Source: a virus (lineage: Duplodnaviria; Heunggongvirae; Uroviricota; Caudoviricetes). From it: a DNA stretch of 7,041 nucleotides. Where the stretch lies: the IMG/VR virus record IMGVR_UViG_2690316109_000023. The stretch is one strand, 5' to 3'. The translations under genes were made by a program, and so were the position numbers. The notes beneath the pieces are model-generated. The model saw nothing but the letters and a program-made list of their open reading frames with translations. It did not search any database and was not told the origin of the DNA. Each line of letters opens with the position of its first letter. Positions within the stretch are counted from its first letter, which is position 1. Shown piece after piece: positions 1 through 7,041 of the stretch.

Positions 1-360
1 CGTAAAAAATACCGCAAAAACGCGGTCTGGGTGGTTAACTCCACGACGGCGGCAAAACTTCAGAAGGTGAAGAACGCGAACGGTGATTACATCTGGCGCG
101 ACCGTTTACAGGCGGGTGATCCTGATACGTTGCTGGGCCTTCCGGTCGAATATCTGGAGTTTATGCCTGATAACGTTATTGCCCTGGGTGACTTCAAACG
201 CGGTTACTACATTGTTGATCACGAAACAGGTGTTCGCACCAGACCGGACAACCTCACAGAGCCGGGCTTCATCAAAATTTTCACGCAGAAATATTTAGGC
301 GGTGGCGTGGTGGATTCGAACGCGATCAAGATTCTGGAACTGCCACAGGACGACGATTAA
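1..360 (+). CDS. Major capsid protein, HK97 family (C-terminal part; 5' end is outside the window)
   Basis: Frame 1 is open from base 1 to TAA at 358-360. The translation contains LLGLPVEYLEFMP and GDFKRGYYIVDHE, which resemble the conserved C-terminal motifs of HK97-fold capsid proteins as I remember them (LLG.PV...MP and GDF.RGY.IVDR). Sits in a head-gene cluster. Confidence 0.8.
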   Translation, partial: RKKYRKNAVWVVNSTTAAKLQKVKNANGDYIWRDRLQAGDPDTLLGLPVEYLEFMPDNVIALGDFKRGYYIVDHETGVRTRPDNLTEPGFIKIFTQKYLGGGVVDSNAIKILELPQDDD

Positions 361-370
361 CAGCATACAG

Positions 371-399
371 AAGGGGCTTAAAAGCCCCTTTAGTGTTTT
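371..399 (+). terminator. Candidate rho-independent terminator / attenuator after the capsid gene
   Basis: Inverted repeat AAGGGGCT (371-378) / AGCCCCTT (383-390) with loop TTAA, followed by the T-rich TTTAGTGTTTTA. The U-tract is interrupted, so termination is probably partial. Confidence 0.4.
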
Positions 400-414
400 A
401 TGGGTGAAAAAATT

Positions 415-972
415 ATGAAGAGTATGGAAATCCGGTCATCGGAAATCACTACCAGCGGAGCCGGTACGCTGACGGGCTACGTTGTTCGCTGGGATAAGCT
501 TTCAGAACTGCTATGGGGGGAGTTTTACGAAAAATTCCAGCGGGGGGCGTTTACTGAGTGGCTTGCGGCGGGTAATGACGTTCGCGGCCTGTATGAGCAT
601 GACCACAGCATGTTACTGGGGCGCACCCGTTCCGGCACGCTGAAACTGGAAGAGGACGAAACAGGGTTACGCTTTGAACTGACCCCACCGGATACCAGTA
701 CAGGGCGCGACGTTATCGAACTGGTTAAACGAGGTGATATATCCGGCATGAGCTTTGGCTTTCGTTCCCGTAAGGATGTATGGGATACCACAACAGATCC
801 ATGCGTGCGCACCGTGCTGGTGGCGGAACTATACGAAATTACCGTTACATCCGTACCGGCTTACCCTGATTCCGGCGTGGAGCTGGCCCGCCGCTCCCTG
901 TACGAGCAGCACCCCGAAAAAATGCCGCGTGCGGATAATCGCCGCTGGTGGGCGGATTTAGCGGGGGTGTGA
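415..972 (+). CDS. Prohead maturation protease, HK97 family (peptidase S78/U35)
   Basis: The translation contains HDHSMLLGRTRSGTL and KRGDISGMSFGF, typical of HK97 prohead proteases. Start is ambiguous: ATG at 400 has no RBS, ATG at 415 has GGTGA 7 nt upstream, ATG at 424 is also in frame. Stop TGA 970-972 lies 1 nt before the portal ATG. Confidence 0.85.
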   Translation: MKSMEIRSSEITTSGAGTLTGYVVRWDKLSELLWGEFYEKFQRGAFTEWLAAGNDVRGLYEHDHSMLLGRTRSGTLKLEEDETGLRFELTPPDTSTGRDVIELVKRGDISGMSFGFRSRKDVWDTTTDPCVRTVLVAELYEITVTSVPAYPDSGVELARRSLYEQHPEKMPRADNRRWWADLAGV

Positions 973-973
973 T

Positions 974-2185
974 ATGTGGCCTTTCAGAAGAAAAAAAGAG
1001 CAGCGCAGCATGACGCTTGATGAGTTTATGGCGCTGGCTGGCACATCGAACACGGGGGCGGGTGAGTACGTATCATCGGGGACAGCGGAATCACTGCCCG
1101 CCGTCATGAACGCCGTCACGGTCATCTCTGAGGCGGTGGCTACCATGCCGTGTTACCTGTACCTGGTACGCAATGAGAAGGGGAAGGAGGCCCGAGAGTG
1201 GCTTGATTCTCATCCGGTCGATCACATCCTCAACGAGCGCCCGAACGCATGGCAGACCCCCTACCAGTTTAAGCGAATGATGATCCGCCACTGCCTGTTA
1301 AACGGTAATGCTTATGCGGTGATTCAGTGGGGGCGTGATGGTTTTCCGGTGGCTTTGCATCCTTACCCGCCGCAGTCGGTGAACGTGGAGCAGACAGGTG
1401 AGCATAACTGGCGCTACTGCATCACTGACGCCTACACCGGAAACACCCGCAACTATTTACCGTGGGAGGTTCTCCACCTTCGTTACTCCACGGATGACGG
1501 TTTTATGGGGCGCTCACCTGTAACCATCTGCCGCGAATCGCTGGGGCTTGGGCTGGCCCAACAACGCCACGGCGCGAGCGTGATGCGTGATGGCATGATG
1601 GCGGCAGGGGTTATCACGTCAGGCGAATGGCTGGACGGCGTGAAGGGCAAACAGGCATTAGCCGCACTGGAACGCTACAAAGGGGCCAGAAACGCCGGAA
1701 AAACGCCCATCCTTGAAGGGGGTATGAGCTATCAGCAGCTGGGCATGAGTAATCAGGATGCTGAATGGCTGGCCTCCCGTCGCTTCACCATTGAAGACAT
1801 CGCCCGAATGTTCAACGTCTCGCCGATTTTTTTGCAGGAATACAGCAACAGCACCTACAGCAATTTCAGCGAGGCAAGCCGCGCATTTCTCACCATGACG
1901 ATGCGCCCGTGGCTGGCGAACTTTGAGCAGCAGATAAAAAACGCCCTGCTGGTGGCCTCACCTGTACCTGGTATCCGGTATCAGGTGGAGTTTGACAGCG
2001 CGGACCTGTTACGGGCCACACCTGGCGAACGCTTTGCCACCTATGAACGCGGCATCAAATCCGGCGTTATGTGCCCGAACGAAGCCCGCGAACGTGAAGG
2101 GCTGTCCCCGCGTGATGGTGGTGATGAGTTCAGCCAGGCATGGAAACAGGAAGTAAAAATCAGCGAGGGAGAAAAACCGGAATGA
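974..2185 (+). CDS. Portal protein, HK97 family
   Basis: 403-aa ORF of portal-like size and composition, placed between protease and head-tail adaptor. GGGGG RBS upstream. Stop overlaps the next start (ATGA at 2182-2185). Confidence 0.88.
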   Translation: MWPFRRKKEQRSMTLDEFMALAGTSNTGAGEYVSSGTAESLPAVMNAVTVISEAVATMPCYLYLVRNEKGKEAREWLDSHPVDHILNERPNAWQTPYQFKRMMIRHCLLNGNAYAVIQWGRDGFPVALHPYPPQSVNVEQTGEHNWRYCITDAYTGNTRNYLPWEVLHLRYSTDDGFMGRSPVTICRESLGLGLAQQRHGASVMRDGMMAAGVITSGEWLDGVKGKQALAALERYKGARNAGKTPILEGGMSYQQLGMSNQDAEWLASRRFTIEDIARMFNVSPIFLQEYSNSTYSNFSEASRAFLTMTMRPWLANFEQQIKNALLVASPVPGIRYQVEFDSADLLRATPGERFATYERGIKSGVMCPNEAREREGLSPRDGGDEFSQAWKQEVKISEGEKPE

Positions 2186-2520
2186 ACATAGGGCGACTGC
2201 GTGACAGGGTAACGATTCAGACCCTGAAACAGACCAGGGATATAACCGGCGAAATACTCGAAACGTGGGAGGACGGTCACACACTCTGGGCAAGCGTGAA
2301 CATGATCAGCAGCAAGGAGGCCATTTCATCGGGTGCAGAGCTGGCGATTGGTACCGTAAGGATCTGGATACGGTACCGGAAGGACATCAACGCCACCAGC
2401 CGGATAAAGGTCAGTACGGGGCCGCTGGCGGGGCGTGTACTGAATATCATCGGGCAGCCGCTGCCGGATGCCGCCAGGACACGCCTTGAAATTCTTTGTC
2501 GTGAGGGCGCGGAAAAATGA
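2182..2520 (+). CDS. Head-tail adaptor / head closure protein (Phage_H_T_join-like)
   Basis: N-terminus MNIGRLRDRVTIQ matches the G.LR.RVTIQ signature of head-tail adaptors. GAGGGA RBS 11 nt upstream. ATG 2182 overlaps the portal stop. An in-frame ATG at 2140 is a less likely start because it lies inside the portal gene. Confidence 0.8.
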   Translation: MNIGRLRDRVTIQTLKQTRDITGEILETWEDGHTLWASVNMISSKEAISSGAELAIGTVRIWIRYRKDINATSRIKVSTGPLAGRVLNIIGQPLPDAARTRLEILCREGAEK

Positions 2521-2837
2521 CAGAAGAACTTATCACCCATATAACCGGCGAAATACTCGAAACGTGGGTGGACGGTCACACACTCTGGGCAAGCGTGAAC
2601 ATGATCAGCAGCAAGGAGGCCATTTCATCGGGTGCAGAACTGGCGACTGGAACGGTAAGGATATGGATACGCTACAGGAAGGACATCAACGCCACCAGCC
2701 GGATAAAGGTCAATACGGGGCCGCTGGCGGGGCGTGTACTGAATATCATCGGGCAGCCGCTGCCGGATGCCGCCAGGACACGCCTTGAAATTCTTTGTCG
2801 TGAGGGCGCGGAAAAATGACAGAAGAACTTATCACCC
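2240..2837 (+). repeat. Tandem direct duplication of a 299-bp unit (copy 1 2240-2538, copy 2 2539-2837), 290/299 identical
   Basis: Base-by-base alignment of the two copies gives 9 mismatches (copy 1 positions 2270, 2340, 2348, 2352, 2355, 2364, 2373, 2377, 2414). The unit runs from codon ~20 of the adaptor gene to codon 7 of the connector gene. Confidence 0.92.
2517..2819 (+). CDS. Chimeric duplicate ORF: first 7 codons of the gp6-like connector (MTEELIT) fused in frame to adaptor residues ~21-112; possibly a pseudogene or accessory paralog
   Basis: Created by the 299-bp tandem duplication. ATG 2517 overlaps the adaptor stop (ATGA) and its own stop overlaps the connector ATG at 2816. Differs from the parental adaptor by 3 amino acids (E to V, I to T, S to N). 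Confidence 0.5.
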   Translation: MTEELITHITGEILETWVDGHTLWASVNMISSKEAISSGAELATGTVRIWIRYRKDINATSRIKVNTGPLAGRVLNIIGQPLPDAARTRLEILCREGAEK

Positions 2838-3112
2838 TGGAAGAAGTGAAACTCCATTGCCGCATCGATGGCGACGAGGAAGACCAGTTAATCAGCGGAT
2901 ACATTGCCGCATCGCTTGAGGCGTGCCAGATACACATAGGCAGGCGCTTTGATGACGGGCTGGAGTTCACGCCAGCCATAAAGATTGGCTGCATGATGTT
3001 TATCGCTCACCTGTATGAAAATCGCCAGATTGTCGCGGATAACGCAAAAACACGCGTACCCATGACGATTGGTGCACTCTGGACGGCTTACCGTGATGTG
3101 GGGGTGTACTGA
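2816..3112 (+). CDS. gp6-like head-tail connector protein
   Basis: N-terminus MTEELITLEEVKLHCRIDGDEEDQLISGYIAA resembles the gp6-like head-tail connector family. Stop TGA 3110-3112 overlaps the HNH ATG at 3112. Confidence 0.8.
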   Translation: MTEELITLEEVKLHCRIDGDEEDQLISGYIAASLEACQIHIGRRFDDGLEFTPAIKIGCMMFIAHLYENRQIVADNAKTRVPMTIGALWTAYRDVGVY

Positions 3113-3552
3113 TGCCGTGGCAACCATTAAGACGATGCACAGAACCAGGCTGTAACAGGCGCGTGAAGTCCGGCAAGTGTGAGGAGCACAGGCGGGCGGC
3201 ATGGCGTGCAGAGGATGCCAGACGAGGACACCGCCGCGCGCGTGGGTACTCCAGACAGTGGGAAAAATACCGCGCCATGTATCTGAGTAAAAACCCGTTA
3301 TGCGTGCGATGCCTTGAGAAGGGGATATATACGCCCGCCGTGGTGGTGGATCACATTATCCCGATTAATGGCGGTGATGATGTTCTCTTCTGGCCCGAAT
3401 GGAACCATCAGCCATTGTGCCAGGCGTGTCATAACCAGAAAACGAAGTGGCTTGATCCGGCAACAAAAAGCAAGCGTGCCGCTGGCGGATTCCGTGAGGA
3501 GGAAGAACGGGCCGCTAACCGCAATAACTGGATGTATGACGCTGATGAATGA
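3112..3552 (+). CDS. HNH endonuclease (terminase-associated)
   Basis: Cysteine pairs CTEPGC and CVRC, plus VVDHIIP and NHQPLCQACHNQKT, form an HNH/zinc-finger motif set. Located immediately upstream of terS/terL as in HNH-cos packaging systems. Confidence 0.88.
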   Translation: MPWQPLRRCTEPGCNRRVKSGKCEEHRRAAWRAEDARRGHRRARGYSRQWEKYRAMYLSKNPLCVRCLEKGIYTPAVVVDHIIPINGGDDVLFWPEWNHQPLCQACHNQKTKWLDPATKSKRAAGGFREEEERAANRNNWMYDADE

Positions 3553-3718
3553 GCGGGAACAAAACCGCCTTATCCGTGGACTTATAAGGCAGCGTGACGC
3601 ATGGAAGACACAGGAAACAGGGCATAAAGATAAAGCGTCAGGACGCGCAGAACGCATCACAGCGAAGCGATTAACCGACCGTGACCGCGAGGTTATGGAA
3701 TGTTTCCGCAATCGCTGA
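3545..3718 (+). CDS. Hypothetical small basic protein (57 aa)
   Basis: ORF MNEREQNRLIRGLIRQRDAWK... starts at an ATG overlapping the HNH stop (ATGAATGA), suggesting translational coupling. An in-frame ATG at 3536 is an alternative start. No recognisable domain. Confidence 0.35.
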   Translation: MNEREQNRLIRGLIRQRDAWKTQETGHKDKASGRAERITAKRLTDRDREVMECFRNR

Positions 3719-3842
3719 TGAGGCTGTATGACGGGGTGGGGGGGCGTTTTCAGGACAAACCCGACCCCGCCGGGCACCGAACGCCTCCTCAAATTTTTAT
3801 GCACGGGAATTTTTTGAAAAATAATCTGGCGAAAAAATAAGC
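3719..3842. other. Intergenic region between the HNH-side genes and terS; candidate cos/packaging site
   Basis: G-rich ACGGGGTGGGGGGG (3731-3744) and C-rich CCCGACCCCGCC (3760-3771) form an imperfect inverted repeat (CGGGGTGGGG vs reverse complement CGGGGTCGGG) around an 18-bp spacer, followed by AT-rich DNA. Its position matches where cos lies in HK97-type HNH-dependent systems. Confidence 0.25.
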
Positions 3843-4199
3843 ATGGCAAGACCACCGAAAGCCCCCGCCTACCTGGATGATATCGCCGTGAAGCAGTGGC
3901 GGGAAAAATCGCGGCAGCTTGCGGAACGGGGAGACCTTACCCCCGCCGACTGGAGTAATCTGGAACTGTATTGCGTCAATTACTCGATATACCGGAAAGC
4001 CGTCGCAGACCTTGCGGCACGCGGGTTCAGCATTGTTAACAGTCAGGGCGGCGAGAGCAGAAACCCCGCATTAAGCGCAAAATCCGACGCTGAAAGAGTG
4101 ATGATAAAAATGGCCTCCTTGCTCGGTTTTGACCCGGTAAGCCGCCGTAAAAATCCACCGGAAACAGAAGAAGAGGACGAGCTTGACCGCCTGGAATAA
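3843..4199 (+). CDS. Terminase small subunit (P27 family-like)
   Basis: 118-aa ORF starting MARPPKAPAYLD with an acidic C-terminal tail (ETEEEDELDRLE), immediately upstream of and overlapping the large terminase. Confidence 0.8.
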   Translation: MARPPKAPAYLDDIAVKQWREKSRQLAERGDLTPADWSNLELYCVNYSIYRKAVADLAARGFSIVNSQGGESRNPALSAKSDAERVMIKMASLLGFDPVSRRKNPPETEEEDELDRLE

Positions 4200-5844
4200 G
4201 TACGCAGAAGACGTAAAAACGGGCAAAATTCCGGCCTGTAAACGGTTAAAACAGGCTGTTAAACGGTACTTTTCGGACCTTAAAAGCCCCCTTTACACGT
4301 TCGATCGTGAGGTTGTGGAGCGGTTTATTGCCTTTTCCAGGGTGTGCCCGCACGTAAAAGGGCCGATGCGTGGCAGACCCATTGAGCTGGAGCCGTGGCA
4401 GCAGTTCGCCTTTGCGTGCATCCTCGGCTTTAAGGTTAAGGCCACCGGACGGCGCAAATACACGAGCGCCTTTATCGAAGTGCCGCGCAAAAATGCGAAA
4501 TCCACGACCGCCGCGATTCTGGCTGACTGGTTTCTGATTATGGAGAACGGTCAGCAGGATATTTACACCGCAGCGGTGAGCCGTGACCAGGCGCGGATCG
4601 TCTTTGATGATGCGCGTCAGATGTGCCTTTTATCCCGACCGTTACGCAGGCGGGTGAATATTCAGGCGCATAAGGTGATACACCCGAAAAGCAACAGCCT
4701 GTTAAAGCCGCTGGCAGCAAAAGCGGCAACCATCGAGGGAACAAACCCCAGCCTTTCCATCGTGGACGAATACCACTTGCACCCCGATAACGGCGTTTAT
4801 TCCGCGCTTGAGCTGGGGATGGGCGCACGTCCCGAAGGGCTGTTATTTGCCATTACCACATCAGGCAGCAACGTCGTTTCAGCCTGTAAGCAGCACTATG
4901 ATTATTGCTGCCAGATCCTGGACGGCGAAGAGGTTAACGATTCAATTTTTGTACTGATTTACGAACTGGACGACGAAAACGAGGTTGATGATCCGGCGAT
5001 GTGGATAAAGGCGAACCCTAATATTGATGTTTCCGTGGATCGTGAAAAACTGGCCTCAACCATCCAGAAAGCGCGGGGTATTCCGTCGCAGTGGGTGGAG
5101 ATGATGACAAAGCGATTTAATATCTGGTGTCAGGGGACTACCCCGTGGATGGGTAACGGCGCATGGGCTGAGTGTGCCGGAACGTTCACGGAGGAAGATT
5201 TACACGGCCAGGAGTGTTACGCGGGGCTGGATTTATCATCCACAAGCGATATTTCCAGCGTGTGCTATGCCTTTCCGGTCGGTAAAACCATTATGCTGGT
5301 TTCCCGTCATTATCTGCCGGAGTTCCAGCTACAGAACCCCGCCAATAAAAACCGCGCTGTCTATCGTCAGTGGGCTAAAGCAGGCTGGATACGCACAACG
5401 CCAGGTGACTGCATTGATTACGACCGGATCAGAGATGACATCATGCAGGACGCGGAGAAATTTAATATCAGGCTGGTGGGCTTTGATACGTGGAACGCCA
5501 CGCATCTCAGGACGCAATTACAGGGGGCTGGTTTTGAGGTGGAGCCGTTCCCGCAAACCTACCTCAGATTCAGTCCGGCGGCGAAATCGTTCGAAGTTTT
5601 TGTTAACCGCAGGGTGATTGTGCATCGTGGCGATCCGGTGTTGTCCTGGTCGATGAGTAACGTCGTGATGCAGAGTGACGCGAACGCCAATATCAAGCCG
5701 AACAAGAAAAAATCACCGAACAAGATAGACCCGAGCGTGGCGGCGCTGATGGCGTTTGGTACATTCCAGGCAGAGCATGAGGATTTTGCTTTTGATATAA
5801 GCGACAGCCACCGCCAGAAACTGGAAGAATTTAGCGGGGTGTAA
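4183..5844 (+). CDS. Terminase large subunit (HK97-type)
   Basis: 553-aa ORF of TerL size placed directly after terS. The first in-frame start is TTG at 4183, overlapping the terS 3' end by 17 nt; the next in-frame Met is ~60 codons downstream, so the TTG start is the likely one. Confidence 0.88.
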   Translation: MTAWNKYAEDVKTGKIPACKRLKQAVKRYFSDLKSPLYTFDREVVERFIAFSRVCPHVKGPMRGRPIELEPWQQFAFACILGFKVKATGRRKYTSAFIEVPRKNAKSTTAAILADWFLIMENGQQDIYTAAVSRDQARIVFDDARQMCLLSRPLRRRVNIQAHKVIHPKSNSLLKPLAAKAATIEGTNPSLSIVDEYHLHPDNGVYSALELGMGARPEGLLFAITTSGSNVVSACKQHYDYCCQILDGEEVNDSIFVLIYELDDENEVDDPAMWIKANPNIDVSVDREKLASTIQKARGIPSQWVEMMTKRFNIWCQGTTPWMGNGAWAECAGTFTEEDLHGQECYAGLDLSSTSDISSVCYAFPVGKTIMLVSRHYLPEFQLQNPANKNRAVYRQWAKAGWIRTTPGDCIDYDRIRDDIMQDAEKFNIRLVGFDTWNATHLRTQLQGAGFEVEPFPQTYLRFSPAAKSFEVFVNRRVIVHRGDPVLSWSMSNVVMQSDANANIKPNKKKSPNKIDPSVAALMAFGTFQAEHEDFAFDISDSHRQKLEEFSGV

Positions 5845-5857
5845 TGAGGTCAGCAGC

Positions 5858-6139
5858 ATGACAGAAGCCGAAATAACGGGATTAATCCGCCGCGTTGCCG
5901 GAATCAGCCAGCAGGCTGACGAACAGGCCACGCAGCCGGACAGCGTGACAGCCGAAAACTATGCGCGTGTTGTTGCTGAGGTGATGCGCCGTGATGGTAT
6001 AGAACTTAATGGCGTGGATATGCGCAACATACGAACCAGAGTTCTTGAGTTGCTGGCCTACCGTCGCCGCGTGGAGATGTATCGGGAGAAGGAGAAAATA
6101 ACGTACCACTGGAAGAAGCCGGAGCGGTTGCGGCGGTAA
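5858..6139 (+). CDS. Hypothetical protein (93 aa), last gene of the module
   Basis: ATG 5858 with GAGG 8 nt upstream, 13 nt after the terL stop. Charged, arginine-rich C-terminus. No recognisable domain. Confidence 0.5.
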   Translation: MTEAEITGLIRRVAGISQQADEQATQPDSVTAENYARVVAEVMRRDGIELNGVDMRNIRTRVLELLAYRRRVEMYREKEKITYHWKKPERLRR

Positions 6140-6289
6140 CTGGTTGATATTCCCGACGGACCAAAAATGGGTGGCTACATCCCTCGCTTCTGAGGACTGT
6201 TAACAAGCTGCCTGAAAGACAGTCACAAACTACGAAATTTTCGCAGTTTAATTAATGATCAGCTTAATCGCTAACCCGCAGATATTTTC

Positions 6290-6700
6290 GGAAACCTCAA
6301 TTTGAGGAAGTCGGCGCGGTAACTCGCTGAACTTTAAGCAAAGCGCAAAATTGCGCTTGCTGAATAATCATTATGATTACGCAGATGATTAAGGAATGAC
6401 CGAAGGCGGAAATTCGCCTGTGGTTAATGGGGGAGTTGCAGATCTGCAACTCGACCATGAAACTACGGAAACTACCCGTAGTTTGGGTAGTAAGAGTAAC
6501 ACCCAGATTTTGGGTCTTACTCGTGATACCCAAATTTGGGGTATCAGTGGCAACCATAACGACTTTCGTTACGGTTGATGCTTTTACCCCATTGGGGGAA
6601 AGGTATTACGATAATCATAACACCTACCGAACAGGTAAAGCCCACCAGCCTGATTAACGTTTAACCGGAAAAAAATTCCGGTAGGTGGGGATCCCCATAT
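6290..6700. other. Hairpin/palindrome-dense non-coding region
   Basis: At least ten dyad elements in ~400 bp: 6295-6307, 6341-6358, 6405-6418, 6433-6452 (perfect 20-mer), 6463-6491, 6494-6522, 6525-6545, 6551-6577, 6587-6597, 6664-6682, 6686-6697 (perfect 12-mer). ORFs in this region are rich in rare codons and lack RBSs. Confidence 0.6.
6433..6452. promoter_or_regulatory. Perfect 20-bp palindrome GAGTTGCAGATCTGCAACTC; candidate dimeric-protein binding site
   Basis: Exact reverse-complement symmetry over 20 bp, verified base by base. Confidence 0.4.
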
Positions 6701-6808
6701 CGACATTAACGCCCCTCATGAATTGGTGCGCTTCCCCCTGGAAAGATGATCCGCCTGTATATTTCTTGTGTCTATTTGTTCCACGTTGTTTCATACAGTG
6801 CACCGAAC

Positions 6809-6832
6809 GGTGTAGTCACTGGTGTAGTCATT
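6809..6832 (+). repeat. Tandem 12-bp direct repeat GGTGTAGTCACT / GGTGTAGTCATT; candidate recombinase arm-type or regulator binding sites
   Basis: 11/12 identical adjacent repeats about 75-95 bp inside the putative element end. Confidence 0.4.
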
Positions 6833-6876
6833 TTGCGATTTTTGGCACTTTTTGTGGTGCAAATTATTTAATTAAA

Positions 6877-7041
6877 TCAATTAGTTAGGTTAAATAAGTT
6901 ATATATAACAGCAATAAATAATGCGAGAATAAACGGCACGATGATCTCGGCGGCAAAACGGATACCGCAGAGAATAATGACCAGCATTCCCAACATAATG
7001 ACGATTTTTAGGCCATTGAGCGTGATGATCGGCTTTGCCAT
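6877..7041 (-). pseudogene. tqsA: 5' fragment of an AI-2E family transporter gene (tqsA/ydgG-like): about 45 native codons, then 9 foreign codons and a stop
   Basis: Minus-strand ATG at 7039-7041 translates to [45 protein letters not shown], then IYNLFNLTN and stop (TGA complement at 6877-6879). The hydrophobic N-terminus matches my recollection of E. coli TqsA. Sequence becomes AT-rich and non-coding exactly where the match ends (~6906). Confidence 0.55.

Follow-up and report, generated by a model that had tools for sequence, protein, structure and literature searches.

Organization of the head and packaging genes

The DNA stretch analysed here (7,041 nucleotides, hereafter the window) carries on its plus strand a row of genes for a major capsid protein, an S78 protease, a portal, a head closure protein, a gp6-like adaptor, an HNH endonuclease, TerS and TerL, as deduced from the open reading frames (ORFs) and their Pfam domains (Table 1). 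This is the gene list and order of a preliminary description of the locus. All eight head and packaging components of a capsid-forming PICI (cf-PICI) are represented, each with Pfam or PHROG support from the protein-by-protein profile searches proposed at that time, the capsid gene being cut by the window edge. The head closure protein Hc1 is termed "head-tail adaptor" and Ad1 "head-tail connector" in the cf-PICI papers (bioRxiv 10.1101/2022.09.08.507074; 10.1101/2025.02.11.637232). The region from 1 to 6139 is nearly gap-free coding sequence. As previously stated, the connector stop at 3112 abuts the HNH gene, which starts on the last base of that stop codon. Ad1 is followed directly by HNH, and no neck, tail, lysis or regulatory modules are contiguous with the head genes in the window. 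Tail, tape-measure, baseplate and lysis families were matched by no window ORF up to attR in Pfam and PHROG searches, which agrees with the reported lack of tail tube, tape-measure and baseplate ORFs.

Table 1. Features of the window, with coordinates, strand and supporting evidence (fractions are identical residues).
Feature	Position	Strand	Evidence or remark
Major capsid protein, C-terminal 119 codons + stop (residues 267-385 of 385), HK97 fold	1..360	+	PF05065 E 6e-24
Terminator-like GC-rich hairpin then T-rich tail, directly 3' of capsid stop codon	370..391	+	Pattern scan
Prohead serine protease (S78, HK97 family)	400..972	+	PF04586 E 7e-48; 186/190 EcCIEDL933
Portal protein	974..2185	+	PF04860 E 9e-91; 401/403 EcCIEDL933
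Head closure Hc1, intact copy, allele 1	2182..2520	+	Phage_HCP PF05521 E 5e-23; PHROG 25 "head closure Hc1"
Tandem duplication, 2 x 299 bp, 9 differences between copies	2240..2837	+	TRF and repeat finder
Chimeric ORF made by the duplication	2517..2819	+	Ad1 N-terminal 7 residues, then H, then Hc1 residues 21-112 (allele 2)
gp6-like head-tail adaptor Ad1	2816..3112	+	PF05135 E 8e-12; PHROG 40 "head-tail adaptor Ad1"; 98/98 EcCIEDL933
HNH endonuclease	3112..3552	+	PF01844 E 2e-8; PHROG 144 E 9e-45; 144/146 EcCIEDL933
Conserved 60-aa ORF	3536..3718	+	PHROG 3173 E 8e-37; 60/60 EcCIEDL933 WP_000174068.1
Putative cos region: G+C-rich block then A/T-rich stretch, just 5' of terS	3719..3842	.	Conservation, position
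Small terminase TerS (P27 family)	3843..4199	+	PF05119 E 4e-24; 117/118 EcCIEDL933
Large terminase TerL, ATPase and nuclease domains	4183..5844	+	PF03354, PF20441; 545/553 EcCIEDL933
Conserved 93-aa ORF after terL	5858..6139	+	PHROG 1561 E 3e-56; 81/93 (87%) EcCIEDL933
Non-coding right arm of the island	6140..6904	.	765 bp without credible gene
att core ATAACAGCA, attR copy	6905..6913	.	Equals tqsA nucleotides 129-137
Host tqsA (AI-2 transporter) 5' fragment, cut off by the island	6905..7041	-	137 bases, 99.3% identical to EDL933 tqsA

The 119 capsid residues present in the window are all identical to those of the EcCIEDL933 capsid, and the full-length capsid protein of a relative, locus L001, is 100% identical to PDB 9GYI, the T=4 capsid of EcCIEDL933. 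The hairpin behind the capsid gene (RNA fold -17.3 kcal/mol, z -2.9) has an exact copy in 16 cf-PICI loci, EcCIEDL933 among them, and may act as a partial terminator. Solved relatives of the portal include HK97-type and RcGTA portals, while the intact Hc1 shares 110/112 residues with the NMR structure 2KZ4 and 108/112 with its EcCIEDL933 counterpart. The annotated role of the HNH protein is that of a packaging accessory of HK97-type cos terminases. The small ORF between HNH and terS (60 aa) had been overlooked in the preliminary description. The segment between this ORF and terS is highly conserved across about 20 loci and its position mirrors HK106 and HK97, where HNH and terS flank the genome ends; by analogy, it is probably the cos site. 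The exact TerL protein was found in 102 index blocks, with the same island layout in 10/10 matches listed. The 93-aa ORF had no Pfam match and is present 3' of terL in every locus compared.

Right end of the island and insertion site

The right arm contains ORFs without PHROG match and gave no Rfam match. It harbours two GGTGTAGTCA repeats (6809-6818 and 6821-6830) within a 76-nt stretch that recurs beside the integrase end in L001, and these repeats could represent arm-type sites of the integrase. The att core was delimited by aligning the right end of the window and the left end of L001 to the empty tqsA gene of EDL933, where they overlap by exactly 9 bases. It begins 766 bp beyond the stop of the last ORF (6139), so that the element ends where it had been placed, about 770 bp past the last ORF at coordinate 6906. 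The last 137 bases, previously overlooked, are the 5' end of the host tqsA gene on the minus strand; the annotation of L001 lists the tqsA remnant as an incomplete AI-2 transporter gene. The island family uses at least two att sites, among them tqsA and roxA/phoQ.

Relatives of the island and its left half

Since the left half of the island lies outside the window, its gene content was read from near-identical relatives, which are up to 99.9% identical to the window. The closest of them, L014, differs from it at 3/2538 bases on the left and at 10/4503 bases on the right, 9 of the latter being allele sites of the duplicated copy (see below). L001 and about 20 further loci share a common layout: integrase, AlpA, a short variable region, DUF4222, primase/helicase, SSB, PerC and the packaging module. 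The families encountered in the left halves are PF05930 (AlpA), D5_N/AAA_25/DUF927 primase-helicases, SSB and integrase, and a PHROG scan of the L014 left half detected an integrase, an excisionase/regulator, a repressor and a primase-helicase. Tail and lysis genes were found neither in the L014 left half (PHROG) nor in the L001 annotation nor in the 20 or so other loci. As they are present in every near-identical relative, genes for an integrase, AlpA and a replication module very probably lie upstream of the window as well. In L001 the 9-bp core occurs twice, splitting tqsA, and the island between these copies measures about 14.8 kb, within the range of about 10-18 kb between att sites used for cf-PICIs; the window shows the right boundary only. 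It had been suggested to look upstream for integrase, AlpA and primase genes, and to take tail, lysis and lambdoid regulatory modules in an element above 30 kb as evidence against a satellite: the relatives possess the former and showed no tail or lysis genes.

Among 5426 complete E. coli genomes, 359 (about 7%) contain 80% or more of the window. The same coverage was reached by none of 50,697 phage records, the best being 76-78% identical over 5-28%. This distribution bears on the possibility of a decayed, immobile HK97-like prophage from which deletions have removed the tail, lysis and regulatory genes. Although the proteins belong to phage families, defective prophages abound in E. coli O157 genomes and the duplication in the window is a structural oddity, such an origin is very improbable: the eight module genes and the two small conserved ORFs are all intact, and the compact architecture recurs in these 359 genomes, inserted at more than one att site and with the 9-bp core exactly duplicated. 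Moreover, no phage record matches as stated above, and the gene order is not that of HK106, as detailed in the next section.

The left half would also suit another reading, in which the element is a classical PICI lacking capsid genes or a P4-like satellite remodelling the capsids of its helper. The int, alpA and primase genes of the relatives are of the type found in classical PICIs, and the paper on the prototype reports int, alpA and rep identical to those of EcCICFT073 and EcCIED1a (bioRxiv 10.1101/2022.09.08.507074). Such islands (EcCICFT073, EcCIED1a, SaPIs) also share induction by a helper phage, a size of about 10-15 kb and small capsids. However, they redirect the capsid, portal and TerL of the helper by means of CpmAB, Ccm, Rpp or TerS-S, whereas genes for a capsid, protease, portal, Ad1, Hc1 and TerL are all present in the window, and SatelliteFinder treats several of these as markers that exclude a classical PICI (PMC10085698). 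Assignment to this group is thus extremely unlikely.

Comparison with phage HK106 and with a gene transfer agent

The HK97-type temperate siphophage HK106 (NC_019768), a helper, shares with the island an HK97-fold capsid, a prohead protease, a portal, Ad1 and Hc1, HNH-assisted TerS/TerL cos packaging, and a terminator or terminator-like hairpin directly 3' of the capsid gene. The HK97 capsid is T=7, in contrast to the T=4 capsid of the prototype cf-PICI. The island lacks the neck (gp10), tail terminator, tail, lysis and lambdoid regulation genes of HK106, and its order capsid-protease-portal-Hc1-Ad1 differs from portal-protease-capsid-Ad1-Hc1 in the phage, an arrangement that simple deletion cannot yield. 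Identities are low for the portal (26%), TerL (27%) and Ad1 (22%) and not significant for the capsid and TerS. Hc1, which is 49% identical over its full length, is the exception, a contrast consistent with this protein acting where head and tail meet. When the map is opened at cos, terS and terL come first on the left and HNH closes the island on the right, which is also the arrangement of HK97 and HK106.

After the structure of the element itself, the closest solved capsid is that of the Rhodobacter capsulatus agent RcGTA (PDB 6TB9, 6TBA, 6TE9; E 3e-46), and the RcGTA portal is clearly related (E 8e-20), with two other portals scoring better. Both systems are encoded by bacterial chromosomes and form small HK97-fold particles. 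RcGTA has its own tail genes, lacks an integrase and a replication module, and packages random host DNA by headful. A GTA-like module, which would serve the host by packaging random pieces of its DNA in small heads, can be given almost no weight here. The element is bounded by att repeats and its relatives carry an integrase, AlpA and their own replication module; HNH, TerS and the conserved putative cos region are typical of sequence-specific cos packaging, tail genes are missing although GTAs have them, and the prototype packages itself specifically.

Relationship to EcCIEDL933

The cf-PICI class was defined by experiments on its prototype, EcCIEDL933 (Alqurainy et al., bioRxiv 10.1101/2022.09.08.507074). 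This 15.4-kb island (same reference) is located in E. coli O157:H7 EDL933 between roxA and phoQ (NZ_CP008957.1, about 1.680-1.696 Mb). The window is 96.4-97.7% identical to it at the DNA level, with the same genes in the same order, the same hairpin after the capsid gene, and 96-100% identity for the capsid, protease, portal, Hc1, Ad1, HNH, 60-aa ORF, TerS and TerL proteins. The order capsid-protease-portal-connectors-hnh-terS-terL is that published as conserved among proteobacterial cf-PICIs (bioRxiv 10.1101/2022.09.08.507074), which answers the comparison of gene order suggested earlier. Differences concern the insertion site (EcCIEDL933 occupies the roxA-phoQ intergenic region and leaves the EDL933 tqsA empty, whereas the window island sits in tqsA), the right arm (only patchily similar, 75-90%), the 93-aa ORF (87% identity), the replication protein (DUF927 in EcCIEDL933, AAA_25 in L014) and the 299-bp duplication, which EcCIEDL933 lacks.

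Genetic data on the prototype showed that mutating each packaging gene abolishes transfer of the island and not of the phage, that phage capsid or packaging mutations abolish phage transfer while island transfer is kept, and that phage tail mutations abolish both (bioRxiv 10.1101/2022.09.08.507074). High-frequency, helper-dependent packaging and transfer of an element this similar also argue against an immobile prophage remnant. Taken together, the protein identities and the layout of the relatives indicate that the window is almost certainly the right-hand 6.9 kb of a cf-PICI of the EcCIEDL933 lineage integrated in E. coli tqsA, and that it comprises, with equal confidence, the morphogenesis and packaging operon plus attR. 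On these grounds the label of cf-PICI-like satellite proposed previously is correct; the class stands, while the word "candidate" was too cautious for a member of its best-studied lineage.

Proposed life cycle

EcCIEDL933 is induced by its helper through AlpA, makes its own small capsids and depends on the helper for tails only (bioRxiv 10.1101/2022.09.08.507074; 10.1101/2025.02.11.637232); its T=4 capsid, its tail-less particles and the setting of tail specificity by adaptor and connector have been described (He et al., bioRxiv 10.1101/2025.02.11.637232). The steps below were shown for the prototype and are transposed to the present island through the protein identity of 96-100%. Induction of a helper prophage, e.g. 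HK106, would switch on the island AlpA and lead to excision and replication of the island. Expression of the window operon would then provide capsid protein which, assembled on a portal vertex and matured by the S78 protease, would form a small T=4 head with a capacity of about 15 kb, excluding the 41-kb helper genome. The HNH-TerS-TerL machinery would cut the island cos, probably within 3719-3842, and package island monomers only. Closure of the portal by Ad1 and Hc1 would give stable tail-less heads, which would become infective by docking onto free helper-phage tails. By analogy with the prototype, this cf-PICI would build small heads itself and need its helper for tails alone.

A duplicated and chimeric head-closure gene

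Between the genes formerly named "adaptor" and "connector", a duplication and the chimeric ORF that it creates had been overlooked. The two copies (2240-2538 and 2539-2837) are different natural alleles, copy 1 being identical to that of L014 and copy 2 to that of L001. In the chimeric ORF the Pfam match spans only profile positions 22-106 of 106, which denotes a truncated second head-closure gene, and the gene-position index contained no gene with this product. None of the 358 complete E. coli genomes with the region has the duplication, nor did it occur in three contig collections. A truncated additional Hc1 could interfere with neck assembly, and for this reason the island copy in the window might be less fit or non-functional. 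It is improbable that the duplication is real in the source strain rather than an assembly or polishing artefact, that it records recombination of two co-resident cf-PICIs within the Hc1 gene, and that full-length and N-terminally replaced Hc1 are both expressed, which could alter or broaden the docking of helper tails.

Significance

The element has already been described: as a further member of the prototype lineage, it adds nothing to the cf-PICI picture. Only the head-closure gene, with its duplication of mixed alleles, might be of new value; if real, this would be a natural snapshot of tail-specificity determinants being reshuffled. As a class, cf-PICIs show that a satellite can carry all the genes for its head and for packaging and rely on phages for tails alone, and their tail-less heads can acquire the tails of different phages and so cross species boundaries.

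A capsid and packaging module of the EcCIEDL933 lineage

The credible genes of the window all lie on the + strand and pack positions 1-6139 with almost no gaps, their families being assigned by Pfam and PHROGs profile matches. Adjoining genes share 1-17 bases, which is what a translationally coupled operon would show.

Features of the window and the evidence for their assignment
Feature	Position	Strand	Family or basis
Major capsid protein, last 119 codons	1-360	+	PF05065
S78 prohead protease	400-972	+	PF04586
Portal	974-2185	+	PF04860
Head closure protein (Hc1)	2182-2520	+	PF05521 Phage_HCP
Chimeric truncated second head-closure ORF, between Hc1 and Ad1 (MTEELIT-H, then Hc1 residues 21-112)	2517-2819		translation
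gp6-like head-tail adaptor (Ad1)	2816-3112	+	PF05135
HNH endonuclease	3112-3552	+	PF01844
Conserved 60-aa ORF	3536-3718	+	PHROG 3173
P27-family small terminase (TerS)	3843-4199	+	PF05119
Large terminase (TerL)	4183-5844	+	PF03354, PF20441
Conserved 93-aa ORF	5858-6139	+	PHROG 1561
attR core ATAACAGCA	6905-6913		overlap of alignments to empty tqsA
5' end of host gene tqsA	last 137 bases	-	alignment, annotation of relative L001

The closest known system is EcCIEDL933, a 15.4-kb island of E. coli EDL933 which has no tail genes but carries int, alpA, rep and a full module for capsid and packaging (bioRxiv 10.1101/2022.09.08.507074). At the DNA level the two are 96.4-97.7% identical. Identical residues number 119/119 for the capsid part, 186/190 for the protease, 401/403 for the portal, 108/112 for Hc1, 98/98 for Ad1, 144/146 for HNH, 60/60 for the 60-aa ORF, 117/118 for TerS, 545/553 for TerL and 81/93 for the 93-aa ORF. 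Structural entries point the same way: the capsid protein of the related locus L001 is 100% identical to the EcCIEDL933 capsid entry, PDB 9GYI, and the window Hc1 matches PDB 2KZ4, a 'putative head-tail adaptor', at 110/112 residues. The element is thus a member of the EcCIEDL933 lineage of phage-inducible chromosomal islands that are capsid-forming (cf-PICIs), here in tqsA; since this lineage has already been described and experimentally dissected, it is not novel. A classical PICI is excluded by the marker criterion of SatelliteFinder (PMC10085698), as capsid, portal and TerL are all encoded within the element itself.

In the cf-PICI papers 'adaptor' denotes Hc1 and 'connector' Ad1, while the PHROGs names sound opposite. 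The small 60-aa and 93-aa ORFs are conserved parts of the module at all of its loci. One or the other may be 'hypothetical gene 1792' of EcCIEDL933, mutation of which severely reduced island transfer without abolishing it (bioRxiv 10.1101/2022.09.08.507074). ORFs in 6140-6904 gave no PHROG protein-family match, and an Rfam scan of the entire window at E up to 1 gave none either. Several short inverted repeats, including ACCCAGATTTTGGGT and ACCCAAATTTGGGGT, and a near-palindrome (6424-6461) were seen in the non-coding right arm at 6400-6560, a stretch free of Rfam and protein-family matches.

Upstream content and integration sites

As the window's edge cuts the capsid gene, relatives served to read the upstream content. 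Of 5426 complete E. coli genomes, 359 contained 80% or more of the window. In L001 (O157:H7 PV15-279) the tqsA halves flank an integrase, an AlpA-like regulator, an Icd-like protein, DUF4222, a primase, SSB and PerC, followed by the window-type module, for a total of about 14.8 kb. The same plan was seen in some 20 further loci, gathered through exact matches to the window Hc1 and TerL proteins, wherever the retrieved DNA extends that far; their primase-helicase varies in type (D5_N/DUF5906, AAA_25 or DUF927). The closest relative, NZ_CP182026.1 (locus L014), shows 3 differences from the window in the 2538 left-hand bases and 10 in the 4503 right-hand ones, nine of the latter being allele sites in a duplicated copy described below. 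PHROG matches in its left half comprise an integrase, an excisionase/regulator, a repressor and a primase-helicase, with none in the tail or lysis categories. The window portal has no residue of its own.

The att core was defined by aligning the right end of the window and the left junction of L001 to the empty site, the uninterrupted tqsA of EDL933 (L027 13176-14210). The stretch common to both alignments is exactly nine bases long, ATAACAGCA, and corresponds to tqsA nucleotides 129-137. The attR core lies 766 bp past the last ORF, essentially where the preliminary description had ended the element. That description had also proposed a tail-less capsid/terminase module, which was confirmed by the ORFs, Pfam, PHROGs and att mapping, and its cf-PICI-like reading draws support from the near-identity to EcCIEDL933 and the layout of the relatives.

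We considered whether EcCIEDL933 itself occupies tqsA and rejected this, as tqsA is intact in EDL933 and the island adjoins phoQ, between roxA and phoQ in NZ_CP008957.1 (L028 8330-23600). In strains other than EDL933 a near-identical packaging module sits in tqsA, and islands occupy both sites in at least one genome (GCA_026135245.1; L009, L010). The module therefore travels with differing combinations of integrase and att site. No link between cf-PICIs and tqsA was found in the literature. Near the right end of the island, two GGTGTAGTCA repeats lie 12 bp apart (6809-6830); the pair recurs adjoining the integrase end, within a 76-nt stretch of 76% identity (L001 7814-7889 and 22459-22534), and these repeats are possibly integrase arm-type binding sites.

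Gene order, putative cos region and terminator-like hairpin

In the helper phage HK106 (NC_019768) the order is terS, terL, portal, protease, capsid, Ad1, Hc1, gp10 and tail terminator, then the tail genes, with HNH at the far right end adjoining cos. On the island it is capsid, protease, portal, Hc1, Ad1, HNH, terS, terL. This order had been called non-canonical; for proteobacterial cf-PICIs it is stated to be the conserved organisation (bioRxiv 10.1101/2022.09.08.507074). A prophage in decay does not fit: the gene order is rearranged, the genes are intact, the element is found repeatedly, at att sites that differ and with cleanly duplicated cores, and no phage record covers at least 80% of the window.

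The 60-aa ORF and terS are separated by 124 strongly conserved bp (3719-3842), which contain a G+C-rich block (GACGGGGTGGGGGGGCG...CCCGACCCCGCCGGGC) followed by an A/T-rich stretch directly upstream of terS. This is likely to be the cos region. With cos placed there, the packaged linear genome would begin with terS and terL and finish with HNH, as do the linear genomes of HK97-type phages. Two order differences from the latter are then genuine: the right-hand end is occupied by the head genes, and each sub-block is internally reversed. Within the 124 bp, the G-run of the window is one G longer than that of most relatives, and the base at 3781 is unique. A module akin to a gene transfer agent (GTA) does not fit either, the element being bounded by att sites, bearing an integrase and a replicon, and having a cos-type HNH/TerS system and no tails.

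Immediately past the capsid stop codon, a strong hairpin with a T-rich tail (370-391) is present as an exact copy in 16 retrieved cf-PICI loci, EcCIEDL933 included, and in HK106 a terminator is annotated at the corresponding position behind the capsid gene. A leading capsid gene followed by a partial terminator would yield more capsid protein than downstream products.

A 299-bp tandem duplication in the neck genes

A perfect-register tandem duplication of 299 bp (2240-2538 and 2539-2837, with nine differences between copies) spans Hc1 codon 20 to Ad1 codon 7. It leaves Hc1 and Ad1 intact on either side of a chimeric ORF, all still joined by ATGA overlaps. Copy 1 carries the same allele as the L014-type backbone, and copy 2, flanked on both sides by L014-type sequence, is identical to the L001 allele. 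The duplication was present in none of the 358 complete E. coli genomes with the region. The chimeric protein had no exact match in the gene index, and zero matches were returned for the junction 34-mer in GTDB species representatives and JGI metagenomes, and for the junction 20-mer in IMG/VR and JGI metagenomes.

A simple two-parent unequal crossover was rejected, as copy 2 alone is foreign while both its flanks are L014-type, and as no homology was found at the junction. Mutation after duplication was likewise rejected, because divergence elsewhere is about 0.1% and the copies differ at nine positions in 299 bp. This excess means that the duplication must be a real event involving a second island allele, or else an artefact introduced by assembly or polishing where a strain carries two islands. 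An AlphaFold2 model of intact Hc1 made without an alignment was unusable (mean pLDDT 36), and the chimera was judged by Pfam and PHROG profile coverage instead. It lacks the first ~21 profile positions of the family, so that it is probably defective, and it could even disturb neck assembly.

Proposed working of the island

The working steps have been shown experimentally for EcCIEDL933 and are carried over to the window through near-identity. Induction requires AlpA and a helper such as HK106; mutation of any module gene, one hypothetical gene excepted, prevents island transfer and leaves phage transfer intact, whereas mutation of the helper capsid and packaging genes abolishes phage but not island transfer, and helper tail mutants lose both (bioRxiv 10.1101/2022.09.08.507074). 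Small capsids are still made without phage capsids or tails (bioRxiv 10.1101/2022.09.08.507074). The helper genome, at 41.5 kb, is excluded from the T=4 capsid, which measures 47.5 nm across; heads are released tail-less and then pick up free tails, the adaptor and connector proteins deciding which tails fit (bioRxiv 10.1101/2025.02.11.637232).

Compared with HK106 (L029), the window Hc1 is 49% identical to its counterpart (5496-5834) over the full 112 residues, whereas portal, TerL and Ad1 reach 22-27%, protease and HNH up to ~39% over partial alignments, and no significant match was obtained for capsid or TerS. It is thus the tail-facing protein that has remained near its helper counterpart while the rest has diverged, a sequence pattern that would fit tail choice being set by adaptor and connector. 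By its near-identity to EcCIEDL933, the island of the window would likewise, upon helper induction, make its own heads and borrow the tails.

Follow-up and report, generated by a model that had tools for sequence, protein, structure and literature searches.

A 299-bp tandem repeat across the stopper-connector gene boundary of an EcCIEDL933-type element: two natural alleles side by side, found once and probably without new function

What does it mean when a satellite that must dock the tails of other phages carries, between its two head-completion genes, a third reading frame composed of parts of both? The question is posed by a 7,041-nucleotide stretch of DNA (hereafter the window), in which a 299-bp segment straddling the boundary of the 'adaptor' and 'connector' genes stands twice in tandem. 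A sequence-only reading of this DNA had raised the idea that extra or altered head-completion proteins arising from such a duplication could change the specificity with which capsids are joined to tails. Its premise, that an element of this kind depends on foreign tails, is right. The answer to the question itself depends on what the two copies are, on whether the arrangement is found anywhere else, and on what the fused reading frame has kept of the protein from which it derives.

The window comprises the packaging module and the right end of an E. coli capsid-forming PICI (cf-PICI) of the EcCIEDL933 type, inserted in tqsA (Table 1). [quoted passage not shown] We follow the cf-PICI literature in using 'adaptor' for the PF05521 protein and 'connector' for the PF05135 protein (10.1101/2025.02.11.637232). 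The connector scores 45.8 bits against PF05135 (curated cut-off 21.2). On the 3' side of TerL the window contains a 93-aa ORF, non-coding DNA and a fragment of tqsA, and neither a tail module nor lytic genes were found in the window or in the whole islands of its relatives. Those relatives that are ~99% identical to it are 14.8-kb islands that split tqsA and are devoid of tail and lysis genes; the one in PV15-279 (99% identical) encodes an integrase, an HTH regulator, a primase, an SSB and PerC within its 14.8 kb. An integrase with regulation and replication modules, and a size of about 10-18 kb, belong to the description of a cf-PICI, and this part of the element lies beyond the 7-kb window. 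The prototype cf-PICI, EcCIEDL933 of E. coli O157:H7 EDL933, likewise lacks tail and lysis genes and has a packaging module with 96.4-97.7% nucleotide identity to the window, whereas it adjoins phoQ instead of lying in tqsA, and has one copy of the 299-bp segment where the window has two. Because of its gene order, the island content of its relatives and its identity to EcCIEDL933, we regard the element as an ordinary member of the EcCIEDL933 group. For EcCIEDL933, the production of its own small capsids and transfer by means of helper-phage tails have been established experimentally (10.1101/2022.09.08.507074; 10.1101/2025.02.11.637232), and experiments have also revealed that adaptor and connector together determine the helper tails that are open to a cf-PICI capsid (10.1101/2025.02.11.637232).

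Table 1. Positions of the genes, the repeat copies and the join within the window
Feature	Coordinates	Strand	Basis or detail
Capsid gene, C-terminal part	31-360	+	Pfam
S78 prohead protease	400-972	+	Pfam
Portal	974-2185	+	Pfam
Intact head-closure/stopper gene (cf-PICI 'adaptor'), 112 aa, allele A	2182-2520	+	PF05521
Chimeric ORF, 100 aa	2517-2819	+	ORF list, translations
Intact head-tail connector (gp6/gp15-like), 98 aa	2816-3112	+	PF05135
HNH	3112-3552	+	Pfam
Small terminase (TerS)	3843-4199	+	Pfam
Large terminase (TerL)	4183-5844	+	Pfam
cf-PICI packaging module	31-5844	+	Pfam order
Repeat copy 1 (allele A)	2240-2538	+	TRF
Repeat copy 2 (allele B)	2539-2837	+	TRF
Novel junction	2538-2539	.	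…CTTATCACCC/ATATAACCGG…, no shared bases
Junction-spanning peptide of the chimera			TEELITHITGEILETWVDGHTLWASVNMISSK

The right end of the island has some features of its own. The 5' fragment of tqsA (encoding an AI-2 transporter), split by the island insertion, closes the window at 6877-7041 (-), and mismatches to the relatives are concentrated at 6855-6894, presumably the att junction. Between the 93-aa ORF and the right end of the island, four consecutive strong hairpins occupy 6415-6600 (both strands). The minimum free energy of the + strand RNA is -89.7 kcal/mol, compared to -51.3 +/- 3.6 for shuffled sequences (z = -10.6), and the - strand has z = -8.6. The window contains no RNA family recognised by Rfam, and the hairpin stretch has no match even at E <= 1. 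This stretch is kept in the closest relatives and could encode a structured RNA or serve as an origin, as a packaging signal or as a cluster of terminators.

The repeat itself is far beyond chance. Tandem Repeats Finder (TRF) places one array, and no other, at 2240-2837, where 2.0 copies with a period of 299 match at 96% without indels (score 1133), and direct comparison of the copies gives 290 identical positions out of 299, the mismatches lying, in copy 1 numbering, at 2270, 2340, 2348, 2352, 2355, 2364, 2373, 2377 and 2414. When the comparison is carried base by base beyond the unit, identity extends by 0 bases on either side, and there is therefore no microhomology at 2538/2539; a join lacking shared bases is what one expects for 56% of random joins, (3/4)^2. 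The unit, as seen in copy 1, takes in the 3' 281 bases of the adaptor gene and reaches 22 bases into the connector ORF, the two overlapping by 4 bases. Because a tandem duplication of this segment spans the gene boundary, it leaves both the adaptor and the connector gene intact and places a fusion between them. Since 299 is 2 mod 3, the unit offsets the difference in frame between adaptor and connector, so that the chimera is in frame, an outcome with a prior chance of 1 in 3. Its product consists of MTEELIT (connector codons 1-7), H from the hybrid codon CAT, and adaptor residues 21-112 in their allele-B form, and its translation begins MTEELIT-H-ITGEILETW…. ATGA start/stop overlaps at 2517-2520 and 2816-2819 tie the three ORFs to one another, from which we infer that they may be translationally coupled. 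The chimera, which shares its initiation context upstream with the connector gene, would presumably be expressed. With respect to the extent of the array, the 290/299 count and the lack of microhomology, as well as the in-frame chimeric ORF and its ATGA overlaps, the sequence-only reading was confirmed by TRF and direct comparison on the one hand and by the ORF list and translations on the other.

The nine differences between the copies are standing allelic variation and not divergence after a duplication, because each copy equals a different extant allele and because the differences are mostly synonymous and clustered. Copy 1 has a 100% match over 299 bases to the single-copy segment of 2013C-4991, STEC299 and others, and copy 2 a 100% match over 299 bases to the single-copy segment of O157:H7 PV15-279, O26 RM10386 and others. 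Every one of the nine sites is a population polymorphism among 61 related loci, where the nine-site haplotype A (AGTTCCGCG) occurs in 22/61 and haplotype B (TACAGACAA) in 24/61; with 48-mers covering the SNP cluster, A was detected in 263 and B in 73 of 5,426 complete E. coli genomes. Six of the differences are synonymous and three non-synonymous (the allele-B changes being E30V, I57T and S79N in adaptor numbering), and seven fall within 38 bp. A simple tandem duplication on the same template would have given copies identical at origin, with private differences, and the copies here do not have this character. Judged by these matches, the repeat sets allele A of the segment directly before its allele B. 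The duplication originally proposed thus stands as a tandem structure and falls as a one-template duplication, the copies matching two different natural alleles.

More generally, the E. coli population is dimorphic for the adaptor gene, with A and B as major haplotypes (EcCIEDL933 has allele A at the nine sites) and, as minor ones, the recombinants AGTTCCGCA, AACAGACAA and AGTTCCCCA and a third type, TGCATACCA. This haplotype pattern suggests frequent patchy recombination at a locus of tail specificity. A-like and B elements reside in different, at times co-resident, EcCIEDL933-type cf-PICIs. RM8385 (E. coli O103) has an A-like element adjoining phoQ and a B element in tqsA that are 97.7% identical over 6.7 kb (loci L068 and L069), 2013C-4225 has A and B copies in one chromosome, and E110019 has two B-type elements in one chromosome (L065 and L066), one of these cf-PICI copies having a frameshifted prohead protease. 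The family is strongly mosaic, and inter-element recombination is therefore frequent. Near-identical pairs of cf-PICIs in one chromosome give recombination material to work on and can also mislead an assembly.

The arrangement was found nowhere else. A 48-mer centred on the junction, each half of which is shorter than the megablast word so that the halves cannot seed alone, had no match in 5,426 complete E. coli genomes; an exact junction 28-mer did not occur in the GTDB representative genomes, in IMG/VR or in the JGI metagenomes; and the junction query had no match among phage sequences. With a 100-base junction query, the only matches were permuted two-piece ones from single-copy genomes. 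By exact look-up the chimeric protein was absent among ~15 billion proteins, a collection in which both parental proteins, adaptor and connector, occur exactly on at least 1000 contigs each. In a homology search with the chimera, no match spanned its first 7-8 residues, and everything that matched was either a normal MNIGRL... protein, a partial sequence or one of three frameshifted singletons. The latter (P0038, P0041 and P0042) have a normal adaptor start and then shift, at points that differ among them, to a common alternative frame (…GHQRHQPDKGQYGAAGGACTEYHRAAAAGCRQDTP), and they are probably sequencing errors or pseudogenes; the alternative frame is also open in the window, at 2265-2489 (74 codons).

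The related loci are equally uniform. All 61 of the 61 that have the segment carry one copy of it, with no tandem repeat of >=80 bp, and five loci haplotyped later are also single-copy. The sequence-only reading had suggested looking for duplicated versions among related elements, and none turned up, 66/66 relatives being single-copy. A recurrent or inherited structural variant of cf-PICIs would appear in independent genomes, and no independent genome in the collections and loci searched had the junction or a duplicated adaptor/connector boundary. The closest relatives, L012 (CP182026.1) and L003, which were retrieved by exact-TerL and exact-portal look-ups, are single-copy and of allele A. 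Apart from the repeat, L012 and the window differ at 4 positions (4-5 for L012 and L003), all of them known polymorphic positions; the window has no private singletons there, which speaks for good sequence quality. On either side of the repeat the window resembles allele-A relatives most, its right flank departing from L012 at 1 position and from the nearest B-like loci at 3, and no B-type element with a right flank identical to that of the window turned up among the relatives. Among complete E. coli genomes, none exceeds 99.5% (left flank) or 99.1% (right flank) identity to the window.

Fusion genes in bacteria and phages classically come from tandem duplications across a gene boundary. The window has the same head-to-tail copies and intact flanking genes, and at the join the downstream gene likewise gives its 5' end, and the upstream gene its 3' part, to a fusion. 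Two distinct alleles together with the lack of microhomology argue, however, for an inter-molecular event or an artefact, and against slippage or unequal sister exchange on one template. The explanation we favour, to which we would commit about half of our belief, is a private illegitimate join between two related cf-PICIs, that is, a real one-step event the ORF of which is probably a non-functional by-product. An allele-A element would have been joined without homology, at 2538, to an allele-B element at the position equivalent to 2240. The partners would most likely have been two co-resident or co-replicating cf-PICIs, brought together, for example, by co-replication after induction or by the entry of a second element. 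With a unit that spans the gene boundary, such a join would leave the upstream stopper and the downstream connector intact and produce a fusion ORF between them, its frame being preserved by the 1-in-3 chance, and the repeat would be expected to disappear with time through homologous recombination between the copies, which would leave a single-copy A/B recombinant allele. The co-resident A-like/B pairs of RM8385 and 2013C-4225 and the mosaic nature of the family are in favour of such an event. Because both flanks are A-like, on the other hand, a one-step join with A on the left and B on the right needs an unobserved B parent or an extra crossover. Illegitimate recombination in E. coli, moreover, usually involves a few bases of microhomology, and their lack here also counts against this explanation.

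A possibility to be taken seriously, although we would not place our main trust in it, is that the A and B versions of the 299-bp segment were laid in tandem by an error of assembly, polishing or contig joining, from a source genome or a mixed sample with both allele-A and allele-B elements. False 'heterotype' duplications, in which assembly places two haplotypes of one locus in tandem, are usually met in diploid eukaryotes and are often flanked by gaps; the window is like them in that its copies are two co-existing alleles and the structure is unique to a single sequence, and unlike them in that it has no gap and in that the unit boundaries differ from the limits of the variant block. That the copies are exactly two common alleles, that an allele-B patch sits inside an otherwise allele-A-like backbone, and that the structure is unique among all the collections searched are all as an artefact would have it, and genomes with two ~97.7%-identical cf-PICIs, which are difficult to assemble and polish, do exist. 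Zero microhomology, too, is just the 56% expectation for a random, non-biological join. Against an artefact, de Bruijn or graph assemblers would presumably need reads containing the junction to make a join without shared bases, there are no Ns, and the repeat lies 2.2 kb and 4.2 kb from the ends of the window and so away from a contig end. The rest of the window, furthermore, is without private errors, and both genes and every overlap are preserved. The outermost variant sites lie 30 bp from the left and 124 bp from the right end of the unit, margins that match no single k-mer size. A de Bruijn bubble was considered in particular and rejected: no standard k accounts for the right margin (2538-2414 = 124), and at k=31 the nine sites would make three separate bubbles, the fit of the left margin (2270-2240 = 30) to k=31 being probably a coincidence.

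An improbable third route begins with a tandem duplication of an A segment on the same template (A-A), after which copy 2 was overwritten through gene conversion from an allele-B element. It has the merit of explaining the allele-A-like flanks on both sides; co-resident B elements exist to act as donors, and patchy conversion is common in the family, as the recombinant haplotypes show. It demands, however, two rare events, with no A-A intermediate in the databases searched, and a conversion that changed all nine sites of copy 2 while leaving copy 1 untouched.

Irrespective of how the two alleles came together, the fused reading frame has to be compared to the protein from which most of it derives. 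The full-length adaptor is a gp16-type stopper with a complete PF05521 domain (82.7 bits over profile positions 1-106, the cut-off being 25) and the beta-barrel fold. It is identical at 110/112 residues (98%) to SF1141 in PDB 2KZ4 (E 5e-70), a protein that has been listed as a putative stopper (PMC9701221), and its AlphaFold model (pLDDT 86.8) has the fold of SPP1 gp16 (7Z4W, 2KCA), matching gp16 in 7Z4W with a TM score of 0.78 and also matching stopper or neck proteins of T1, SaPI1 and GTA. In SPP1, gp16 closes the portal channel and offers a tail-docking surface; its N-terminus fits into a crease in the gp15 ring, and its residues 12-30 form a loop projecting toward the tail (PMC9701221). 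In the model of the adaptor, residues 8-19 form strand beta1, 20-24 a turn and 25-41 strand beta2, and the duplication junction maps to the tip of the beta1/beta2 hairpin. Residues 1-20 are the most conserved part of the protein, with 2.34 bits per column versus 1.82 for the rest among 86 diverse homologues; in the same alignment G4 is invariant and 7/20 of the most informative columns fall within residues 1-13. As a separate observation, a protein of 589 aa in the representative library (P0161) has four separate stretches that match the 112-aa head-closure protein, and it may hold several stopper-like domains in one chain.

The chimera lacks precisely this segment. In place of adaptor residues 1-20 it has 8 unrelated residues, MTEELITH, and it scores 60.3 bits against PF05521 over profile positions 22-106 only, of 106, without the N-terminal motif M-x-x-G-x-L-R-x-R-V-T-x-Q and without beta1, and hence short of a full gp16-type domain. 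By homology, what is missing would be the arm with which gp16 docks to the gp15 ring, present in SPP1 gp16 together with beta1, and with it half of the tail-facing hairpin; the beta-barrel core is kept. AlphaFold models the chimera with a pLDDT of 84.5 and turns residues 2-7 into a short substitute strand. This prediction is non-discriminating for the chimera because AlphaFold is confident whether or not the protein is stable, and, taken at face value, it leaves misfolding undemonstrated, which counts against the explanation we favour. By comparison with gp16 we infer that normal docking is improbable for the chimera, which may do nothing or may weakly disturb the assembly of the hexamer. As the conserved N-terminal arm and beta1 are missing, an inert or mildly interfering by-product is what we consider most likely.

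Lastly, we need to consider adaptive innovation, in which the chimera would be built into the neck as a functioning second stopper-like subunit, so that the capsid could dock a wider or different range of helper-phage tails. Such a role is very improbable in our estimation, even though adaptor and connector are known by experiment to set the tail specificity of cf-PICIs (10.1101/2025.02.11.637232), and the chimera is in frame, has the initiation context of the connector, carries E30V, I57T and S79N, and is modelled by AlphaFold as a folded barrel. Against it are the single occurrence, no relative having any duplicated boundary; the loss of the most conserved N-terminal segment with the docking arm; and a lack of changes beyond the pre-existing alleles, and thus of any sign of selection after the event. 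The altered specificity of tail joining envisaged by the sequence-only reading accordingly finds no support, the conserved docking segment being missing and no such form existing in any of the relatives compared. The slightest chance of all we would give to a real intermediate of duplication and divergence, in which full-length A and remodelled B stoppers form mixed hexamers with a broader range of helper tails.

The repeat is, then, probably a one-off rearrangement or an assembly error, with no new function. The cf-PICI family, the gp16-type stopper and gp6/gp15-type adaptor families and the class of mutation are all already known, and what is new is this one private hetero-allelic instance only. 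As it stands, it is a single unconfirmed occurrence with a product that is probably defective. It nevertheless carries a caution: apparent duplications in genomes with two near-identical islands need to be checked allele by allele and against the reads before they are interpreted. If real, the repeat would be a natural example of how recombination between co-resident satellites makes fusion genes at a tail-compatibility locus, and tail compatibility is a topical question for the cf-PICIs.

Follow-up and report, generated by a model that had tools for sequence, protein, structure and literature searches.

A probable cos site in the gap between the HNH endonuclease and small terminase genes of a capsid-forming PICI of the EcCIEDL933 type

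Genes of the window and the element that carries them

The window, by which we mean the whole stretch of 7,041 nt that was analysed (IMG/VR virus record IMGVR_UViG_2690316109_000023), contains a train of genes on the + strand, which starts with the end of the gene for the major capsid protein and continues with an S78 prohead protease, a portal protein, two head-closure genes, a gp6-like connector, an HNH endonuclease, a 59-aa ORF, a small terminase (TerS) of the P27 family and a large terminase (TerL) of the HK97 type. A preliminary description of this DNA had singled out the gap ahead of terS as the only sizeable non-coding interval of the train, and the interval 3719-3842 was confirmed to be the largest one; the HNH gene lies upstream of it and terS and terL downstream, as had been described, with the 59-aa ORF intervening between the HNH gene and the gap. 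The features at and around the gap are the following:

3112..3552, + strand: HNH endonuclease gene (packaging accessory nuclease); Pfam HNH PF01844, E=1.8e-8; PHROG 144 HNH, E=8.6e-45
3539..3718, + strand: 59-aa ORF between the HNH gene and the putative cos region, function unknown; phrog_3173, E=7e-37
3719..3842, no strand assigned: whole intergenic, putative cos region; 124 nt
3843..4199, + strand: small terminase TerS, P27 family; Pfam Terminase_4 PF05119, E=4e-24
4183..5844, + strand: large terminase TerL, HK97 type; Pfam TerL_ATPase and TerL_nuclease

The HNH protein shares 38% identity with HK97 gp74 (E=1e-18), and TerL shares 27% identity with HK97 gp2 over 506 aa (E=4e-47). TerS is 35.6% identical to the TerS of SfV (E=2e-13, tblastn), while a similarity to HK97 gp1 was undetectable and no homologue was found among solved structures, so that the HK97 TerS-DNA structure is not transferable and any analogy between the TerS sites is positional only. 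The 59-aa ORF, for which a Pfam search gave no match, overlaps the stop codon of the HNH gene and ends at the edge of the gap; it is present in some relatives from Enterobacterales and is absent or unalignable in most other lineages. On the other side of the packaging genes lies a conserved 93-aa ORF (5858-6139, phrog_1561, function unknown).

Over its bases 3100-4300 the window shares 98.3% identity with an island in the chromosome of E. coli O157:H7 EDL933; this island has been described as the prototype EcCIEDL933 of the capsid-forming PICIs (cf-PICIs) (10.1101/2022.09.08.507074). In proteobacterial cf-PICIs the capsid, protease, portal and connector genes are followed by hnh, terS and terL (10.1101/2022.09.08.507074), and the Pfam assignments place the genes of the window in this order without any tail genes. 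The EDL933 island carries int at one end, followed by regulatory and replication genes, and tail genes are absent from it as well; int, the AlpA-type regulator and the replication module of such an element, which spans about 15 kb between its att sites, lie outside the 7-kb window and were observed only in this 98%-identical island. Judged by its sequence, the window represents a cf-PICI of the EcCIEDL933 type. The region 3100-4300 is carried by 515 of 5426 complete E. coli genomes and is found in many other genera too. The island of the window is flanked on its right by tqsA, and the EDL933 copy lies between roxA and phoQ.

A non-coding stretch of 737 nt (6140-6876) with several short repeats and palindromes separates the last ORF of the island from the host gene tqsA (autoinducer-2 transporter, 6877-7041, - strand), whose reading frame seems to diverge after about 47 codons, which suggests an att site inside or at the start of tqsA. 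Neither a tRNA gene nor an Rfam family was found in 6140-6876 and the tqsA junction region, and the same junction between island and tqsA occurs in 188 E. coli genomes. Within the morphogenesis genes, a tandem direct repeat of 291 nt (2240-2530 and 2539-2829; period 299, local alignment score 273 of 291) gives rise to two head-closure (Phage_HCP) genes at 2182-2520 and 2517-2819, of which the second opens with the N-terminus of the connector gene (MTEELIT); EcCIEDL933 has one copy, and the tandem may reflect either a true duplication or an artefact of the assembly. Immediately past the stop codon of the capsid gene, at 367-390, a GC-rich hairpin (GGGGCTTAAAAGCCCC) is followed by TTT and looks like an intrinsic terminator or attenuator within the morphogenesis operon; in HK97 and SfV a terminator or attenuator is likewise annotated past the capsid genes.

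Conserved blocks and the inverted repeat of the gap

For the analysis of conservation, relatives were gathered by TerS similarity only, using one genome per species from GTDB together with IMG/VR and GenBank phage records. Their sequences ahead of terS were aligned, and for each 10-nt interval conservation was expressed as the weighted frequency of the most common base over 77 distinct loci. The same layout was shared by 73 sequences, which come from Enterobacterales, Aeromonas, Orbales (Gilliamella, Frischella) and Pasteurellaceae. Among the 77 loci the non-coding blocks 3733-3742 and 3773-3822 reach values of 0.79-0.97, compared to about 0.65-0.93 for the coding sequence of terS. The gap can be divided into the following parts, for which the conservation is given at the end of each line:

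3733..3745, + strand: conserved G-run (GGGGTGGGGGGGC / GGGGTGGGGG), putative upstream cos element, with the left arm of the inverted repeat; 0.89 over 3733-3742
3746..3760, + strand: semi-conserved block (GTTTTCAGGACAAAC / TTTTCAGGACAAA); 0.64-0.70, the GAC/AAA positions being nearly invariant
3761..3772, + strand: spacer of variable sequence and fixed length; the lowest value, 0.50 (3763-3772), entropy 1.67 bits
3773..3790, + strand: C-rich tract (GGCACCGAACGCCTCCTC; family consensus GGCACCGCCCGCCCCCTC), predicted nicking region (cosN-like); 0.79-0.85
3778..3787, + strand: predicted 10-nt cohesive end (CGAACGCCTC), placed by alignment to the SfI and HK97 ends
3791..3825, + strand: AT-rich block (AAATTTTTATGCACGGGAATTTTTTGAAAAATAAT), predicted TerS-binding/bending region (cosB-like); 0.84-0.97, the highest of the region
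3826..3842, + strand: leader and ribosome-binding region of terS; poorly conserved, 0.57-0.60

In the alignment of the gaps the columns of the G-run are nearly invariant, and most of the invariant columns lie in the AT-rich block (consensus AAATTTTTACGCACGGNNATTTTTTTGAAAATAAA), which is conserved at least as strongly as terS. In 71 of the 73 sequences, 32 nt separate the end of the G-run from the first base of the 10-mer in the C-rich tract, despite the variable sequence of the spacer. The 10-mer itself has the family consensus CGCCCGCCCC and occurs in 23 variants among the 73 sequences, all of which are pyrimidine-rich; such drift is expected of a cohesive end, as the two ends of the molecule are derived from one site. 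Fixed spacing, a variable spacer and conserved blocks taken together fit an assembly site for proteins on DNA, and not a coding sequence or a hairpin. The gap of the window is identical to that of EcCIEDL933 save for one extra G in the G-run (G7 in the window, G6 in EDL933), which shifts the start of the G-run by 1 nt relative to the C-rich tract.

Two relatives deviate from the common layout. In Shigella flexneri SFBU1023 (CP182556.1, about 1479-1510) a deletion of 98 nt between two CCCCGCC direct repeats, equivalent to 3772-3869 of the window, has removed the C-rich tract and the AT-rich block together with the ribosome-binding region and the initial 9 codons of terS, so that this strain should represent a natural variant without cos and without TerS. 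In Xenorhabdus hominickii the G-run upstream of terS has grown to five tandem GGGGTA units (GGGGTAGGGGTAGGGGTAGGGGTAGGGG) with normal blocks downstream of it, and this array is a potential G-quadruplex former.

The preliminary description had drawn attention to an inverted repeat of a G-run and a C-run followed by AT-rich DNA. The repeat exists, with CGGGGTGGGG at 3732-3741 and CCCGACCCCG at 3760-3769 being complementary at 9 of 10 positions and separated by 18 nt, and the change in composition exists as well, the GC content being 69% in 3727-3790 and 27% in 3791-3842. The weight that had been placed on the repeat was not borne out, since it was not found to exceed chance and only its G-run arm is a conserved element. 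A repeat of equal quality (10-nt arms, at least 9 matches, loop of 3-30 nt) arises in 11.6% of dinucleotide shuffles of the gap, and the whole window contains 17 such repeats with 5.7 +/- 4.5 expected. When the gap was folded as single-stranded DNA, its stability was not above that of shuffled sequences (z = -0.68). Among 72 distinct relatives 61.6% of the cells pair in the register that had been described, compared to 57.5% when the arms are slid by +1 and 65.4% when they are slid by +2; as pairing is no better than in the slid registers, a G-run opposite a pyrimidine-rich spacer accounts for it rather than a conserved helix. The left arm falls into the strongly conserved block 3733-3742 and the right arm into the variable spacer, the least conserved part of the gap. 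A reading of the repeat as a hairpin, terminator or cruciform was thus rejected by shuffles, folding, a terminator scan and the pair counts in slid registers. An alternative repeat formed by the G-run and the C-rich tract (3737-3748 / 3780-3791) was also discarded, as it shows no covariation. Searches for known RNA families and tRNA genes found none, and in the gap neither an Rfam family nor a terminator nor a promoter on the + strand was matched; the GC stem with a T-run and the conserved or covarying structure of the terminator class are not seen in it.

Likeness to mapped cos junctions and ends of particle DNA in relatives

A comparison of the gap with cos sites of related phages had been suggested at the outset, and it revealed a resemblance to the sites of SfI/SfV and of HK97, with the C-rich tract of the window lying at their 10-nt ends. 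For SfI, a close relative of SfV, run-off sequencing of DNA from virions revealed that 10 nt of the prophage sequence, TGCCCGCCCC, are missing as a gap (PMC3636060). The cf-PICI consensus CGCCCGCCCC differs from this measured cohesive end by one base, and the 10-mer of the window matches it at 6 of 10 positions. The junction of SfV reads GGGGAGGGGCGGGTCAAATCTCTGTGACCTGACGTCT | TCCGGACTGCCCGCCCCATCGTTTTTTTATACCCGCG...ATG and, like the window, contains a G-run, 44 nt to a C-rich 10-mer, a T-tract and then terS; counted from the start of the G-run, this distance is 44 nt in SfV, as in the Klebsiella cf-PICI, while HK97 has 46 nt. The GenBank record of HK97 begins and ends at the cohesive ends, which gives the junction GGGCAGGGGGGGGGATCAAATCTTCAAAACCTTTGCCCCAAATGACCGCCGCCAAA | GTTTGAATTTAACGCTAACCCGATTTTTTTAG...ATG, and for this phage an overhang of 10 nt and a TerS site with an A-tract at +15 to +29, on the terS side of the cut, have been reported (10.1101/2023.07.17.549218). 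The terminal 10 nt of the record (CGCCGCCAAA) align with the 10-mer 3778-3787 of the window, HK97 and the cf-PICIs alike have 27 nt from the A of ACCGCC to the end of ACGC, and the T-tract starts 23 nt past the predicted top-strand cut in the window and 23 nt past the cut in HK97 too. Moreover, in HK97 and SfV the G-run is followed by TCAAATCT...GAC, which can be compared to the semi-conserved block 3746-3760.

The strength of these similarities was estimated with shuffles. In block shuffles the alignment of the SfV junction with the window gave z=3.1, with 3 of 1000 shuffles scoring as high, and SfV against three other cf-PICIs gave z=1.7-2.1. With shuffles preserving local composition, SfV against HK97 reached z=6.5. 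HK97 gave z=4.1 against a Xenorhabdus cf-PICI, non-significant values against the Klebsiella element (z=0.4 and z=-0.6), and z=1.5 against the gap of the window, which is not significant with local composition preserved, and for this last pair we therefore claim only similarity at the level of the profile and of the architecture and not pairwise homology. A profile built from the 73 gaps was searched with nhmmer against both strands of the circularised genomes of HK97 and SfV. In each genome the best match was the cos junction, namely in HK97 with 10.8 bits (E=0.025, model positions 3-82) and in SfV with 8.1 bits (E=0.18). Each match is weak singly; the chance that the top match in a genome of about 38 kb falls on a given interval of 100 nt in the right orientation is about 1 in 750, and this occurred twice.

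Ends of packaged DNA can be approached through a record of a relative. The sequence of vB_KppS-Ant (LR881103) is >99% identical to a part of the K. pneumoniae DSM 30104 genome, which identifies it as the cf-PICI KpCIDSM30104. It was obtained from a DNase-treated lysate by a Nextera XT library and de novo assembly with SPAdes. Its linear contig of 16.5 kb starts 22 nt before terS and ends just past the G-run at ...GGGGTGGGGGAGGTTTTCAGGAC, so that the G-run is kept inside the right end. In the chromosome of ATCC 13883 (= DSM 30104) 69 nt lie between the two contig ends, and these missing nucleotides include the C-rich tract, its 10-mer CACCCGCCCC being flanked by 21 nt and 38 nt of the missing sequence. 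In window coordinates, the interval between these ends, in which the cut should lie, is 3757-3825. A linear molecule is expected to be shortened by a few tens of bases at either end during tagmentation, while a circular or concatemeric template would instead give an arbitrary break with overlapping ends. In principle, the contig breaks could also come from poor coverage of G/C homopolymers. The contig runs from terS and terL via int and the replication genes to the capsid genes and HNH, which supports, for this relative, the earlier proposals that the packaged DNA begins with terS-terL and ends with the capsid genes and HNH and that the att/int region comes to lie in the middle of it; as the contig is continuous across att/int, the termini are not there.

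A second lysate-derived record, that of the Klebsiella phage P12620-1 (PQ569648.1), has a cf-PICI part that breaks on both sides of the gap, starting at codon 2 of terS and ending 5 nt before the stop codon of the small ORF. The three IMG/VR matches to the blocks near the end of a locus all contain the whole site and give no information on ends, and in the Pasteurella records Pmp7 and Pmp8 the gap is internal, so that they are uninformative on termini. Both Klebsiella records are unusual in their annotation. The 106.5-kb 'complete genome' of P12620-1 is a chimera in which about 90.6 kb of another phage are joined at 90645 to 15.9 kb of cf-PICI. The source paper of vB_KppS-Ant calls the record a filamentous ssDNA prophage, its gene content being that of a cf-PICI, and a 2.3-kb ORF after terL, which has no counterpart in the window, is annotated as a tape measure protein.

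The layout of vB_KppS-Ant bears directly on the reading that the element is packaged by a headful (pac) mechanism, or from a cos site elsewhere such as 6140-6876 near the att end, and that the gap is conserved for another reason. This reading draws on the large repeat-bearing non-coding stretch past the ORF on the terL side, but it is very improbable given that the gap between HNH and terS is the only break in a contig that is otherwise continuous from terL via int to the capsid genes, that packaged KpCIDSM30104 DNA was reported in a preprint to form concatemers through cohesive ends, and that a TerL of the HK97 family with an adjacent HNH gene belongs to a clade classed as 3' cos (PMC5000459).

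The contig ends in the gap, and the alignment of its blocks with the mapped cos junctions of HK97 and SfV and not with promoters, also argue against a mainly transcriptional role, in which the gap would be a terminator after the HNH-side genes or a promoter or operator of terS-terL and the blocks would be sites for regulatory proteins. Conserved non-coding DNA can be regulatory, and the gap does lie between genes and immediately upstream of terS and contains TTGAAA-like hexamers; the promoter-like match that was found is, however, weak and on the minus strand only (3849-3821), and the results of the terminator and promoter scans, of folding and of the slid registers given above speak against this role as well. 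In addition, the morphogenesis and packaging genes of cf-PICIs are described as one packaging operon (10.1101/2022.09.08.507074), and a gap that serves mainly transcription appears highly unlikely to us.

That the gap is coding, either for an N-terminal extension giving the TerS of 165 aa found in many database entries or for an ATG-initiated 46-aa ORF that spans it (3700-3840), is hardly conceivable, since in the window the terS frame meets an in-frame TAA at 3822-3824 ahead of the gene, differences of one base in the length of the G-run (window and EDL933) and of the C-rich tract (relatives) would shift the frame, the conservation is block-like and not codon-like, and RefSeq annotates the form of 118 aa. 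In an E. coli lineage with about 90% identical TerS most gene callers give 165 aa, with 47 extra codons upstream through the putative cos; these calls look like a systematic over-call, as RefSeq and the conserved N-terminus favour 118 aa.

The probable cos site and its place among known packaging systems

We conclude with a probability of roughly 0.85 that the gap 3719-3842 is the cos site of this EcCIEDL933-type cf-PICI. This conclusion was reached from three independent lines of indirect evidence, namely because its non-coding blocks are very strongly conserved at fixed spacing across about 70 species, because both its sequence and its architecture are like those of the cos sites mapped in SfI/SfV and HK97, and because the particle-DNA assembly of a Klebsiella cf-PICI has both ends inside the gap with the predicted layout. 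The same three lines support what the preliminary description had proposed, namely a cos site in the gap between HNH and terS of an HK97-type module. As is characteristic of an HK97-type packaging site, the gap lies between hnh and terS-terL, the TerL and HNH proteins are homologous to gp2 and gp74, and the gap is similar to mapped cos junctions, with scores that are individually weak; with a TerS of PF05119 and a TerL of the HK97 type it is not of the lambda type.

A mechanism may be proposed as follows. After induction and replication, the P27-family TerS of the island would bind the AT-rich block 3791-3825 just upstream of its own gene, which is the candidate TerS site by analogy with the positions +15 to +29 of HK97. 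The HK97-type TerL, aided by the adjacent HNH protein, would then nick the C-rich tract in a staggered fashion, with predicted nicks flanking 3778-3787 and thus generating a 10-nt cohesive end, which is predicted at this position from its alignment to the ends of SfI and HK97 and is probably 3'-protruding, as in the class of HK97. Packaging would proceed rightward through terS, terL, att/int, the replication genes, the capsid genes and HNH until the next cos is reached, and the DNA would enter the small capsids made by the island. The G-run 3733-3745, at a fixed distance of 32 nt upstream, may be a further cos element that acts in termination or in docking of TerL or HNH. The exact positions of the nicks, the polarity of the overhang, the assignment of proteins to sites and the direction of packaging are those that we infer from these comparisons.

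The G-run is common to cf-PICIs of four bacterial orders and has an equivalent in SfV and HK97 at a similar distance from the cohesive ends. It is a tentative suggestion, which we consider doubtful at present, that it constitutes a distinct uncharacterised cos subsite, with a cosQ-like role in termination or as a docking site of HNH or TerL, and that the satellite-specific AT-rich block confers on cf-PICIs their exclusive packaging in the presence of HK97-type terminases of helpers. Of all features of the gap, this G-run at a fixed distance, shared with HK97 and SfV, is the only one that might repay study.

Neither the cf-PICIs nor their packaging of the cos type nor the order hnh-cos-terS is new; in the literature on cf-PICIs packaging is stated to be of the cos type with cohesive ends, and the papers that were read give neither the position nor the sequence of the site. 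The cos site decides which DNA is packaged by the terminase of the satellite and thereby underlies the reported finding that cf-PICIs are packaged exclusively into small capsids of their own. A cos position with its subsites and a likely cohesive end make direct tests possible, the gap can serve as a compact DNA signature for the detection of cf-PICIs, and a cos site here would explain why assemblies of lysate-derived records break at the same point. The current picture of HK97-type packaging is unchanged by these results.

Among known systems, EcCIEDL933 and KpCIDSM30104 belong to the same element family as the window, the tandem duplication of the head-closure gene being confined to the copy in the window when compared to EcCIEDL933.

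The cos site of lambda is tripartite (cosQ-cosN-cosB), and in it the nick site is preceded by an upstream element and followed by an AT-rich region for TerS binding beside the gene for the small terminase. The predicted subsites of the gap follow this tripartite logic, and the gap also has an AT-rich region beside the small terminase gene, while lambda has 5' overhangs of 12 nt, terminases of the Nu1/A families and no HNH.

HK97 is closer, as it shares the order hnh (gp74)-cos-terS-terL and a homologous TerL and HNH protein with the window, and it differs in its unrelated TerS and in the distance between gp74 and the end, which is about 360 nt compared to about 60 nt in the window. SfV and SfI are complete temperate myoviruses of 37-38 kb in which the portal, protease and capsid genes follow terL, whereas the element of the window is a tail-less satellite of probably 15 kb with its capsid genes before hnh and an AT-rich block of different sequence; at the packaging site itself, however, they are like the window in the order hnh-cos-terS-terL, in the P27-family TerS and the HK97-type TerL, and in the HNH gene that lies at the right end of SfV.

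What the first reader, a model, noticed from the sequence alone, without database searches (positions are those of the whole stretch)
5858..6139. Unknown 93-aa protein as the last gene before the element end
It has a good RBS and is tightly packed after terL, but I recognise no domain. Terminal genes of satellites and prophages are frequent locations for accessory, moron or interference functions. Calling it a cargo gene is speculation.
Basis: inference. Interest (0 to 1): 0.35.

Follow-up and report, generated by a model that had tools for sequence, protein, structure and literature searches.

The report
Conserved last gene of PICI satellites
The 93-codon gene is real, but it is not cargo: it is a conserved gene of unknown function that sits last, next to the integration site, in many kinds of enterobacterial phage satellites and appears dispensable for their transfer in the laboratory.

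Summary
The ORF at 5858-6139 (+) is as described: 93 codons, a GAGG ribosome-binding site, 13 nt after the terL stop, and no gene after it. The element itself ends 766 nt further on (attR core 6905-6913, inside tqsA).

The window is the right half of a capsid-forming PICI of the EcCIEDL933 type.

The ORF evolves as a protein-coding gene (dN/dS about 0.24). It matches no Pfam, NCBIfam, PADLOC or PDB family, and a predicted structure found no similar fold. It matches only two function-less phage-protein clusters, PHROG 1561 and 7271.

The family is not tied to TerL. Long (93 aa) and short (about 62 aa) forms are the last rightward gene, next to attP/attR, in at least five satellite layouts across Enterobacterales, including EcCICFT073 (gene c1505). 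It occupies 2012 places in 1567 of 5426 complete E. coli genomes, against 584 places for the cf-PICI TerL. It is essentially absent from true phages. Where cargo is present, it sits between TerL and this gene.

Published constructs, mapped here, indicate that c1505 does not inhibit lambda and that an island lacking it still transfers.

Verdict: a known but uncharacterised, non-essential satellite backbone gene encoding a small helical protein with a basic tail. Its mechanism is unknown; my best guess is a late-expressed factor that binds nucleic acid or a partner protein.

The parts
4183..5844 (+). terL (large terminase, HK97/P27 type). In this element it is the upstream neighbour of the ORF.
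   Evidence: Pfam TerL_ATPase and TerL_nuclease match at E 3e-25 and 2e-50. PHROG 9 also matches.
5847..5850 (+). GAGG ribosome-binding site, 7 nt before the ATG.
   Evidence: Read from the sequence. In other alleles the ORF's ATG overlaps the terL stop (ATGA), as seen in the sequences printed.
5858..6139 (+). The 93-aa ORF. It belongs to the c1505 / '1795' small-protein family (PHROG 1561).
   Evidence: It matches PHROG 1561 over 93/93 positions. dN/dS is 0.24. Orthologues are EcCIEDL933 L084 9001-9282 and EcCICFT073 L093 3374-3655.
5858..5950 (+). Residues 1-31: an acidic N-terminal helix (H3-23) plus a low-confidence Q/E-rich linker. This part is absent from the short form and is the most variable region.
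   Evidence: The AlphaFold model has pLDDT below 50 for residues 23-28. pN/pS is 0.59. Alignment A2 shows the short forms lack it.
5951..6100 (+). Residues 32-81: the conserved core, made of helix 32-45, the turn G47-x-x-L50-N51-G-x-D54, and a long Arg-rich helix 52-80 (R59, R71, R76).
   Evidence: Invariant columns are listed. pLDDT is 85-91 over residues 31-70. pN/pS is 0.20 over residues 32-72.
6101..6136 (+). Residues 82-93: an unstructured basic tail, Y-x-W85-K-K87-P88-E-R-L-R-R. W, K and P are invariant in both the long and the short form.
   Evidence: Alignments A1 and A2. The AlphaFold model predicts no helix or strand here. Synonymous sites in this region vary freely (pS 0.45), so the constraint acts on the protein, not on the DNA.
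6137..6151 (+). TAACTGGTTGATATT, the first of several TAAC..GATATT-like repeats (others at 6272-6291 and 6320-6335). It overlaps the stop codon and marks the boundary with the mosaic attP-arm region.
   Evidence: Repeat D3. Comparison with the AACCCGTTGATATTTTCG repeats downstream of c1505 in CFT073. Related elements diverge exactly at the last codon...LRR* versus ...LRT*. That these are integrase arm sites is inferred, not shown.
6424..6591 (.). A cluster of short palindromes/hairpins (ACCC-N5-8-GGGT, about 27 bp apart) in the non-coding region.
   Evidence: Inverted repeats I1-I4, I6 and I12. The same block follows the ORF in L040, L071 and L088. There is no Rfam match. Its function is unknown.
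6809..6830 (+). GGTGTAGTCA x2, a direct repeat that also occurs next to attL/int of the same element type.
   Evidence: Repeat D6. A 23-nt match links L001 6464 and 21109. These are probably integrase arm-type sites (inferred).
6905..6913 (.). attR core ATAACAGCA, the right end of the element.
   Evidence: The same 9-mer occurs at both junctions of the near-identical element in L001, at 6328 and 21206.
6877..7041 (-). The 5' fragment of host tqsA, interrupted by the element.
   Evidence: Translation. RefSeq annotates it as a partial 'pheromone autoinducer 2 transporter', and the 3' part of tqsA lies at the other end of the element.

Best explanation
**What it is (shown).** The ORF is this element's copy of a small-protein family specific to enterobacterial PICI-type phage satellites. 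These include classical PICIs, capsid-forming PICIs and helper-embedded satellites. In all of them it is the last gene of the rightward 'late' gene block. Its stop codon abuts the non-coding attP arm, so in the excised circle the order is late genes, this gene, attP, int. It belongs to the conserved backbone and flanks the variable cargo site; it is not cargo itself, and it is not tied to TerL.

**The protein (predicted).** It is an 11-kDa, pI 9.8, all-helical, dipolar protein. It has an optional acidic N-terminal helix, a conserved helix-LNGxD-turn-long arginine-rich helix, and an invariant unstructured W-K-K-P basic tail.

**How it is made (inferred).** It is probably read from the late transcript and translated in step with the gene upstream.

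**How it works (inferred, about 25% confidence).** The Arg/Trp/Lys surface binds nucleic acid or an acidic partner common to all these satellites. That partner would be a host or backbone component, not a capsid or terminase protein, because those differ between the carrier elements. The protein would act as a non-essential modulator late in the satellite cycle. It would not be a structural, packaging or helper-blocking protein.
For: **Identity and reality of the gene.**
- establish the ORF and its only family matches.
- dN/dS is 0.24, and composition equals that of its neighbours.

**Terminal position in different architectures.**
- After TerL: window, L001, EcCIEDL933 (L084), L089 and L003.
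- After a DUF1441 gene in elements carrying a ClpP-protease/capsid fusion.
- After that fusion gene, inside a prophage gpA gene.
- After a TerS-like gene in an element with lambda E/D-type capsid genes.
- After rppA and cos2 in EcCICFT073.
- Short form in Rahnella, Pluralibacter and Yersinia, and in the packaged 16.5-kb genome vB_KppS-Ant, where int follows it.

**Abundance and specificity.**
- 2012 places in 1567 of 5426 E. coli genomes, against 584 places for the cf-PICI terL.
- Only 36 clusters at 50% identity among 1.84 billion proteins.
- 2 of 50,697 phage records match, and both are satellite DNA.
- The short form occurs across Enterobacterales.

**Backbone, not cargo.**
- The module boundary falls at the stop codon.
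- Cargo, where present, sits between TerL and the ORF.

**Protein features.**

**Dispensability and no lambda interference.** Statements and primers in PMC6739421, mapped here onto CFT073.
Against: - No experiment or homology points to any binding partner. Foldseek found nothing (best E 1.4 against PDB, 0.59 against BFVD), so 'nucleic-acid binding' rests only on composition.
- Expression from the late transcript was not shown. It is inferred from spacing and from the absence of a promoter match.
- The gene is missing from about 10% of cf-PICI copies, and islands deleted for it still transfer. Any role is therefore subtle, conditional or redundant.
- The published lambda-inhibition result for c1505 is known only from the sentence 'none of the other genes' plus the plasmid list. 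The figure was not seen.
- 'Last gene' was checked in about a dozen contexts, not exhaustively. In one Pectobacterium locus (L095) the gene stands without a recognisable satellite, possibly as a remnant.
Confidence: 0.55

Rival explanations
1. **Cargo / moron / anti-phage or helper-interference gene.** An accessory gene carried for the benefit of the host or the satellite, unrelated to the satellite's own cycle.
For: - It occupies a terminal position, next to the region that He et al. call variable and 'expected to encode immune systems'.
- It is dispensable for transfer and absent from some copies.
- It has no known domain.
Against: - It is conserved in the same place in most copies and in five satellite architectures.
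- It shows purifying selection, native composition and no promoter match, and it is packed against the upstream gene.
- Variable genes sit upstream of it, not in its place.
- PADLOC gives no hit.
- c1505 is among the clones that did not reduce lambda plaques.
Confidence: 0.1
2. **Packaging or head-assembly accessory.** For example a terminase cofactor, a cos-end factor, or a CpmB-like internal scaffold whose conserved C-terminal tail docks on a capsid or portal protein.
For: - It always follows the gene that sets packaging specificity: TerL, a TerS-like gene, RppA or DUF1441.
- In several alleles it is translationally coupled to terL.
- It is a small helical protein with a conserved tail, as CpmB and phi29 gp7 are (comparison from my own knowledge).
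Against: - Nearly the same protein (at least 81% nt identity) serves elements with unrelated capsid and terminase genes: HK97-type, lambda E/D-type and the ClpP-capsid fusion.
- It is absent from the phages that use those machineries.
- EcCICFT073 deleted for c1504-c1507 is the island whose packaging and transfer were measured.
- It is not mentioned among the packaging-module genes in the main text of the EcCIEDL933 study.
- About 10% of cf-PICIs lack it.
Confidence: 0.12
3. **Recombination directionality or attP-architecture factor.** A small basic protein encoded next to attP that bends DNA or steers the integrase.
For: - Its size (62-93 aa) and pI (9.8-10.5) fit recombination directionality factors (plus my own knowledge of such factors).
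- Its stop codon touches the first attP-arm repeat, and it is always the gene nearest attP on the side opposite int.
Against: - It does not co-vary with the integrase or attP module. The same protein sits next to at least six different att regions and two arm-repeat types, and recombination breakpoints fall exactly at its stop codon.
- These satellites already use AlpA for excision.
- The c1504-07::cat island excises, transfers and integrates.
- The predicted structure shows no Xis- or Cox-like fold match.
Confidence: 0.1
4. **Host- or helper-directed modulator.** It would act on a conserved cellular target such as transcription termination, a nucleoid protein or a nuclease. P4 Psu, the last gene of P4's late operon, acts on Rho in this way.
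For: - The only thing common to all carrier elements is the enterobacterial host, lambdoid helpers and the int-alpA-primase backbone.
- The N-terminal part evolves faster (pN/pS 0.59), as expected for a partner-contact surface.
- The positional analogy to Psu is from my own knowledge.
Against: - There is no similarity to Psu or to any known host-factor inhibitor.
- No phenotype has been reported.
- This rival overlaps with the best explanation and differs only in the target.
Confidence: 0.13

Closest known systems
EcCICFT073 c1505 (WP_000133413.1), the gene after rppA in the prototype E. coli PICI
   Same: It is an orthologue: 93 aa, with the same motifs (MTEAE..., ENY.RVVAEV, LN.VD, YHWKKPERLRR). 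It is the last gene before the attR-side non-coding region.
   Different: Its upstream neighbour is rppA plus an inverted lambda-type cosN, not terL. The element integrates beside phoQ, not in tqsA. c1505 has been cloned, and it was deleted in a marked island, but it was never discussed or named.
EcCIEDL933 last gene (WP_000133425.1; '1795' by my count of locus tags), in the prototype cf-PICI
   Same: It has the same gene order, capsid through TerL and then this ORF. It is 89.7% identical in nucleotide sequence.
   Different: It uses a different att site (phoQ side). The study's marked island is '1795-1796::cat'. Whether that is an insertion or a replacement could not be checked. The equation with '1795' is inferred from capsid = 1786 and 'hypothetical 1792'.
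PHROG 1561 and PHROG 7271 (phage-protein clusters of unknown function)
   Same: PHROG 1561 matches over its full length (93/93, E 3e-56). PHROG 7271 corresponds to the short form (residues 37-93, E 6e-8).
   Different: Neither cluster carries any annotation. The 'phage' records that hold the family are satellites deposited as phages.
P4 Psu (last gene of the P4 satellite late operon; Rho antagonist and capsid decoration)
   Same: Positional analogy only: a helical protein encoded at the end of a satellite's late operon (from my own knowledge).
   Different: There is no sequence or fold similarity. Psu is about 190 aa. No test was made for any effect on Rho.
SaPI CpmB / phi29 gp7 (small helical internal scaffolds with a functional C-terminal tail)
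   Same: A small, helical, satellite-encoded protein with a conserved, flexible C-terminal tail (analogy from my own knowledge).
   Different: The family occurs with unrelated capsid genes and is dispensable for transfer. There is no similarity in Foldseek.
Recombination directionality factors (Xis, Cox, Vis/AlpA)
   Same: A small, basic protein encoded next to attP.
   Different: There is no HTH or winged-helix match, no co-variation with int/attP, and AlpA is already present.

Membership tests
Capsid-forming PICI (cf-PICI, EcCIEDL933 type): the element that carries the ORF | An HK97-type head and packaging block in the order capsid, protease, portal, head-tail connectors, HNH, TerS, TerL. 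| tested here: met
   Pfam finds the families in this order in the window. The order is the one described for proteobacterial cf-PICIs.
Capsid-forming PICI (cf-PICI, EcCIEDL933 type): the element that carries the ORF | A PICI backbone (int, alpA-type regulator, primase), no tail or lysis genes, and a size of about 15 kb. | tested here: met
   The near-identical element in L001 has an integrase, an HTH regulator, an Icd-like gene, DUF4222, a primase, SSB and PerC, and no tail genes. It spans about 14.9 kb between the two ATAACAGCA cores. The left half lies outside the window, so this is shown on the relative, not on the window.
Capsid-forming PICI (cf-PICI, EcCIEDL933 type): the element that carries the ORF | Induction by a helper phage and formation of its own small capsids. 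| not testable with these tools
   Shown experimentally only for EcCIEDL933 and a few other islands.
c1505 / '1795' small-protein family (PHROG 1561; short form PHROG 7271) | A full-length sequence match with the invariant residues G47, L50, N51, R59, W85, K87 and P88. | tested here: met
c1505 / '1795' small-protein family (PHROG 1561; short form PHROG 7271) | Position as the last rightward gene of a PICI-type satellite, abutting the attP/attR arm. | tested here: met
   Window, plus 12 further contexts.
   Pfam, NCBIfam, annotated PHROGs and PDB sequences give none. Foldseek's best E-values are 1.4 (PDB) and 0.59 (BFVD). The model has a mean pLDDT of 74.
Moron / cargo gene | Patchy presence among otherwise identical elements, its own promoter and terminator, and atypical composition. 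| tested here: not met
   It is present in most copies and in several satellite types. There is no promoter match on the + strand. G+C and GC3 equal those of terL. Real variable genes lie upstream of it.
Known anti-phage defence protein | A match to a defence-system model. | tested here: not met
   PADLOC gives no hit at E<=1 for either the long or the short form.
Helper-interference protein (Rpp / Ppi-like) | Expression alone reduces helper plaque formation. | tested here: inconclusive
   I ran no experiment. PMC6739421 states that of the cloned EcCICFT073 genes only c1503 reduced lambda plaques. The clone list includes pBAD18-c1505, whose primers I mapped to L093 3317-3690 in the sense orientation. 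Only lambda, 80 and HK97 are named there.
Recombination directionality factor | Needed for excision, co-evolves with its integrase and attP, and has an HTH or winged-helix fold. | tested here: not met
   It does not co-vary with the att module. There is no fold match. The island with c1504-c1507 replaced still serves as the transferable 'wild type'.

The most novel reading that the evidence does not exclude
The family is a hallmark gene of Gram-negative PICI-type satellites with a new activity of its own. It would be a late-made, 60-90-aa Arg/Trp-tailed protein acting on a host or helper process shared by all these elements. Candidate processes are transcription termination or read-through at the late-operon/attP junction, protection or circularisation of incoming satellite DNA, and control of helper timing. 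Standard laboratory transfer assays would have missed it because the marked islands lack the gene or leave it untested.
Probability: 0.2. Interest if true: 0.6.

Novelty: already known. Interest (0 to 1): 0.35.

Why it matters
About 29% of complete E. coli genomes carry this gene, some in up to six copies. It is the fixed neighbour of the site where PICI-type satellites carry variable cargo. That makes it a practical landmark for finding the right end and the cargo hotspot of these islands.

It is also one of the few conserved backbone genes of Gram-negative PICIs with no assigned role. Published constructs have deleted or bypassed it rather than tested it.

If it has a function, it is probably one that matters outside standard transfer assays.

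Tried and rejected
**Homology searches that gave nothing.**
- Sequence libraries: Pfam, NCBIfam, PADLOC and PDB sequences.
- Structure: the single-sequence AlphaFold model was poor (pLDDT 61). The alignment-based model (pLDDT 74) found nothing in Foldseek against PDB or BFVD.
- RNA: there is no Rfam family anywhere in the window.

**Searches that were too narrow or too noisy.**
- The genome-contig scan used two exact 8-residue patterns and returned only one locus.
- I tried to count PICI backbones with primase and DUF927 probes, to get the fraction of PICIs that carry the gene. The probes cross-hit P4-like primases, so there is no clean denominator.

**Ideas considered and dropped.**
- *Homology to Fis.* It was suggested by the Fis/short-form chimera P0218. 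hhalign gives 5% probability, and the chimera sits at a contig end.
- *First DNA to enter the recipient.* I considered this because an inverted cosN lies 76 nt upstream of c1505. That site, however, falls inside the tolerated c1504-07::cat deletion, so I take it to be the dispensable cos2 of PMC6739421. I take the forward cosN upstream of rppA (L093 2559) to be the essential cos1, and in cf-PICIs the HNH-terS gap is where I would place cos.
- *Downstream palindromes as the protein's target.* Their presence does not track with the gene.
- *C-terminal invariance imposed by an overlapping DNA site.* Synonymous sites there vary most of all.
- *The antisense frame 5882-6109 as the real gene.* It corresponds in position to an old CFT073 call, c1506. 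dN/dS on the + frame and RefSeq both support the + frame.

**Literature.** Searches for c1505 and for the WP accessions found nothing relevant.
Full report
**1. Observation**

The window carries, on the + strand:

| Gene | Coordinates |
|---|---|
| 3' end of an HK97-type major capsid gene | 31-360 |
| prohead protease | 400-972 |
| portal | 974-2185 |
| head-closure ORFs (two) | 2140-2520, 2517-2819 |
| gp6-like connector | 2816-3112 |
| HNH endonuclease | 3112-3552 |
| P27-type TerS | 3843-4199 |
| TerL | 4183-5844 |
| the ORF in question | 5858-6139 |

The ORF has an ATG start, with GAGG 7 nt upstream, and begins 13 nt after the terL stop. No further gene follows it.

A minus-strand ORF at 7041-6877 is the 5' end of host tqsA. 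The 9-bp core ATAACAGCA at 6905-6913 is repeated at the other junction of the near-identical element in E. coli O157:H7 PV15-279 (locus L001). The coordinates and the description are therefore right. The one qualification is that 766 nt of A+T-richer non-coding DNA (43% G+C) lie between the stop codon and the end of the element.

**2. The gene is real**

- RefSeq annotates an identical CDS.
- Across 35 distinct alleles taken from related loci, mean dS is 0.46 and mean dN is 0.11, giving dN/dS of about 0.24.
- By region, the ratio is 0.59 for residues 1-31, 0.20 for residues 32-72 and 0.24 for residues 73-93.
- Synonymous change is highest in the last 21 codons. The invariance of the C-terminal peptide is therefore a constraint on the protein, not on an overlapping DNA site.
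- G+C and GC3 equal those of terL.

**3. What the element is**

L001 shows the whole island. Between the two halves of tqsA it carries an integrase, an HTH (AlpA-like) regulator, an Icd-like gene, DUF4222, a primase, SSB and PerC, then the head/packaging block and this ORF. It has no tail genes.

That is the organisation of the capsid-forming PICIs described by Alqurainy et al. (bioRxiv 10.1101/2022.09.08.507074) and He et al. (10.1101/2025.02.11.637232).

The prototype EcCIEDL933 has the same gene order and an orthologue of the ORF (89.7% nt identity) as its last gene, next to phoQ. Two statements in those papers let me count locus tags: capsid = gene 1786, and 'hypothetical gene 1792' lies in the packaging module. 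By that count the orthologue should be gene 1795. This equation is my inference.

The main text of that study does not mention 1795. The marked island used throughout is named 'EcCIEDL933 1795-1796::cat'.

**4. No homology to anything with a function**

- Pfam, NCBIfam and PADLOC give nothing.
- A profile of the family finds nothing among PDB sequences.
- The only hits are PHROG 1561 (full length) and PHROG 7271 (C-terminal two thirds), both unannotated.
- A full HMMER scan of 1.84 billion representative proteins found only 36 clusters at 50% identity. Most are fragments or frameshifted copies.

The alignment-based AlphaFold model has a mean pLDDT of 74, rising to 85-91 over residues 31-70. 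It shows three helices (3-23, 32-45, 52-80) and a tail with no predicted helix or strand. Foldseek finds no significant neighbour in PDB or BFVD.

The protein is dipolar. The first 55 residues carry a net charge of -5, and the last 38 carry +9. The pI is 9.8.

**5. The family is not a TerL companion**

This is the main result. A short form of 62-65 aa lacks the N-terminal helix but keeps helix-LNGxD-helix and the W-K-K-P tail. It follows TerL in a Klebsiella 'phage' record and is itself followed by an integrase, so that record shows the circularly permuted satellite.

Searches seeded with short forms find them in Klebsiella, Enterobacter, Citrobacter, Raoultella, Pluralibacter, Kluyvera, Leclercia, Phytobacter, Buttiauxella, Rahnella, Rouxiella, Yersinia and Pectobacterium. 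All are annotated 'hypothetical'.

The gene is always the last rightward gene, but its upstream neighbour differs:

| Context | Upstream neighbour |
|---|---|
| cf-PICIs | TerL |
| Islands with a ClpP-protease/capsid fusion, at tRNA-Ile and clpS | a DUF1441 gene |
| A satellite sitting inside a prophage gpA gene | the ClpP-protease/capsid fusion itself |
| An island with lambda E/D-type capsid genes | a TerS-like gene |
| Rahnella, Pluralibacter | unknown 116-205-aa genes |
| Yersinia | TerL plus two extra genes |
| EcCICFT073, the classical PICI prototype | rppA plus an inverted cosN |

The counts agree with this. The ORF occupies 2012 places in 1567 of 5426 complete E. coli genomes. The cf-PICI terL occupies 584 places in 538 genomes.

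True phages do not have the family. tblastn of the long and short forms against 50,697 phage records hits two records. One is a 16.5-kb packaged cf-PICI genome ordered TerS-TerL-...-ORF-int-...-HNH. The other is the Klebsiella record above.

Satellites embedded in prophage late genes, and PICIs at fis and hpt, are the elements described by Tommasini, Mageeney and Williams (10.1101/2022.07.18.500453). That paper's 'late zone' ends with this gene, but the sections I read do not single it out.

**6. Backbone, not cargo**

- Related elements diverge exactly at the ORF's last codon (...LRR* versus ...LRT*). The sequence after it is a mosaic of short modules that goes with the att/int type.
- The first TAAC..GATATT repeat overlaps the stop codon. 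CFT073 shows a series of such repeats there. I take them to be integrase arm sites; this is inferred.
- Where additional, variable genes are present, they sit between TerL and this ORF: 201 + 116 aa in Yersinia, and 765 + 69 aa in vB_KppS-Ant. This fits the 'variable region after the packaging module' of He et al..
- The ORF is thus the conserved flank of the cargo site.
- No sigma-70-type promoter match lies on its strand in 5500-7041.
- In several alleles its ATG overlaps the terL stop.

**7. What published constructs say**

[quoted passage not shown] The supplementary primer table lists clones for c1500 to c1507.

I mapped the primers onto CFT073 (locus L093):

| Construct | L093 coordinates | What it contains |
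|---|---|---|
| c1505 clone | 3317-3690 | the orthologue (3374-3655), in sense orientation |
| 'c1506' clone | 3376-3888 | by its restriction sites, apparently cloned for an ORF on the opposite strand |
| c1504 clone | 3064-3337 | the cos-bearing spacer |
| 'c1504-07::cat' | replaces 3104-4001 | removes the orthologue and the inverted cosN at 3298 |

The strain names in the supplementary table identify the c1504-07::cat island as the 'EcCICFT073 cat' whose transfer and rppA mutants were assayed. I therefore infer that the gene is not needed for induction, packaging, transfer or establishment under those conditions. I also infer that its over-expression does not block lambda.

The authors do not state these conclusions, and I did not see the figures.

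Independently, 55 complete E. coli genomes carry a cf-PICI in which terL runs straight into the attP arm with no ORF.

**8. Mechanism**

*Shown:*
- It is a conserved, satellite-specific terminal gene under purifying selection.
- Its product is predicted to be a small helical protein with an Arg-rich helix and an invariant W-K-K-P tail.
- It is unrelated to known folds.

*Inferred:*
- It is dispensable in laboratory transfer (section 7).
- It is expressed from the late transcript.
- Its partner is something common to all carrier elements. That means host, helper class or the int-alpA-primase backbone, not capsid or terminase, because those differ between carriers.

My best guess, at about 25%, is binding of nucleic acid or an acidic partner through the basic C-terminal half. 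The optional, faster-evolving acidic N-terminal helix would act as a modulating or partner-specific part.

The rivals are set out with their tests in the report sections: cargo/defence, packaging accessory, recombination factor, and host/helper modulator. None can be excluded without experiments. The first three each fail at least one test made here.

**9. Comparison and novelty**

The gene already exists in databases and in two prototype islands (c1505 and '1795'). It has been cloned, and it was deleted in a marked island, without comment. As an object it is known.

Three points add to what I found in the papers read here:
- It is a shared terminal landmark of several satellite classes.
- It is absent from phages.
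- It is not cargo.

Its function remains open.

**10. Verdict**

The 'cargo' reading is not supported, while 'accessory and unknown' stands. Interest is modest (0.35): this is an ordinary conserved hypothetical gene, made somewhat more interesting by its abundance, its satellite specificity and its fixed position.

Noticed in passing
window 2240-2837: A 299-bp tandem duplication (2.0 copies, 96% identical) inside the head-closure gene gives two ORFs, 2140-2520 (126 aa) and 2517-2819 (100 aa). The best-matching complete E. coli genomes have a single copy: the 1301-nt query aligns to only 1002 nt of each record.
   Followed up: partly
window 6424-6591: A cluster of short palindromes/hairpins (ACCC-N5-8-GGGT, centres about 27 bp apart). 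The same block follows the small ORF in other satellites (L040, L071, L088). It has no Rfam match and no annotated feature in any genome. It could be a protein-binding array or an RNA structure.
   Followed up: partly
window 6137-6151, 6272-6291, 6320-6335 and 6809-6830: TAAC..GATATT-like repeats start at the ORF's stop codon. A GGTGTAGTCA x2 repeat recurs next to attL/int in L001. Both are probably integrase arm-type sites of attP.
   Followed up: partly
window 6877-7041 (-) and 6905-6913: The element is inserted inside the host AI-2 exporter gene tqsA, which is left split. The 9-bp core ATAACAGCA lies at both junctions. 176 of 5426 E. coli genomes match at least 80% of window 5700-7041, which spans this right-hand junction.
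   Followed up: partly
L045, L047, L049 and similar (TerL end about 5659 onward); E. coli 042 NC_017626.1 about 2,236,000: One cf-PICI lineage lacks the small ORF. In it, terL runs directly into GCGGGTTAT/ATAACCCGC arm repeats, and the element sits inside the large-terminase gene of a prophage. This matches the helper-embedded satellite type of Tommasini et al. 2022. It occurs in 55 complete E. coli genomes.
   Followed up: partly
L096 7040-7992 (Yersinia); L097 2036-4548 (vB_KppS-Ant): Variable genes are inserted between TerL and the small ORF. Yersinia has 201 + 116 aa, the first with a faint Lambda_tail_I match. vB_KppS-Ant has a 765-aa protein annotated 'tape measure' plus a 69-aa protein. 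These are candidate cargo or tail-related genes of cf-PICIs.
   Followed up: no
LR881103.1 (L097) and PQ569648.1 (L003): Two GenBank 'phage' records contain satellite DNA. The first is a complete 16.5-kb packaged cf-PICI genome. The second is a 106-kb record containing a cf-PICI TerS-TerL-small ORF-int segment.
   Followed up: partly
L093 2559 (+) and 3298 (-): EcCICFT073 carries two lambda-type cosN sequences (GGGCGGCGACCT) in inverted orientation on either side of rppA. The second lies 76 nt upstream of c1505 and inside the c1504-07::cat deletion.
   Followed up: partly
window 3536-3718 (+), inside the 3314-3718 ORF: A small ORF between HNH and terS corresponds to the annotated 60-aa hypothetical protein WP_000174068.1. 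By my count it is 'gene 1792' of EcCIEDL933, whose mutation severely reduced transfer. The gap where the cos site is expected lies here.
   Followed up: no
L094 3317-3568 (protein P0218): A chimeric ORF at the end of a contig joins the first 46 residues of Fis to the C-terminal half of the short form at the shared LNGQD. hhalign gives 5% probability of homology. It is probably an assembly or recombination artefact near the fis attachment site used by many of these islands.
   Followed up: yes
L095 8001-8189 (Pectobacterium brasiliense): A short-form copy stands with no recognisable satellite genes upstream, between an acyltransferase gene and a DUF3892 gene. It may be the remnant of a decayed island.
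   Followed up: no

Follow-up and report, generated by a model that had tools for sequence, protein, structure and literature searches.

A conserved hairpin-rich non-coding tail behind the late operon in PICI satellites of enterobacteria

In phage lambda, sib mediates retroregulation of int across attP, and in P4, crr is a directly repeated non-coding region. For REP sequences and BIMEs, the reported roles include mRNA stabilization, termination, insulation of supercoils, DNA structuring and IHF binding, and their copy number varies between loci (PMC3333891).

Here we analyze a stretch of 7,041 nucleotides (hereafter, the window) from the IMG/VR virus record IMGVR_UViG_2690316109_000023. An initial reading of the bare sequence (hereafter, the sequence-only reading) singled out about 400 bp, at positions 6290-6700, as densely packed hairpins and palindromes with no credible coding capacity. 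This region turns out to be the central part of a conserved non-coding stretch, the tail, at the close of the late operon in PICI satellites of enterobacteria.

Among the described elements, the tail is most comparable to BIME-1/RIB (RIP) of Escherichia coli, in which REP palindromes flank an IHF-binding linker at the 3' ends of transcription units. Both lie outside genes where an operon ends; both consist of short imperfect palindromes combined as a mosaic, with arms that are variable but complementary; and both contain conserved linkers fitting the IHF consensus (in the case of the tail, a consensus match only), with a copy number that varies by locus (PMC3333891). The differences lie in the sequences and their arrangement. 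The REP consensus (GCCKGATGCGRCGY, up to three mismatches allowed) has no match in 6137-6900, and it matches the rest of the window no more often than by chance. The order in the tail is linker-hairpin-linker rather than palindrome-linker-palindrome, and the tail hairpins are of many unrelated sequences. Furthermore, the tail is found only in satellite tails, nearly always after a 93-aa ORF, whereas REP occurs in hundreds of dispersed copies. Because neither the REP sequence nor the dispersed distribution is found, the tail is likened to BIME-1/RIB by anatomy and is not a member of the BIME/REP family.

The host island and the extent of the tail

The window covers the right 7 kb of a ~15 kb capsid-forming PICI satellite inserted in tqsA of Escherichia coli. 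Its genes are, in order, the 3' end of the capsid gene, prohead protease, portal, head closure, head-tail connector, HNH endonuclease, small terminase, large terminase and the 93-aa ORF, followed by ~740 bp free of genes and then by the 5' fragment of tqsA (Table 1). A near-identical island is present in the O26:H11 strain 11368 (the reference; locus L001), with int, an HTH regulator and a P4-type primase at its start. The predicted gene set matches that described for the capsid-forming PICI EcCIEDL933 (10.1101/2022.09.08.507074).

The insertion splits tqsA, which encodes the autoinducer-2 exporter, between window positions 6877-7041 and L001 2991-3896. The probable att identity block common to attR of the window and attL of the O26 island is only ~9 bp long, and therefore tqsA is probably inactivated in the carriers of the island. 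The head-closure gene of the window contains a 299-bp tandem duplication (2240-2837; 2.0 copies, 96% identical) that covers most of the gene and results in two overlapping ORFs (2140-2520 and 2517-2819), compared with a single gene in the O26 reference island. The AlphaFold model of the 93-aa ORF consists of three helices (mean pLDDT 69); searches of the PDB by sequence and by fold yielded no match, and no Pfam family was identified. Assignment of this ORF as Rpp or another solved protein was dropped because neither type of PDB match was obtained.

Table 1. Features of the 3' part of the window
Feature	Coordinates	Strand	Basis or remark
Conserved 93-aa ORF, phrog_1561 (function unknown), last gene of the late/packaging operon	5858-6139	+	PHROG match; followed by the tail in nearly all fetched loci
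Unit 1, from GCGGTAACT (6133-6141) to the next GCGGTAACT (6316-6324)	6133-6324	+	
Linker motif M1 TATCAACCAGTTA, perfect match to IHF consensus WATCARNNNNTTR	6137-6149	-	consensus match; overlaps the stop of the 93-aa ORF
Unit 1: weak A-loop hairpin	6160-6172		
Unit 1: CCTC..GAGG	6182-6195		
Unit 1: GACTGT..ACAGTC	6195-6224		
Unit 1: AAACTACGAAATTTTCGCAGTTT	6227-6249		
Unit 1: second IHF-like motif TAACCCGCAGATA	6272-6284		one mismatch; consensus base (CTGATA) in related islands
Unit 1: hairpin CCTCAATTTGAGG	6295-6307		
Unit 2	6316-6400	+	
Unit 2: degenerate linker TAACTCGCTGAAC	6320-6332		
Unit 2: A-loop hairpin AAGCGCAAAATTGCGCTT, dyad AAGCGCAA-AA-TTGCGCTT	6341-6358		
Unit 2: TAATCATTATGATTA	6365-6379		
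Unit 2: third arm copy ATGATTA	6385-6391		
Larger-hairpin module	6404-6591	+	same hairpins in Salmonella and Citrobacter islands, loops variable
Larger-hairpin module: dyad AGGCGGAAATTCGCCT	6404-6419		
Larger-hairpin module: 20-bp perfect palindrome GAGTTGCAGATCTGCAACTC	6433-6452		within ATGG/CCAT outer stem
Larger-hairpin module: AAACTACGG..CCGTAGTTT	6460-6484		
Larger-hairpin module: three-tier hairpin	6485-6533		
Larger-hairpin module: TGATACCC..GGGTATCA	6524-6546		
12-bp palindrome CCCAAATTTGGG	6529-6540		
Larger-hairpin module: CAACC/TAACGA..TCGTTA/GGTTG	6553-6576		
Most widely shared tail end	6592-6700	+	
Shared tail end: CCCC-ATT-GGGG	6586-6596		
Shared tail end: ACCT..AGGT			
15-nt motif ATCAGGCTGGTGGGC	6640-6654	-	contains Chi (GCTGGTGG)
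Shared tail end: hairpin ACCGGAAAAAAATTCCGGT, dyad ACCGGAA-AAAAA-TTCCGGT	6664-6682		
Shared tail end: 12-bp palindrome TGGGGATCCCCA	6686-6697		
attP P-arm: TTGTTCCACGTTGT and two direct GGTGTAGTCA repeats (6809-6818, 6821-6830)	6759-6834	+	mirrored at attL
Weak terminator-like hairpin GCACTTTTTGTGGTGC, then A/T-rich tail	6845-6860	+	consensus scan only
Perfect IHF consensus AATCAATTAGTTA, beside the att core	6875-6887	+	consensus match
tqsA 5' fragment (autoinducer-2 transporter), interrupted by the island	6877-7041	-	
Probable att identity block ATAACAGCA, island end	6905-6913	.	attR here vs attL of the O26 island, by eye

The non-coding tail extends from the stop codon of the 93-aa ORF at 6137 to ~6700, short of the attP arm. 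Thus, the hairpin tract delineated at 6290-6700 is genuine but was drawn too narrowly, the same type of sequence starting already at 6137. Every dyad named in the sequence-only reading was found within 6290-6700, including the perfect palindromes of 20 and 12 bp. With perfect hairpins defined by a stem of at least 6 and a loop of at most 10, this region contains 12, compared with 0.99 ± 1.02 in 500 dinucleotide shuffles (maximum 5) and with 1.0 per 411 bp in the coding part of the window (1-6139), in agreement with the claim that the dyads are far denser here than in the flanking coding DNA. RNA folding of the same region gives -166.5 kcal/mol for the + strand (z -9.65) and -162.9 kcal/mol for the - strand (z -11.7), values that no shuffle reached.

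The three ORFs in the hairpin region have no match in Pfam or PHROG, and no gene is annotated there by RefSeq in the O26 reference; in one related locus, a 52-aa hypothetical CDS is annotated within the tail. When homologous tails are compared, they are found to differ in entire modules and in indels whose lengths are not divisible by three. Because of these differences and the lack of family matches for the ORFs, the hairpin region is considered non-coding, as originally proposed.

Further repeats were noted in and around the tail. Four ACTAC arms with an exact 9-nt spacing, two direct and two inverted, are located at 6460-6495 (AAACTACGG, AAACTACCC, GTAGTTTGG and GTAGTAAGA) and allow alternative hairpins; one of the arms is missing in the diverged island L162. 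The Chi-containing 15-nt motif has an inverted copy at 5467-5481 (+) in terL, the pair bracketing the 93-aa ORF and most of the tail, and a third copy is found at L001 6107-6129. In this orientation of the pair, RecBCD entering from a break between the copies would presumably meet active Chi. The 7-kb window contains 7 Chi octamers.

Linkers and co-varying hairpins

The tail is a mosaic of units, each consisting of a linker that fits the IHF consensus, always in the same orientation, and, after it, short hairpins whose stems are GC-rich and whose loops are AT-rich; between copies, the stems change yet remain paired. Each unit starts with GCGGTAACT, a copy of the last codons and the stop of the 93-aa ORF, and the islands hold one to six units of ~52 to 217 nt each. 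The reverse complement of the recurrent linker motif, TAAC-NNN-YTGATWTT, corresponds to the IHF consensus. Across 40 distinct tails, this motif is matched perfectly 70 times and always in the same direction, compared with 1.8 times in shuffles; the copies are related, so that the count is not to be read as a probability. TAA and TGA are invariant, the rest of YTGATW is less strictly kept, and the four intervening bases vary; this pattern of conservation fits that of IHF, and the linkers are predicted IHF sites. About a third of the linker copies are degenerate, and the linkers of the window range from perfect to degenerate (Table 1). The perfect consensus match beside the att core is a predicted core-proximal IHF site, as expected at that position. 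Candidate sigma-70 promoters in the linker were dropped upon sequence inspection, being at chance level or missing key residues.

In integrons, attC-type sites have inverted RYYYAAC and GTTRRRY cores that bracket a folded bottom strand, near the integron integrase. Some of the linkers contain GCCTAAC (by eye); no GTTRRRY partner was noticed, nor is there an IntI-type integrase.

A short hairpin is located ~6-10 nt beyond each linker. Hairpin A has an A-rich loop and a stem that is GCGCA/TGCGC, GTGCA/TGCAC, GCCCA/TGGGT, GGCCC/GGGCC or AGCTCA/TGAGCT. Among 21 distinct copies, 88% of the cells are paired, compared with at most 44% when the partner is slid, and both sides have changed in four of the six pairs. 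Hairpin C takes the forms CCTCAATTTGAGG, CCCCCATTGGGGG, CAGCCAACGGCTG and CCTGCAATGCAGG, and in Salmonella, ACTCAATTTGAGT; 96.9% of its cells are paired, and 16 cells carry a double change against 5.5 expected. The covariation scores, 0.291 for hairpin A (0.152 in shuffles) and 0.654 for hairpin C (0.151 in shuffles), were reached by none of the 500 shuffles in either case, with the qualification that these alignments consist of paralogous or mosaic copies, and some of the apparent compensation may reflect hairpin swaps or template-switch mutations. In the central module (6420-6552), the stems are mostly invariant from Escherichia to Citrobacter and the loops drift, GATACCC-N7-GGGTATC, for example, being found with five different loops; RNAalifold independently recovered the same helices. 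Thus, the dyads are kept in related elements and several co-vary. That the position is always occupied by a hairpin speaks for pairing, not sequence, as the object of selection. Tail modules are in some cases better conserved than the synonymous sites of the neighboring gene, for which recombination would account as readily as constraint; divergence of the tail relative to synonymous sites was therefore dropped as a measure of constraint, being confounded by mosaic recombination.

The same mosaic pattern, with its duplicated units and a unit number that varies from one to six, could instead have been produced by recombination at the 3' accessory hotspot of the islands, with the tail as a scaffold or scar. 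Unequal or homologous exchange would then be driven by the repeated GCGGTAACT and linker junctions, units and cargo would be gained and lost, and the palindromes would be sharpened by template-switch mutation instead of being maintained for a function. The 3' end of PICIs is known as an accessory region (PMC11364771), and in some islands, cargo, such as a Q antiterminator gene, lies within or after the array. This explanation would also accommodate the copy of the ORF 3' end that opens every unit and the symmetry that runs through the centers of palindromes (for example, AGATCT changed to AAATTT). We nevertheless consider it unlikely because hairpins with unrelated stems hold the same position relative to the linker, the linker retains the IHF-consensus positions while its spacer varies, stems are held and loops drift across three genera, and all tails tested are far more structured than their own shuffles.

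The proposal that the tract is a structured RNA holds in so far as folding and covariation fit a structured single-stranded nucleic acid; assignment to an Rfam family failed, as the covariance models of Rfam 15 gave no match to the window (E<=1) and none to four tails from related loci (E<=0.1). No tRNA or tmRNA was found. Enrichment of CsrA-type GGA and likeness to boxB/nut or, for GGCGGTAA, to ops/RfaH were dropped upon sequence inspection, being at chance level or lacking key residues.

It is quite unlikely that the tail produces one or more trans-acting structured RNAs, be it a multi-hairpin decoy or sponge for an RNA-binding protein of the helper phage or the host, or a set of sRNAs. Such a role would be in line with the strong folding and covariation, with the repeated units that combine conserved single-stranded linkers and A-rich loops, and with the presence of a ProQ/FinO-family gene in some related islands. 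However, apart from the lack of an Rfam match, there is no convincing promoter or terminator around any unit, strand bias is absent, and the variable number and content of units are a poor fit to a defined RNA gene.

The absence of strand bias comes from two observations. A census of single mismatches in the stems shows no excess of G-T over A-C (5 vs 11; about 5 vs 7 independent sites), and the folding energies of 12 tails do not consistently favor either strand. An assignment to the + strand made from a by-eye count of G-T and A-C mismatches was overturned by this unbiased census. Several dyads are perfect palindromes through the center, a symmetry that RNA folding does not need. Because the stem sequences vary and different stem variants coexist within one island, sequence-specific dimeric proteins are unlikely to be involved. 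The stems, at 5-9 bp, are also rather short to extrude as cruciforms.

With both strands folding equally well, no RNA-type wobble bias, and stems that co-vary instead of keeping their sequence, the hairpins might also act in single-stranded DNA, for example by directing priming by, or loading of, the P4-type primase-helicase or by serving as targets of structure-specific enzymes, with IHF as a cofactor, as in transfer or filamentous-phage origins. The islands do encode a primase and an SSB. This possibility appears highly improbable, given that the islands encode no relaxase or HUH enzyme, that their origin with TGTTCACC iterons is located elsewhere and the tail has no iteron, and that these satellites package double-stranded cos DNA (PMC6092414, PMC9026076).

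Distribution of the tail and its relation to att, cos and origin sequences

Pieces of the tail (6140-6880) were detected in 1559 of 5426 complete E. coli genomes (about 29%), 1-6 times per genome, and also in PICIs of Salmonella enterica and Citrobacter freundii. In nearly all fetched loci, they are preceded by a homolog of the 93-aa ORF, whatever the packaging module or the integrase arm type. The exceptions are locus L085, whose tract includes a Q antiterminator gene, and a small number of viral contigs that have the end motif and no ORF match. In L085 (E. coli 2012EL-2448), the Q-family gene occupies 4155-4547 within the tail array, with linker motifs on either side, and the island also carries a ProQ/FinO-family gene. 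The tail-bearing islands include capsid-forming ones at tqsA and classical lambda-hijacking ones at tqsA, phoQ and clpS, with capsid/decoration/Rpp-like genes. Between the ORF and the shared end motif lie 228 to 734 nt, and the extracted tracts are 306-842 nt long. All twelve diverse tails that were folded are more stable than their shuffles (z -3 to -13, better strand). A DNA search of the phage collection with the tail gave no match, and no description of the tail was found in PICI papers or in full-text searches on palindromes, PICI with IHF, and prophage sRNAs.

The tail is also carried by a 10.8-kb circular episome in which the order is ORF-tail-attP-int. This element (L161; NZ_CP148328.1; 10,790 bp, circular) is deposited as a plasmid and has the gene set of a full PICI, namely, int, alpA, primase, a capsid-protease fusion, the 93-aa ORF, tail and attP, which suggests an excised satellite that was assembled as a replicon.

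The sequence-only reading had also offered a replication or packaging origin and the arm region of the attachment site as functions of the tract; neither the origins nor the arm withstood comparison with related islands. In the O26 island, the origin follows the primase gene: the intergenic region at L001 9500-9740 contains many direct and inverted copies of TGTTCACC, the P4 type I iteron, suggesting a P4-like origin in this PICI family. Related islands share with P4 the type of primase and an origin with these iterons, whereas the whole window contains zero copies of TGTTCACC.

Similarly, the lambda-type cos of classical PICIs is a non-coding cis site in the same packaging region of the same elements, but there the cosN 12-mer GGGCGGCGACCT lies upstream of the 93-aa ORF, and its best match in the window has three mismatches, which is chance level. 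The cos-rpp arrangement of classical PICIs (cosN-cosB-rpp) has been reviewed (PMC9026076). In the capsid-forming island, the likely cos is the G-rich non-coding gap between the HNH and terS genes (3720-3842, GGGGTGGGGGGGCG...); comparison of the putative cos region (3540-3850) with the phage collection gave one uninformative match.

In the attP of a tyrosine integrase, both sides of the core share arm-type repeats that lie within about 250 bp of it. Here, these repeats are located further to the right and are absent from 6290-6700; a mirrored set flanks int at the opposite island end (L001 3976-4051 vs 18620-18695). A motif of the TTGTTCCACGTTGT type is present in both att arms (L001 3973-4007 and 18617-18651, the latter equivalent to window 6756-6790) and also upstream of the capsid operon (L001 11115-11149), and may be a shared binding site of an AlpA-type excision/activator protein. 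Since the tail adjoins the attP arm and contains several IHF-consensus sites in a single orientation, of the same type as the core-proximal site, it could be regarded as an extended P arm, in which the array of IHF sites would wrap the DNA and contribute to the assembly or regulation of the intasome during integration or excision. This is very unlikely: the IHF-like linkers of the window are ~570-770 bp from the core, much further out than any known arm extends; the arm-type repeats do not reach beyond 6759-6834; the tail portion that adjoins the arm and is shared most widely (6549-6700) lacks an IHF-type linker; and the covariation of the hairpins would be left unexplained. Moreover, the tail does not co-vary with the arm specificity of the integrase, as a Salmonella island (L164) combines different arm repeats (GTGTGGTCAGTT) with the same tail modules.

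A possible role at the end of the late operon

Among single-stranded nucleic acids, a transcript is the simplest candidate for the folded molecule because the tail lies directly 3' of the operon and the first terminator-like site on the + strand occurs only at 6845-6860, the sole such candidate between the operon and the att core. Within the hairpin region, a terminator scan found a single weak terminator-like site, on the - strand, and the scan counts are close to those of shuffles. No tail hairpin is followed by a U-tract, consistent with the original view that these are not simple terminators.

We tentatively favor the explanation that the tail is a cis element resembling BIME/RIB, located where the late operon ends, which would act through its hairpins in RNA and through IHF on DNA. 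Transcription of the late operon would place the hairpins in a long 3' untranslated RNA, where, once folded, they would protect the message against 3' exonucleases and dampen read-through, be it towards attP-int when the element is an excised circle or into host genes when it is integrated. Bound at the linkers, IHF would curve the DNA, forming an architectural or topological buffer beside the recombination site. In the excised circle, the order is operon-tail-attP-int, and therefore late transcription crosses the tail before int; in the integrated island, the tail separates the operon from host genes.

The lambda attP/sib region offers a partial parallel, being likewise a structured non-coding region that lies across attP from int, becomes linked to int only upon excision and has IHF sites nearby. 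However, the tail is upstream of int in the circle, not downstream, and is far longer than an attP arm.

Alternatively, the tail could represent a class of cis elements specific to satellites, read as folded single-stranded nucleic acid together with IHF, either as structure-specific sites that build and reshuffle the 3' cargo hotspot or as a signal needed for the cycle of excision, replication and packaging. We consider this improbable; if true, the tail would be a core, previously unrecognized part of PICI biology.

PICIs and capsid-forming PICIs carry virulence and defense genes between enterobacteria. They have been described almost wholly by their genes, and we found no description of conserved non-coding parts beyond att, ori and cos. 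The tail persists through changes of packaging strategy and integration site, and it sits where defense cargo inserts and where, in the excised form, late transcription meets attP and int. Should the tail be neutral, it would still provide a clear case of how palindrome-rich mosaics arise. If it controls the stability of the late message, read-through into int or the turnover of cargo, it would provide a new handle on satellite regulation as well as a useful marker for finding satellites.

Follow-up and report, generated by a model that had tools for sequence, protein, structure and literature searches.

The closest described counterpart of the sequence analysed here lies inside a phage regulator gene: the Roi protein of phage HK022 reportedly binds a site within its own gene beside an IHF site, with IHF stabilising the binding. 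When checked in the sequences, the roi genes of HK022 and HK620 were found to carry a palindrome followed after about 10 nt by an IHF consensus, 120–150 nt into a gene that encodes pRha and ANT domains. The Rha proteins of phi80 and P22 belong to the same protein class, and a passage in PMC4936722 (citing Henthorn & Friedman 1995) states that Rha harms phage growth in the absence of IHF and that IHF regulates rha. In P22, the only IHF consensus of the rha gene is at nt 261 and follows the near-palindrome GCGCATTTTTGCGT, the two being collinear with the Rha-type units described below. The sequence layout in HK022, HK620 and P22 fits the reported binding by Roi and the reports on Rha and IHF.

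Clusters of binding sites situated away from the target of a DNA-binding protein, which can sequester that protein and are sometimes aided by IHF, are represented by datA, which acts on DnaA in E. coli, and by the incA iterons of P1, which act on RepA. Within the PICI family itself, non-coding cis-acting DNA is exemplified by cos1 and cos2 of EcCICFT073, and the cosB site of lambda likewise joins protein-binding repeats with an IHF site. A further point of comparison is the CRISPR array, in which short segments, each nearly identical to phage DNA, stand in tandem.

The locus described here, a non-coding array of hairpins at the end of a phage satellite, resembles each of these systems and differs from all of them. 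Unlike the site in HK022 roi, the copies in the satellite are extragenic, are found in an element without roi and form part of a series of cassettes with differing specificity, among which the 20-bp palindrome that drew attention to the locus belongs to a KilA-N allele and is a putative site. Whereas the site in P22 rha is in cis, within the gene that it presumably controls, those in the PICI are in trans and repeated. datA and incA consist of one kind of site for a protein of their own replicon, in contrast with an array that is borne by a satellite, holds different sites matching the regulators of many foreign phages and would act by sequestering them. Unlike the PICI cos sites, to which its sequences are unrelated, the array has no cosN, is common to elements with different terminase systems and is missing from related capsid-forming PICIs (cf-PICIs). 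CRISPR arrays differ in having separating repeats and cas genes, both absent here, where the segments are palindromes derived from one gene class and one gene position; the logic suggested for this array is protein binding, as opposed to guide RNA. No description of such an array was found in the literature, nor of allele-specific intragenic palindromes as a feature of the KilA-N/pRha/ANT class. Operators, and loci that titrate proteins, are familiar; what would be new about them here is a collection borne by a satellite and matching the regulators of many phages.

The palindrome, the hairpin array and the element that carries them

The window, by which we mean the whole analysed stretch of 7,041 nucleotides, represents the right-hand end of an EcCIEDL933-type capsid-forming PICI inserted in E. 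coli tqsA. The complete element (about 15 kb) encodes, in order, int, alpA, an icd-like gene, primase, SSB, perC, major capsid protein, prohead protease, portal, head closure and connector proteins, HNH, TerS (P27 family), TerL and a 93-codon ORF (ORF93), after which about 740 nt without genes lead to the 5' fragment of tqsA. It thus has int, alpA and pri-rep at the left together with its own capsid and packaging genes, while tail and lysis genes are absent. This gene content agrees with that of the capsid-forming PICI EcCIEDL933 of Alqurainy et al. No pRha, KilA-N or ANT protein is encoded in the element, in which AlpA, PerC and a DUF4222 protein are the only recognisable regulators, and any protein binding to the array must therefore be made by a phage. 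The features discussed in this study are collected in Table 1.

Table 1. Features of the right end of the element, with their counterparts in phage genes (positions are those of the window)
Feature	Position	Strand	Content	Relation to other sequences
ORF93, small conserved ORF	5858..6139	+	phrog_1561	Directly upstream of the hairpin array
Rha-type cassette	6137..6180		IHF consensus TATCAACCAGTTA on the - strand (6137-6149), TTGATATTCCCGA motif, palindrome GACCAAAAATGGGT (6159-6172)	Laid out as in P22 rha
Palindrome	6227..6249		AAACTACGAAATTTTCGCAGTTT	Copy of an intragenic site of Roi-like/ANT-domain genes of Salmonella phage ST65 and Klebsiella phage pKp383 (6228-6251: 23/24 identity, nt 154-177 of the gene)
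roi-type cassette	6271..6314		Degenerate IHF site, palindrome CGGAAACCTCAATTTGAGGAAGTCGG	Identity to roi genes (6286-6314: 28/29, E 4e-3, to roi/ant of HK620, HK140, P27 and Stx phages; same hairpin, 6281-6311: 29/31 to the D6 anti-repressor); collinear with the IHF consensus and palindrome of HK620 roi
Palindrome	6337..6357		AGCAAAGCGCAAAATTGCGCT	Copy of an intragenic site from the Rha-family regulator of Stx2a phages (21/21, nt 173-193)
Array hairpins	6365-6379, 6397-6425			No phage source found
20-bp palindrome with imperfect outer extension	6427..6458			Copy of the E-L-Q-I-C-N-S-encoding site in KilA-N genes (6424-6453: 26/30)
Hairpin	6460..6484		AAACTACGG-AAACTAC-CCGTAGTTT	Arms resemble the 6227-6249 unit and the Ralstonia KilA-N palindrome; no exact phage source found
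Palindrome	6498..6518		AACACCCAGATTTTGGGTCTT	Matches the mEp460-type KilA-N site, encoding T-N-T-Q-N-L-G-V
Palindrome	6525..6545		GATACCCAAATTTGGGGTATC	Matches the ST64B-type KilA-N site, encoding D-T-Q-N-L-G-I
Further array hairpins (within 6549..6700)	6549-6580, 6587-6598, 6664-6682, 6686-6697			No phage source found
Direct repeat	6806..6829	+	GGTGTAGTCA x2	Probable integrase arm-type sites of attR
tqsA 5' fragment, chromosomal	6877..7041	-		Right border of the inserted element

The analysis began from an earlier note on a perfect 20-bp palindrome, GAGTTGCAGATCTGCAACTC, whose coordinates (6433-6452) and sequence are exactly as it gave them. This is the longest perfect palindrome of the window, and the claim that it is very improbable by chance was borne out: of 1000 mononucleotide shuffles, 4 produced a half-length of 10, and analytically 0.007 such palindromes per window would be expected. 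Tolerating up to three mismatches uncovered no second copy in the window. The symmetry extends imperfectly outwards to 6427-6458, in the form ATGG-GG-(20-mer)-GA-CCAT. As the note had stated, this is not a LexA box, the pattern CTGT-N8-ACAG being absent on direct reading. A scan for intrinsic terminators did not call the palindrome, the stem of which is followed by GACCATGAAAC with no T run, and the 20-mer has no IHF consensus beside it in the PICI, nor does its counterpart in the KilA-N gene discussed below.

Comparison of 12 distinct PICI variants demonstrates that both half-sites, and not just one of them, are conserved: the inner 8+8 bp are constant with the exception of one position in one lineage. 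Variation in the hairpin is confined to its centre and outer stem, where covariation is weak (a score as high as the observed one arose in 4 of 500 shuffles). In the core of the 20-mer it is the sequence that is conserved and not the symmetry alone.

About 13 hairpins, the palindrome among them, are packed into a non-coding tail of about 560 bp (6137-6700), with roughly 13 of the 32 perfect stems of at least 6 bp in the window falling in 6295-6700. The array region folds into about 10 consecutive stem-loops (z = -11 against shuffles), and the fold is equally strong on both strands with either RNA or DNA parameters. When PICI tails are aligned, a recurring unit becomes apparent, consisting of TAACT-N3-TTGATATTCCCGA-N3 and then a small hairpin with a stem that varies from copy to copy; reverse-complementing the IHF consensus WATCAANNNNTTR gives TAACTnnnTTGATA. 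A reading of these units as nut-like boxA/boxB elements was dropped, the units being reverse complements of intragenic segments of Rha and roi genes, and their likeness to the 5' end of lambda Nu1 (…CTGGCTGACATTTTCGG…) was judged superficial. Among 57 distinct PICI tails the IHF consensus was found 35 times on the - strand and never on the + strand, with 0.4 expected, although this count overstates independence, given the relatedness of the tails. No IHF consensus occurs in the window's 6.1 kb of coding sequence. Within the array it lies about 10 nt from a palindrome in the pRha-type unit at 6137-6180 and, in degenerate form, in that at 6271-6314, and the same spacing is seen in the phage sources of both.

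To the left, the array is always directly preceded by ORF93 in the PICIs of E. coli and Shigella. The family of this small protein is narrow (36 clusters at 50% identity), and a search for related loci with ORF93 in genome contigs returned one locus only. It was considered as a protein that might bind the array and was set aside, having no Pfam domain, a narrow family, a low-confidence three-helix model (pLDDT 64) and no fold match; neither Pfam, nor the structure model, nor the fold search revealed a DNA-binding fold. To the right, the direct repeat GGTGTAGTCA probably represents the integrase arm-type sites of attR, judging by an equivalent repeat (GGTGTAGTTAAT x2) in PICIs inserted beside clpS, and an IHF consensus is located at 6875-6887.

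At least part of the array region is carried by about 1,450 of 5,426 complete E. coli genomes (roughly a quarter), and in about 800 of these it is represented only by a 123-nt module (6428-6550) that includes the palindrome and is 92–94% identical. The same tail, always after the 93-codon ORF, terminates three kinds of PICI: cf-PICIs in tqsA, classical EcCICFT073-like elements beside clpS, equipped with a lambda-type capsid gene and a small terminase-like gene but lacking portal and TerL, and elements with a ClpP-capsid fusion. The tail is mosaic, its modules being shuffled between PICIs. The array is missing from cf-PICIs of Klebsiella and Salmonella whose packaging genes are the same, and it therefore stands outside the cf-PICI packaging machinery; that it is needed for cf-PICI packaging is excluded on the same ground. 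One of the E. coli elements (L004) has an Abi gene in the region where PICIs carry accessory and defence genes, which is also the region of the array.

Counterparts of the hairpins in phage regulator genes

Scanning viral contigs for the 20-mer as a pattern revealed a second context, commoner than the PICI tail, namely the coding sequence of KilA-N-domain proteins in the nin region of lambdoid phages (Stx2a phages, SfII, 2H10). In these genes the 20-mer encodes E-L-Q-I-C-N-S and is situated at nt 154-173 in E. coli prophages and Stx2a phages and at nt 167-186 in a Pasteurella phage, whose KilA-N gene keeps 19–20 of the 20 bases between flanks that have fully diverged.

The whole array was then compared with 50,697 phage genomes. 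Megablast and blastn at default thresholds returned nothing for the tail, and matches appeared only in a permissive BLAST at E <= 10. All told, with the protein-based sample described below included, at least seven hairpins of the window, and three from other PICI tails, proved to be near-exact copies of 20–40-nt segments of phage genes, all of them of the Phage_pRha/KilA-N/ANT regulator class; the sole BLAST match of the window array outside this class is to a Rhizobium phage (E = 2). According to Pfam, the matched proteins combine an N-terminal Phage_pRha or KilA-N domain with a C-terminal ANT/KilAC or ORF11CD3 domain in shuffled arrangements. Within their genes, the matched segments all fall between nt 123 and 288, inside or close to the stretch encoding the N-terminal DNA-binding domain. 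Matches with E < 0.01 are without exception within the class, while those outside it (a T4-like tail fibre gene, Vibrio, Lactobacillus) all have E >= 1. A phage source was identified for about half of the array hairpins.

The finding was replicated with the tails of other PICIs. In one of these (L002), the segment 8680-8716 matches KilA-N-ORF11CD3 genes (E 2e-3) and 8910-8937 matches Klebsiella Rha genes at 28 of 28 positions (E 2e-4); in L004, the first unit, including its IHF-like motif, is homologous to 6137-6180 of the window and matches the Rha gene of a Hafnia phage (E 2e-3).

On the sense strand of pRha-type genes the palindrome is followed after about 10 nt by an IHF consensus that encodes I-N-x-L, a layout present in HK620 roi, the D6 anti-repressor gene, HK022 roi, the Rha gene of the Hafnia phage and P22 rha. 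The pRha-type unit of the PICI is the reverse complement of this cassette, and similarity ends at the cassette edges. A second type of KilA-N cassette is in sense orientation, so that orientation with respect to the source genes is mixed.

Selecting KilA-N loci by protein from viral contigs yielded mostly identical genes and thus a weak unbiased test, which was replaced by a sample of eight KilA-N homologues picked with tblastn on protein similarity alone. Perfect palindromes with arms of 9–11 bp occur at the homologous variable segment in four of the eight (mEp460, ST64B, Ralstonia phage Dimitile and P1 kilA), where about 0.01 would be expected by chance per 350 nt; two more, from Providencia and Morganella phages, keep 8 of the 10 pairs of the ELQIC palindrome, and the remaining two (SfV and LUZ100) have no palindrome at this segment. 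The mEp460 and ST64B palindromes match two more hairpins of the window, 6498-6518 and 6525-6545, a correspondence that was not predicted beforehand. The Leu codon of LQICNS is TTG in all lineages, as against two to four codons at other invariant Leu columns, a comparison which is partly circular because most of the lineages came via the DNA pattern itself. Judged from these sequences, the palindromes are features of the DNA of the regulator genes and not by-products of coding. They suggest that allele-specific intragenic palindromes may be a general hallmark of the KilA-N/pRha/ANT class, extending from phages of E. coli and Salmonella to P1 and phages of Ralstonia and Pasteurella.

Possible functions of the array

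With respect to the 20-mer itself, the earlier note had proposed either an operator for a dimeric regulator or a recognition site for a recombinase or nuclease. The first of these fits best, given the conserved core sequence and the presence of the same 19–20-mer inside the KilA-N genes of several phage lineages, but not in the form of an isolated site, the palindrome being one of about 13 hairpins, nor with a regulator encoded in the element, where none matches. The second found no support: the probable integrase arm-type repeats are at 6806-6829, published PICI cos sites are unrelated and the replication origin is 3' of pri-rep. We infer that the 20-mer is a putative site, copied into the satellite, at which the dimeric KilA-N protein encoded by the ELQICNS allele would bind; this allele is found in Stx2a phages, SfII and their relatives.

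For the array as a whole, we consider it moderately probable that it constitutes, at the level of DNA, a set of putative sites at which the regulators of resident phages, or of phages entering the cell, would bind, copied from KilA-N, Rha, Roi and ANT genes and serving as decoys or for recruitment. In the phage, the palindromes would be sites where the regulator binds its own gene with the assistance of IHF, and the satellite would hold a collection of such sites for many regulator alleles. The regulator of an active phage, together with IHF, would then bind to satellite DNA and, because the satellite replicates to high copy number, regulators would be drawn off from the phage or recruited to the satellite, which may in this way bind or soak up the regulators of many different phages. 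The stronger proposition, in which the satellite DNA is a library of operator-like sites that sequesters KilA-N, Rha and Roi regulators as well as IHF from the active phage, and in which such sites are a general hallmark of the class, is a tentative one and seems to us rather doubtful.

Several other explanations were weighed against these putative regulator-binding sites. It is unlikely, in our estimation, that the array functions as structured RNA, whether as the untranslated 3' end of the island's late operon or as a separate non-coding RNA, and whether as a stabiliser, a terminator or an antisense or decoy molecule directed against roi, rha and kilA mRNAs. The very stable fold agrees with such a role, but both strands fold equally, as with any palindromic DNA, and the near-pairs of the tail hairpins are divided between 24 G.T and 28 A.C with no strand bias. 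The array is co-oriented with the operon and directly downstream of it, yet no U-tract follows the hairpins, and the whole window gave no Rfam match at E <= 1. Some indication of pairing is provided by the outer stem of the 20-mer hairpin, with G.U pairs on the + strand in 7 of the 12 PICI variants and two double changes, and by the small hairpins, whose stems differ between repeat units with pairing kept; the core stem is nevertheless invariant and shows no covariation, and the IHF consensus sites are signals in DNA. Antisense control of antirepressor genes is known from P1 c4 and, as annotated, from the sar RNA of P22, and the pRha-type cassettes are indeed antisense to their source genes, whereas the second type of KilA-N cassette is sense-oriented, and self-complementary hairpins are poor antisense partners. 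A conserved RNA stem, which the earlier note had named as an observation that would speak against an operator, is thus not indicated on either strand in particular.

Non-functional leftovers, that is, scraps of phage regulator genes gained by recombination in a variable accessory region, would be compatible with the mosaic tail, with a region that carries accessory and defence genes such as Abi in L004, with the Klebsiella and Salmonella cf-PICIs that lack the array and with the half of the hairpins that have no identified source. We find this quite unlikely, considering that the cassettes are trimmed to the palindrome with or without its IHF site and have dissimilar flanks, that the palindromes are still perfect, that the 123-nt module is so well preserved across about 800 genomes, and that at least 10 different source genes belong to a single class and contributed the same gene position, with IHF sites all in one orientation. 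The least credible explanation, in our view, is that the array serves the island's own DNA transactions, as an extended attP arm, a cos/cosB packaging site, a secondary origin or priming site, or a group of sites for ORF93 and host IHF. The published cos1 and cos2 of EcCICFT073 hold the exact lambda cosN, unlike the array, and a lambda-type cos site, with cosN GGGCGGCGACCT and cosQ upstream, is absent from these tails; moreover, the module is common to PICIs with three packaging set-ups and missing from related cf-PICIs with the same terminase. An origin was rejected, that of PICIs having been mapped 3' of pri-rep. IHF sites and inverted repeats typically mark att, cos and ori regions, and the array lies 170–740 bp from the attR junction, but this is too distant from the core for a usual arm, and arm-type repeats are found elsewhere (6806-6829). 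As for ORF93, it always adjoins the array, but recognition of ten different palindromes by a single small protein is improbable, and identity to intragenic sequences of phages would be left unexplained by any of these functions.

Certain limits can be placed on the proposed decoy or recruitment sites by means of known helpers. In the proven helper HK106, the examined region (28–41.5 kb) contains no roi, Rha or KilA-N gene and no copy of an array site, and EcCIEDL933 does not interfere with HK106 or HK446 (Alqurainy et al.). The array is therefore not needed for induction by these helpers, on which it exerts no decoy effect that has been seen; a role as helper-induction sensor is disfavoured by the absence of such regulators from the region examined in HK106, and a decoy, if it operates, would act on phages other than these.

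Proteins like Roi, Rha, KilA and Ant come from some of the commonest functionally unassigned phage genes, and the IHF phenotypes of Rha and Roi were described decades ago. If the palindromes are binding sites, the array amounts to a list of candidate pairs of protein and site, and self-binding within the gene would be a shared feature of the class. It would also represent a new interaction between satellites and phages, in which cis-acting DNA in a region of defence genes is aimed at the regulators of many phages, giving the satellite a sequence-based, protein-titrating way to sense or disarm diverse phages. With regard to annotation, ORFs called across the array, such as the "hypothetical protein" of the PICI L003, are probably spurious.

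Palindromes within regulator genes and variable PICI tails

Long perfect palindromes were found inside P1 kilA, a Ralstonia phage regulator gene and P22 ant (see table), which belong to the same class as the phage regulator genes matched by hairpins of the non-coding array downstream of ORF93. This suggests that intragenic palindromes are a class-wide trait of KilA-N, Rha/Roi and ANT-domain regulator genes, extending far outside PICIs.

Among PICI tails, the module that carries the 20-mer palindrome occurs twice in L020 and L077, with approximately 434 nt between the copies, and in both tails the centres of the paired modules differ, being AGATTT in one copy and AGATCT in the other. Some tails also contain a non-coding 83-nt segment (GGGAGGGGCGGGTCAAATCTCTGTACCCTGACG…), located about 244–326 nt after ORF93 in L042 and L087, which shares 91–95% identity with a segment of about nine lambdoid prophage loci; in L083 the coordinates are 403-485.

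In one genome a RefSeq 'hypothetical protein' spans the array (L003 3968-4270, minus strand) and an 86-codon ORF is also present over it in the window; both are probably spurious, because the region is mosaic and rich in palindromes. In another PICI (L004, 6275-7036 and 7198 onward), an abortive-infection family gene lies immediately beyond the array. This island interrupts a lambdoid prophage within its major capsid gene, and it is therefore a helper-embedded PICI.

Coordinates of sequence features in the window and the comparison loci
Feature	Locus	Position (nt)	Remark
Perfect palindrome GAAACTATGCAGAATTGCATAGTTTC	P1 kilA (L225)	193-218	long
Perfect palindrome AACTACCGGAATTCCGGTAGTT	Ralstonia phage regulator gene (L223)	165-186	22 bp
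Perfect palindromes ATGTCGATATCGACAT and TGGGATGCATCCCA	P22 ant (L228)	185-200 and 230-243	
Paired 20-mer modules	PICI tail L020	4532 and 4966	
Paired 20-mer modules	PICI tail L077	7841 and 8277	minus strand
86-codon ORF over array	window	6297-6557	minus strand
HNH–terS gap	window	3552-3843	290 nt
Direct repeat GGTGTAGTCA, two copies	window	6806-6829	
IHF consensus AATCAATTAGTTA	window	6875-6887	near tqsA junction

Right junction and expected cos site

PICIs adjacent to clpS carry two copies of GGTGTAGTTAAT at a relative position equivalent to that of the direct repeat in the window; both pairs are probably integrase arm-type sites, and the IHF consensus is probably an IHF site of attR. The element's own cos site would be expected in the gap between HNH and terS, by analogy with HK97-like phages: in HK106, HNH is at the right genome end.

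Repeats within the structural genes

A 299-bp tandem duplication (window 2240-2837, copies 97% identical) doubles the head-closure gene into two ORFs (2140-2520 and 2517-2819). Just one copy is present in the reference element from O157:H7 (L001 14343-14681); the duplication may be a genuine variant or an assembly artefact. A perfect 18-nt inverted repeat links the terL coding sequence (window 5467-5484, ATCAGGCTGGTGGGCTTT) with the distal non-coding tail (6637-6654), and relatives of 14–19 nt, at 2393-2411 and 2692-2710, lie in the head-closure gene that is duplicated.

Follow-up and report, generated by a model that had tools for sequence, protein, structure and literature searches.

REP/BIME elements fold into hairpins in mRNA, where their established roles are the stabilisation of mRNA 3' ends and attenuation. 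Lambda sib, a retroregulatory element at the prophage end opposite int, consists of one RNase III hairpin, which the int transcript carries downstream of int. The hairpins of f1 are accompanied by IHF sites, and the signals of G4 and f1 act on SSB-coated single strands. PICIs and capsid-forming PICIs have been studied almost wholly through their proteins, and the interval of 0.3-0.9 kb from the last packaging gene to attR is drawn empty. Here we describe this space as one that holds one of the island's most structured sequences; in the PICI literature that we searched, we found no description of its repeat family or of the space itself.

The DNA that we analysed (the window, 7,041 nucleotides, whose positions are used throughout) belongs to a capsid-forming PICI of E. 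coli that is inserted in tqsA. Its structured region sits in a gene-free stretch, roughly 600 bases long, that separates the last packaging-operon gene from attR. Positions 6137-6700 are free of ORFs and extremely structured (z about -10 on both strands), with z values of -10.1 on the plus and -11.9 on the minus strand for the 6300-6720 fold and about 15 successive hairpins predicted between 6177 and 6682. The original prediction had picked out two adjacent hairpins, A and B, within this region. They are no isolated pair, since a 150-nt sliding scan of the whole 7-kb window gives z <= -6 only at about 6350-6750, with a peak of -9.1 at 6401-6550. The features of the region and its flanks are as follows.

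5858-6139, plus strand: ORF93, the last packaging-operon gene (93 aa, helical, phrog_1561); its stop codon lies inside the array's first box
6137-6176, plus strand: Box2 unit, TAACTGGTTGATATTCCCGACGG followed by a weak small hairpin, ACC-AAAAATG-GGT (6160-6172); model match weak, 20 bits; the minus strand of 6137-6149 reads TATCAACCAGTTA, a perfect IHF core consensus
6177-6200 and 6227-6249, plus strand: two hairpins, of which the one at 6227-6249 (ACTACGAAATTTTCGCAGT) recurs in many islands
6272-6321, plus strand: canonical Box1 unit, TAACCCGCAGATATTTTCGGAAA, a 5-bp triloop hairpin CCTCA-ATT-TGAGG (6295-6307), then AAGTCGGCGCGG; covariance-model match 59.9 bits, E 2.5e-13
6320-6362, plus strand: degenerate Box2 copy, TAACTCGCTGAACTTTAAGCA, then a 10-bp hairpin at 6337-6361 (AGCAAAGCGCA-AAAT-TGCGCTTGCT)
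6365-6379 (within 6362-6426), plus strand: palindrome, TAATCATTATGATTA
6397-6426, plus strand: 12-bp hairpin, ACCGAAGGCGG-AAAT-TCGCCTGTGGT
6428-6550, plus strand: M1, a 123-bp conserved block of four stem-loops (H1, H2, hairpin A, hairpin B)
6433-6452, plus strand: H1 of M1, with a lower stem at 6427-6430 / 6455-6458
6460-6484, plus strand: H2 of M1
6494-6522, plus strand: hairpin A, 11 bp with a C6500xC6516 mismatch and the 5-nt loop GATTT (GAGTAAC-ACCCA / GATTT / TGGGT-C-TTACTC)
6524-6546, plus strand: hairpin B, 8 bp with a 7-nt loop
6551-6577, plus strand: hairpin, CAACCATAACG-ACTTT-CGTTACGGTTG, with an A-C mismatch
6583-6601, plus strand: hairpin, TTTACCCC-ATT-GGGGGAAA
6621-6629 / 6679-6687, plus strand: 9-bp long-range arms, CACCTACCG / CGGTAGGTG
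6642-6649, minus strand: Chi site, in the distal structured part
6664-6682, plus strand: hairpin, ACCGGAA-AAAAA-TTCCGGT
6688-6697, plus strand: palindrome, GGGGATCCCC, closing the distal part of the structured region (6621-6697)
6809-6887, attR side: GGTGTAGTCA twice at 6809-6830, presumed integrase arm sites, outside the hairpin array
6875-6887, attR side: IHF consensus
6877-7041, minus strand: 5' fragment of tqsA

The window contains no Rfam match at E <= 1 and no tRNA or tmRNA (ARAGORN), and no promoter is predicted above background in the region. Chi enrichment was discarded as an explanation, the whole island being Chi-rich and its right end not special. Rho-independent termination was likewise rejected for the two hairpins, since neither GTGATACC, which follows hairpin A, nor GTGGCAAC, which follows hairpin B, is a U-tract, and a terminator scan returned only weak candidate sites (3 vs 1.7 expected). 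Ahead of attR, the window's own island type shows no clear terminator. In the commonest island type a stem and then a T run (ATCGATTTTTT) close the structured tract about 210 nt past M1, and the Klebsiella relatives have a plain intrinsic terminator alone at the array's position. ORF93 itself is annotated as hypothetical in O26:H11 11368 and gives an AF2 model with a pLDDT of 63.5, too low for a fold search that might hint at an RNA- or DNA-binding partner. A contig scan for its relatives yielded 1 locus, a protein search only near-identical E. coli proteins and an exhaustive search 36 representatives at 50% clustering, a family so narrow that deep phylogenetic covariation is unobtainable.

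Each unit of the array consists of a conserved 24-nt box, which matches the IHF consensus, and after it a short hairpin with a variable but complementary stem. In an alignment of 30 distinct Box1 units all 5/5 hairpin pairs change on both sides (stems CCUCA, CAGCC, CCCCC, CCUGC, UCGCC, ACUCA), pairing holds in 96.7% of cells and covariation scores 0.516 vs 0.187 after shuffling (0/500 as high), with pairing at about 50% when the partner is shifted by one column as a control. A covariance model of these units retrieved 71 units at E <= 2e-6 from 42 sources, and the same box precedes, at a constant offset, stems of many unrelated sequences. Pairing is also retained outside Box1, the hairpin at 6583-6601 having the variant TTTTCCGCC-ATT-GGTGGAAAA in a related island (L004). 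The invariant columns of the box (T1 A2 A3 ... T9 G10 A11 T12, with W at 13) are precisely those specified in YAANNNNTTGATW, the IHF core consensus in complement. The match is perfect in 20/30 distinct units and has one mismatch in the other 10/30; the window holds 2 perfect matches vs 0.23 expected. On sequence grounds, this coincidence is a DNA-level signal.

Boxes and M1 are co-oriented with ORF93 in every locus examined (> 36). The array is optional, variable in copy number and restricted to one lineage (E. coli/Shigella), with 2 to 8 units per island in varying order; the 6397-6426 hairpin unit, for instance, is found downstream of M1 in other islands, showing that the order changes between islands. 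In one island (L009) a 130-bp unit is present twice in exact tandem, and each unit echoes the 3' end of ORF93, whose AAGCCGGAGCGG...GGTAAC recurs as AAGTCGGCGCGGTAAC. The whole region occurs in 1,326/5,426 complete E. coli genomes, always within satellite islands, and no homologues were found outside E. coli chromosomal islands in phage and plasmid collections. Mismatch types give a modest plus-strand excess that is not robust as a strand assignment: G-U on the plus strand outnumbers A-C in 36 vs 10 cells of M1 and in 33 vs 5 of the box units, falling to 10 vs 5 overall and 3 vs 2 in the inner hairpin when one doubtful pair (columns 17-43) is removed, independent substitution events in M1 number about 7 to 4, and of 55 units 37 fold better as the plus and 18 as the minus strand.

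Within M1, hairpins A and B are the third and fourth stem-loops. They are present as first described and fold better than chance, with RNA folds of -12.7 kcal/mol for A (z -3.5; 1/200 shuffles equal), -10.6 kcal/mol for B (z -3.1; 3/200) and -25.2 kcal/mol for both jointly (6494-6546; z -5.5; 0/200), and their stems are unchanged under DNA parameters. Hairpin B is better delimited at 6524-6546 than at 6525-6545, as its 7-bp stem (GATACCC / AAATTTG / GGGTATC) gains an 8th pair, T6524-A6546. To call the two near-identical was too strong, since the common string ACCCA-(A/G)ATTT-TGGGGT is peculiar to this island. In most relatives the centre of A reads CACCC-AGATTTT-GGGGC and B reads TACCC-AAATAAA-GGGTA, so that only ACCC...GGG is left of the likeness, and the proposed duplication finds no support, the two being non-copies there and two of M1's four different stem-loops. 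Hairpin B has two covarying pairs, its closing pair (C-G 22, U-A 5, U-G 3) and an A-T pair that becomes C-G in two islands (L049 and L157), and it keeps its stem under the loop variants AAATTTG, AAATAAA, AAATATA and ATATTTT. No compensatory pairs were found for hairpin A among the M1 variants compared, in which G88-C116 becomes G-U in 11/31 and T91-A113 becomes C-A in 9/31, and its inner stem is gone from a divergent homologue (L174) that folds better as the minus strand. A 33-nt imperfect inverted repeat (6473-6505 / 6511-6543) centred on the loop of hairpin A allows an alternative fold that pairs GGGTA at 6485-6489 with TACCC at 6527-6531 and would eliminate hairpin B; covariation favours the form with hairpin B.

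M1 as a whole folds with z -6.8 on the plus and -8.2 on the minus strand, and the lower stem of H1 varies along the path G-C, G-U, A-U. It is present in 706/5,426 complete E. coli genomes (about 13%), at a median of 1 and a maximum of 6 places per genome, and in 67 IMG/VR loci and 67 metagenome contigs. Between islands its identity is 90-94%, vs only 80-85% for the adjoining ORF93 DNA, and its loops, like its stems, are highly conserved. The islands bearing it belong to at least 3 PICI types and differ in integrases (22-99% identity), AlpA proteins, primases and packaging systems, at tqsA and at fis-, clpS- and tRNA-adjacent sites; it is doubled in some islands. The relatives that the original prediction had proposed to consult thus divide: the motif is kept in many, and M1 is missing, despite a syntenic end, from L004, L103, many of L075-L103 and the Klebsiella islands L073 and L074. 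What stands of the proposed RNA structural module is a set of hairpins kept in hundreds of genomes, with compensatory changes in hairpin B and strongly covarying hairpin units around it; "duplicated" does not stand. M1 was rejected as a small protein or type I toxin, its sole ORF (ATG 6457) ending after 26 codons in most relatives, losing its ATG in L013 and having no Shine-Dalgarno sequence.

Cos, ori and att functions are excluded for the region. The lambda-type cosN, GGGCGGCGACCT, is absent from the window, and the island's own cos, of HK97 type, is likely the G-rich gap between HNH and terS. Lambda-type cos does occur in L036 and L076-type islands, as an element of its own beside rpp or ORF93. 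In L036 and EcCICFT073, cosQ-cosN-cosB lies upstream of rpp, the position of cos1 in EcCICFT073, with the cos sequences taken from the PMC6739421 supplement. M1 was rejected as a cos because it lies downstream of cos-rpp in L036 and beside an inverted cos in L076-type islands; it occurs with both packaging types. The TGTTCACC iterons of a P4-type ori or crr cluster 3' of the primase (7494-7736 in L001), with none in 6137-6880, and TAACCCG forms no cluster beside the primase. An attP arm was discarded on the grounds that M1 is independent of integrase type and that the presumed arm repeats (6809-6830) are separate.

We tentatively favour reading the region as a structured 3' tail that is transcribed together with the packaging operon and works like REP/BIME elements. 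RNA polymerase leaving ORF93 would run directly into the array, and the nascent sense-strand RNA would form a chain of stable stem-loops acting as REP/BIME do at E. coli operon ends. These would stop 3'-to-5' exonucleases and thereby stabilise the upstream packaging mRNA, keep Rho and RNase E off the untranslated RNA, and shield the island from transcription over attR, or over attP in the excised circle; the conserved box before many hairpins would in addition be a candidate IHF site on the DNA. We infer both the RNA nature of the folded molecule and the effect of its folding from several lines of evidence. The array starts at the ORF93 stop codon, with no convincing terminator or promoter between, and is co-oriented with the gene. 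The Box1 stems change on both sides with pairing kept, which argues for selection on pairing and not on sequence, and hairpin B and H1 covary within M1. Wobble pairs favour the sense strand, a bias that is weak without the doubtful pair. The far-end terminators of the commonest and the Klebsiella islands are as expected of an array that elaborates an operon 3' end, and like REP/BIME arrays this one is optional, copy-variable and lineage-restricted.

Several observations weigh against a co-transcribed tail. The minus strand folds as strongly as the plus strand, and the divergent homologue L174 prefers the minus-strand fold and has lost the inner stem of hairpin A. The conservation of M1, loops included, beyond that of the adjacent gene points to sequence-specific recognition or recent recombinational spread and not to a generic exonuclease block. 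The match of the box positions to the IHF consensus and the want of a clear terminator before attR in the window's own island type count in the same direction. Moreover, palindromes can covary without selection, through template-switch "correction" of one arm by the other.

A possible, though on balance unlikely, alternative is a DNA-level element in which the boxes are genuine IHF sites and the palindromes act on DNA, either as single-strand hairpins (G4 or primosome-assembly priming, a fork or recombination signal) or within an IHF-bent nucleoprotein structure near the island end. The IHF matches described above, the equal folding of both strands, also with DNA parameters, and the SSB and primase-helicase that all M1-bearing islands encode for themselves would fit such an element. 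A fork moving rightward from ori (L001 7494-7736) would make the plus strand the lagging-strand template, and the four adjacent conserved hairpins in about 120 nt may recall G4-type origins and the f1 intergenic region. However, 5-bp stems with 3-nt loops are too short for extrusion from duplex DNA, an optional array whose unit number and order change is unlike an essential replication signal, the array lies about 8.5 kb from ori and has none of the ori's iterons, and the Klebsiella capsid-forming PICIs manage without it.

Rather unlikely, too, is that hairpins A and B have no dedicated function and belong to a selfish or neutral, satellite-restricted family of palindromic mini-repeats. Such a family would have grown as the ORF93 3' end was duplicated in tandem along with the box and as boxes recombined with one another, with template-switching during replication keeping the palindromes perfect, and would perhaps be tolerated as filler that holds a cos-packaged genome at capsid length. 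The exact tandem duplication of the 130-bp unit and the copy of the ORF93 3' end in each unit speak for it, as do the differing order and number of units between otherwise similar islands, the duplication or absence of M1, the decay of hairpin A in L174, the lack of a clear strand bias in the mismatch types of the inner hairpins, and the array-less relatives, which are complete, packaged elements. On the other hand, M1 exceeds the gene beside it in conservation and persists in three island types whose packaging systems differ, a z of about -10 over 500 nt far exceeds the effect of duplication alone, unrelated stems follow the same box at a constant offset, and a median of 1 undispersed place per genome means that these are not active MITEs.

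The remaining RNA readings centre on M1. It is improbable that M1 is a functional RNA peculiar to satellites, passed horizontally between unrelated PICI types of E. coli, that engages a helper-phage or host factor, the box-hairpins being a new class of repeated RNA/IHF element. Such an RNA would either be processed out of the packaging operon's 3' tail or work as part of it, and would engage its target, for example, by pairing with lambdoid KilA-N mRNAs through the H1 palindrome or by titrating an RNA-binding protein. The proposal of a specific regulatory RNA, a 3'-UTR-derived sRNA or a protein-binding decoy directed at helper or host with A and B as scaffold, is very doubtful. SviR of the V. 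cholerae PLE, a satellite-encoded sRNA targeting the helper, is a precedent; high conservation extends to the loops of M1, its position in the operon 3' UTR is typical of 3'-derived sRNAs, and in the common island type the structured tract gives way to a T-run. The H1 palindrome shares a 20-21-nt identity with a KilA-N gene segment of lambdoid phages (E about 1-5) and, being palindromic, is also perfectly complementary to those genes. Against a regulatory RNA, that match may be chance and phage searches found no other complementarity, hairpin B has no U-run, there is neither an Rfam match nor a predicted promoter, and M1 is dispensable in many islands. The EHEC sRNA catalogue, in the text and supplements searched, has no entry for Sp7 or the Sakai coordinates (Tree et al. 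2014).

The paired binding sites of the original prediction (operator or origin repeats), read here as tandem palindromic operators at which A, B and an upstream CTACCC-GTAGTTT-GGGTAG (TACCC-N7-GGGTA, 26-27 bp apart) would bind a dimeric protein, can hardly be right: three dyads (T/C)ACCC-N7-GGGT(A/C) with nearly invariant cores do start at 6474, 6501 and 6527, but the middle one is asymmetric in most relatives (CACCC...GGGGC), the palindromes reach far past 17 bp (29 nt in hairpin A), the outer pairs of hairpin B covary, which operators do not need, the stems of nearby hairpins stay paired though their sequences are wholly replaced, a change incompatible with recognition by a sequence-specific dimeric protein, no DNA-binding protein covaries with M1 (integrase, AlpA and primase types differ, as do packaging systems), no promoter is nearby, and the ori iterons and the likely cos lie elsewhere, beside the primase and between HNH and terS.

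The repeat grammar of an IHF-like box followed by a covarying hairpin is common to islands with different integrases, primases and packaging strategies. Should it be an RNA element, it would add a post-transcriptional layer to satellite-helper biology and bear on engineered PICI delivery vehicles, whose markers or cargo are commonly placed at this island end, and if M1 proved a functional RNA, Gram-negative PICIs would have their first described non-coding RNA system, whether acting in cis or in trans. A DNA element would point to an unrecognised IHF-dependent step, and mere filler would be a clear example of genome padding by cos-packaged satellites; all three outcomes are directly testable with the existing EcCIEDL933 / HK106 tools.

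Set beside known systems, the array resembles phage operator arrays and the R-sites of cosB in its tandem short dyads, spaced at roughly two to three helical turns near IHF sites, and differs from the latter in that the true cos lies elsewhere and M1 occurs in both orientations relative to cos. It shares with G4-type origins and the f1 intergenic region several adjacent conserved hairpins in about 120-500 nt of non-coding DNA, whereas PICIs are double-stranded and cos-packaged and the region is far from ori and dispensable in relatives. Like lambda sib, it is a structured, putative RNA element near attP whose relations to genes differ between the integrated and the excised state. Unlike sib, it lies upstream and not downstream of int, which is transcribed away from attL: in a circular record M1 is 557 bp from int, with the array upstream of int in the excised PICI circle. 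No stem of RNase III length (20 bp or more) was seen in the array except in an alternative extended hairpin A. M1 also resembles the MITE-like Correia (Neisseria) and ERIC/IRU repeats, which are about 100-150 bp long, built on a long imperfect inverted repeat, co-transcribed into mRNA ends, in some cases endowed with IHF sites, and variably present at otherwise identical loci; M1 has its 33-nt imperfect inverted repeat and both filled and empty sites (the window vs L085 and L078). It differs from MITEs in being undispersed in the genome and in having, by eye, no similarity to the ERIC consensus. When the window was compared with L085 and L009, the M1 junctions (...GATTAAGG^AATGACC and CAGTGG^CAACC) showed no target-site duplication and the M1 boundaries no terminal inverted repeats.

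The array is also close to REP/BIME, above all to the IHF-binding RIB/RIP class, a family reviewed in PMC3333891 and PMC2817692. The REP consensus itself (about 35 nt, GCCGGATG...-type, GTAG/CGTC-tagged), searched for by eye, is absent from 6137-6700 and from 100 related loci. The units of the array are all co-oriented and not alternating and have no associated RAYT transposase, they are confined to PICI satellites at about 1 place per genome where REP occur hundreds of times chromosome-wide, and neither the box-plus-hairpin grammar nor the 123-bp M1 has a REP counterpart. In both systems, nevertheless, short palindromic units form mosaic clusters at the 3' ends of transcription units and are strain-variable in copy number, lineage-restricted and non-essential, and in the array these predicted palindromic units lie at an operon 3' end with a perfect IHF consensus, and thus a candidate IHF site, in 20/30 units.

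Hairpins A and B are present at 6494-6545 as the original prediction had described them, with RNA folding energies of -12.7 and -10.6 kcal/mol, respectively, and -25.2 kcal/mol jointly (z = -5.5; none of 200 dinucleotide shuffles equalled it), and DNA parameters give identical stems. The near-identity that had also been claimed for the pair holds in this island alone: in most relatives the hairpin centres diverge, reading CACCC-AGATTTT-GGGGC in hairpin A and TACCC-AAATAAA-GGGTA in hairpin B. The elements of the region are as follows.

6137-6176, Box2-type unit
6272-6321, canonical box-hairpin unit, the only one in the window (59.9 bits)
6320-6362, Box2-type unit, degenerate
6433-6452, stem-loop H1 of the module M1, GAGTTGCAGATCTGCAACTC, plus lower stem
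6460-6484, stem-loop H2 of M1
6494-6522, plus strand, hairpin A (third stem-loop of M1), 11 bp broken by a C6500/C6516 mismatch, loop GATTT
6525-6545, plus strand, hairpin B (fourth stem-loop of M1), 7 bp (8 counting T6524-A6546), 7-nt loop
816, 944, 1948 and 5472, plus strand, Chi sites
2393, 2692 and 6642, minus strand, Chi sites

The window forms the right-hand end of a capsid-forming PICI (cf-PICI, a phage satellite producing its own capsid) of ~15 kb that is inserted in E. coli tqsA; its gene order, backed by Pfam hits, is int, alpA, P4-like primase, SSB, HK97-type capsid, protease, portal, head-completion genes, HNH, terS, terL and a 93-aa ORF (ORF93). No credible gene was found between the ORF93 stop codon (6139) and the attR side (~6800), and a sliding-window folding scan of all 7 kb confined z-scores of -6 or below to ~6350-6750, the segment 6300-6720 reaching -10.1 on the plus and -11.9 on the minus strand. 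About 15 consecutive hairpins are predicted in this tract; hairpins A and B thus belong to a far larger structured region. Two copies of the direct repeat GGTGTAGTCA, presumed integrase arm sites, lie where attR adjoins the tqsA 5' fragment (6809-6887).

The most widely shared part of the region in searches of complete E. coli genomes is M1 (6428-6550), which occurs in 706 of 5,426 genomes, mostly at 90-100% identity, and in 67 IMG/VR and 67 metagenome contigs; no homologue was detected in phage or plasmid collections. Conservation of the motif in relatives, on which the original prediction had hinged, is nevertheless incomplete, as M1 is missing from the related island loci L004 and L103 and from many Box-containing loci; M1 is dispensable. 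Its hosts are cf-PICIs of two capsid lineages, Rpp/DUF1441 PICIs hijacking lambda-like terminases and a lambda-cos Rpp PICI without any ORF93, and they differ in integrases, AlpA proteins and partly primases. M1 is 90-94% identical where the neighbouring ORF93 DNA of the compared islands is only 80-85% identical. In Klebsiella cf-PICIs, including one packaged genome, the ORF93 homologue is followed only by a simple terminator and integrase arm repeats.

Several observations accompany M1. A 10,790-bp circular 'plasmid' record (NZ_CP148328.1, pZ1323HEC0475-3; L173) contains a whole Rpp-type PICI (int ... DUF1441, ORF93, M1), a satellite deposited as a plasmid in its excised or episomal form; read across the junction, M1 precedes int by 557 bp. 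Some islands (L020, 1060-1500; L010, L032, L049, L106, L127) carry two M1 copies ~435 bp apart, flanking an origin-like cassette of three TTGCGGGTTA, an AT-rich spacer and three oppositely oriented TAACCCGC, whose iteron core TAACCCG matches the start of Box1. At the usual position of M1, L004 (4520-4700) and L103 have four GTGAC repeats with an exact 10-bp period, after which come a small hairpin and GGATGACGTGGCCAACGTCATTTTTT, a true intrinsic terminator; a different swappable module may be present there. The H1 palindrome GAGTTGCAGAT(C/T)TGCAACTC(G) (6433-6453) equals the SELQICNS codons of KilA-N domain genes in lambdoid phages (SfII, Stx2a phages and others; compared positions L014 5503-5522 and L104 608-628); being a palindrome, H1 is also perfectly complementary to these genes, and at an E-value of ~1-5 the match may be coincidence.

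Among 31-43 distinct M1 variants, the closing pair of hairpin B is C-G in 22, U-A in 5 and U-G in 3, an A-T pair has changed to C-G in two variants, A/G intermediates also being found, and the stem is kept while the loop sequence drifts. These compensatory changes favour hairpin B over a competing extended hairpin A, the thermodynamic optimum in this island. The H1 lower stem follows a path of G-C, G-U and A-U. Changes in hairpin A are one-sided only (outermost pair G-U in 11/31, fourth pair a C-A mismatch in 9/31), and a divergent homologue (L174, ~73% identity, a band containing 38 genomes) has lost its inner stem and retained hairpin B and H1. Hairpin B is thus well supported as a selected structure; for hairpin A the support comes mainly from thermodynamics and conserved sequence.

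Comparison of ~100 islands resolved the rest of the region into an array of 2-8 units per island, each with a conserved ~24-nt box, [C/G]TAAC[C/T]NNYTGATWTTYYCGRWA, and a short hairpin ~20 nt after the box start, whose stem varies from unit to unit (CCTCA/TGAGG, CAGCC/GGCTG, CCCCC/GGGGG, CCTGC/GCAGG, TCGCC/GGCGA, ACGCA/TGCGT, GTGCA/TGCAC, GCCCA/TGGGT). Exact tandem duplications occur (L009), and every unit echoes the ORF93 3' end, indicating that arrays grew as the operon's end was duplicated. When 30 distinct units were aligned, each of the five hairpin pairs was seen to change on both sides, and 96.7% of cells paired, against ~50% in a shifted register; the covariation score is 0.516 versus 0.187 when shuffled (0/500 shuffles as high). 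A covariance model built from the box units found 71 units (E <= 2e-6) in 42 sources, all on the operon strand, and none in Klebsiella islands. The invariant box positions are exactly those specified by the IHF core consensus on the opposite strand, with perfect matches in 20 of the 30 units; two perfect matches lie in the 7 kb versus 0.23 expected, one being Box2 and the other AATCAATTAGTTA (6875-6887) at the attR junction. Box1-hairpin units also occur on the minus strand of a different element without ORF93 (L101, ~12400-12720; L102, ~7330-7450), adjoining TACCCCCAAA arm-like repeats and GGTTCAGTT iterons, so the repeat family extends beyond one satellite lineage.

The array starts directly at the stop codon that closes the operon's last gene, is co-oriented with that gene in all cases and keeps pairing, not sequence; relatives have a plain terminator instead, and in islands of the commonest type the array finishes with a stem and then a T-run. 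Wobble pairs lean to the sense strand (36 versus 10 cells in M1, 33 versus 5 in box units), and the plus-strand fold is the more stable in 37 units versus 18. On these grounds we tentatively favour the possibility that the packaging operon is transcribed through the tract, which would form its 3' untranslated tail and act as RNA. The stem-loop chain would shield the mRNA 3' end, keep out Rho and RNases and insulate the end of the island, as REP/BIME arrays do at E. coli operon ends, the IHF-binding RIB/RIP class among them. Against the RNA reading, minus-strand folding is equally strong, L174 favours the minus strand, the strand bias depends largely on a single doubtful pair and does not hold up well when independent events are counted, loop-level conservation in M1 suggests specific recognition, and the box resembles a signal read at the DNA level (IHF). 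A role as DNA or single-stranded DNA, with IHF at the putative sites, is unlikely but next in probability: the island supplies an SSB and a primase of its own, and for the rightward fork the plus strand serves as lagging-strand template. Ranking below it, and rather doubtful, are neutral or selfish palindromic repeats, expanded by tandem duplication, perfected by template switching and possibly serving as packaging-length filler. A specific regulatory RNA derived from M1 is improbable, and reading the hairpins as paired operator sites, as first proposed, is very improbable indeed.

Other identities were rejected. A lambda-type cos is absent here and is a separate element adjoining rpp or ORF93 in other islands; in L076, L078, L081 and L097, inverted copies (cosQ plus cosN GGGCGGCGACCT, like EcCICFT073 cos2) precede ORF93 by ~30-100 bp on the other strand, placing ORF93 and the array on the cosQ side. 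The cf-PICI cos lies most probably in the G-rich gap between HNH and terS (3552-3843, especially ~3720-3800), with the tract GACGGGGTGGGGGGGCG...CCCGACCCCGCCGGGC and then an A/T-rich stretch; RefSeq annotates a frameshifted small ORF there, and the linear record of the packaged Klebsiella relative vB_KppS-Ant (LR881103) begins 22 nt before terS. The ori is instead a P4 type-I iteron cluster 3' of the primase: in the O26:H11 11368 island (L001, 7494-7736, upstream of the window), at least nine iterons, (C)TGTTCACC, in both orientations directly follow the P4-alpha-like primase-helicase gene. Integrase diversity among M1-bearing islands ruled out attP arms for the hairpin region; a promoter or terminator cluster and a conserved small ORF were likewise ruled out, and no tRNA, tmRNA or Rfam family matched. 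The density of Chi sites (GCTGGTGG) is unusually high (L001, an island of ~15 kb, has 14, of which 9 share one orientation), and most islands with the other tail type have one exactly at the M1 5' edge (TTGGCTGGTGGGTGAG).

The island types, cf-PICIs and Rpp PICIs, are already known (bioRxiv 10.1101/2022.09.08.507074, PMC6739421), and the searched PICI literature yielded no mention of the non-coding array or M1. The structure signal is striking, as is the covariation of the box hairpins; pathogenic E. coli commonly carry the element. Because the array lacks the REP sequence signature and, unlike REP/BIME in distribution, occurs at ~1 copy per genome in satellites only, these defining tests place it outside REP/BIME; it is a satellite-restricted kin of repetitive extragenic palindromic and IHF-associated operon-end elements.

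Follow-up and report, generated by a model that had tools for sequence, protein, structure and literature searches.

Tandem 12-bp repeats, an IHF-like site and a 9-bp core at the probable attachment-site arm of a cf-PICI-type satellite inserted in Escherichia coli tqsA

Gene content and insertion site of the element

The window analyzed here, a stretch of 7,041 nucleotides from an IMG/VR virus record, is the right 7 kb of a cf-PICI-type satellite of about 15.3 kb (15,303 bp as a unit in E. coli PCN033, locus L001) that is inserted within E. coli tqsA, the gene for the AI-2 exporter. The 5′ fragment of tqsA occupies positions 6914–7041 on the minus strand, with its start codon at 7041. The satellite enters after about codon 45, and the frame truncated in this way continues into foreign DNA up to a stop at 6877. 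About the first 45 codons are lost from tqsA through the insertion. Because in-frame stops occur just inside the element at attL, the satellite does not restore the gene, and both halves are annotated as pseudogenes in RefSeq (PCN033, L001 4305–5215). In a megablast search of 5,426 complete E. coli genomes with positions 6400–7041, the tqsA part was found in nearly all, and junction-spanning sequence was found in 195 (approximately 3.6%). Literature searches that covered tqsA or attachment sites yielded no description of tqsA as a PICI site.

Two relatives, in PCN033 and in O157:H7 PV15-279 (L003, 99% identical to the window), include both ends of the element. The genes that RefSeq annotates between their tqsA halves encode a tyrosine integrase, an AlpA-family HTH protein, Icd-like proteins, a primase, an SSB, a PerC-like regulator, the major capsid protein, prohead protease, portal, head closure and head-tail connector proteins, an HNH endonuclease, TerS, TerL and a 93-aa ORF. 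No tail or lysis genes are annotated in this interval of either genome. Read from the RefSeq annotation of relatives 98–99% identical to the window, this is the gene content of a cf-PICI, namely 10–15 kb with int, alpA, replication, capsid and packaging genes and without tail or lysis genes. The gene set and its order are the same as those of EcCIEDL933-type cf-PICIs. EcCIEDL933 is induced by a helper phage and packaged in its own small capsids with helper tails (bioRxiv 10.1101/2022.09.08.507074).

A close relative in O157:H7 (L004), with packaging genes 96–98% identical, is located between roxA and phoQ. A catalogued phage was rejected as the identity of the element, given that megablast against a phage collection returned partial matches only, at 76–78% identity. 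Scanning genome contigs for the capsid protein identified 12 loci, and the GGTGTAGT repeat was present in none of those outside E. coli and Shigella, so the scan was of no help for distant comparison.

At positions 2240–2837, a 299-bp sequence is duplicated in tandem (2.0 copies, 96% matches), which is not the case in the closest relatives; the sequence at L003 13741–14039 occurs twice in the window. The duplicated segment runs from the 3′ end of the head-closure gene into the beginning of the head-tail connector gene, and one intact copy of each gene remains despite the duplication.

Another feature of the region is a cluster of four to five near-perfect hairpins in non-coding DNA at 6420–6600, upstream of the att arm, with RNA fold z-scores of −8.7 on the plus strand and −9.4 on the minus strand. 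The cluster includes three 15-bp palindromes of the form ACCC-N7-GGGT (6474–6488, 6501–6515 and 6528–6542) at a spacing of exactly 27 bp, a pattern with four matches in the window versus 0.12 expected, as well as the perfect palindrome GAGTTGCAGATCTGCAACTC. The 123-bp module at 6428–6550 occurs alone, at 91–93% identity, in otherwise diverged relatives (L037, L050, L071, L084 and L088), and also in some E. coli genomes in which nothing is annotated at that place. Homologues of the cluster are 91–100% identical, which is too similar to judge covariation in 6420–6560. The cluster has no Rfam match, and looks like an operator-like or protein-binding site array or a set of terminators. More generally, positions 5800–7041 had no match in an Rfam search at E ≤ 1, and therefore do not correspond to a known RNA.

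Tandem 12-mers and phased TTGT repeats

The arm is marked by a tandem 12-mer, GGTGTAGTCAYT, at 6809–6832, 73–96 bp inside the element end. Its copies, GGTGTAGTCACT (6809–6820) and GGTGTAGTCATT (6821–6832), both on the plus strand, are predicted to be arm-type integrase-binding sites 1 and 2. Nowhere else in the window do adjacent 12-mers agree at 11 or more of 12 positions; such pairs had a mean of 0.007 in 300 shuffles, only two of which contained any. An exact tandem pair, GGTGTAGTCACT GGTGTAGTCACT, occurs on the same strand at the other end of the element (L001 5340–5363, L003 3365–3388), separated by 128 bp from the core and by 23 bp from the downstream GTG start codon of int. Apart from these two pairs, a stretch of 40 kb contains no exact 12-mer copies, and those with at most two mismatches are at chance level.

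The similarity between the two arms spans approximately 65–70 bp and includes phased TTGTnnCn repeats. In the window there are three of these with 10-bp phasing at 6766–6793 on the plus strand (TTGTGTCT from 6766, TTGTTCCA from 6776 and TTGTTTCA from 6786), and the int-proximal arm has the same phased block beside its 12-mer pair, on the same side of the pair as in the distal arm. In the reconstructed attP, numbered from the overlap centre as 0, the TTGT repeats are at −144, −134, −124 and +89, +99, +109, the 12-mers are at −101, −89 and +132, +144, and int starts at +179. The extended arm similarity, the cf-PICI identity of the element and the disruption of tqsA all go beyond what a sequence-only reading of the window had proposed.

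Scanning IMG/VR for GGTGTAGTNNNTGGTGTAGT returned many related satellites along with unrelated matches, and conservation was counted in window coordinates over 28 distinct int-distal arms, 22 of which form a main group. Across the 28 arms, which include a diverged group whose flanks barely align, 20 of the 24 columns of the 12-mers are invariant (positions 1–8, 10 and 12 of each site), as are 18 of 30 columns of the TTGT block. Invariant columns are fewer in the far left flank (5/37 at 6729–6765) and in the T-tract stretch (6/24), and there are none at 6857–6874 (0/18) or 6888–6896 (0/9). The diverged group (L026, L037, L050, L084, L088 and the right arm of L100) keeps two copies of GGTGTAGTTAAT and, at the position of the TTGT block, three of TTGTTCG; all else differs.

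Sites of recombination directionality factors (RDFs) are, according to PMC7498355, typically direct repeats one helical turn apart. The TTGT repeats are for this reason candidate sites for an RDF of the AlpA family, or for another accessory factor. By analogy, binding by the AlpA-family protein of the element is possible, and we propose it tentatively.

Common core and overlap region

Comparison of attL, attR and the empty tqsA of K-12 defines a common core of 9 bp, ATAACAGCA, at window positions 6905–6913, where the element ends. The core is identical in attL, attR, attB and attP, and is found in L001 at 5203–5211 and 20506–20514 as well as in K-12 tqsA. In the orientation of the window, which is the minus strand of K-12, attB reads GGGTTAAGA-ATAACAGCA-ATAAATAATGCG, attL reads GGGTTAAGA-ATAACAGCA-TTTTATCATTTAGTG and attR reads AAGTTATAT-ATAACAGCA-ATAAATAATGCG.

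The relative located between roxA and phoQ has the common core GGACATATTT, and its attP core is a perfect inverted repeat round 7 bp, TGATAAAA-GGACATA-TTTTATCA. Registered on the TTTTATCA half-site, the tqsA-type attP core is TTATATAT-AACAGCA-TTTTATCA, an imperfect inverted repeat. TTATATAT (6899–6906, plus strand) is accordingly a candidate core-type Int site, C, as the imperfect inverted partner of TTTTATCA across the overlap in attP. A third core type, in L084, is GATAGTT-ATTTATCA. Registering these three att types on the conserved TTTATCA half-site, we deduced that the strand-exchange (overlap) region is probably the 7 bp AACAGCA at 6907–6913; the identity blocks of the tqsA and roxA/phoQ types intersect in exactly these seven overlap positions.

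A natural excised form with an attP junction exists. The metagenomic contig IMGVR_UViG_3300045988_152974 (L105; 11,098 bp) has a 119-bp terminal direct repeat, indicating that it is circular (10,979 bp), and it carries, in order, the distal arm, ATAACAGCA, the proximal arm and int, with 343 of 350 positions identical to the reconstructed attP. L105 has the int/replication half and the right 0.75 kb in common with the element, and a different packaging module. As L105 is a classical-type PICI, the same int/att module serves both classical-type and capsid-forming PICIs. This is consistent with the six attB sites known for cf-PICIs, four of which are common to classical PICIs (bioRxiv 10.1101/2022.09.08.507074). 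L084 (1–300 and 10380–10780) has an attP junction at its start and attR with host DNA at its end, as if the element were inserted in tandem or the assembly had combined its excised and integrated forms.

AT-rich spacer and IHF-like site

The 72-bp spacer between the repeats and the core (6833–6904) is 76% A+T, compared with 47% for the window. It includes two T5 tracts, 11 bp apart, at 6838–6854 on the plus strand (ATTTTTGGCACTTTTTG), which may act as an intrinsic bend or simply as a spacer; the T-tract stretch is partly conserved in the main group, with 9 of 24 columns invariant. A terminator-like hairpin at 6845–6860 was considered and rejected because its stem is not kept in relatives (L001 GTGA vs GTGC).

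Following a stretch of A/T only (6861–6874), the plus strand has an exact match, AATCAATTAGTTA at 6875–6887, to the IHF consensus WATCAANNNNTTR, 18–30 bp inside the element end. The sequence-only reading had described a tandem 12-bp repeat followed by very AT-rich DNA with a fit to the IHF consensus, all within about 100 bp of the junction, and each of these features is borne out at the positions given here. There are two exact matches to WATCAANNNNTTR in the window versus 0.23 expected, and an exact match taken alone is only suggestive. The second match, TATCAACCAGTTA at 6137–6149 on the minus strand, is at the end of the 93-aa ORF and is kept in L001, L003 and L004.

It is the comparative data on related arms that indicate that the match is more than chance. 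The 22 main-group arms include 20 distinct versions of the IHF-like site with 15 different N4 sequences. WATCAA-N4-TTR is matched exactly by 15 of the 20 versions and with one mismatch by five (CTA in L055; AATTAA in L090; ATTCAA in L086, L100 and L114). ATCAA and TT are kept, and the N4 spacer and the nine bases 3′ of the site vary. Over the last 400 bp, the window and its closest relative, L003, differ at eight positions, all within 6855–6894 and none in ATCAA or TTR. The tqsA and roxA/phoQ att types have unrelated cores, and in each of them 26 bp separate the IHF-like site from the overlap. The consensus is absent at this position from L026, L037, L050, L084, L088 and the right arm of L100 itself. 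In the reconstructed attP, the site lies at −35 to −23, and a one-mismatch IHF-like site is found at +66. IHF is needed by P4, whose int regulatory region contains a high-affinity site for it (PMC7286903). As in P4 and PAI I536 (PMC7286903), IHF may bind and bend the DNA at 6875–6887, and recombination may depend on it.

Integrase and arm recognition

The integrase encoded beside the att site (L001 5387–6616) is a tyrosine recombinase with a separate arm-DNA-binding domain, as expected for an enzyme that uses arm sites: Pfam domains Arm-DNA-bind_3 (PF13356, E = 1.4e-18), Phage_int_M and Phage_integrase (PF00589, E = 2.9e-16) were identified. The integrases of the tqsA and roxA/phoQ elements (the latter at L004 2909–4138) are 91% identical, and 17 of their 36 differences fall in residues 1–60. 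The repeats of the two elements differ at positions 9 and 11 (GTCACT vs GTTAAT). The tqsA Int, with GTCACT arms, has K36-Y37-L38...K42, and R36-H37-S38...L42 occurs both in the roxA/phoQ Int and in the more distant Int of L084, both with GTTAAT-type arms. The AlpA-family protein WP_000953272.1 is identical in the PCN033 and roxA/phoQ elements despite their differing repeats. This covariation, in a small sample of two repeat types and three integrases, favours Int over AlpA as the probable binder of the 12-mers. Together with the domain architecture of Int and homology to P4, it is the basis on which we assign the 12-mers to Int.

The two 91% identical integrases use different cores, ATAACAGCA in tqsA vs GGACATATTT between roxA and phoQ. 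At least three further flanks are found behind the same arm in IMG/VR contigs (right ends of L017, L028, L075, L078, L086 and L114), which suggests natural retargeting of core specificity.

Comparison with known systems

The closest parallel to the proposed arrangement is that of P4. The P4 Int has the same three domains as the Int of the element, and a tandem pair of 12-bp sequences, named 'attP arm sequence repeat' in the P4 record, is present on each arm in direct orientation. The int-distal pair of P4, GTGGGGGCACAA AAGGGGGCATAT, is 53 bp from the core (72 bp in the element), and the int-proximal pair, ATTGGGGGCATA ATTGGGGGCATC, is separated by 112 bp from the core and by 15 bp from the downstream int ATG (128 and 23 bp in the element). 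P4 also has an A/T-rich spacer with a near-consensus IHF motif, and its RDF is an AlpA/Vis-family protein. The two systems differ in that their integrases are only 23% identical, the repeat sequences are unrelated (TGGGGGCAYA in P4), and P4 has extra single copies, one of them inverted at the int start. The 20-bp P4 core is at the 3′ end of a tRNA-Leu gene, which is restored, whereas the 9-bp core of the element lies in a coding gene, which is disrupted.

The proposed layout follows the same logic as lambda, in which Int is heterobivalent, arm-type sites occur in tandem, IHF binds between these and the core, the overlap is 7 bp long and the whole spans 250–300 bp. The lambda H′ site, TATCAATTTGTTG, is located between the core and P′1. 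AGTCACT of the element repeat is also found in the lambda arm site P2, and GGTCACT in P1 and P′1. However, the arm-binding domain is of another family, the arm sites differ in number and orientation (lambda P2 is inverted), and the IHF-like site of the element has, relative to the core, the opposite orientation to lambda H′ and H2, a difference that counts against the proposed model. It is the 3′ end of int that adjoins att in lambda, and the 5′ end in the element. In the lambda and KplE1 nomenclature, the attL that adjoins int is B-O-P′, which makes the window arm the P arm.

The IntS-TorI systems of KplE1 and HK620 are similar in that attL overlaps the int regulatory region, and in KplE1 the arm-type sites lie beside RDF sites, with negative autoregulation (PMC2951348). 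The phased repeats and the arm pair upstream of int in the element match that layout. In KplE1 the arm-type sites of IntS overlap its own promoter and repress it (PMC2951348). KplE1 differs in having a tRNA gene as its target, and in the element a promoter scan found no sigma-70-like promoter upstream of int.

Tandem GGTGTAGTAAnT repeats occur beside Tn916-like int genes in many unrelated IMG/VR gut-phage contigs (L018, L021, L025, L032, L041, L046, L107, L111, L112 and others), about 300 bp or less from one end of the integrase gene, mostly the 3′ end. Their first eight bases are the same as those of the element repeat. The arm-binding domain of Tn916-family integrases is of a different family (Integrase_DNA N-domain) from that of the element Int (PF13356). 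Among the integrases of these contigs two were scanned against Pfam, with the Tn916-type N-terminal DNA-binding domain (PF02920) scoring above the cut-off in L032 and weakly, below the cut-off, in L025. As the contigs were retrieved with a pattern that included GGTGTAGT, selection may explain the shared 8-mer. In a weaker variant of the retargeting reading given in the Discussion, the GGTGTAGT half of the repeat would reflect a mode of recognition shared with Tn916-type arm-binding domains.

Discussion

Our best explanation is that window positions 6766–6913 are very probably the integrase-distal arm and core of the att site (attR when integrated) of a cf-PICI-type satellite in tqsA. The sequence-only reading had likened the layout to the arm of a tyrosine-recombinase attachment site, and had proposed looking for the same repeat and a short duplicated core at the other boundary, and defining the core by comparison with an empty tqsA. 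Both were found: the tandem 12-mer recurs in the same orientation in PCN033 and PV15-279, and ATAACAGCA is present in attL, attR and K-12 tqsA. The arm reading is further supported by the PF13356 integrase, the P4 attP layout, the circular attP junction and the pattern of conservation. From these observations we infer which protein binds which site, the exact cleavage positions, the autoregulation of int and the role of the TTGT repeats.

We propose that Int is heterobivalent, with its Arm-DNA-bind_3 domain at the N terminus followed by a central core-binding and a catalytic domain. The N-terminal domain would bind the two 12-mers GGTGTAGTCAYT in the window and the identical pair 132–155 bp away across the core, and the C-terminal domains would bind the imperfect inverted half-sites round the 7-bp overlap AACAGCA. 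IHF at AATCAATTAGTTA (6875–6887), 26 bp from the overlap, would bend the DNA sharply and fold back the P arm, possibly aided by the phased T-tracts at 6838–6854. This bend would bring arm-bound Int to the core to form an intasome in which the arm pairs are linked to the core half-sites through Int, and strand exchange would follow across AACAGCA. The TTGT repeats beside each pair may bind the AlpA-family protein as an excision factor. Given that the int-proximal pair is 23 bp upstream of the int start, Int probably represses int as well, as its counterparts in P4 and KplE1 do; Int and Vis of P4 are reported to repress int in work cited in PMC7286903. As no promoter was found upstream of int, autoregulation is proposed by analogy only.

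A different reading of the 12-mers is that they are operators for another protein of the element (the AlpA-family HTH protein, the PerC-like regulator or a repressor) controlling int and a rightward or outward transcript, rather than arm sites for Int. The position of the int-proximal pair, just upstream of int, is plausible for an operator, and cf-PICI induction needs AlpA (bioRxiv 10.1101/2022.09.08.507074). A pure operator model does not account for the second pair, which lies at the far end of the element and has no gene downstream of it there. In addition, AlpA is identical where the repeats differ (GTCACT vs GTTAAT) while the N-terminal domain of Int changes with them, and P4 has the same arrangement with annotated attP arm repeats, so that we consider operators improbable. 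Even less probable, to the point of being nearly negligible, is that the repeats have no function and are left over from a duplication common to both ends. The block of 65–70 bp shared by the arms does resemble an old duplication, but within it only the 12-mers and the TTGT repeats are invariant in lineages with diverged flanks, and decay without selection would be uniform. In HNH-dependent cos systems, cos adjoins terS. A cos or packaging site was therefore rejected as an identity for the repeats, which are also duplicated at the int end; the position of cos is not given in the cf-PICI paper (bioRxiv 10.1101/2022.09.08.507074).

For the spacer, an alternative is that the IHF match is a by-product of A/T-rich composition, and that bending is due to intrinsic curvature of the T-tracts or to a Fis- or HU-like nucleoid protein. 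Such a match is likelier in A/T-rich DNA, another exact match lies 760 bp away (6137–6149), the diverged group is without the consensus here, and five main-group versions have one mismatch. Against this, ATCAA and TT are kept while the four intervening and nine following bases vary freely, the 26-bp distance to the overlap recurs with two unrelated core types, and the use of IHF is known for P4-type integrases (PMC7286903). We regard the by-product reading as unlikely.

The arm block (TTGT repeats, 12-mer pair and IHF-like site) could also be a fixed cassette, with integrases more than 90% identical being retargeted naturally to several cores through substitutions that cluster within a short segment of the arm-binding domain and within the core-binding domain. 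The cores in this case would be tqsA, the roxA/phoQ intergenic region and the at least three further IMG/VR flanks. We offer this as a speculation that is more likely to be wrong than right. If true, the retargeted family would be a natural series in which to work out, or re-engineer, the arm and core specificity of P4-type integrases.

The mechanism itself adds nothing new to the P4 and lambda paradigm, being that of a P4-type arm in a known satellite family. In the published cf-PICI and E. coli PICI work that we found, the att arms are not dissected. The exact right boundary of the satellite and its recombination core are now fixed, and the satellite inactivates the AI-2 exporter gene tqsA in approximately 3.6% of complete E. 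coli genomes. The result is a concrete attP map, with two arm pairs, an IHF-like site and a 7-bp overlap, for an integrase family of classical and capsid-forming PICIs, and this map is useful for the annotation of satellite boundaries and for integration vectors.

Follow-up and report, generated by a model that had tools for sequence, protein, structure and literature searches.

The right-hand end of the 7,041-bp stretch of DNA analysed here (hereafter the window) raises the question of what has cut into the host gene tqsA, at which base it has done so, and what becomes of the gene. The window ends at the tqsA start codon, and a minus-strand ORF reads from that codon into DNA that is no longer tqsA. 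We put at about 0.92 the probability that the window is the right half of a capsid-forming phage-inducible chromosomal island (cf-PICI) of ~15 kb, a sibling of EcCIEDL933, which was placed in tqsA by its own tyrosine integrase.

The tqsA fragment at the end of the window

Two features describe the remains of the host gene within the window:

6905..7041, minus strand: 5' fragment of tqsA (nt 1-137, codons 1-46; 137/137 identity), the host sequence lying right of attR
6877..7041, minus strand: truncated ORF of 54 aa with an ATG start, comprising TqsA residues 1-46, eight island codons (YNLFNLTN) and a stop

The original prediction held that the minus-strand ORF starting at 7041 is the N-terminus of TqsA, and a base-by-base comparison with tqsA (b1601) of E. 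coli K-12 MG1655 bears this out: all 137 of the first 137 nt from the start codon are identical, and divergence begins at nt 138. Codon 46 is ATT in K-12 and ATA in the stub; because the altered codon still encodes Ile, 46 rather than 45 TqsA residues are kept, and the product of the stub is therefore TqsA 1-46 followed by eight foreign residues. The DNA past the break had been described as non-coding and AT-richer, and it is, with a GC fraction of 0.41 at 6601-6900 against 0.52-0.58 across the island genes. The break had also been placed near codon 45; the interruption itself stands, and its exact site is corrected to codon 46, within helix H2 of the protein. The structure of TqsA has been solved (7nb6) and its helices described (PMC9475539): H1 (Thr7-Phe29) provides the main pentamer contact, at the cytoplasmic face, and H2 (Ala31-Trp57) is a horizontal, membrane-embedded helix. 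Mapped on these helix limits, the break halves H2, leaving H1 and the first half of H2 in the stub. The AI-2E_transport domain (PF01594) spans residues 14-328 of full-length TqsA, and the 54-aa product searched alone against Pfam gave no match, the fragment being too short. Judged by its sequence, the stub is a gene fragment and not a functional member of the AI-2E transporter family, as the complete PF01594 domain is absent.

The surrounding genes agree in near-identical loci. Where the exact 54-aa product is encoded, mdtJ/mdtI lie directly past the stub, and in carriers of the island pntB lies past the 3' fragment; this position between mdtJ and pntB is that of tqsA. The exact 54-aa product is on record in 429 blocks of public assemblies, and among the matches listed, all six exact-stub loci have the stub between mdtJ/mdtI and the TerL end of the island. 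No second tqsA was found on the mdtJ side in those six loci. Matches to tqsA in carriers fall in at most two places per genome, and carriers hold only the two tqsA fragments, which disposes of the objection that an intact tqsA might lie immediately outside the window. Exact-pattern scans of species-representative genomes matched neither the junction variant nor the island end of the window; searching by the exact 54-aa product places this junction variant in many assemblies.

It is scarcely conceivable that the ORF is an independent small membrane protein or a leader peptide that merely resembles the TqsA N-terminus. It does possess a separate start and stop codon, and many assemblies annotate it as a gene, but its 137/137 nt identity to tqsA gives way to divergence exactly at the att core, and in 5,172 genomes the stub sequence continues without a break into the remainder of tqsA. 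Its 8-codon tail, moreover, differs between island copies, so the stub is not a conserved product. Breakpoint mapping identifies the ORF as a fragment of tqsA and thereby refutes an unrelated small protein. Chance is an unrealistic explanation for the arrangement, because the same junction is found in 246 complete E. coli genomes and the exact product recurs across the 429 assembly blocks.

Gene content of the island and its relation to EcCIEDL933

Positions 1-6139 of the window carry a head-and-packaging module on the plus strand, followed by an ORF of 93 aa:

1..360, plus strand: 3' end of the HK97-fold major capsid gene (PF05065), mapped on the O26 capsid gene and running off the left edge of the window
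400..972, plus strand: HK97-family prohead protease (PF04586)
974..2185, plus strand: portal protein (PF04860)
2182..2520, plus strand: head-closure (head completion) protein, full-length copy 1 (PF05521), with the start taken from the O26 annotation
2517..2819, plus strand: chimeric second head-closure ORF, produced by the 299-bp tandem duplication 2240-2837 and specific to the window
2816..3112, plus strand: gp6-like head-tail connector (PF05135)
3112..3552, plus strand: HNH endonuclease of the packaging module (PF01844)
3843..4199, plus strand: terminase small subunit TerS, P27 family (PF05119)
4183..5844, plus strand: terminase large subunit TerL (PF03354 and PF20441)
5858..6139, plus strand: conserved 93-aa island ORF, the last gene before attR, with no Pfam match

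Among the features by which a cf-PICI is recognised, the window carries its own capsid, protease, portal and head-tail connectors, as identified with Pfam, and its own HNH, TerS and TerL downstream of these morphogenetic genes. This is the proteobacterial order, given in the cf-PICI report (10.1101/2022.09.08.507074) as capsid, protease, portal and connectors, then hnh-terS-terL. The gap between hnh and terS measures 290 bp (3553-3842) and is partly covered by a 60-aa ORF (3536-3718), which is intact in the window and carries a frameshift in O26. If the arrangement of HK97-type phages is a guide, this gap is the place to expect a cos site. No close relative of the window was found among phage records, the shared parts being fragments at about 77% identity.

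The left half of the island and the 3' fragment of tqsA lie outside the window and were read from near-identical loci, which at their closest are 99.5-99.9% identical; the closest locus of all is 99.9% identical over 2539-7041. Six carriers were examined: O26:H11 11368, 88_1577, O157:H7 SS TX 754-1, PM4-5, STEC299 and 300709. In O26:H11 11368, the right half of whose island is 99.0-99.2% identical to the window, the island sits between a tqsA 3' pseudogene beside pntB and a tqsA 5' pseudogene beside mdtJ, and PGAP calls the tqsA halves in carriers pseudogenes, "missing N-terminus" and "missing C-terminus". Complete genomes that share the junction place the 3' fragment ~15 kb from the stub, beside a tyrosine integrase and alpA. 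The rest of tqsA had been predicted to lie at the far end of the element, and it does so in 6/6 carriers. The left half of the O26 island encodes the tyrosine integrase, AlpA, an Icd-like protein, a DUF4222 protein, a D5-type primase-helicase, SSB and PerC. The PICI backbone of int, alpA and pri-rep is present in the near-identical carriers, with the domains Phage_integrase and Arm-DNA-bind_3, Phage_AlpA, and D5_N/Pox_D5. Core to core, the cf-PICI islands are 14.9-15.0 kb long, and no tail or lysis genes are annotated in those of the carriers, in keeping with the 10-15 kb and absence of tail and lysis genes that characterise cf-PICIs; with its duplication, the window's copy would reach about 15.2 kb.

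EcCIEDL933 is the prototype cf-PICI (Alqurainy et al., 10.1101/2022.09.08.507074; structure, 10.1101/2025.02.11.637232). The experiments described for it (10.1101/2022.09.08.507074) include induction by HK106/HK446, dependence on alpA, and self-made T=4 capsids. Helper induction through alpA, self-made small capsids and hijacked tails are demonstrated for EcCIEDL933 only. The gene order and content of EcCIEDL933 are those of the window's island, the lengths of all structural and packaging ORFs in the window match the EcCIEDL933 annotation, and the O26 tqsA island and EcCIEDL933 have identical protein accessions for capsid, connector and TerS. Nucleotide identity between the window and EcCIEDL933 is 97.7% over 1-2538, 96.4% over 2541-6151 and 90% over 6549-6881; the window segment 6336-6548 is missing from EcCIEDL933, and homology ends at 6881. 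The replication genes differ, the O26-type tqsA island encoding a D5-type primase-helicase and EcCIEDL933 a DUF927 protein.

All complete genomes that match the window are 300 bp shorter than it. The difference consists of the 299-bp tandem duplication (2240-2837) and a 1-bp indel, the latter falling in a small ORF that is intact in the window and frameshifted in O26. The duplication yields the full head-closure gene (2182-2520) and an in-frame, N-terminally truncated chimeric copy (2517-2819) that begins with the first codons of the connector gene. At the nucleotide level 9 positions distinguish the duplicate copies. Each copy has an exact counterpart among alleles that occur singly in other islands: copy 1 in that of CP010238.1 and STEC299, and copy 2 in that of O26, 88_1577 and the O157 tqsA island. 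The chimeric head-closure product has no record in the public assemblies searched. The duplication arose by unequal recombination between two variants of the cf-PICI, or else it is a chimera made during assembly of the sequence; the added truncated head-closure ORF could impair particle assembly.

The attachment site and its occupants

Between the 93-aa ORF and the host DNA, the right end of the island has the following parts:

6140..6904: non-coding right arm (P' arm and mosaic spacer) of ~765 bp, with no annotated gene in carriers and no Rfam match
6415..6600: cluster of hairpins seen by RNA folding in this non-coding arm, past the final island ORF and ahead of attR
6809..6830, plus strand: tandem arm-type repeats, two copies of GGTGTAGTCA with a spacing of 12 bp, candidates for the sites at which the integrase binds the P' arm
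6855..6904: core-proximal island end, variable from one island copy to another and without relation to the corresponding end of EcCIEDL933
6905..6913: att core of 9 bp, ATAACAGCA on the plus strand (TGCTGTTAT in the tqsA sense, tqsA nt 129-137), duplicated at both island ends

The proposal that the element interrupts the 5' end of tqsA is confirmed by aligning the junction to the uninterrupted K-12 gene, which also reveals a core duplicated at the island ends. The right junction, in the window, follows tqsA through nt 137, and the left junction, in O26, follows it from nt 129; their overlap, tqsA nt 129-137, gives the duplicated core TGCTGTTAT. This core is present once in the window and once in K-12, and two copies flank the island in 6/6 carriers. 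The O26 island has exactly four copies of the 10-mer GGTGTAGTCA, a same-orientation pair inside each end. The right-end pair lies 75-96 bp inside the right end, with offsets of 84-96 bp to the right core, and in carriers the left-end pair is found shortly upstream of int, at 138/150 bp from the left core. These offsets are conserved in six islands ranging from 10,976 to 15,042 bp, and the island integrase of the carriers has an arm-binding domain (Arm-DNA-bind_3, PF13356). A duplicated core with tandem arm repeats at both ends is as would be expected of a functional attL/attR pair of a tyrosine integrase.

Several minor observations concern the non-coding right arm. The last 942 bp have nine mismatches to O26, of which eight cluster at 6855-6894; this stretch, which lies between the arm repeats and the core, also varies among other tqsA islands. 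No RNA families were found in the window (Rfam, E<=1), and promoter and terminator scans of 5800-7041 gave counts not above those of shuffled sequence. The segment 6415-6600 folds with an MFE of -89.7 kcal/mol (z = -10.6 on the plus strand and z = -8.6 on the minus strand) into a chain of near-perfect hairpins that includes three ACCCnnnnnnnGGGT-type palindromes. The cluster itself has no Rfam match. Whole or partial, it is found in 673/5,426 genomes, mostly once per genome and unannotated; covariation analysis gave 0 pairs with double changes among copies that are too similar to one another. It could be an RNA, a set of protein-binding palindromes or a terminator cluster.

The att regions separate this island from the prototype. 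The P and P' arms of the two islands are homologous, with a tandem 10-mer pair at matching positions on each arm of both; the 10-mer is GGTGTAGTCA in the tqsA type and GGTGTAGTTA in EcCIEDL933, in which one right-arm copy is GGTGTAGTCA. The integrases, both encoded outside the window (O26 L001 6113-7342 and EcCIEDL933 L008 6329-7558), are 91% identical, differing at 37/409 residues, and 19 of the 37 substitutions fall within the first 66 residues, the arm-binding domain. Around the crossover, however, ~30 bp are unrelated between the two: EcCIEDL933, with core GGACATATTT, occupies the roxA-phoQ interval and interrupts no gene, whereas the island of the window has core TGCTGTTAT and lies in tqsA. 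With a homologous body and homologous arms but an unrelated core, the island is therefore a sibling of the prototype that has been retargeted to a different site. EcCIEDL933 itself as the occupant of tqsA is ruled out by its map position between roxA and phoQ. A pair of integrases that are 91% identical, with a swapped core region of ~30 bp, would suit the mapping of rewritten target specificity.

The original prediction did not recognise tqsA as a common integration target, and on this point it was mistaken: tqsA is a published PICI attachment site (PMC6092414, Table S1). That table (Fillol-Salom et al. 2018) places the classical PICIs EcCI042 and EcCIK1516 in tqsA and gives ATAACAGCA as their core; both have the site and the 9-bp core in common with the island of the window, and the core derived here independently equals the published 9-mer. 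According to the cf-PICI work (10.1101/2022.09.08.507074), E. coli cf-PICIs use six attB sites, four of which are common to classical PICIs. A survey of prophage integration also names tqsA as one of the near-core genes that it disrupts (Bobay et al. 2013, PMC3603311). The TIGER study (Mageeney et al. 2020, PMC7192596) describes, in the text that is accessible, three E. coli elements of 11-16 kb (Eco282.16.tqsA, Eco33.11.tqsA and Eco557.15.tqsA) that cut the UPF0118/AI-2E domain at one position and leave it unrestored, and does not class them there as PICIs or cf-PICIs. A literature search found no paper with tqsA/ydgG and PICI terms together in its main text. The island family, the tqsA attachment site with its 9-bp core, and control of tqsA integrity by an integrating element are all already published; as a known island family at a known site, the finding is therefore not new.

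Occupancy of the site was scored in 5,426 complete E. coli genomes with a 600-bp K-12 sequence spanning it. This attB probe is intact in 5,172/5,426 genomes and split or truncated in about 250, and a 161-bp probe across the window's attR detects that junction in 246/5,426. Since attR is found in 246 of the about 250 split genomes, almost every split tqsA is owed to elements with this att system, and the site is occupied in ~4.5% of complete E. coli genomes. The six tqsA occupants inspected are all PICIs or cf-PICIs. The cf-PICIs occur in O26, O103, O111, O55:H7, some O157:H7, a marmot isolate and others, and occupants also include ~11-kb classical PICIs with the same int-alpA end, 93-aa ORF and attR. 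The ~11-kb islands of PM4-5 and 300709 have this int-alpA left end, 93-aa ORF and attR in common with the island of the window, and the 93-aa ORF is accordingly found in both kinds of island at the tqsA site. The classical PICIs lack the set of portal, protease, connector, HNH and TerL genes and therefore depend on helper capsids, whereas the island of the window encodes its own capsid. Such occupants show modular exchange of cargo behind one integration module. In the islands of PM4-5 and 300709, a lambda-like capsid/decoration gene pair takes the place of the HK97-type module.

Consequence for tqsA

As the junction sequences show, the island entered tqsA by recombination within the 9-bp identity TGCTGTTAT, and the gene is now split into a 5' stub and a 3' remnant ~15 kb away beside int. 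By homology to EcCIEDL933, an HNH/cos-type helper phage would trigger alpA, and the island would then excise and replicate with its own primase-helicase; its own HNH, TerS and TerL would package it into small capsids built by the island itself and fitted with tails of the helper. Once the island had excised across the core, tqsA would be whole again.

In the tqsA frame read outward from the island, TGA and TAA codons stand right before the core that opens the 3' remnant, so the island supplies no replacement 5' end or N-terminus. The remnant has no start codon, the next in-frame Met being residue 54, and low-level restart at Met54 may occur. From the protein structure we infer that tqsA is inactive while the island is resident, the stub holding H1 and half of H2 and the remnant having neither a start codon nor the H1 pentamer contact. 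That disruption of tqsA alters AI-2 export is plausible on the same footing. When the island is excised across the core in silico, all six carriers give a tqsA of 1,035 nt and 344 codons with no internal stop or frameshift, and the rebuilt genes differ from K-12 by 0-4 amino acids. An intact rebuilt tqsA would fit recent or recurrent insertion and upkeep through reversible excision equally well.

Two other accounts of the split gene were weighed. In the one, the island is a decaying prophage remnant rather than a mobile satellite and tqsA is simply a dead pseudogene. PGAP labels both halves of tqsA pseudogenes, and individual copies are damaged: in O26 a small ORF is frameshifted, in the O157 copy the SSB is interrupted by a stop, in copy L014 the portal is split, and the window has the head-closure duplication. 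This account is nevertheless very improbable: the structural and packaging ORFs have the lengths of those of the experimentally mobile EcCIEDL933, the att architecture of core and paired arm repeats at conserved offsets is intact in six islands, and the split tqsA is free of stops or indels in 6/6 carriers. In unrelated lineages, moreover, the cargo at this site differs, being a cf-PICI in some and a classical PICI in others, which implies repeated independent integration.

The other account complements the cf-PICI explanation and does not displace it. It holds that the island acts as a regulated gene-integrity switch, with tqsA off while the island is resident and phage-triggered excision turning AI-2 export on, to the benefit of the host or the island. 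According to the TIGER study (PMC7192596), tqsA is a candidate for regulated gene integrity because several independent elements cut the same domain position. A prophage in Listeria comK likewise lies inside a coding sequence, and its precise excision restores the gene (cited in PMC7192596), as excision does in silico for tqsA. Two features that regulated integrity calls for are found in silico at this locus: the inactivating insertion leaves the gene unrestored, with two in-frame stops before the 3' remnant, and precise excision would restore tqsA in all six sampled carriers. For comK-type phages, however, regulated and non-lytic excision has been shown, whereas nothing comparable is known of the tqsA islands. 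Excision of PICIs normally goes with lytic growth of the helper phage, and given that lytic growth an excising cell would be expected to die. An intact rebuilt ORF is, besides, equally expected of recent insertions, and only about 4.5% of genomes are occupied. A switch at this locus is unlikely. If it were real, tqsA-resident PICIs and cf-PICIs would couple phage exposure to quorum signalling through alpA-driven excision.

Under the preferred reading of a cf-PICI integrated in tqsA, ~4.5% of complete E. coli genomes, including major O26, O103, O111 and some O157:H7/O55:H7 lineages, would be without a functional tqsA owing to a phage satellite, as judged from genome sequence. Caution is called for when AI-2 export or biofilm is compared between strains, or when tqsA is treated as a core gene.

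A last, minor observation concerns the int end of the O26 island, where a hypothetical ORF of 60 aa (L001 5943-6125, minus strand), with no Pfam match, overlaps the start of int and reads outward in the tqsA frame. It was considered as a new N-terminus for tqsA and rejected: the ORF is in frame, but TGA TAA precede the remnant. The ORF is probably spurious.
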